NCBI GenBank assembly: GCA_031372565.1
Contig: JANMLN010000101.1
Location: forward strand, 1 to 28,529
DNA from: Gemmatimonadota bacterium
Lineage (GTDB): Bacteria; Gemmatimonadota; Gemmatimonadetes; Gemmatimonadales; Gemmatimonadaceae
DNA length: 28,529 bases
Reading direction: 5' to 3'
Shown: one piece after another, positions 1 through 28,529 of the stretch
How the letters are laid out: every line of letters begins with the position of its first letter
How positions within the stretch are numbered: the first letter of the stretch is position 1
The notes under the pieces: generated by a model
Database searches by the model: none
Seen by the model: the letters and a program-made list of their open reading frames with translations, nothing else
Told to the model about the DNA's origin: nothing
Program-made: the position numbers and the translations under genes

Positions 1-197
1 CGGGATTGCCACCCTTAGACCCCTGACACATCACCAAGGTTGCTTGCCCGTGTAAAGATACGCCCGCACCCCCGCCGCCGTTGGGGTCATCTCCCATCCG
101 GCGCCGCGGTGCATATTGGGCAGACGCCCCGCCACGCTGGCCGTTAAGCACGCGCCCCCGGCCCGACCTCGCTTCGTTTGCGCTGGAGCCATGACCC

Positions 198-1667
198 ATG
201 ACCGTCGTCATCTCACCGCTCGCGACTCTCAGCGACTCGACGCTGCTCCGGACGGACGCCCTGATCGGAGGCGACTGGGTCGGCGATACCGACCGGTTTG
301 CCGTGCACGACCCCGCCACGGGGCACAAGCTGGCCGATGTCGCCAACGGGGGCGCCGCCGAGGCGGACGCCGCGATCGCCACGGCGAATGCGGCGTGGGG
401 TGAGTGGCGCACCCTGACCGCGCGCGCCCGGCACGCGATCCTGATGCGCTGGCACGCGCTGATCCTCGAACATGCCAGCGACCTGGCGCGCATCCTGACC
501 GCCGAGCAGGGGAAGCCGCTGCCGGAAGCCAAGGGCGAAGTGCTCTACGGCGCGACCTTCGTGGAGTGGTTCGCCGAAGAGGGCAAGCGCGTGTACGGTG
601 CCACGATCCCCACGACCGATGCCACGAAGCGACTGCTGGTGCTGAAGCAGCCCGTCGGTGTGTGCGCCGCCATCACGCCGTGGAACTTTCCGGTGGCGAT
701 GATCACACGCAAGATCGCGCCGGCGCTGGCCGCCGGATGCACCGTGGTGGTGAAGCCCGCAGAACAGACACCGCTCTGCGCCCTGGCGCTGGGCGAACTC
801 GCGTTGCGTGCGGGACTCCCGCCAGGCGTGCTCAACATCGTCACGGGTGACGCCGCACGTTCGATGGAGATCGGCCACGCCCTCTGCGCCAGCGACGTGG
901 TGCGCCATCTGTCGTTCACCGGTTCAACCGAAGTCGGCCGGCTGCTGATGGCGCAGTGCGCCCCGACGATCAAGAAGCTCGCGCTCGAACTCGGGGGCAA
1001 CGCGCCCTTCCTCGTGTTCGACGACGCCGATCTCGATGCCGCCGTCGAGGGAGCGCTCCGCGCCAAGTACCGCAACGCAGGGCAAACCTGCGTCTGCCCC
1101 AACCGGCTCTACGTGCAAGCGGGGGTCCACGACGAGTTCGTCGAACGGCTCGTGGTCGCCGTGCGCGCGTTGACCGTGGGCAATGGCTTCGAGAAGGGGG
1201 TTGAGCAAGGCCCGCTCATCGATGCGGCGGCGCTGCACAAGGTCGACGCGATGGTCATGGATGCGGTGACCCTGGGTGCGCAGGTCGTCACCGGAGGCAA
1301 GCGCTTGGGCGAGCGGTTCTACGAGCCCACGGTGCTCACCGGCGCCACGCGCGAGATGCGCTGCGCGCGCGAGGAGCTCTTCGGCCCGGTGGCGCCGGTG
1401 TTCCGCTTCGAGACCGACGAAGAGGCCATCGCGATGGCCAATGCGACCGAGTACGGGCTCGCGAGCTACGTGTACGCGCGCGACGTCGGGCGTGTGCTGC
1501 GCGTCGCGGAAGCGCTCGAGTATGGCATCGTCGGCGTCAACACCGGCATCGTGTCGTACGCCGAAGCGCCATTCGGCGGCGTCAAGCAGAGCGGTCTCGG
1601 CCGCGAGGGCGGGCGCGAAGGCATCGAGGAGTACGTCGAGTCCAAGTACGTCTGCCTCGCGACCTGA
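198..1667 (+). CDS. gabD: NAD(P)-dependent succinate-semialdehyde dehydrogenase
   Basis: ALDH motifs ITPWNFP, SFTGSTEVG, LELGGNAPF, RNAGQTCVC (catalytic Cys), EELFGPV and APFGGVKQSGLGREG; 489 aa. Confidence 0.92.
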   Translation: MTVVISPLATLSDSTLLRTDALIGGDWVGDTDRFAVHDPATGHKLADVANGGAAEADAAIATANAAWGEWRTLTARARHAILMRWHALILEHASDLARILTAEQGKPLPEAKGEVLYGATFVEWFAEEGKRVYGATIPTTDATKRLLVLKQPVGVCAAITPWNFPVAMITRKIAPALAAGCTVVVKPAEQTPLCALALGELALRAGLPPGVLNIVTGDAARSMEIGHALCASDVVRHLSFTGSTEVGRLLMAQCAPTIKKLALELGGNAPFLVFDDADLDAAVEGALRAKYRNAGQTCVCPNRLYVQAGVHDEFVERLVVAVRALTVGNGFEKGVEQGPLIDAAALHKVDAMVMDAVTLGAQVVTGGKRLGERFYEPTVLTGATREMRCAREELFGPVAPVFRFETDEEAIAMANATEYGLASYVYARDVGRVLRVAEALEYGIVGVNTGIVSYAEAPFGGVKQSGLGREGGREGIEEYVESKYVCLAT

Positions 1668-1668
1668 C

Positions 1669-1902
1669 GTCGTCCTGAGCGAAGCGAAGGACCTGCTTCT
1701 GCAGTTCAGCGAACGACACAAGCAGGTCCTTCGACTCCGCGGCTTCGCCGCTCCGCTCAGGACGACGTCGTCCTGAGCGAAGCGAAGGACCTGCTTCTGC
1801 AGTTTCGCCAACGACGCAAGCAGGTCCTTCGACTTCGCGGCTTCGCCGCTCCGCTCAGGACGACTTGGCTACCCGCGGCTTCGCCGCTCCGCGCAGGACG
1901 AC
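1669..1902. repeat. REP-like palindrome cluster: two tandem 98-bp inverted-repeat units (1669-1766, 1767-1864) plus a partial arm; may also act as a terminator
   Basis: Arm GTCGTCCTGAGCGAAGCGAAGGACCTGCTT pairs with AAGCAGGTCCTTCG...CGCTCAGGACGAC; lies between the convergent stops of gabD and ggt. Confidence 0.9.
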
Positions 1903-3564
1903 CTAATACACCGCGGCGTGCCCGTCCTTCCGCGGATCCGACCCGGCCGCATACCCCTTGCCGAGCCGCACGATACTCTGCGCACCACCAAACTGGATCG
2001 GGCGCTCGTCGATGATCTCGTGCCCCATCGCCTTGAGCGCAGCGCGCACGTCGGCACCGATCGGCGCCTCGAGCGCCAACCGGAGCCCGCTCGTGTGACG
2101 GAACCGTGCCGCATCGATCGCGTCCTGCGCGTCCATCCCGAACAGCACCATGTTGAGCAGCAGCTGCACGTGCCCCTGCGCCTGCATGCCGCCGCCCATC
2201 ACGCCGAAGCTCATCCACGGCGCCTCGACTGCACCGTTCGCGCCCAGCTTGGTCACGAACGCCGGAATCAGCGTGTGGAAGGGCCGCTTGCCGGGCGCCA
2301 CCGTGTTGGGCAGCCCCTCGTCCATCGAGAAGGCGGCCCCGCGGTTGTGCAGCGCGAACCCCAATCCCGGCACGACCACGCCGCTGCCGAACTCGTCGAA
2401 GTTGGAATTGATGAAGCTCACCATGTTGCCCTCGGCATCGGCCGTGGTGAGGTAGATCGTCTCGCTCGCCGTGCGCAGCGGCCCCGGCTCGACGCGCTCC
2501 ATTGCCCTGTCGCGCGTCATGTGGCTGCGGCGCTCGGTGATGAACGCGTCGTCGAGCATCCGTGCGGCCGGCATCACGAGGTGATCGGGGTCGCCGACAT
2601 ACCGCGCCAGATCCGCGTACGCGAGCTTCTTGGCCTCCACCAGCGTATGCAGATACGCGGCGGAGTTGTGCCCCATCGCCTTCAGGTCATACGGCTCGAG
2701 GATGCGCAGCATCTCGAGCGCGGCGATCCCCTGATTGTTCGGGGGCAACTCCCACAAGCGGTAGCCCTTGTAGGTGGCCGAGATCGGGGTGACCCACATC
2801 GGCGCGTTCTTGGCGAGGTCTGCGGGGGTGAGGAAGCCGCCCAGCTGCTGCACGCGCTTCACGAGCTGCTGACCGATGGCGCCCGTGTAGAACGCCGCCG
2901 GGCCGTTCTTGGCGATTACGCGCAACGTGCGCGCGTAGTCGGGATTGGTGAACCAGTCGCCCGCTGCCGGTGCCTTGCCGTTGACCAGGAAGGTGGCACG
3001 CGCGCCCTCGTCCTTCGACAACAGCGCCACGTGTGTGCCCCACTGGGCCGCGATGATCGGCGACACCGGGAAGCCGCGCTCAGCCAGGCCGATCGCAGGT
3101 TGCAGCACGGCAGACAGCGAGCGCGTGCCGTGCGCCTTGAGCAGCGCCTGCCACCCGGCAAGTGCACCGGGCACGGTGACCGTCTCGATCCCCTCCTGCG
3201 GCATGCGCGTGCGCCCGCGCTTGAGCAGCTCGGCGCGCGTCATCAGCGCGCCCGCACGGCCGCTGGCGTTGAGCGCGACCAGCTTCTGCTCCTTGGCCAG
3301 CCAGACCAGGGCGAACATGTCGCCACCGATGCCGGTCATGTGCGGCTCAACGACGCTGAGCACCGCGGCGGCGGCCACCGCCGCGTCGATCGCGTTGCCG
3401 CCCTGCTGCAGCACCTGCAGTCCCGCCGTGGAGGCGAGCGGTTGCGACGTGGCGACCACGCCGTGCGGCGCGTACACTGTGGAGCGGCCCGCCATCGAGG
3501 GCGCGCGCTGGGCGGCGAGCGTGAGCGGCGCGAGGGCGAGGGCGAGAGCGGCGGTCTGGCGCAT
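1903..3564 (-). CDS. ggt: Gamma-glutamyltransferase family protein with signal peptide
   Basis: GGNAIDAAVA, EPHMTGIGGD, TVPG, LPPNNQG, nucleophile Thr in SETIYLTTADAEGN, KRPFHT, GVMGG and GSDPRKDG. Start moved to the ATG at 3564 (MRQTAALALALAP) because the upstream extension is translated repeat DNA. Confidence 0.9.
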   Translation of the reverse strand: MRQTAALALALAPLTLAAQRAPSMAGRSTVYAPHGVVATSQPLASTAGLQVLQQGGNAIDAAVAAAAVLSVVEPHMTGIGGDMFALVWLAKEQKLVALNASGRAGALMTRAELLKRGRTRMPQEGIETVTVPGALAGWQALLKAHGTRSLSAVLQPAIGLAERGFPVSPIIAAQWGTHVALLSKDEGARATFLVNGKAPAAGDWFTNPDYARTLRVIAKNGPAAFYTGAIGQQLVKRVQQLGGFLTPADLAKNAPMWVTPISATYKGYRLWELPPNNQGIAALEMLRILEPYDLKAMGHNSAAYLHTLVEAKKLAYADLARYVGDPDHLVMPAARMLDDAFITERRSHMTRDRAMERVEPGPLRTASETIYLTTADAEGNMVSFINSNFDEFGSGVVVPGLGFALHNRGAAFSMDEGLPNTVAPGKRPFHTLIPAFVTKLGANGAVEAPWMSFGVMGGGMQAQGHVQLLLNMVLFGMDAQDAIDAARFRHTSGLRLALEAPIGADVRAALKAMGHEIIDERPIQFGGAQSIVRLGKGYAAGSDPRKDGHAAVY

Positions 3565-3591
3565 GGGCAGGGGAAAGGGACCCCCCAATAG

Positions 3592-3669
3592 GTCGGCCTG
3601 AGCGCAGCGAAGGACCTGCTGGTCCCGCGCCGCCCCCACACGCAGGTCCTTCGCTTCGCTCAGGACGAC
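3592..3669. repeat. REP-like inverted-repeat doublet
   Basis: GTCGGCCTGAGCGCAGCGAAGGACCTGC...GCAGGTCCTTCGCTTCGCTCAGGACGAC between the divergent ggt and SDR genes. Confidence 0.88.
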
Positions 3670-3732
3670 ATTCGCTCACGCCGACGGGTAGGTACCTTCC
3701 ACAGTCTCCCCTCTCTCCGCGAGCACGATCTC

Positions 3733-4428
3733 ATGCCCTCCACGCGCCCCACCGCGCTCATCACTGGCGCCTCGCGCGGCATCGGCCGCGCCATCGCCGA
3801 GCGCCTCGCACCGTCGCATGACCTCGTGCTCGTCGCGCGCGGCGCGTCGCACCTCGCGACGGTCGCCGCCGCCTGCACCGCCCACGGCGCCACCGTCCGG
3901 ACGATCCCGCTCGACGTGGCCGACCCGGCGGCCGTGGAACGCGCGCTCACGGGCCTCTCCGCCGACGTGCTCATCAACAACGCTGGCGTCGCCGTGATGA
4001 AGCCGATGCTCGACATGTCCCCCGAGGAGTGGCATCGCCAGGTCGACGTGAACGTCAACGCGCTCTTTCATGTCACGCGTGCCCTGCTTCCGGGCATGGT
4101 GGCGCGGCAGCGCGGACACGTCTGCATCGTCGGCAGCATTGCCGGACGCAACACCTTCGTGGGCGGCTCGTGCTACGCCGGGACCAAGCACTTCGTGATG
4201 GGGTTTGCCGAAAGCCTGATGCTCGAGGTGCGCGATGCAGGGGTCGGTGTGAGTGTCGTCATGCCCGGCTCGGTCGACACCGACCTGTTCCCCCCGGGCA
4301 CCAACCGCACGTGGATGCTCGAGCCGCAGGACGTCGCGGCCACCGTTGCCTTCGCCGTCACGCAGCCGGCGCACGTGCTGCTGCATCGGCTTGAAGTGCG
4401 CCCGCTCAGTCCGAAGCGTCCACGCTGA
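3733..4428 (+). CDS. Short-chain dehydrogenase/reductase (SDR) family oxidoreductase
   Basis: TGASRGIG, NNAG, catalytic YAGTK and PGSVDT. Confidence 0.92.
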   Translation: MPSTRPTALITGASRGIGRAIAERLAPSHDLVLVARGASHLATVAAACTAHGATVRTIPLDVADPAAVERALTGLSADVLINNAGVAVMKPMLDMSPEEWHRQVDVNVNALFHVTRALLPGMVARQRGHVCIVGSIAGRNTFVGGSCYAGTKHFVMGFAESLMLEVRDAGVGVSVVMPGSVDTDLFPPGTNRTWMLEPQDVAATVAFAVTQPAHVLLHRLEVRPLSPKRPR

Positions 4429-4435
4429 CGCCCGC

Positions 4436-5497
4436 GTGAAATCGACCACCGCGACACCCGTCGCGCACCTGCTCCCGGGCATCGCGCTCGCGGTCGCCGT
4501 GGCGCTGGCCGCCGTCGGCGTCGCTGCGCTCGAAGTCCGGCAGTTCGGCCACCCGGTGGTCGAGGCACTGGTGCTCGCGATCCTGCTCGGCATGGTGCTA
4601 CGCACGATGTGGACGCCGAGCGAACGGGTGGACGCGGGGATCCGCTTCACGGCCAGTCGCGTCCTCGAGGTGGCCGTCGTGCTGCTCGGTGCCTCGGTCA
4701 ACCTCGCACTGCTCATCCAGGCCGGGCCGGCACTCGCCACCGGCATCGTCCTGCTGGTCCTCATCGGCCTGAGCGCGAGCTATGGCGTGGGGCGCGCGAT
4801 GGGTCTGACGCACACGCGCGCCGTGCTGGTGGCTGCCGGCAACGCCATCTGCGGCAACTCGGCCATCGCCGCCCTCGCGCCGGTGATCGGCGCCGACCGG
4901 GAAGACGTGGCCTCGTCGATCGCCTTCACCGCGGTGCTGGGAGTGCTCGTCGTGCTCACGCTCCCGCTGCTGATCGCGCCGCTCGCCTTGAGCGACTACC
5001 AGTACGGCGTGCTCGCAGGTCTCACGGTCTACGCGGTGCCGCAGGTGCTCGCCGCCACGGTGCCGGTGAGCTTGGTCAGCGGACAGATCGGCACGCTGGT
5101 CAAGCTGGTGCGCGTGCTGATGCTCGGCCCGGTCGTGCTCGGCTTCGCGATGGCGCGTGGTGCGCGCACGACGACCGCGAGCGCAACGGCAGGCGACAGG
5201 GGGAAGCAGCCGGGGGCGGCGTCAGGCCAACTCGCGCGCTTCATTCCGTGGTTCATCATGGGCTTTCTTGCGCTCGCCGCGCTGCGCTCTGGTGGTCTCT
5301 TTCCCGATGCGTGGGTGGCGCCGACGCGCTCGGTCAGTGGCGCGCTCACCGTGGCCGCCATGGCGGCGCTGGGGCTCGGCACCGATCTGCGCGCGGTCGC
5401 ACGTGCCGGGCGTCCGGTGGCCATCACGGTCACGCTGTCGCTCCTGCTGCTGGTCGTGCTGAGCGTTGCGCTCATCCGGTTGCTCGGCATCGCCTGA
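4436..5497 (+). CDS. YeiH/PSE family (putative sulfate exporter) membrane protein
   Basis: About 10 hydrophobic segments; GNAICGNSAIAALAPVI, YGVLAGLTVYAVPQV, VKLVRV, IPWFI and AMAALGL. GTG start at 4436 inferred just after the SDR stop. Confidence 0.88.
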   Translation: MKSTTATPVAHLLPGIALAVAVALAAVGVAALEVRQFGHPVVEALVLAILLGMVLRTMWTPSERVDAGIRFTASRVLEVAVVLLGASVNLALLIQAGPALATGIVLLVLIGLSASYGVGRAMGLTHTRAVLVAAGNAICGNSAIAALAPVIGADREDVASSIAFTAVLGVLVVLTLPLLIAPLALSDYQYGVLAGLTVYAVPQVLAATVPVSLVSGQIGTLVKLVRVLMLGPVVLGFAMARGARTTTASATAGDRGKQPGAASGQLARFIPWFIMGFLALAALRSGGLFPDAWVAPTRSVSGALTVAAMAALGLGTDLRAVARAGRPVAITVTLSLLLLVVLSVALIRLLGIA

Positions 5498-5600
5498 GGT
5501 CGGAGCGGCCGCTGAACCCCCACCGTGATGTGGGGTATGTGGCATCCCGGCCCCGTATGCGCCATACTCAGGGACCCTCACACACCGAGACGACTTCCAG

Positions 5601-6302
5601 ATGACGCGATACCCGATTGCCCTGCTCGCCCTTGCGGCGCTCTGCCTCGCTCCGCGCACAAGCGTCGCCCAAGAGGCGGAGACGTCCCGCGCAGTCGCGG
5701 GCGGCGGCATCCTGGTGCCCGGATGGATGGGCACGGTGGATGCCAAGGAGGCCGCGGCGGGCCTCGTGATCAACAATGCCAAGCTCGCCAAGGAAGGAGA
5801 GAACCTCCGGGTCACCACCGGCCCTGCGAGCGTGTACTGGAATCCGATCAACACCGCCAGGGGCGATTACACGGTGGCCGCCACCTTCACCGAGCCGGCC
5901 TACATGTCGCTCAACAGCCACCCGCATCCGTACGGCGTGGTGATCGGCGGCAATGACATGGGCACGGACAAGCAGAGCTACCTGTACTGTGCCGCGTACG
6001 GCAATGGCACCTTCATCGTGCGCGGCTTCGGCCCTGCGCCGTTCCAGCTGAACGGGCCGCGCGGTGCGGCGGATGCGGCGGTGAACAAGGCGGAAGCGGT
6101 GGGCAAGCCGGTCACGCAGATCGTCGCGCTGTCGGTCAAGGGCGACAAGGTCGAGTGCGCGATCAACGGCAAGGTGGTCGCGAGCTATGCCAAGGCGGAC
6201 CTGGTTGGCCCGGGCAAGCTGACGAGCACGAATGGCGTGTACGGCATCCGGTTCGCGCACAACACGGATGCGATCGTGAGCGGGCTCCGGATGTCGCGGT
6301 AG
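5601..6302 (+). CDS. Secreted hypothetical protein, beta-rich (possible concanavalin/DUF1080-like fold)
   Basis: Sec signal MTRYPIALLALAALCLAPRTSVA-Q; GDYTVAATF, INGKVV and GVYGIR strands; strong GC3 codon bias. The fold is a guess. Confidence 0.7.
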   Translation: MTRYPIALLALAALCLAPRTSVAQEAETSRAVAGGGILVPGWMGTVDAKEAAAGLVINNAKLAKEGENLRVTTGPASVYWNPINTARGDYTVAATFTEPAYMSLNSHPHPYGVVIGGNDMGTDKQSYLYCAAYGNGTFIVRGFGPAPFQLNGPRGAADAAVNKAEAVGKPVTQIVALSVKGDKVECAINGKVVASYAKADLVGPGKLTSTNGVYGIRFAHNTDAIVSGLRMSR

Positions 6303-6303
6303 C

Positions 6304-6429
6304 GTCGTCCTGAGCGCAGCGAAGGACCTGCTTGTCGTCAGGCAAACTGCACAAGCAGGTCTTTCGCTGCGCTCAAGACGACGTGCTAACAAACTGCACA
6401 AGCAGGTCTTTCGCTTCGCTCAAGACGAC
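6304..6429. repeat. REP-like cluster: one forward arm and two inverted arms
   Basis: GTCGTCCTGAGCGCAGCGAAGGACCTGCTTGT followed by two copies of CAAACTGCACAAGCAGGTCTTTCGCT(G/T)CGCTCAAGACGAC; lies between convergent genes. Confidence 0.88.
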
Positions 6430-6433
6430 GTGC

Positions 6434-6757
6434 TCACACGCGGCACGTCACTTCAATCACCAACCGACGCCAGCTCGCCACGTCGTCCCCGTCGCGCTTC
6501 TTCACCGTCGCGCCACATCGGCCACCGTCGAGCATCCACGGCGCCAGCCACGCGGCGATCTGCAACGGCAGGTGTCCGATCACGTCGCCACCACGCGCGT
6601 ACACCCACACGGCGGGGATCTGCGCTTCCGGCGGGTCCGGCACGAGGATCAGCTGATCTCCGGCCTCGAGGCGATGCACCACGTCCGTTCGCGTGCCGAA
6701 GATCGTGCCAAGGACGGCGGTATCGAAGTGCGGATAGGGCGGCGAAGAAATCGGCAT
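6434..6757 (-). CDS. Stand-alone HIRAN domain protein
   Basis: Pattern VLGT..R...L..GDQLILVPDP....AVWV....IGHLP...A..LA..LD.G matches HIRAN, although the usual NxxD loop is altered. ATG at 6757 is the preferred start. Confidence 0.72.
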   Translation of the reverse strand: MPISSPPYPHFDTAVLGTIFGTRTDVVHRLEAGDQLILVPDPPEAQIPAVWVYARGGDVIGHLPLQIAAWLAPWMLDGGRCGATVKKRDGDDVASWRRLVIEVTCRV

Positions 6758-6811
6758 GGGCGGTAAACAGAAGGTGGCCCGCCACCGCACCGATGTCGAG
6801 GGGCCGTCGCG

Positions 6812-7444
6812 CTACCGCACCCGCCGACTCGTCCACGCGGTGCCCCGCTCCGCCCAGCGCAGCGGCCAATCGAGCGCCGGATTCCGGCTGTTGATGCCGA
6901 TGCGCGGCGTCACCACCACGCGCGCATCTGCCACGGGCACCCCCGCACGAATCACGATGCGTCCGCGCGTGAGCGACGCGCCATCCAGCGCGCCATCCAG
7001 CCCGAGCGCCTGACTCAATCGCGACGGACCGCTCGCGAGCAGCACATCGCGCGTCGCCACGGGTCCGCGCCGCGCGTACATCGCCTCATGTCCCGTCAGC
7101 GGCTCGAGCGCGCGAATGAGCACGGCACTCCCCCACCCTTCGCGCTCCGTGACCGCGCAGGTGCACCAGTGCATGCCGTACGTGAAGTACACGTACGCGA
7201 TGCCGGGACGGCCGAACAGGTGCCAGGTTCGCCTGGTTCGCCCGACCACCGCATGGCACGCCGGATCGGTCTCGCCCAGATAGGCCTCGGTCTCGACAAT
7301 GCGCCCAGCCGTCGTCACGCCACCCACCGTCGAGACCATCACCGCGCCGAGCAGTTCGCGCGAGACGAGCTCCGTCGCACGCGCATAGAAGCTCGTCGGG
7401 AGGATGCGCCCCCATCGCGCCAGATCGCTCACGGGCGACGCCAT
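6812..7444 (-). CDS. mpg: DNA-3-methyladenine glycosylase (AAG/MPG family)
   Basis: GRIVETEAYLG, DPACHA, AYVYFTYGMHWC, AVLIRALEP, SGPSRL and TPRIGI. Confidence 0.93.
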   Translation of the reverse strand: MASPVSDLARWGRILPTSFYARATELVSRELLGAVMVSTVGGVTTAGRIVETEAYLGETDPACHAVVGRTRRTWHLFGRPGIAYVYFTYGMHWCTCAVTEREGWGSAVLIRALEPLTGHEAMYARRGPVATRDVLLASGPSRLSQALGLDGALDGASLTRGRIVIRAGVPVADARVVVTPRIGINSRNPALDWPLRWAERGTAWTSRRVR

Positions 7445-7571
7445 CCCGGCAACGCGTGCGCGCACCGTCGCATCACGCGCGCGTCCTCACGCACGCGCTC
7501 CGTCAAACGCGAACGCCGCGCCCCTGGTCGGGACGCGGCGTTGCGGCACACACGGGCCGACCGTGCGCGCA

Positions 7572-9293
7572 CTACGCAGCCGACGCCTTCTTCTTGGCCG
7601 TCTTCTTGGCGGCCTTGGGAGCCTTGGGGGCCCCAGCGTCTGCGACCGCCTTCTTCTTGGCTGGCGCCTTCTTGGCCGCTGCCTTCTTCTTGGCCGCGGG
7701 CGCGTCGCCCTCGACCACGATCTCCGCGGCGGGCGTCTCGACCATTGCCGACGACGCCGGCGTCACGATCGGCGCGCGATCGTCCTCGATGACACCCACC
7801 GAGAAGAGATCGGCCGGCGGCGCGCCGCGACTCGGACCACGCACACCACGTCCCGGTGCACTGCGCGCCGTCATGCCACGCGGTGCCGGTAGGGTCGCGA
7901 TCGGCGCGGGGGCGTTGACGACGGCGGCCGCACTCAACTGATCGGCCACCGGCGCGGCTTCCACCATCGCCACCTCGAAATCGTCGCCACGGCGGCGCAG
8001 GTCGATGACCTCCGCGTCGTGCGAGTCCCGCAGGATGCGCGGGAAGTTGCGCTCCGAGAGCGACTCCGAGTCCCGACCCAGCAACTCGTACGCCTTCTCG
8101 CGCACCGCATTGGCGCGCGCGGGGGTGTCGCCGGTGACCAGCGCAGCGACCGAACGACGCACGAGATCGAACGCCTCGTCACGCGTGAGCCGCTCGCCAC
8201 TCATCCCGATATGCGCGCCCGGCGTCTGCAGCGCCACGAAGGCACGTCCCGGCTCCGGCACGACCGCCACCGGCTGCGCACCATCCGCCACCTGCTCCGA
8301 GGTCGGCGCCGCCACCTCGGCCGCGACCGGTGCCCCCTCGCGATCGCCACGATCGCGCCCACGCCCACGCCCGCCACGACGACCGCGACGACCGCGACGC
8401 TCCTCGCCCTCGGCGGCCGTCTCCGTGCGCGCGGGCGCCTCGGCTGCGGCACGCGGCGCACCACCCGCAGGCGGCGCGACCTCGAGCTGACCGTTCTCGA
8501 GCTTGTTGGCGACGATGAGTCCCTTGCTCGCCGCTTCCTGGCAGAAGCGCGAGAACTTGCTGTAGCCGAGGTTCTTCTCGTCGAAGCTCGGGTCGAGCTC
8601 CTGCATGACCTGCTTGAGGCGATCCGAGCGCATGACGTCGCCGTTGCGCTGCATCCGCTCGATGGCCTCGGCCACCAGCTCCCACGGATCGCGGCTCTTG
8701 CCGTCTTCGTCGCTCGACTTGGAGAGGCCGGCGAGCGAGTTGTAGCTGTAGTACTCGTCGCAGTTCTGCACGAGCAGGTCGCTCGCGCTTTCGCGAATGC
8801 CGACGCCGATGACGTACTTGCCGTACTCCTTGAGCTTCATCACGAGGCTCGAGAAGTCGGAGTCGCCGGAGAGGAGGATGAAGGTCCCGATCTCGGGGCG
8901 CGTGAAGACGAGCTCCATCGCGTCGATGGCGAGGCGGATGTCGGTCGCGTTCTTCTTCGACGAGCCGTAGGCCGGGGCCATGATCATGTCGATCGACGAC
9001 TCGGCCAGCGACACCACGTACTGCGGGTAGCGGCGCCAGTCGGCGTAGGCGCGCTGCACGGCCACCTTGCCCTTGATGATCTCGGACGAGAGGAGGTTGC
9101 GCAGCTCCTTGCCGAGGTCCTTCTGGATCCCGAGCGTGACGTTGTCGAAGTCGATCAGGAGCGCGGCGTTCGGCGCGTGGACGTAAGCGCCGGAGACGAC
9201 AGACGCTGCGAGCGGGGCGGCCTGCGGGCCGCGGTGGAGCGGCTGCGCGATCGAGCGCGCGTGGCCGTTCCGGGGGGTGTGACGATTGTGCAT
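7572..9293 (-). CDS. NYN-domain (PIN-fold, LabA-like) ribonuclease with OST-HTH/LOTUS domain and low-complexity tails
   Basis: LLIDFDN, RAYADW, KNATDIRLAIDA, LSGDSDFS and CDEY; LOTUS signature LKQVMQELDPSFDEKNLGYSKFSRF; ATG at 9293 preceded by GAAGGA. Confidence 0.9.
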   Translation of the reverse strand: MHNRHTPRNGHARSIAQPLHRGPQAAPLAASVVSGAYVHAPNAALLIDFDNVTLGIQKDLGKELRNLLSSEIIKGKVAVQRAYADWRRYPQYVVSLAESSIDMIMAPAYGSSKKNATDIRLAIDAMELVFTRPEIGTFILLSGDSDFSSLVMKLKEYGKYVIGVGIRESASDLLVQNCDEYYSYNSLAGLSKSSDEDGKSRDPWELVAEAIERMQRNGDVMRSDRLKQVMQELDPSFDEKNLGYSKFSRFCQEAASKGLIVANKLENGQLEVAPPAGGAPRAAAEAPARTETAAEGEERRGRRGRRGGRGRGRDRGDREGAPVAAEVAAPTSEQVADGAQPVAVVPEPGRAFVALQTPGAHIGMSGERLTRDEAFDLVRRSVAALVTGDTPARANAVREKAYELLGRDSESLSERNFPRILRDSHDAEVIDLRRRGDDFEVAMVEAAPVADQLSAAAVVNAPAPIATLPAPRGMTARSAPGRGVRGPSRGAPPADLFSVGVIEDDRAPIVTPASSAMVETPAAEIVVEGDAPAAKKKAAAKKAPAKKKAVADAGAPKAPKAAKKTAKKKASAA

Positions 9294-9404
9294 GAATCCT
9301 TCAGAGCGGTAGAACCCCGGGGAACACGCCGGGCGCGTGGTGGGGGGCCCCGTCTTCGACGACTCCAGGCGGTGTGGACCGGGGCCTCCGCCGCATACGC
9401 GCGC

Positions 9405-9529
9405 GGGGGTCCTTCCGATCACATCGACAGCTGGCGTCGCCTAAGGCGCTGGGCAGCCGGCCCGCAAACCGACCCCATGGCCGGATTGCCGACAGGAGAC
9501 GCCACAGCAAACCAATCGGCGCGACCCCC
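9405..9529 (-). ncRNA. Candidate structured RNA (about 125-nt rod) in the long 5' leader of the NYN gene
   Basis: Nested complementary blocks on the minus strand: GGGGGTC/GACCCCC, CCGAT/ATCGG, TGGCGTC/GACGCCA, GGCA/TGCC and CCGGCC/GGCCGG. No family recognised. Confidence 0.45.
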
Positions 9530-9542
9530 TGTCTGGACGTAT

Positions 9543-9570
9543 AATGTACGGTGTGCCAAGGTGATGCGAA
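9543..9570 (-). promoter_or_regulatory. Putative sigma-70 promoter for the NYN leader transcript
   Basis: Minus strand reads TTCGCA-N16-TACATT just upstream of the hairpin. It overlaps a plus-strand TATAAT (9540-9545) that has no good -35. Confidence 0.4.
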
Positions 9571-9664
9571 AGGGGACTCCTTCCAATTCCCATCGTAACG
9601 ACTCGGCGCTTCGCGCGTCCTGAACGTGCGAAACTGACACGATTCGTTGCGCGTAGGGGGCCTT

Positions 9665-10906
9665 GTGACCTCGCTCCATTTCCGGAAGCGGCTGCTCGTC
9701 ATCCTCGCGCTGTTCGCGCTGGTTCCGACCGTGGCGGTAACCCTGCTCTGGTCGGGCTCGCTGCGCGGGGTGCTGCCGATGCTGGGAGCGAGCGCCGCAT
9801 GGGACTCGGTCGCGGCATCGGGTGACAAGGTCGCCGAAGTGATTCGCACGCAGCCGCAGTCCCCCGCGGTCGACAGCGCGCTGCGTCACCACGAAGCGCA
9901 GCTCGCCACGTCGCTCACGCAGGCCCGCCGGCTTCGCTACTTGATCGAGCGTGGCCTGCCGGTCATCGTCGTGCTGTCGGTGCTGGGACTGGGGGCGCTC
10001 GCCCTGCTCGTGTCGAACGTGGCCGGGCACCTCTCCCGACAGCTCTCGCGCCCCGTCGACGAGCTGGTGGGGTGGACCGACCTGATCGCGCAGGGGCAAC
10101 CGCTCCCCACGGAGCCGCCGGCCAAGGGGGCGCCAGAATTCGACACGCTGCGTCGCTCCATGCGCGGCATGGCCGCCGAGCTCGAGGCGGGGCGCGACCG
10201 ACTCGTGGAGCAGGAACGGCTGCGCTCATTCCGCGAAACGGCTCGGCAGGTGGCGCACGAGCTCAAGAATCCGCTCACCCCCATCCGCTTCGCGATCAGC
10301 CGGCTGCAGCGCGAAGCACCCGAGACGCTGCGGGAGCCGATCGAGGTGCTCGCCACCGAAGCGCAGCGACTCGACGACCTCGCCCGCGCCTTCGCGCAGT
10401 TCGGTCGCCTGCCCGACGGCCCCGCGTCGGCCGTGGACCTCGAGGAGTTGGCGCGCTACACCGCCCGGTCCACGGTGCCCGAGGGCATGCGCGTGGATGT
10501 GGAGGTCGCCGAGGGTGCGCCGGTCGTGGTGCACGGGCAGTACGACGCGCTGGCGCGCGCGCTGTCCAACATCATGCTCAACGCGGTGGACGCGTGCCGC
10601 GGCACATCCGGGGCCATTCACGTACGCATTGCGTCCGCGAACGGCGCACTCGGTGGACGCCCGGCGGTGTACCTCGCCGTCGAGGATCAGGGCTCCGGCA
10701 TCACGCCGGAGAAACTTCCGCGCATCTGGGACCCGTATGTCACTCACAAGCCCGGTGGTACCGGGCTCGGGCTCGCCATCGTGCGTCAGACGGTGCTCGC
10801 GCACGGCGGAGCGGTTTCGGCCGTGAGCGAACCCGGACGCGGCACGACCATCACGATCACCCTGCCCGTCGATCCCCCGTCCCTTTCCGCAGGCCGCACA
10901 CCGTGA
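9665..10906 (+). CDS. Membrane sensor histidine kinase, NtrY-like (2 TM, HAMP, HisKA, HATPase)
   Basis: H-box RQVAHELKNPLTPI, N-box NIMLNAVDA, G1 DQGSG, F-box region DPYVTHK and G2 GTGLGL; GTG at 9665 after AGGGGG. Confidence 0.9.
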   Translation: MTSLHFRKRLLVILALFALVPTVAVTLLWSGSLRGVLPMLGASAAWDSVAASGDKVAEVIRTQPQSPAVDSALRHHEAQLATSLTQARRLRYLIERGLPVIVVLSVLGLGALALLVSNVAGHLSRQLSRPVDELVGWTDLIAQGQPLPTEPPAKGAPEFDTLRRSMRGMAAELEAGRDRLVEQERLRSFRETARQVAHELKNPLTPIRFAISRLQREAPETLREPIEVLATEAQRLDDLARAFAQFGRLPDGPASAVDLEELARYTARSTVPEGMRVDVEVAEGAPVVVHGQYDALARALSNIMLNAVDACRGTSGAIHVRIASANGALGGRPAVYLAVEDQGSGITPEKLPRIWDPYVTHKPGGTGLGLAIVRQTVLAHGGAVSAVSEPGRGTTITITLPVDPPSLSAGRTP

Positions 10907-11187
10907 ACGAAGAAATCGTCGGCATCATCTTCGGAACCAGCATGCTGCCCGCCACGATCCTGGCGTTCTACTGGGGGCGGGCGCACCTCCGTCGCACGGA
11001 ACGCGCAGCGATCGCTCCGCCGCCGGTCAATGCCGAGGTACTCGAACGGCTCGATCGCATGGAGCAGGCCATCGACGCGGTCGCCATCGAAGTTGAGCGG
11101 ATCTCGGAAGGACAGCGTTTCACCAACCGCCTCATGTCCGAGCAGGCGCCGCGTGAAGCACTGCCGGCCAAGGGAGGAGTGTCATGA
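10903..11187 (+). CDS. Single-TM coiled-coil protein, paralog 1 (94 aa)
   Basis: GTGA overlap with the kinase stop; TM IVGIIFG...LAFYW; motif RLDRMEQAIDAVAIEVERISEGQRFTNRLMSE. It is the 3' part of ORF 10072..11187. Confidence 0.85.
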   Translation: MNEEIVGIIFGTSMLPATILAFYWGRAHLRRTERAAIAPPPVNAEVLERLDRMEQAIDAVAIEVERISEGQRFTNRLMSEQAPREALPAKGGVS

Positions 11188-11669
11188 CGAGTGCCACCAG
11201 TTTGGTGCTGGTGCGTGTCGCGCTGGAGGATGCACCGCAGGCGAAGGCCCCCACGCCCCCGTCTCCGCCCACCCCGCCCGACCAGCCGGGCCCGCCCGGC
11301 CCGCCCTCGCTCCCCGATATACATCCGAGCCCCGACGTCTTCATCGGCGTGCCAGGCGGCATACCGTTTGATCCGAACGTGATCGCGGGGCGCGTCGAGA
11401 GCATCGCCATCGCCTTCTTCTTCTCGATGGCGTTCATCATCGTCGGGTTGCCGCTGGTGCGCGCGTGGGCGCGGCGCATGGACCGCCGCGGCACCACGAG
11501 CAATCCCGCACTCCCCGCCGACCTGGGTGACCGACTCGTCCGCATCGAGCAGGCGGTCGAATCCATCGCCATCGAAGTGGAGCGCGTGGCCGAAGGGCAG
11601 CGCTTCACCACCAAGCTCCTCTCCGAACAGCGTGCGCCGGTTGCCCTCCCCCTCAAGGATCGTTCGTGA
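11184..11669 (+). CDS. Single-TM coiled-coil protein with Pro-rich N-terminus, paralog 2
   Basis: ATGA overlap; RBS GGAGGAG; motif RLVRIEQAVESIAIEVERVAEGQRFTTKLLSE. Confidence 0.85.
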   Translation: MTSATSLVLVRVALEDAPQAKAPTPPSPPTPPDQPGPPGPPSLPDIHPSPDVFIGVPGGIPFDPNVIAGRVESIAIAFFFSMAFIIVGLPLVRAWARRMDRRGTTSNPALPADLGDRLVRIEQAVESIAIEVERVAEGQRFTTKLLSEQRAPVALPLKDRS

Positions 11670-12115
11670 TGCCTCCCGTGCAGACACCAGGCCCCGCCAC
11701 CGCGCCGACCGCGCCAACCGCGCCAACACCGAAGCCGGTCATCGCCGGAGGCGCGGAGCAACCGCCCGCGCAGGAAGGGGGCACGTCGATGCCTCCCGAG
11801 ATTCCGGTGGACCCGAACAAGATTCCGGACGGTGCCGTCGCGATCTCGGTCGTCTTCTTCGTCTCGGTCGCGCTCGTCACCATCTTCCTGCCGATCGCAC
11901 GCGCCTTCGCGCGCCGCATGGATCGCAGCCACGCGCTCCCCGAGCGCGCCGGCGCCGACCCCGCGAGTGCGGAGCGCCTCGCCCGCATGGAGCAAGCGAT
12001 CGACTCGATCGCCATCGAGGTCGAGCGCATCTCCGAAGGTCAACGCTTCACCACCAAGTTGCTGAGCGAGCGCGCCGCCGAGCCGGCCGCGCTCCCAGGC
12101 CGGGAGCTCCGCTGA
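11669..12115 (+). CDS. Single-TM coiled-coil protein with Pro-rich N-terminus, paralog 3
   Basis: TGATG overlap (alternative GTG at 11666); motif RLARMEQAIDSIAIEVERISEGQRFTTKLLSE. Confidence 0.85.
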   Translation: MPPVQTPGPATAPTAPTAPTPKPVIAGGAEQPPAQEGGTSMPPEIPVDPNKIPDGAVAISVVFFVSVALVTIFLPIARAFARRMDRSHALPERAGADPASAERLARMEQAIDSIAIEVERISEGQRFTTKLLSERAAEPAALPGRELR

Positions 12116-12606
12116 TGGCGCAGTCCGCACCCAAGGCGCCCCAGGCGCCGTCGCCCCGACAGGGCGGTACCGAAGGCGCGACGCAAACCACGATCACGAC
12201 GACGCCCGAAGGCAAGGTGATCGTCACGTCGGGCGAGGCGCAGGAACCAGCGGTCGCGCCGGAGGCCGTCATTACCGTGCCGCCGCAGCTGCCGTACGAT
12301 CCGAATGCGGGTCCGCCACCGGGCGTGGTCACCATGACTCTGGCGTTCTTCTTCACGGTCGCGATCTGCGTCATCGGGCTGCCCATCGCGCGAGCCTACG
12401 CGCGTCGCATGGACCGCTCACACGCCATCCCTGACCGCGCCGGCTCCGACCCCGAGCTGACGCAGCGCTTCGCCCGCATGGAGCAGGCCGTCGACTCGAT
12501 CGCCATCGAGGTCGAGCGCATCTCCGAGGGCCAGCGCTTCACCACCAAGCTGCTCAGCGAGGCGCCCAAGGGCGACGCGGTCGAGCGGCGCATCGGCCAG
12601 GGATGA
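12115..12606 (+). CDS. Single-TM coiled-coil protein with Pro/Thr-rich N-terminus, paralog 4 (163 aa)
   Basis: TGATG overlap at 12113-12117; motif RFARMEQAVDSIAIEVERISEGQRFTTKLLSE. It is the 3' part of ORF 11527..12606. Confidence 0.85.
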   Translation: MAQSAPKAPQAPSPRQGGTEGATQTTITTTPEGKVIVTSGEAQEPAVAPEAVITVPPQLPYDPNAGPPPGVVTMTLAFFFTVAICVIGLPIARAYARRMDRSHAIPDRAGSDPELTQRFARMEQAVDSIAIEVERISEGQRFTTKLLSEAPKGDAVERRIGQG

Positions 12607-12616
12607 GGGACCGCTG

Positions 12617-14050
12617 ATGCCGACGGTCCTCATCATCGACGACGAACCGAACATCCGCCGCATGGTGGGCGCGGTGCTCGCGGCCGAGGGGTACGAAGTG
12701 CGGGAAGCGGCCGATGGACCCGCCGGCATCGCCTCGGCGAAGGAACAGGAGCCGGACGCGATTCTCCTCGACCTCATGATGCCCGGCGAGCCCAGCGGAC
12801 TGGGGGTGCTCAGCGCGCTCAAGCAGGCGTCACCCGACGTCCCGGTCGTCATGATGAGCGGCAAGGCCGGCCTCACCGATGCCGTGCAGGCCACGCGACT
12901 GGGCGCCGTGAACTTCCTCGAGAAGCCGCTCTCGCCCGAGGCGGTGTTGCTGTCGCTCTCGACCGCCATGGAGCTGCGCGCCGCCAAGCGCGAAGCGCGT
13001 TCGCTCCGCGCCGACCTGGGGCTCGACGGTGTGATGGTCGGCGAGTCGGCGGCGATGCGCGAGCTGCGCGCCCTCATCGCGCAGGTGGCGCCCACGGACG
13101 CGCGCGTCCTGATCACCGGCGAATCGGGAACGGGCAAGGAGCTGGTGGCGGCCGCGCTGCACGCCGCCAGTCCGCGCCGCGACCGCCCGCTCGTGCGCGT
13201 GAATTGCGCCGCGATCCCGCGTGACCTGGTCGAGAGCGAGATGTTCGGGCACGAGAAGGGCGCCTTCACCGGCGCGGCGGAGCGCCGCATCGGCCGCTTC
13301 GAGCTCGCGCACACGGGCACGCTCTTCCTCGACGAGGTGGGCGACCTGGGGGCCGAAGCGCAGGCCAAGCTGCTGCGCGCCCTCGAAGCGCGCGAGATCG
13401 AGCGCCTGGGCGGCGGCAAGCCGATCCGGGTGGACGTGCGCATCGTGGCGGCGACGAACAAGGATCTGCGCGGTGCCACGGCCACGGGGGGCTTTCGCGA
13501 AGACCTGCTCTTCCGCCTCGACGTGATTCCGATGCACCTCTCGCCGCTCCGGGAACGGGCGGAAGATGTGCCCGCGCTCATCGCGCACTTCGCGCGGCTG
13601 CAGCGTGCACGCACGGGGCGCGCCTCGATCACCTGGAGCAACGACGCGCTGGGCGAGATGACGAGCTATCGGTGGCCCGGCAATGTGCGCGAGTTGGCGA
13701 ACATCGTGGAGCGGCTCTCGATCCTGCACGCCGGCGGGACGGTGGGTCCCAACGAAGTGCGTGCCGTCCTCACCGGCGCTTCGGCCAACGGCGCTACGCC
13801 GGCGGCGGTCACCACGGGGTCGAGCACACCGCCGGGAGGCGTGTCCCGCATGACGCCCTCGTCGGTGGCCGCGTACGCACAGCTCCCCCTGTCCGACGCA
13901 CTCGACGACTTCGAGCGGACGCTCATTCAGCGGGCGGTGCAGGCCGCGAGCGGCAACATTGCGGAGGCCGCGCGCCGTCTCCAGACCGACCGACCCAACC
14001 TCTACCGTCGCATGCGCCGGCTCGGCATCGCCAGCGGGGCCATGGAGTGA
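12617..14050 (+). CDS. Sigma-54-dependent response regulator, NtrC/NtrX family (REC, AAA+, Fis-HTH)
   Basis: IIDDE, LLDLMMP, FLEKP, GESGTGKE, intact GAFTGA, FLDEV, WPGNVREL and HTH GNIAEAARRLQTDRPNLYRRM. Confidence 0.94.
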   Translation: MPTVLIIDDEPNIRRMVGAVLAAEGYEVREAADGPAGIASAKEQEPDAILLDLMMPGEPSGLGVLSALKQASPDVPVVMMSGKAGLTDAVQATRLGAVNFLEKPLSPEAVLLSLSTAMELRAAKREARSLRADLGLDGVMVGESAAMRELRALIAQVAPTDARVLITGESGTGKELVAAALHAASPRRDRPLVRVNCAAIPRDLVESEMFGHEKGAFTGAAERRIGRFELAHTGTLFLDEVGDLGAEAQAKLLRALEAREIERLGGGKPIRVDVRIVAATNKDLRGATATGGFREDLLFRLDVIPMHLSPLRERAEDVPALIAHFARLQRARTGRASITWSNDALGEMTSYRWPGNVRELANIVERLSILHAGGTVGPNEVRAVLTGASANGATPAAVTTGSSTPPGGVSRMTPSSVAAYAQLPLSDALDDFERTLIQRAVQAASGNIAEAARRLQTDRPNLYRRMRRLGIASGAME

Positions 14051-14058
14051 CGTCGGCG

Positions 14059-14190
14059 CGACACGGGCGTGTCGTGTCGAGCGCTGTGCCGCTTTCGGGA
14101 CAGCGACACGCGGCCCGAAGGTTTGAACTGACGCAACTCGTTGCCGGGCCATCGTTTGAGGCTCAGGGCGCGCCGTGGTACGCGTCGTGC
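14059..14190 (+). promoter_or_regulatory. Putative sigma-54 promoter with upstream enhancer-like palindromes and an IHF-like site
   Basis: -24/-12 element TGGTACGCGTCGTGC (GG-N10-GC) at 14176-14190; IHF-like CAA-N4-TTG at about 14131-14143; palindromes CGACACG-GG-CGTGTCG (14059-14074) and GCTGTGCCG-CTTT-CGGGACAGC (14083-14104). Confidence 0.6.
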
Positions 14191-14225
14191 CTTTGAAGAG
14201 TGTGACCCGTAATGGAGACGCTGTG

Positions 14226-15998
14226 ATGCGATCGATGACCTGGGCCGCCGTGGCGGCCATCGGTGTGTTGTCCGGTGTGAGCGCTGCCGCGCACGCGCAG
14301 GACCGCGAGGAGTACCGCAGCCGCCGGTCGGTGCCGGCGAGCGTGGCAACGGAGCTGGTGGACGTGTACAACGCCGAGCTGACGCGACGGCTGCGCGGGC
14401 CGGCCACCATCGAGGAAGACGAGGACATCCGCGGCGACGTGGCCGTGCTCGACGGCACGCTCACGGTGCGCGGTGTCGTCCGCGGCCGGATCGTGGCGAT
14501 CAACGCCAACATCCGGCTCGCGCGCGGCGCCCGCGTGGAGGGCGACGTCCTGATTGGTGGCGGCTACCTCGAGGGACGGAGCGACGGCTGGATCGGCGGC
14601 GAAGTCCGCACCTACGCCGACCGCGTGGCCTATCGGCGCGACGGCGCATTGCTCGCCGCCGAAGAGGGACGCGACCAGGACCTCGCGTGGTGGAGCGACT
14701 TCAAGACGCGGAACGGCACGCGGACGTCGGTTAACTTCGGCGGCGCGAGCACGTACAACCGCGTCGAGGGACTGCCGCTCAATCTGGGGCCGCAGATCCG
14801 CACCGACTTCAACGGCGGCCGGTTCATGCTCGATGCGCAGGTGGTGTTCCGCACGATTCAGGGCTGGGAGTGGAACCCGCAGACGGTCGGGCACAAGGTG
14901 CGCACCGAGTTGCGCCTCGGCACGCGCAATGGCATCGCCCTCGGTGGCCGCGTGTTCAACGTCGTCGACGGCGTGGAATCGTGGCAGATGCCGGACGCCG
15001 AAGTGGGGCTCGCCTCCTTCCTGCTGCAGCGTGACTATCGCGACTACTACGTGCGGCACGGCGGGCAGGTCTATGCCCGACTGTTCGCCGGCGACGGTGG
15101 TGAAGTCACCTTCGGCTATGGCCAGGAGCTGTGGCGCAACGCGCAGCTCACCAACGTCTTCGCGCTCTTCAAGAACGACGGCGGCTGGCGCGCCCTGCCG
15201 ACGATGGACGAGGCCGACGTGCACTTGAGCACCGTCCGGTGGCAGCTCGACACGCGCAACGATCTCGATGATCCGACCAATGGGTGGTGGATCCAGGCCG
15301 ACTACGAGCGCGGTGCCGGCGCGATCCGGCGCATCGGGAGCGCGAACCCCGCTCTGTACTCGTCGGTGCCGTACACCGACATCACCTACCAGCGCGGCTT
15401 CGTCGACTTCCGCCGCTACACGCGCGTGGGGCCGGACGCGCAGCTCAACTTCCGCTTCGTCGGCGGTGGCATGCTGCCCGGCAGCGACCCGCTCCCGATG
15501 CAGCGCAAGCTGTCGGTGTCGGGCCCGGGCTCACTGGCCGGCTTCGGTTTCCGCGAAGGGCTGCCCGGCGAAGTGAACATCAGTGAGTGCACGACCACCG
15601 TGCTCGCCGGTACGCCGGCCAACTGCGACCGCATGATGCTTGCCCAGATCGAGTTCAAGGGCTCGCTCAACTTCAACCTGTTCAACGACCTCTTCGATCA
15701 TTACGACGCGGGGTTCGGTGAGCGGAGCCGTGGTCGCGTGGCTGCGCGGGCAAAGAAGTCGTCGCGGATACGCAGCGGGCACTGGGTGCTGTTTGCGGAC
15801 GCGGGCCGCGGGTGGTTGGTGGGCGGTGTGCCGGCCGCGGGGCTCACCTTCAACGGGCAGGTGCCTGCGTTCTCGACCTTCCGCACGGACGCCGGCGTCG
15901 GCTTCGATTTCGGCCCGGTCGGCATCTACTACGCCAAGTCGGTGTCGGATCAGGCACGTCCGGGGGTGTTCTTCCTGCGGCTCCAGTCGCGCTTCTAG
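14226..15998 (+). CDS. Outer-membrane beta-barrel protein (Omp85/BamA-TamA-like) with N-terminal bactofilin-like beta-helix
   Basis: Signal peptide ending AHA-Q; repeats GDVAVLDGTLTVRGVVRGRIVAINANIRL..GARVEGDV; YNRVEG, LDTRN..DPTNGW and LFADAG; terminal beta-signal FFLRLQSRF; RBS GGAG. Confidence 0.78.
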   Translation: MRSMTWAAVAAIGVLSGVSAAAHAQDREEYRSRRSVPASVATELVDVYNAELTRRLRGPATIEEDEDIRGDVAVLDGTLTVRGVVRGRIVAINANIRLARGARVEGDVLIGGGYLEGRSDGWIGGEVRTYADRVAYRRDGALLAAEEGRDQDLAWWSDFKTRNGTRTSVNFGGASTYNRVEGLPLNLGPQIRTDFNGGRFMLDAQVVFRTIQGWEWNPQTVGHKVRTELRLGTRNGIALGGRVFNVVDGVESWQMPDAEVGLASFLLQRDYRDYYVRHGGQVYARLFAGDGGEVTFGYGQELWRNAQLTNVFALFKNDGGWRALPTMDEADVHLSTVRWQLDTRNDLDDPTNGWWIQADYERGAGAIRRIGSANPALYSSVPYTDITYQRGFVDFRRYTRVGPDAQLNFRFVGGGMLPGSDPLPMQRKLSVSGPGSLAGFGFREGLPGEVNISECTTTVLAGTPANCDRMMLAQIEFKGSLNFNLFNDLFDHYDAGFGERSRGRVAARAKKSSRIRSGHWVLFADAGRGWLVGGVPAAGLTFNGQVPAFSTFRTDAGVGFDFGPVGIYYAKSVSDQARPGVFFLRLQSRF

Positions 15999-16007
15999 GC
16001 GACCCGC

Positions 16008-16664
16008 GTGATCCTCCGTCTGCGCGCGCTGCTGTTGGGCCTCGCGCTGGGGGCGCCGCTCGTCGCGGCGCGCCCGGCAGAGGCGCAGGACATCGTGCTG
16101 GAGCTGATGCTGGCGCCGGCCGGGCAGCAGCGCACGGCCGGACCGGTGCTGGCGCAGCGTGGCGCGCTTGACGACGCCGATCTGCGCGAGCGGCTCAAGA
16201 ATGGATTCCCGGCGCGGCTCCACTTCAAGACGGAGCTCTGGGGGACGGGTCGCTGGTTCAACGATCTCGAGGGGACCTTCGAGTGGGACGTGATCGTGCG
16301 CTACGATCCGCTCGAGAAGGTGTACGCCGTCGTGCGGGCGAGTCGTGACCGGGTCAGCGTGCTGGGCCGCTTCGACCGGTTCGTGGACGCGCAGGCGACG
16401 GTGGAGCAGCCGTATCGCATTCCGCTGGTGCCGAGCAGGCAGGACAGCTACTACTACATCACGCGCCTCGAAATCGAGACGCTGTCGATATCGGACCTGA
16501 ACGAAGTGGAGTCCTGGCTCAAGGGCGACTTCAATCCGGCCGTGCGCGGCGACAAGGGGGCCGGTACGGCGCTCGGCCGCGGAGTGCGCAGCCTGATGCT
16601 GCGACTGCTCGGCGGGAACAAGAAGCAGGTCGAGACGCGGAGCGGCACGTTCAGTCCGCAGTAG
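16008..16664 (+). CDS. DUF4390-like exported protein
   Basis: Signal peptide ending AEA-Q; LRERLKNGFPARLHF..ELW...WF and VRYDPLEKVY resemble DUF4390, a family known to neighbour NtrY/NtrX-like genes. Confidence 0.65.
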   Translation: MILRLRALLLGLALGAPLVAARPAEAQDIVLELMLAPAGQQRTAGPVLAQRGALDDADLRERLKNGFPARLHFKTELWGTGRWFNDLEGTFEWDVIVRYDPLEKVYAVVRASRDRVSVLGRFDRFVDAQATVEQPYRIPLVPSRQDSYYYITRLEIETLSISDLNEVESWLKGDFNPAVRGDKGAGTALGRGVRSLMLRLLGGNKKQVETRSGTFSPQ

Positions 16665-16670
16665 ACTCGC

Positions 16671-17807
16671 CTACCAGTGGTTGACGCGCTCCAGCGTGCC
16701 GACGACGAGTGGACTCGTGCCTTCCACCTGCACGTATCGGTCGAACGCCGCCGCCGTCGCGCAGGCGTGGTTGGGGAGGATGCGCAGCAGCGTCCCCACG
16801 GGTAGCTCGGGCATCGGACGCGCGTCGCCCTCGCGGCGCCCGATGATCCCGTGCTCCTGGCTGCCCGAGAGCATGAGCAGGCCATCGAGCGGGCGGCCGG
16901 CGTCATCGCAGACCACACCATACAGCTGATCGACCGGCTGCGCGCTGGTGCCGCGGTCACGCGAGAGCGCCATCCAGCCGCCGTCGGTGATGATCCAGCC
17001 CTTCGACGGTTGGTGGCCGATCACGCTCACGAGCACGCTGATCGCGATCTCGTCGAGGGCGCACACACCGATCCCCGCCATGACGAGGTCCTGGAAGACG
17101 TACACGCCGGCGCGCACTTCGGTCACGCCGGTCAGGTCGTCGGCAAAGAGCGCCGTCGGCGTGGAGCCGACGCTGACGATGTCGCAACTGTGCCCGTCGG
17201 CGCGGAGGCGCGTGGCGGCGTGCACGACCGCGTCGCGTTCGGCGCGCGCAGCGTCGCGCCGCGACTCCGGGGTGCGCGCGTAGTACGACTGCCCCGCGTG
17301 CGTCATCACACCGCGCAGGCGGGCGCCGTGTGCCTTGAGCGCGCGCGCGATCTCGAGCAGCGCCGCGCTGCCCGGGTCGATGCCGGCGCGGTGTCCGTCG
17401 GCGTCGATCTCGATGAGGACGTCGAACGGATCGCGTGCGGCGCGCGCGGCGGCGCCCACGGCCTGTGCCGCGTCGATCGAGTCGAGGATGACCATGACGC
17501 GCGCTCCGCGGCGCCGCAGGTCGTGCACGTGCGCGAGCTTGTTGGGCGCGATGCCGACCGCGTAGAGGATGTCGGTCATCCCCTCGGCGCAGCATGCCTC
17601 GGCTTCGCGGAGCGTTGAGACAGTCACGGGGCCCGTGGCAGCGCCGAGCATGGCGCGCACGAGTGCAGGCGCCTTGGCCGTCTTCACGTGCGGGCGGAGG
17701 GTCACGCCGAGCGGTGTGAGGTGGGTGCGCATCCGTTCCGTGTTGCGGTGCATGCGCGCCATGTCGAGGAGGAGTGCGGGCGTCTCGAGGTCGCGGATGG
17801 TCGGCAT
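16671..17807 (-). CDS. DSD1-family PLP enzyme (D-serine dehydratase / D-threonine aldolase-like, alanine racemase fold)
   Basis: LETPALLLD, RPHVKT (PLP Lys), VSVGSTPT, EVRAGVYVFQD, SQEHG and PNHAC. Start set at ATG 17807 because the upstream extension is repeat DNA. Confidence 0.9.
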   Translation of the reverse strand: MPTIRDLETPALLLDMARMHRNTERMRTHLTPLGVTLRPHVKTAKAPALVRAMLGAATGPVTVSTLREAEACCAEGMTDILYAVGIAPNKLAHVHDLRRRGARVMVILDSIDAAQAVGAAARAARDPFDVLIEIDADGHRAGIDPGSAALLEIARALKAHGARLRGVMTHAGQSYYARTPESRRDAARAERDAVVHAATRLRADGHSCDIVSVGSTPTALFADDLTGVTEVRAGVYVFQDLVMAGIGVCALDEIAISVLVSVIGHQPSKGWIITDGGWMALSRDRGTSAQPVDQLYGVVCDDAGRPLDGLLMLSGSQEHGIIGRREGDARPMPELPVGTLLRILPNHACATAAAFDRYVQVEGTSPLVVGTLERVNHW

Positions 17808-17819
17808 GCTGCAATGTAC

Positions 17820-18124
17820 GTCGTCCTGAGCGAAGCGAAGGACCTGCTTTTTGTCGTCCTGAGCGCAGCGAAGGACCTGCGTGTCGTCCTGAGCGAAGCG
17901 AAGGACCTGCGTGTCGTCCTGAGCGAAGCGAAGGACCTGCGTGTCGTCCTGAGCGAAGCGAAGGACCTGCTTGTGCCGTGTCTTCCTGAGCGAACCAAAG
18001 GACCTGCTTGTCGTCCTGAGCGAAGCGAAGGACCTGCTTGTGCCGTGTCTTCCTGAGCGAACCAAAGGACCTGCTTGTGCCGTGCCGTCCGGAAAAGCAG
18101 GTTCTTCGCTTCGCTCAGAACGAC
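17820..18124. repeat. Tandem array of 8 direct copies plus 1 inverted copy of the 28-bp REP-like arm
   Basis: Copies of GTCGTCCTGAGCGAAGCGAAGGACCTGC start at about 17820, 17853, 17883, 17913, 17943, 17980, 18010 and 18047, with 2-9 bp linkers. The inverted copy is at about 18097-18124. Confidence 0.93.
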
Positions 18125-18127
18125 ACC

Positions 18128-19984
18128 ATGCCGCGCATCCTCCGCCTCCTCATCGCCCTCGCGCTCGCCCCCGCGGCCCTCGCCGCGCAGGCGCCCGCCT
18201 TCGACTCCGTCCGCGTCACCACGGACGTCATGATGCCCATGCGCGATGGGCTCCTGATGGCCATGGACCTGTACCGCCCCGTGCGGAACGGCGTGGTCGT
18301 GTCCGAGCCGCTCCCCATCCTCCTCAACCGCACGCCGTACGGACGCGAGACCCTCGCCGCCTCGGCGCGCTACTTCGCGCAACGCGGCTACGTGGTCGCG
18401 GTGCAGAGCCTGCGTGGCCGCTACAGCTCGCAGGGGGTGTTCCTCAAGGTGCAGCCGGCCGACGCCACCGACGGCTACGACGCGATCCAGTGGCTGGCCA
18501 GGCAGCCGTACGCGAATGGCAAGGTCGGCATGTGGGGGCAGTCGTTCGCGGCGCACTCGCAGGCAGGCGCGGCGCAGCTCAAGCCACCGGCGCTCGCCGC
18601 GCTCGTGCTCAACATGGGCGGCCTGGCCAACGGATGGGACCATGGCGTGCGCTACCGCGGCACGTACGAGATGGGACGGCAGATCACCTGGGCGTGGTCG
18701 CAGCTGTTGGCCGATGCGAAGCGGCCCGAAGTGAAGGCGGTGCTCGAACGCGAAAAGGTCGAGGACTGGTACGCGCGGCAACCGATGCGTCGCGGGCTGA
18801 ACCCGCTGTCGGTCGAACCCACGTACGAAGGCTGGTATCTCGACTTCTTCGAGCACGCGGACTACGACGCCTTCTGGAAGGACCGGATGGTCAACTGGTC
18901 CGAGCACTACGACGAGACCGCCGACATCCCGATGCTCCACGTCGGCGGCTGGTACGACATCTTCCTCGCGGGCACCTTCCAGAACTTCAGCGAGCTCCGC
19001 AAGCGCAACCGGACGCCACAGCGGCTGCTCGTGGGCCCGTGGACGCACTCGGGCAACCTGCGCCCCTATGCGGGCGATGTGAGCTTCGGCGCCGAGGGCG
19101 CGCTCCCGGAGTTCCAGACCGCGTTCCACATCAGGTGGTTCGACCATTTCATGAAGGGGATGGCCACCGGCGTGGAATCCGAGGCCCCGGTTCGCCTCTT
19201 CGTGATGGGCACGGGAGACGGTCACAAGGACAGCGACAAGCGGCTCTTCCACGGCGGCGTGTGGAAGGACTTCGCCTCGTGGCCCGTGGCCGGCACGCGC
19301 TTCGTGCCGTACTACTTCCACGCCGATGGCACGCTGTCACCGGACAAGCCAACGGCAGTCACGTCGCAGACCACGTACACCTTCGACCCCGCGCATCCGG
19401 TGCCCACGATCGGCGGAGGGTCATCGGCTCGGCTCAAGGACGGCGCCTACGACCAGCGCGAGGACCCGCGCTTCCCTCCCTCTGCCGCGCCGTGGATGCC
19501 GCTCCGGTCCCGCAGCGACGTGGTCGTGTTCCAGACCGCGCCGCTCACGGAGGACATGACGGTGATCGGCCCGATCACCGTCACGCTGTATGCCGCCAGC
19601 AACCGGACCGACACCGACTTCACGGCGAAGCTCGTGGACGTGTATCCGTCGAGCGTGGAGTGGCCGGGCGGGTTTGACCTGAACCTCACCGATGCGATCG
19701 TGCGCGGCCGGTATCGGGCCACGCGCGACCATCAGGTGCTGCTCACGCCGGGAAAGGCCTACCAGTTCACGATCGCTCCCTTCCCCACGGCCAACGTCTT
19801 CAAGAAGGGGCACCGGATCCGGGTGGACATCTCGAGCTCGAACTTCCCGCGCTTCGACGTGAACCCGGGCACCGGCGAGCCGTTGGGCAAGAACCGCCGC
19901 ATGGTGCCGCAGGACAACACGATCTTCCACAGCGCGCGATTGCCGTCACGCATCGTGCTGCCGCTCGCACCGGCCGTGCGGTGA
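18128..19984 (+). CDS. CocE/NonD family serine hydrolase (peptidase S15-like), exported
   Basis: Signal peptide; PMRDG, RTPYG, DGYDAIQW, nucleophile GQSFAA, GGWYD, GPWTH, DTDFTAKLVDV and SSSNFPRFD. Confidence 0.92.
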   Translation: MPRILRLLIALALAPAALAAQAPAFDSVRVTTDVMMPMRDGLLMAMDLYRPVRNGVVVSEPLPILLNRTPYGRETLAASARYFAQRGYVVAVQSLRGRYSSQGVFLKVQPADATDGYDAIQWLARQPYANGKVGMWGQSFAAHSQAGAAQLKPPALAALVLNMGGLANGWDHGVRYRGTYEMGRQITWAWSQLLADAKRPEVKAVLEREKVEDWYARQPMRRGLNPLSVEPTYEGWYLDFFEHADYDAFWKDRMVNWSEHYDETADIPMLHVGGWYDIFLAGTFQNFSELRKRNRTPQRLLVGPWTHSGNLRPYAGDVSFGAEGALPEFQTAFHIRWFDHFMKGMATGVESEAPVRLFVMGTGDGHKDSDKRLFHGGVWKDFASWPVAGTRFVPYYFHADGTLSPDKPTAVTSQTTYTFDPAHPVPTIGGGSSARLKDGAYDQREDPRFPPSAAPWMPLRSRSDVVVFQTAPLTEDMTVIGPITVTLYAASNRTDTDFTAKLVDVYPSSVEWPGGFDLNLTDAIVRGRYRATRDHQVLLTPGKAYQFTIAPFPTANVFKKGHRIRVDISSSNFPRFDVNPGTGEPLGKNRRMVPQDNTIFHSARLPSRIVLPLAPAVR

Positions 19985-20006
19985 GCGTCACGCGCGCTTG
20001 AGTGCG

Positions 20007-21335
20007 ATGCTGACCTTCCTGGCGTTTGCGATGGTCGCGACCTTCATGGCGCTGATCATGACCAAGCGGTTGGCGCCCATCACCGCGCTCATCCTGATCC
20101 CGATCGTGTTCGGGGCGCTGGCCGGCTTCGCGCCCACGCTCGGACCGATGATGCTCGACGGGATCAAGGCGATCGCGCCCACCGGCGTGATGCTCATGTT
20201 CGCGATCCTGTACTTCGCGATCATGCTCGACGCGGGGCTCTTCGACCCGTTCGTGGCGCTCATCCTGCGCCTGGTGAAGGGCGACCCGGCGCGCGTCGTG
20301 CTCGGCACGGCGGTGTTGGCGCTGCTCGTCTCGCTCGACGGCGATGGCTCGACCACCTACATGATCACCACGGCGGCGATGTTGCCGCTCTACCTCAAGC
20401 TCGGCATCCGCCCGATCGTGCTGGCGTGCGTCACGATGCTCGCGGGGGGGATCATGAACCTGCTGCCGTGGGGCGGACCCACCGCGCGCGTCGCCACCGC
20501 GCTGGCGGTCGACATGAGCGTGCTCTTTCCGCCGCTCGTGCCCGTGATGGCGGCGGGCGCGGCGTGGGTGCTCTTTGCCGCGTGGCAGTTGGGGCGCGGC
20601 GAACGTGCACGGTTGCTTGCGCAGGGCGGACCCGCGCCCGCGATGCCCGACCCGCATGCGGAGCATGGGCTGGTCGGGGCAGATGCCGACGAGACATCGG
20701 AGCAGCTCAAGCGCCCCAAGCTGCGCGTCGTCAATGCGCTGCTCACCGTTGCACTGCTGGTGGCGCTCATCAAGGCCGTGCTGCCGCTGCCGGTACTGTT
20801 CATGATCGGCTTCGCAATCGCGCTCATGATCAACTACCCGTCACTCGCGGATCAGCGGGCGCGGGTCGGCGCGCATGCGGGCAATGCGCTGGCGGTGGCC
20901 GGGGTCGTGTTCGCGGCCGGGATCTTCACCGGGATCTTGTCCGGCACGAAGATGATCGACGCAATGGCGGAGAGCGTGGTGCACCTCGTGCCGGCGGCAT
21001 TGGGTCCGTTCATGGCGCCAGTGACCGCGGTGTTGTCCGTGCCGTTCACCTTCTTCATCAGCAACGACGCGTTCTACTACGGTGTGGTGCCGATTCTCGC
21101 GAAGGCGGCGGCGCAGTACGGCATCACGCCGGTCGAGATCGGACGCGCGAGTCTCATGGGGCAGCCGGTGCACCTGCTGAGCCCGTTGGTGCCGAGTACG
21201 TACCTGCTGGTGGGGCTCTGCGGCGTGGAGTTCGACGAGCACCAGCGGTTCACGATCAAGTGGGCGGCGCTGAGTGTCGTCGTGCTGTTCTCGGTTTCCG
21301 TGCTTTTCCTCGCGCTTCCCTTCGTGCGCGGTTGA
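20007..21335 (+). CDS. CitMHS family citrate:cation/proton symporter
   Basis: FAILYF..MLDAGLFDP, SLDGDGSTTYMIT, NLLPWGGPTAR, SNDAFYYGVVP and HLLSPLVPSTYLLVG; multiple TMs. Confidence 0.9.
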   Translation: MLTFLAFAMVATFMALIMTKRLAPITALILIPIVFGALAGFAPTLGPMMLDGIKAIAPTGVMLMFAILYFAIMLDAGLFDPFVALILRLVKGDPARVVLGTAVLALLVSLDGDGSTTYMITTAAMLPLYLKLGIRPIVLACVTMLAGGIMNLLPWGGPTARVATALAVDMSVLFPPLVPVMAAGAAWVLFAAWQLGRGERARLLAQGGPAPAMPDPHAEHGLVGADADETSEQLKRPKLRVVNALLTVALLVALIKAVLPLPVLFMIGFAIALMINYPSLADQRARVGAHAGNALAVAGVVFAAGIFTGILSGTKMIDAMAESVVHLVPAALGPFMAPVTAVLSVPFTFFISNDAFYYGVVPILAKAAAQYGITPVEIGRASLMGQPVHLLSPLVPSTYLLVGLCGVEFDEHQRFTIKWAALSVVVLFSVSVLFLALPFVRG

Positions 21336-21571
21336 TCATCATTGCGCTGACATCTGAAGCGTTCAGGGCGCCTTCCCGTTCTCAGGATGTGGAACCTGAT
21401 TGCGTCCCCTTGCAGCGAGGCGCTTCCCTGTGGGGCTAGCGGCATTGAGCCGTGCGTGTATCTTCTCCATTTCAGCGCGGCGCTTGAGTTGGCCCCGGAC
21501 GACGGCGCCCGAAGAGGCCTTACTCCGCCGCAACACGAGGAGAGAGTTTTCTTTTCTCTCCGAGTATTGAG

Positions 21572-23041
21572 ATGGCAATGACCGCATTCCGCTGGGTAGC
21601 GCTCAATTCGACTTCAGACTTGGGCGCGCTCGCTTCCATTCTGGGCGATGAGTACGGGCCCAAGAAGGTTGCGCAGCGTCTTGAGGCGGACCTTTCCGAC
21701 GCGGTAAAGGGACTCTTGGTTGAGCTGCACTACGTCGACAAGGACTATCGTAGCACTTACTATCACTTCTACGCTAAACAGGGTAGGCACTATCGCGACG
21801 ACTGCGTGCGCCTCCACTTCTTCGACGCGAGCGTTTCGTTCGAGGAAGCAGAGCTTCGCCTCAGTTGCCCCGACAGTCTGACCGATCATTATTTCGGGTA
21901 CATGGTTCTGCGACCAACGGGAATCGCCACCGTTGGCCGTAGCGTACTATCGCCGGATGTGCGGAAGGGAGCTTGCAGGTCAATAGTCGTTGCTGACCAC
22001 AAGGCCCACGTGCTAGGGCATCGCCTTCTGGTGAAGGGATTCCCGTCCATGGACCAGCATGTCGACATCGCCGTCTGCGCGCATGTTGCCTGCTGGTCGA
22101 TTCTTCGCCACTACAGCGAGCGCTACTCTATCTATCGAGAGCACTTGACGCATGATGTGACGATGATGGCACAGGACTTCAACCCCGGCGGGCTTGTTCC
22201 CTCACTCGGCCTCACTGTCGCGAACGCTGAGCGTGTGTTCCAGCAAGCGGGTACCTTCCCGCTTCTTGTCACTCGTAGGCCAAAGGATCCCGATCCGGAG
22301 TTCTTCAGGCAGATTGGAGCTTACCTCGAGTCGGGATTCCCACTCTTTGCCTCGATGCGTTCTCGCGAGCACGCGATCGCGATTGTTGGACACGAGTGGG
22401 TTCCTAAGCGCGATTGGCCGTCTGGCGGTTTGAAGTTCTCTTGGGACGAGGTGGCACGGCTCTGTGTAGTGGATGATAACTACCTACCGTATCACTCCAT
22501 GCCTGCCCTCGGTTCTGGAACGCCGTATTCCATTGACGACGTTGACGCTTTCATCGTTCCACTACCGGAGAAGGTCTTCTACTCCGCGGAAGCTGTCGAT
22601 CGCCTGTGCCCAGCGGTGCACAAGCATTTCCACAAGCTGCTTGGGTTACCGAGCGCTGACCAGTTGAATGTGCGTTACTTCGTGACGACTGCCTCATCCC
22701 TCCGCGAGTTCATCCGCGAGAGGGCTTCTGAGTTCGATCCGGCGCTCAGGAATGCCCTCATGACGCTACCGCTCACTCAGTTTGTATGGGTGGTTGAGTT
22801 CGCGACTGAGAGTCAGTGGGGTAGCCGACAGGTCTGCGCACGGGCAATTGCAGACGCGACAGCCAGCGTCAGAGATCCTCTGCCACTCTGGGCAATCCAT
22901 TCGCTAGACCGGGCGCTCGTTTTTGATCGGCGCAGTCGAATGGGAACTCCCGCAACAAACGCTTCCTTGATGCAGTACCCGACCACAGTCTCGGGATTTT
23001 CAAGAATGGAGCGAAACCTCCGTCCTACCCAGCCAAAATGA
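21572..23041 (+). CDS. Hypothetical protein with putative papain-like (C39-like) Cys-His-Asp core
   Basis: FPSMDQ..IAVCAHVACWSIL (Gln and Cys), YLESGFP, EHAIAIVGH (His) and VVDDNYLPY (Asp) appear in papain-fold order; alternative start at 21578. Confidence 0.65.
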   Translation: MAMTAFRWVALNSTSDLGALASILGDEYGPKKVAQRLEADLSDAVKGLLVELHYVDKDYRSTYYHFYAKQGRHYRDDCVRLHFFDASVSFEEAELRLSCPDSLTDHYFGYMVLRPTGIATVGRSVLSPDVRKGACRSIVVADHKAHVLGHRLLVKGFPSMDQHVDIAVCAHVACWSILRHYSERYSIYREHLTHDVTMMAQDFNPGGLVPSLGLTVANAERVFQQAGTFPLLVTRRPKDPDPEFFRQIGAYLESGFPLFASMRSREHAIAIVGHEWVPKRDWPSGGLKFSWDEVARLCVVDDNYLPYHSMPALGSGTPYSIDDVDAFIVPLPEKVFYSAEAVDRLCPAVHKHFHKLLGLPSADQLNVRYFVTTASSLREFIRERASEFDPALRNALMTLPLTQFVWVVEFATESQWGSRQVCARAIADATASVRDPLPLWAIHSLDRALVFDRRSRMGTPATNASLMQYPTTVSGFSRMERNLRPTQPK

Positions 23042-23265
23042 GTGACGAGACATCCGCACCTCCGACGCCGTCGAATGTTGTTTCGGGGCAGCCGGCCTCA
23101 GCTCTTAGGAGCTATGCTCAGCTAACTCCTGAAGAGCGTGCGCATTTTGACGCCTTCATCGATGAGATGTCGAGTTCGATAATTCCCGCGATCGTAAGCG
23201 ATGCTGAGGAACGTCAGCGCCTGGCGTTGAGAAGCCGTCAGGAGCCGCTCTCAAATCAACGGTAG
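23038..23265 (+). CDS. Small hypothetical protein (75 aa), coupled to the upstream gene
   Basis: ATGA overlap with the 21572..23041 stop; helical-looking C-terminal half. Confidence 0.55.
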   Translation: MSDETSAPPTPSNVVSGQPASALRSYAQLTPEERAHFDAFIDEMSSSIIPAIVSDAEERQRLALRSRQEPLSNQR

Positions 23266-23276
23266 GTGCGTTCGAG

Positions 23277-23636
23277 CTACTGTTGTGGCTTTCTCATTCT
23301 CTCGTAGGCTGTTCGCACTATCGCTTCGATGGCCTCGGCTGATTGCTCGTCGAGACTCGGATCTGATCGAAGCAGGCGAGAGATGGTACCGATGGCTGCG
23401 CCCGAATTCGAGTGACGTTCTTGCCTCACGAAATCGGACGGATTGAGATCGGCCCAGGCGGACAGCGCTGCGAGGCTTGCAGCATCTGGGAACTTTCCTT
23501 GCGCCATCCTTGTCAGTGTCGAAGCGCTAACTCCTGTTGCCTCAGATACTTGCTTCCAGGTTAGCCCTCTCGACTCGACTACTAGTCGAAGCGAAGCGAA
23601 GTAGCCCGCCCCGTCGAAACCCTTGTTCTTTGTCAT
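23277..23636 (-). CDS. XRE-family helix-turn-helix transcriptional regulator
   Basis: RGLTWKQVSEATGVSASTLTRMAQGKFPDAASLAALSAW; ATG at 23636; divergent from the Ubl operon. Confidence 0.88.
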   Translation of the reverse strand: MTKNKGFDGAGYFASLRLVVESRGLTWKQVSEATGVSASTLTRMAQGKFPDAASLAALSAWADLNPSDFVRQERHSNSGAAIGTISRLLRSDPSLDEQSAEAIEAIVRTAYERMRKPQQ

Positions 23637-23645
23637 GTCCGTTAG

Positions 23646-23713
23646 ATTGCTAATATGCAATGAACTTGCGAATAACAAATTGGCCGTTTATAATCCTATT
23701 TCAGAATAGCAAT
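23646..23713 (+). promoter_or_regulatory. Sigma-70 promoter of the Ubl operon flanked by two operator-like palindromes
   Basis: TTGCGA (23666-23671), N17, TATAAT (23689-23694); palindromes ATTGC-TAATAT-GCAAT (23646-23661) and ATTTC-AGAATA-GCAAT (23698-23713); RBS AAGGAG at 23730-23735. Confidence 0.72.
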
Positions 23714-23741
23714 TCGATTCTCTTTCTGCAAGGAGCATGCT

Positions 23742-24041
23742 ATGGACGAGCATCTGTCCCACCCGTCGGAAGGTGACGAAGCGGAGAGCGAAGCAGCTAA
23801 GTCGAAGCCGCATCTCGTTGAGATCACGGTGAACGAGCAGCCCGTACGAGTCGAGGGCGAGCGCGCGAGCGGCGCCGCAATCAAGGCCGCCGCACTGGTT
23901 CAGGGCGTGCTGATTCAGGCGAACTTCGTCCTACAAGAGGAACTCCCAAACGGTACGAGTCGCGTCATTGGCGATGCAGACGTCATTCGTCTGCGCCAGC
24001 ATCAGCGATTCACGGCGATCGCGCCAGATGACAACTCCTAA
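23742..24041 (+). CDS. Prokaryotic ubiquitin-like protein (multiubiquitin-type beta-grasp domain)
   Basis: VEITVNEQPVRV...SGAAIKAAA....FVL....IGDADVIRL....RF pattern with short tail APDDNS; first gene of an E2/E1 operon. Confidence 0.8.
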   Translation: MDEHLSHPSEGDEAESEAAKSKPHLVEITVNEQPVRVEGERASGAAIKAAALVQGVLIQANFVLQEELPNGTSRVIGDADVIRLRQHQRFTAIAPDDNS

Positions 24042-24052
24042 CCGACTTCGAT

Positions 24053-24442
24053 ATGAAACTCGAGGTCTCGAAGGGGATCGATGAGTTGCGTCGACAGTTC
24101 CCTGCATCCACGCTCACGATACGTGAAGATGGACAAGGAGGGGCCTATGTGCTTCTCGAGCCGTTTGAGCTCGGGGCCCACTGTAGACCTAGTTCAACTT
24201 GGATAGGCTTTCATATTCCACCGCAGTATCCGTACTCTGACATCTACCCGGCTTTCATTGGGGCTGAAGTCACCTGCTCAAACGGACGGCCTCTCGCCGG
24301 TCCGGTTACACCAGGACACAGTTTTGAGGGCAGACCTGCGCTTCAGGTTTCTCGCCGCAACACTTCCGCCCCAAACGGGCACCAAACTGTTACCAGCAAG
24401 CTCCTAAAGATCTTGGCCTTTCTGTCAACTGCGGTACAATGA
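24053..24442 (+). CDS. Prokaryotic E2/UBC-like protein
   Basis: UBC-like FHIPPQYPYSDIYP motif; QVSRR at the expected active-site position; C-terminal helix; lies between the Ubl and E1 genes. Confidence 0.7.
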   Translation: MKLEVSKGIDELRRQFPASTLTIREDGQGGAYVLLEPFELGAHCRPSSTWIGFHIPPQYPYSDIYPAFIGAEVTCSNGRPLAGPVTPGHSFEGRPALQVSRRNTSAPNGHQTVTSKLLKILAFLSTAVQ

Positions 24443-25815
24443 ATACCTGTCGAGTACGAATCACACGTTCAGCCTTCGACGAGCTGAGTTCGCATCTTTT
24501 CCCAGGAGATGGCGACGAGCATGGCGCCGTCATGCTTGCCGGCGTGTCGACCTTCTCCTCAGATCAGACTGTGCTCACCGTTCGCGAAGTTCATCACGCA
24601 GCATTCGGCACTGACTACGTAGAGGGTACATACGGGTATCGCGCCCTCTCTCCGCGCTTCATCCACCGACTAATTACCCGTGCGCGCGACGAGCGGCTCG
24701 CCTACATCGCTGTTCACAACCACGCGACGAAGTCTTCGGTACGCTTCAGCCGAATCGACCTCGATTCCCACGAAAGGGGCTATCCCGCGCTACTACAGAT
24801 TGCACGCGGCATGCCGGTTGGCGCGATGGTGTTTGGAACTGATTCGGCCGAAATCGACCTGTGGATGCCCGACGGCACGCGCCACTCTCTCGACCGAGCC
24901 ACTATCGTTGGCGCGGGGATTCGCGACATAAGGCCGCAGCCACTTCCGGTAGCTACCGTAGTATCCGACGTCTTTGATCGGCAGGTACGGTTGTTGGGGA
25001 GCGAAGGCCAACGCCGCCTAGCAAAGTCCAAGGTTGCGATAGTGGGCCTTGGAGGAATCGGAAGTCTAGTCGCAGACTATCTGTCGCGTCTCGGCGTCGA
25101 GCGCTTTGTACTGATTGACCCTGATGCGGTCGAAGCTTCGAATCTCTCACGTATTGCGGGCTCAAAGCCCAGTGATGCGAAGCGCCGAACGTTGAAGGTC
25201 GACGTCACTACCAGGTTGATTCGATCAGTTCGAAGATCCGCAACCATCGCCGCATTTCCCGCCGACGTCGCGAACTCAACGGTGGCTCGAGAGCTCTGTG
25301 ATTGTGATTACATCTTCGTTGCTGCAGACTCGATGAGAGCACGTCTGGTCTGCAACGCGGTGGTGCAGCAGTATCTGATCCCGGGAGTGCAGCTCGGCTC
25401 GAAGATTCGGGCCACAACCGATGGGCAGCTGTTGGACATCCTCAGCGCCAATCGACCACTTCGGCCTGGTCACGGGTGCTTGTGGTGCAATCAGCTTATC
25501 GACCCAACAGAGCTCGCGCTTGAGGCAAAATCGGACCACGAGCGCCGAGAGCAGGCTTACGGTGTACGGGAACCGAATCCGAGTGTCATAAGCTTGAACG
25601 CGATTTCAGCTGCTCACGCGACGAACGACTTCTTGCTCGATTTTCTTTGTCTACGCGAAGAGCCGGAAGATGTCTATTTCGAGCATTTTCACCCTCTTTC
25701 GCACCGCTTCATGCGAGTGTTACCGCGCAGGGACCCAAACTGTTCTGAATGCGGGTCGACGGGCCTGCGATTCGCCCGTGGGGACGGCGTAGAACTTCCC
25801 TGTTCGGAAGGCTAG
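24439..25815 (+). CDS. JAB/MPN metallopeptidase fused to a ThiF/E1 adenylyltransferase
   Basis: JAB: DEHGAV and HNH-x8-S-x2-D. E1: DRQ, VGLGGIGS, DPDAVEASNLSR, ADSMRAR, Zn pairs CLWC and CSEC, and PSVISLN. ATGA overlap with the E2 gene. Confidence 0.9.
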   Translation: MNTCRVRITRSAFDELSSHLFPGDGDEHGAVMLAGVSTFSSDQTVLTVREVHHAAFGTDYVEGTYGYRALSPRFIHRLITRARDERLAYIAVHNHATKSSVRFSRIDLDSHERGYPALLQIARGMPVGAMVFGTDSAEIDLWMPDGTRHSLDRATIVGAGIRDIRPQPLPVATVVSDVFDRQVRLLGSEGQRRLAKSKVAIVGLGGIGSLVADYLSRLGVERFVLIDPDAVEASNLSRIAGSKPSDAKRRTLKVDVTTRLIRSVRRSATIAAFPADVANSTVARELCDCDYIFVAADSMRARLVCNAVVQQYLIPGVQLGSKIRATTDGQLLDILSANRPLRPGHGCLWCNQLIDPTELALEAKSDHERREQAYGVREPNPSVISLNAISAAHATNDFLLDFLCLREEPEDVYFEHFHPLSHRFMRVLPRRDPNCSECGSTGLRFARGDGVELPCSEG

Positions 25816-25841
25816 GCTCCGACTACTGCTACCACCAAGTC

Positions 25842-25970
25842 GTGCCGATCTTGGCGAAGGCGGCGGCGCAGTACGGCATCACGCCGGTCGAGATTGGGCG
25901 CGCGAGTCTCATGGGGCAGCCGGTGCACCTGCTGCGCCCGATGGTGCCGAGTACGTACCTGCTGGTGGGG
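25842..25970 (+). pseudogene. Duplicated fragment from the 3' region of the citMHS gene (direct repeat of 21087-21215)
   Basis: 129 bp with 7 mismatches by manual alignment; encodes VPILAKAAAQYGITPVEIGRASLMGQPVHLLRPMVPSTYLLVG; cut off by IS3. Confidence 0.92.
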
Positions 25971-26026
25971 TGTAGTTGACCCGTTTCGGTGGAGCCTTAT
26001 TCTCTGTGTGAGAGGAGGAGTCCCCG

Positions 26027-26341
26027 ATGCCCCGCCGTCCCGCTGCCTATCCACCGGCCTATCGTGAGCAGATCATCGCCCTCGCCCGTGCCGGCAAGAG
26101 TGCCAAAGAGTTGTCGCAGGAGTTCGAGCCGTCTGAGCAGACGATTCGCAATTGGATCTTCCAAGCTGAGGCGGATCGAGGCGCGCGCCCTGGTGCGATG
26201 ACGAGCGATGAGCGGGCGGAACTCAGCCGCCTCCGACGCGAGAATCGGCAGCTCAAGGTGGAGCGCGACATCTTGGGAAAAGCCGCGGCCTGGTTTGCAC
26301 GGGAGTCGGGGACGATTCCGTCCGACTCTACAAGTTCGTGA
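26027..26341 (+). CDS. IS3-family transposase OrfA
   Basis: YPPAYREQII..., HTH TIRNW and zipper ELSRLRRENRQLKVERDILGKAAAWFA; RBS GAGGAG; slippery site G-GGA-AAA at 26275-26281. Confidence 0.9.
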   Translation: MPRRPAAYPPAYREQIIALARAGKSAKELSQEFEPSEQTIRNWIFQAEADRGARPGAMTSDERAELSRLRRENRQLKVERDILGKAAAWFARESGTIPSDSTSS

Positions 26342-26912
26342 GTGCAAATCAGGCCATCGCCCCGATTGCGACGATGTGCCGCGTGCTCGGGGTGTCGGAG
26401 AGTGGGTTTCATGCGTGGCGGGCCCGGACGCCGTCGCGGCGGGCGCAGCGGGACATCGACGTGCGCGTGGCGATTCGCGCGTCGCATGTGCGGTCGAATG
26501 GCACGTACGGCGCCCCACGCATCCTCGAAGATCTCCGCGAGGCCGGCTATCGCGTCGGCAAGAAGCGCGTCGCGCGCCTCATGCAGCTCGACGGACTGTG
26601 CGGCGTCTCCAAGCGTCGTGGGCCGGCACGGTCGCGGCGTACCATGCCCGAGGCACCCCTCGCGCCAGATCTGGTGGGACGGGTCTTCCACGCGACGGCA
26701 CCGAATCAGCTCTGGGTCGCCGATATCACCTACGTGCCGACGGCTGCGGGCTTCCTGTATCTCGCGGTCGTGCTCGATGTCTTCAGCCGCCGCATTATCG
26801 GGTGGGCGATGCGCAATACGCTGCACACGACCGTCGTCCTGGAAGCGCTCGACATGGCGGCCACGCAACGCCGTGCCACCGATGTCATTCATCACTCGGA
26901 TCAAGGCAGTCA
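26338..26912 (+). pseudogene. IS3-family transposase OrfB, truncated after the second catalytic Asp
   Basis: MCRVLGVS.SGF, TYGAPRI, KRVARLM, PNQLWVADITY, LYLAVVLDVFSRRIIGW and HHSDQGSQ, after which it reads into the IS30 end. Confidence 0.9.
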
Positions 26913-28389
26913 GCCCGGATTCAAACGGTCGTCGCAACAGCGGACGTGTTTGGTGATCGTAGCAGCTCGTTCAAGGCTTCGGCAGGGGTGCGCCAATTCA
27001 AAGACTTCCGCGGGCGCGAGTTCAGCGCGAGCGCGACCGCCGCGAGATCCGCTTCGGTATAGGCGCTCAGATCCGTTCCCTTCGGGAAGTACTGTCGCAG
27101 CAGTCCATTCGTGTTCTCGTTGGTGCCCCGTTGCCATGGACTGCGTGGATCGCAGAAGTAGATCGCCAGCCCTGAATCAATGCGGAGTTGGACGTGTTCT
27201 GCGAGCTCGGCACCTTGGTCCCACGTCAGCGACTTACGAAGCGCTGTCGGGAGCTGCTTCATGGCGCGAGCGATGGCCGTTCTGACCGCGGTGGCCCCAT
27301 GGCCAGCGAGCGGCGGGCCGTTTTTCGTGTCGGTGCTCCGGTGACCTTCGTGGTGATCAGCCATGCGTGGGAGATGCAGCAGCATGGTGAAGCGTGTCGT
27401 GCGCTCGACGAGCGTCCCGATTGCGGAGCTCTCAAGACCGAGAATGAGATCGCCCTCCCAGTGTCCTGGCACCGCCCGATCGGCCACGTCGGCAGGGCGC
27501 TCGCTGATCATGATCTCGGGCGTTGCAAAGTGTTTGCCGGTCCGACCGGTCCGCGCACGGGGTACGCGCAGCGCGCGCCCCGTGCGCAGACACGCGGTCA
27601 GTTCCCGGCGCAGCGCCCCGCGTCCCTGGATGTAGAGCGATTGATAGATAGCCTCGGCACTGATGCGCATCGTCAGGTCGTCGGGGAAATCCAACAGGAG
27701 ACGTCGAGCGATCTGCGTGGGACTCCACGCGCGCGCCCAGCGTCGATGCTGCCGTCGGCCTCGCTTTCGGCCAGTCCACGCCACGGTCGGTCCGGGCACA
27801 GGCTGGCCAGTCGGCGTCGCGATCACGCCGGCCAATCGGTCCTGTACATAGTGCCGCAGCGGCGCGTTCACAGCCAGCTTGGCGGGCTTCGGACGCAGGG
27901 CCGCGCGATCCGCGTGCCACTGCGCGGTGGTCGCCGTGTAGTCGAAGCTCCCGCTTCTCGTCGCGGCATTGCGTCGTAGTTCGCGGGAAATGGTCGAGGG
28001 GGCCCGTCCGAGCCGTCGGCCGCACTCACGGACACCATGCCCCGCGGCGCGCAGGAGCGCGAGCTGCTCACGCTCCGCAAACAAGAGATAGCGGCCGCTG
28101 AGCGGCGGCGCCGAGGCGGCGAACTGGGTCGGAGGCATACCACCAGCTTGCCGGAACCAACGCGTCCCCACCACCCACGACACGCGCGCCTCGGCCACGG
28201 CGGCCTCCGGATACAACCCGCGGCCGATCGCCTTCCAGAACTGTGCACGATCGGCGCGACGACCAACGGGAGGCCGTCCCGGTGAACGAAGCTTTCTTCG
28301 CGTGCTTTTCGCCGATTTTCGGCGTCCACATTGTGTCATCGAACAACTCCTCGTAGGTGAGGTGTTTCGACGACCGATGGAATCCACCC
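26913..28389 (-). mobile_element. IS30-family insertion sequence (about 1.48 kb; ends approximate to +/-3 bp)
   Basis: Imperfect terminal IRs GGATTCAAACGGTCGTCGCAACA and GGATTCCATCGGTCGTCGAAACA enclose a single transposase gene. Confidence 0.88.
26921..28339 (-). CDS. IS30-family transposase
   Basis: LGRAPSTISRELRRN, WSPTQI, ISAEAIYQSLY, PGHWEGDLI, TLVERTTR, SLTWDQGAE, SPWQRGTNENTNGLLRQYFPKG and LNSRPRK; start codon uncertain. Confidence 0.93.
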   Translation of the reverse strand: MTQCGRRKSAKSTRRKLRSPGRPPVGRRADRAQFWKAIGRGLYPEAAVAEARVSWVVGTRWFRQAGGMPPTQFAASAPPLSGRYLLFAEREQLALLRAAGHGVRECGRRLGRAPSTISRELRRNAATRSGSFDYTATTAQWHADRAALRPKPAKLAVNAPLRHYVQDRLAGVIATPTGQPVPGPTVAWTGRKRGRRQHRRWARAWSPTQIARRLLLDFPDDLTMRISAEAIYQSLYIQGRGALRRELTACLRTGRALRVPRARTGRTGKHFATPEIMISERPADVADRAVPGHWEGDLILGLESSAIGTLVERTTRFTMLLHLPRMADHHEGHRSTDTKNGPPLAGHGATAVRTAIARAMKQLPTALRKSLTWDQGAELAEHVQLRIDSGLAIYFCDPRSPWQRGTNENTNGLLRQYFPKGTDLSAYTEADLAAVALALNSRPRKSLNWRTPAEALNELLRSPNTSAVATTV

Positions 28390-28529
28390 GTGCTTCCGCG
28401 GTCCGAGTGATGCACGAGCCCGGGCGCGGGCTGCCGCGTGACCACTGCGCGCGTGAGAGCCATGCCGCACAGGCCGGCGTCGAGCGTCGGCCCGGCCGCC
28501 CAGCCCACCACGCGACGCGTCGCGAGGTC
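28390..28529 (-). pseudogene. Fragment of a second, different IS3-family OrfB (runs in from the window edge and is truncated by IS30)
   Basis: DLATRRVVGWA...ALTRAV..RQPAPGLVHHSDRGS, then IS30 IR sequence. Confidence 0.85.

Follow-up and report, generated by a model that had tools for sequence, protein, structure and literature searches.

The window analysed here, a whole contig of 28.5 kb (28,529 nucleotides) from a Gemmatimonadota bacterium, contains a low-GC island of ~4.7 kb with six genes. The first two lie on the forward strand and encode a papain/C39-like cysteine protease of 489 aa (21572..23041), identified from its ORF, the alignment and an AlphaFold model, and a small partner of 75 aa (23038..23265) coupled to it through an ATGA overlap; both ORFs are as the initial annotation had described them. 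GC3 in the island is 0.54-0.69, compared with 0.91 in two flanking host genes. Convergent with the pair is the gene of a CapH-type XRE HTH repressor (23277..23636, minus strand), whose likely start is the ATG at 23636; the ORF tool gave a TTG at 23678. Divergent from the HTH gene, again on the forward strand, follow a Ubl of the multi-ubiquitin family (PF14452; 23742..24041), with the C-terminus DDNS and no terminal Gly, a BubB-like E2 protein (24053..24442) with a weak Prok-E2_E match and an invariant Ser100, and a BubCD-like JAB-E1 (ThiF) fusion (24439..25815). The DDNS ending is found in 76 of 80 profile matches to the Ubl, the others being one HHEDS and three truncated ORFs, and a further Ubl relative (L191) ends in DDNA. 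A 151-nt direct repeat on the forward strand marks the island boundary, its left copy (21065..21215) being the 3' part of a citMHS-family transporter gene and its right copy (25820..25970) 89% identical to the left. IS elements at 26027-27285 and 26921-28387 come after the right copy, and the island carries no integrase.

The 489-aa protein can be confidently assigned, by its modelled fold, to the papain/C39-like (clan CA type) cysteine proteases. The AlphaFold model (pLDDT 95.7, pTM 0.94) comprises an N-terminal subdomain (residues ~1-135), a catalytic core (residues ~136-335) and a C-terminal alpha/beta domain (residues ~336-489). In this model C169 (codon 22076-22078) stands at the start of a helix, H267 (22370-22372) at the start of a strand, and D301/D302 (22472-22477) close the next core strand, with Q162 as the oxyanion candidate. 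Among 98 aligned homologues Q162 is conserved in 96, C169 in 97, H267 in 98, D301 in 93 and D302 in 98, and the family motifs around the catalytic residues are HAxAxxG and xDDN. The papain-like order of Gln..Cys, His and Asp that the initial annotation had read from the letters is thus borne out (93-98 of 98 homologues), and fold and conservation together point to a Cys-His-Asp triad. A structure search with the core found the C39 peptidase 6mpz (Z 11.5, rmsd 2.5, 134 residues aligned), ZUFSP (Z 10.8, rmsd 4.1, 196 aligned) and UfSP2 (Z 10.4, rmsd 4.0, 189 aligned), matches that are effectively tied; Foldseek returned the same families at E>0.001, so that the fold first proposed holds, with a best Z of 11.5. 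A Kyte-Doolittle scan detected no hydrophobic signal or TM stretch (best 19-residue mean 1.05, and 0.85 within the first 35 residues), as expected from the earlier reading of no signal peptide. The C-terminal domain, one of the flanking regions not recognised at that stage, folds alone (pLDDT 91.6) and has no clear fold match. Its best hits, HI1450 (Z 5.3) and Ugi-2 (Z 5.1), are at background level, for which reason a DNA-mimic identity was not adopted, and the same fold search of this domain found no sensor domain, GAF and ssDNA-binding domains included.

With C39/C39_2, ZUFSP, Mug105 and UfSP the protease shares the core fold (Z 10-11.5) and the Gln-Cys-His-Asp order, but the identity is 10-14%, and the protease has extra N- and C-terminal domains and a dedicated small partner. 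Unlike the PCAT-type C39 peptidases, as the main text of PMC7391069 describes them, it is accompanied by no ABC transporter and has no aromatic residue after the catalytic His, and the family lacks the Asp-Pro-His box of UfSP/ATG4 (box as given in the main text of PMC10318531). The residue after the catalytic His is Ala in 80 and Val in 17 of the 98 homologues; being small in 97 of 98, it indicates that the family is without the aromatic gatekeeper known from Gly-Gly DUBs and from PCAT C39s. ZUFSP resembles the modelled protease both in fold and in the absence of this gatekeeper, a likeness that need not imply Ubl cleavage.

Profile libraries gave little for this family. Pfam and NCBIfam had no match for the 489-aa protein, PADLOC gave only a chance-level one (E 0.04), and the three together held nothing informative for the 75-aa partner or the distant protease forms. 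PF13529 (C39_2) matched nine of 98 family members weakly, with a best E of 3.3e-5, and did not match the window protease. A 98-row protease profile found no PDB sequence at E<=1. Apart from one cluster with 11% PF13529, all that the ESM Atlas returned was hypothetical, and for the C-terminal tail of the long forms it gave nothing above 0.9. A viral fold library gave generic papain-like matches only, phage records contained no match to the protease or to the HTH, and viral contigs no relatives of JAB-E1 or E2. The family itself is large, with at least 1030 homologues at 90% clustering among 8000 scored candidates and, at 50% clustering, 3252 clusters at E<=0.001, of which 287 reach E<=1e-30. 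One member, P0132, has Ser in place of the catalytic Cys and Pro in place of the oxyanion Gln and is likely an inactive variant, judging from these substitutions. In locus L001 (8001-9463) the protease gene is split by a frameshift, with the rest of the cassette present. Forms of 700-750 aa (L092:7836-9941, L008, L009 and L146) have an extra C-terminal domain with the motif GHP(S/T)..ARI(A/G)GE..SGRYS, and four forms of 1015-1261 aa match NF041375 weakly, below its cut-off.

Among 86 close loci examined, a homologue of the partner follows the protease in all 79 that have at least 300 nt downstream, and the 75-aa ORF is therefore a real gene, not a chance one. The conserved pattern is M-x4-IPxI-x4-ExR-x3-AA-x2-R-x3-L, in which P50, R59, A63, R67 and L71 of the window protein are found. 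When the protease and the partner were folded together, as the initial annotation had suggested, binding was predicted with a score of 0.87 (0.86-0.88 between runs), compared with 0.00 for the best of three controls. Among solved pairs 116 of 157 come up to the mark for this score, and among mismatched ones 2 of 215, counts that serve as a rough guide here since our own alignments were used. The runs agree in at least 80% of contacts, with 125-127 confident contacts and a partner pLDDT of 73, and on this prediction the two proteins very probably form a complex. The middle of the partner is predicted to pack on the protease helix 338-356 and the C-terminal domain, while its residues 65-71 touch a protease surface that includes 170, 213-220, 266, 268 and 325-326. 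By papain anatomy, we take this surface to be the non-prime side of the substrate cleft; C169 and H267 themselves are absent from the confident contacts. This predicted geometry suggests that the partner may act as a plug with Leu71 in the S2 pocket, that is, as an inhibitor.

The end of the partner also admits a different role. The L71 column is Leu in 60 of 67 distinct close partners, with Lys next in 50; 45 of the 67 end exactly two residues past this column, and the others have tails of up to 26 residues. This is the pattern of a processed precursor, and the small protein could then be a substrate, cut after the conserved Leu-Lys either to release an active peptide, as in the Pepco/EACC1 pro-toxins, or to pass an acyl-peptide on to a target, for example CapH or a protein of a phage, as an E1-independent tag. 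The position of the tail within the cleft of the predicted complex would suit this, as would the small size of the residue that follows the catalytic His, which leaves room for a bulky P2 according to the main text of PMC7391069. However, the distant partners are unrelated in sequence (only one pair at E<0.01) and several end at the hydrophobic-plus-one position, with nothing left to cut; the partner has no membrane segment, and the large interface suits a stable inhibitor. We consider the substrate role improbable. A further step along this line, to which we would give slightly less credence still, is that the small protein serves as a peptide tag and the papain-like enzyme as its writer, which would cut after Leu-Lys and move the tag to CapH or, in stand-alone pairs, to phage or host proteins. 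If true, the pair would amount to a protein-tagging switch that works without an E1 and also controls an operon for ubiquitin-like conjugation.

The HTH protein of the window is 40-48% identical to 22 plasmid HTHs. Besides L006, 9 of 21 plasmid HTH loci were opened, of which 8 have ImmA/IrrE directly downstream and 6 are divergent from multi-ubiquitin operons; because these relatives precede ImmA/IrrE, mostly beside Bub-type operons, the window HTH can be placed in the CapH type. Between the HTH gene and the Ubl lie two operator-like palindromes, an exact ATTGC-N6-GCAAT at 23646..23661 and a second with one mismatch at 23698..23713, and these are the window's only sites at up to one mismatch. 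At least one site occurs in 60 of 60 close intergenic regions and at least two in 52, against 0.2 of 60 in shuffles, with the motif derived from these same regions; independently, sites with up to one mismatch were found in L006, in L130 and in eight of the nine plasmid HTH loci that were opened. No operator precedes the protease gene in any of 69 loci, as would be expected of a constitutive sensor outside the regulon. The CapH-type gene is convergent with the protease pair and divergent from the Ubl operon, and no capP stands behind it. From the arrangement of genes and sites, the Ubl operon appears to be repressed, with its usual cis-encoded inducer gone. A Tyr in the C-terminal helix of the repressor is carried by 6 of 8 M78-linked HTHs and by 0 of 14 protease-linked ones, a difference too weak to use.

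In the close clade, the pair and the operon travel together. Of the 64 loci that extend 2 kb or more downstream, 60 have Ubl, E2 and JAB-E1; the HTH occurs in all 73 with enough flank, and the six-gene order is fixed at 49-65% identity across Acidobacteriota, Pseudomonadota and metagenomes. The four Ubl-less loci are L022 and L090, which are the same contig, and L042 and L043, which are near-identical; the HTH is truncated or altered in them, and they look like two remnants seen twice, counted within the 60 of 64. In genome samples, protease matches were found in 5 of 301, 25 of 401 and 1 of 251 genomes, sample centres included. Of 36 distant regions, taken from 28 non-centre genomes and many of them on short contigs, only one (L130) has the HTH and the Ubl operon. 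The link to the Ubl cassette that was initially proposed therefore stands for the close clade (60/64) and fails for distant regions (1/36), and the neighbourhood survey, which shows Ubl/E2/JAB-E1 co-occurrence in the former, finds restriction-modification, Tn7-like and prophage sites for distant pairs.

A reverse test was carried out from the operon. The window E2 matches nine plasmids, all of which were opened, and the genome samples added L130, L190 and L191. The protease pair is present in L006 and L130 and absent from eight plasmids, L190 and L191. For each of the ten DDNS-type Ubl-E2-JAB/E1 operons that lack the pair, the fetched region contains an M78 domain, be it in CapP beside the HTH, fused to an HTH or to HigA, or fused to a helicase. 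In the cassettes that carry the pair, M78 was found in 0 of 64 close loci and in neither L006 nor L130, calls of absence that are imperfect because the local M78 profile missed one true M78 (L191). A CapH that lacks its usual M78 anti-repressor exactly where the pair is present is the most informative neighbour of the protease. At L164:47-4794 and L190:7419-12125, what precedes the DDNS-type operon is an M78-UvrD-PD-(D/E)XK fusion together with a small ORF and a further gene upstream (of the sigma-70 family in L164); this arrangement is another regulator variant of DDNS-type operons.

Two arrangements of pair and operon exist. In that of the window the pair faces capH. In the other, found in L006 and L130, a pair of 26% identity is turned towards the end of JAB-E1. 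A single origin of both pairings was rejected: the two protease groups do not form one clade, Ubl-free homologues lie between them, and the AU test gave p=0.0004 (24 rows, a quick LG+G4 tree, and groups set by gene order after a FastTree had been seen). The E1 and HTH trees, FastTree with weak support, also separate the arrangements. Different protease clades and separate E1/HTH placement make the substitution of CapP look recurrent, and the pair's position at the far end of the operon in the second arrangement speaks against a simple displacement of capP by insertion. CapH, the DDNS operon and the protease pair without CapP thus seem, on these trees, to have been assembled twice.

The operon resembles the Type I Bub operon in its Ubl, Ser-type E2 and JAB-E1 fusion (PMC11601596, main text and supplement), but its Ubl and E2 are separate, with no BubAB fusion, the Ubl ends in DDNS, BubE (DUF6527) is missing and the regulator slot is occupied by the protease pair. 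According to the same text BubE is present in all Bub operons, and the protease might replace it as a deubiquitinase or maturase for the DDNS-ended Ubl. The ZUFSP and UfSP matches in the structure search, the Ubl linkage of the close clade and the existence of a second pairing would fit such a role. It is nevertheless quite unlikely: ten DDNS-type operons do without both the protease and BubE, the operon has its own JAB domain, the protease gene is neither co-transcribed with the operon nor provided with its operators, and most homologues have no Ubl nearby. The ten protease-free operons make a required DUB or ligase role for the Ubl pathway, as the initial annotation had entertained, improbable and, along with the operon's own JAB, weaken that proposal.

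Away from the Ubl operon, the protease and its partner are a mobile module. Distant pairs are found with type I RM (L135), after TniB/TniQ (L136), with a TrlF ATPase or a caspase and among housekeeping genes, and the pair of L092 sits in a P2-like prophage, with replication gene A on one side and the portal on the other. A blind filter for an adjacent, charged ORF of 50-90 aa was positive for 14 of 26 distant forms of up to 760 aa, compared with 3 of 79 control genes; among the nine protease forms above 760 aa it was positive for none. The pair is a coupled two-gene unit whose products are predicted to bind, as in type II toxin-antitoxin systems. It could accordingly be an autonomous protease-inhibitor module, toxin-antitoxin-like or for abortive infection, that is a fellow traveller of the Ubl operon; the protease would hit a host or phage protein, or release a fused effector, on loss of the plug, and CapH would be relieved otherwise. 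The defence-type sites of stand-alone pairs, the filter result and the extra C-terminal domain of some 700-750-aa forms favour this, and the predicted binding suits an antitoxin equally well. An autonomous module would leave unexplained why neither of the independent pairings has an M78 when all ten pair-free operons do, and why a six-gene order is fixed across phyla, and it has no defence match in PADLOC or NCBIfam. We regard it as the less probable account, though one with real standing. The independent two-gene toxin-inhibitor module raised at the outset is thus upheld in part, by the predicted binding and the mostly Ubl-free distant relatives.

The reading we prefer, with a probability of roughly 0.45, is that a plugged, latent cysteine protease stands in for CapP as anti-repressor. 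The CapH-type repressor, on its two palindromic operators, would silence the Bub-like Ubl-E2-JAB/E1 operon, while the cytoplasmic protease would be wrapped by the small partner and kept shut by the partner's C-terminal tail in the substrate cleft, with the hydrophobic L71 close to the S2 pocket. Stress or a phage would give the signal on which the plug is displaced or destroyed, and the freed protease would cut or otherwise inactivate the repressor and so turn the operon on. This proposal draws on computed results, namely the fold, the conserved catalytic residues, the predicted complex, the order of the genes, the operators and the mutual exclusion with M78 in DDNS-type operons; from these we infer that the partner inhibits, that L71 acts as P2 and that CapH is the substrate.

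Several observations count against the stand-in for CapP. The exclusion comprises only two independent events, and since most distant homologues have neither HTH nor Ubl operon (1/36 with both), the basic job of the family cannot be the cutting of CapH. The imperfect calls of M78 absence, the position of C169 and H267 outside the confident contacts and the fold search of the C-terminal domain, which gave no sensor domain, also weigh against it. In L173 (4001-5198, NZ_CP017104.1), the CapH gene of a Type I Bub operon has behind it not CapP but ORFs of 57 aa and 215 aa without Pfam match; CapP loss beside a toxin-antitoxin-like pair is therefore not unique to this protease. By eye, the 215-aa ORF presumably resembles an ADP-ribosyltransferase-like toxin, from its motif. 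In L009 (2223-9016, NZ_OX638702.1), a Type II Bub operon that has retained both CapP and CapH is immediately followed, on its downstream side, by a pair of small protein and long protease. The only M78 match of the host genome, a 393-aa HTH-M78 fusion on another contig (L189, G000:C21:43103-46510), might act in trans. The two events, L173, L009, this host fusion and the stand-alone majority all feed the autonomous module. Both accounts can hold if such a module was co-opted, by analogy with the relation of CapK/CapS to VapKSC (PMC13373217, main text).

The closest known arrangement is CapP+CapH, in which, as the accessible text of Lau et al. (10.1101/2022.04.27.489752; PMC13228613) describes, an XRE repressor is divergent from an immune-type operon with a protease gene alongside, and operators lie in the promoter shared by repressor and cargo operon; the window has such operators. 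By extension from CapP+CapH, IrrE/DdrO and ImmA/ImmR are similar, and the plasmid Bub loci regulated by CapH/M78 have the same HTH family and operator. The window protease differs from CapP in being a papain-fold Cys enzyme, not an M78 Zn peptidase (HEXXH). The M78 slot downstream of capH is taken by the small gene, with no M78 in the 64 close loci, L006 and L130, and the protease gene either converges on capH or stands at the operon's far end, and is not co-transcribed. A separate small partner takes the place of CapP's internal cysteine switch, and no GAF or ssDNA-binding domain was found in the C-terminal domain, whose best fold match was at background. The main text and supplement of PMC11601596 report CapH+CapP at 168 of 544 Bub operons. 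CapK+CapS and VapKSC (PMC13373217, main text) offer a precedent, being a third and unrelated two-gene regulator found at Bub operons and, in stand-alone form, as a toxin-antitoxin-like unit, but they use kinase chemistry with a STAS-wHTH repressor, and their proteins are unrelated to the protease pair. The Pepco/EACC1 protease-effector defence modules have trypsin-like or caspase-like partners, with 'papain' and 'C39' absent from the main text (PMC12642450); the small protein of the window has no profile match and is a predicted tight binder, and its enzyme has the papain fold.

The pair resembles CapP+CapH in position and C39/ZUFSP in fold, yet it lacks the specific marks of either, and the operon is Bub-like without BubE. 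Open-access main texts, together with the supplement of PMC11601596 ('C39' and 'papain' each 0 times), held no description of the protease family, which other supplements could list; protease and partner are real, conserved and, as far as searched, undescribed.

The three regulator types described for bacterial immune and Bub operons, CapW, CapH+CapP as well as CapK+CapS, all sense ssDNA. If the preferred reading is true, a plugged cysteine protease acting on CapH would be a fourth regulator type, with unrelated chemistry and probably a different signal. According to the main texts of PMC11601596 and PMC13373217, Bub-like operons are so far without a demonstrated phenotype, and the signal that triggers the protease would show when these operons are needed. 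Irrespective of what the protease acts on, its family is large, unnamed and equipped with a dedicated partner; it recurs in defence hotspots, and the pair is a compact two-gene test system. It may represent a new kind of on-switch for bacterial defence genes.
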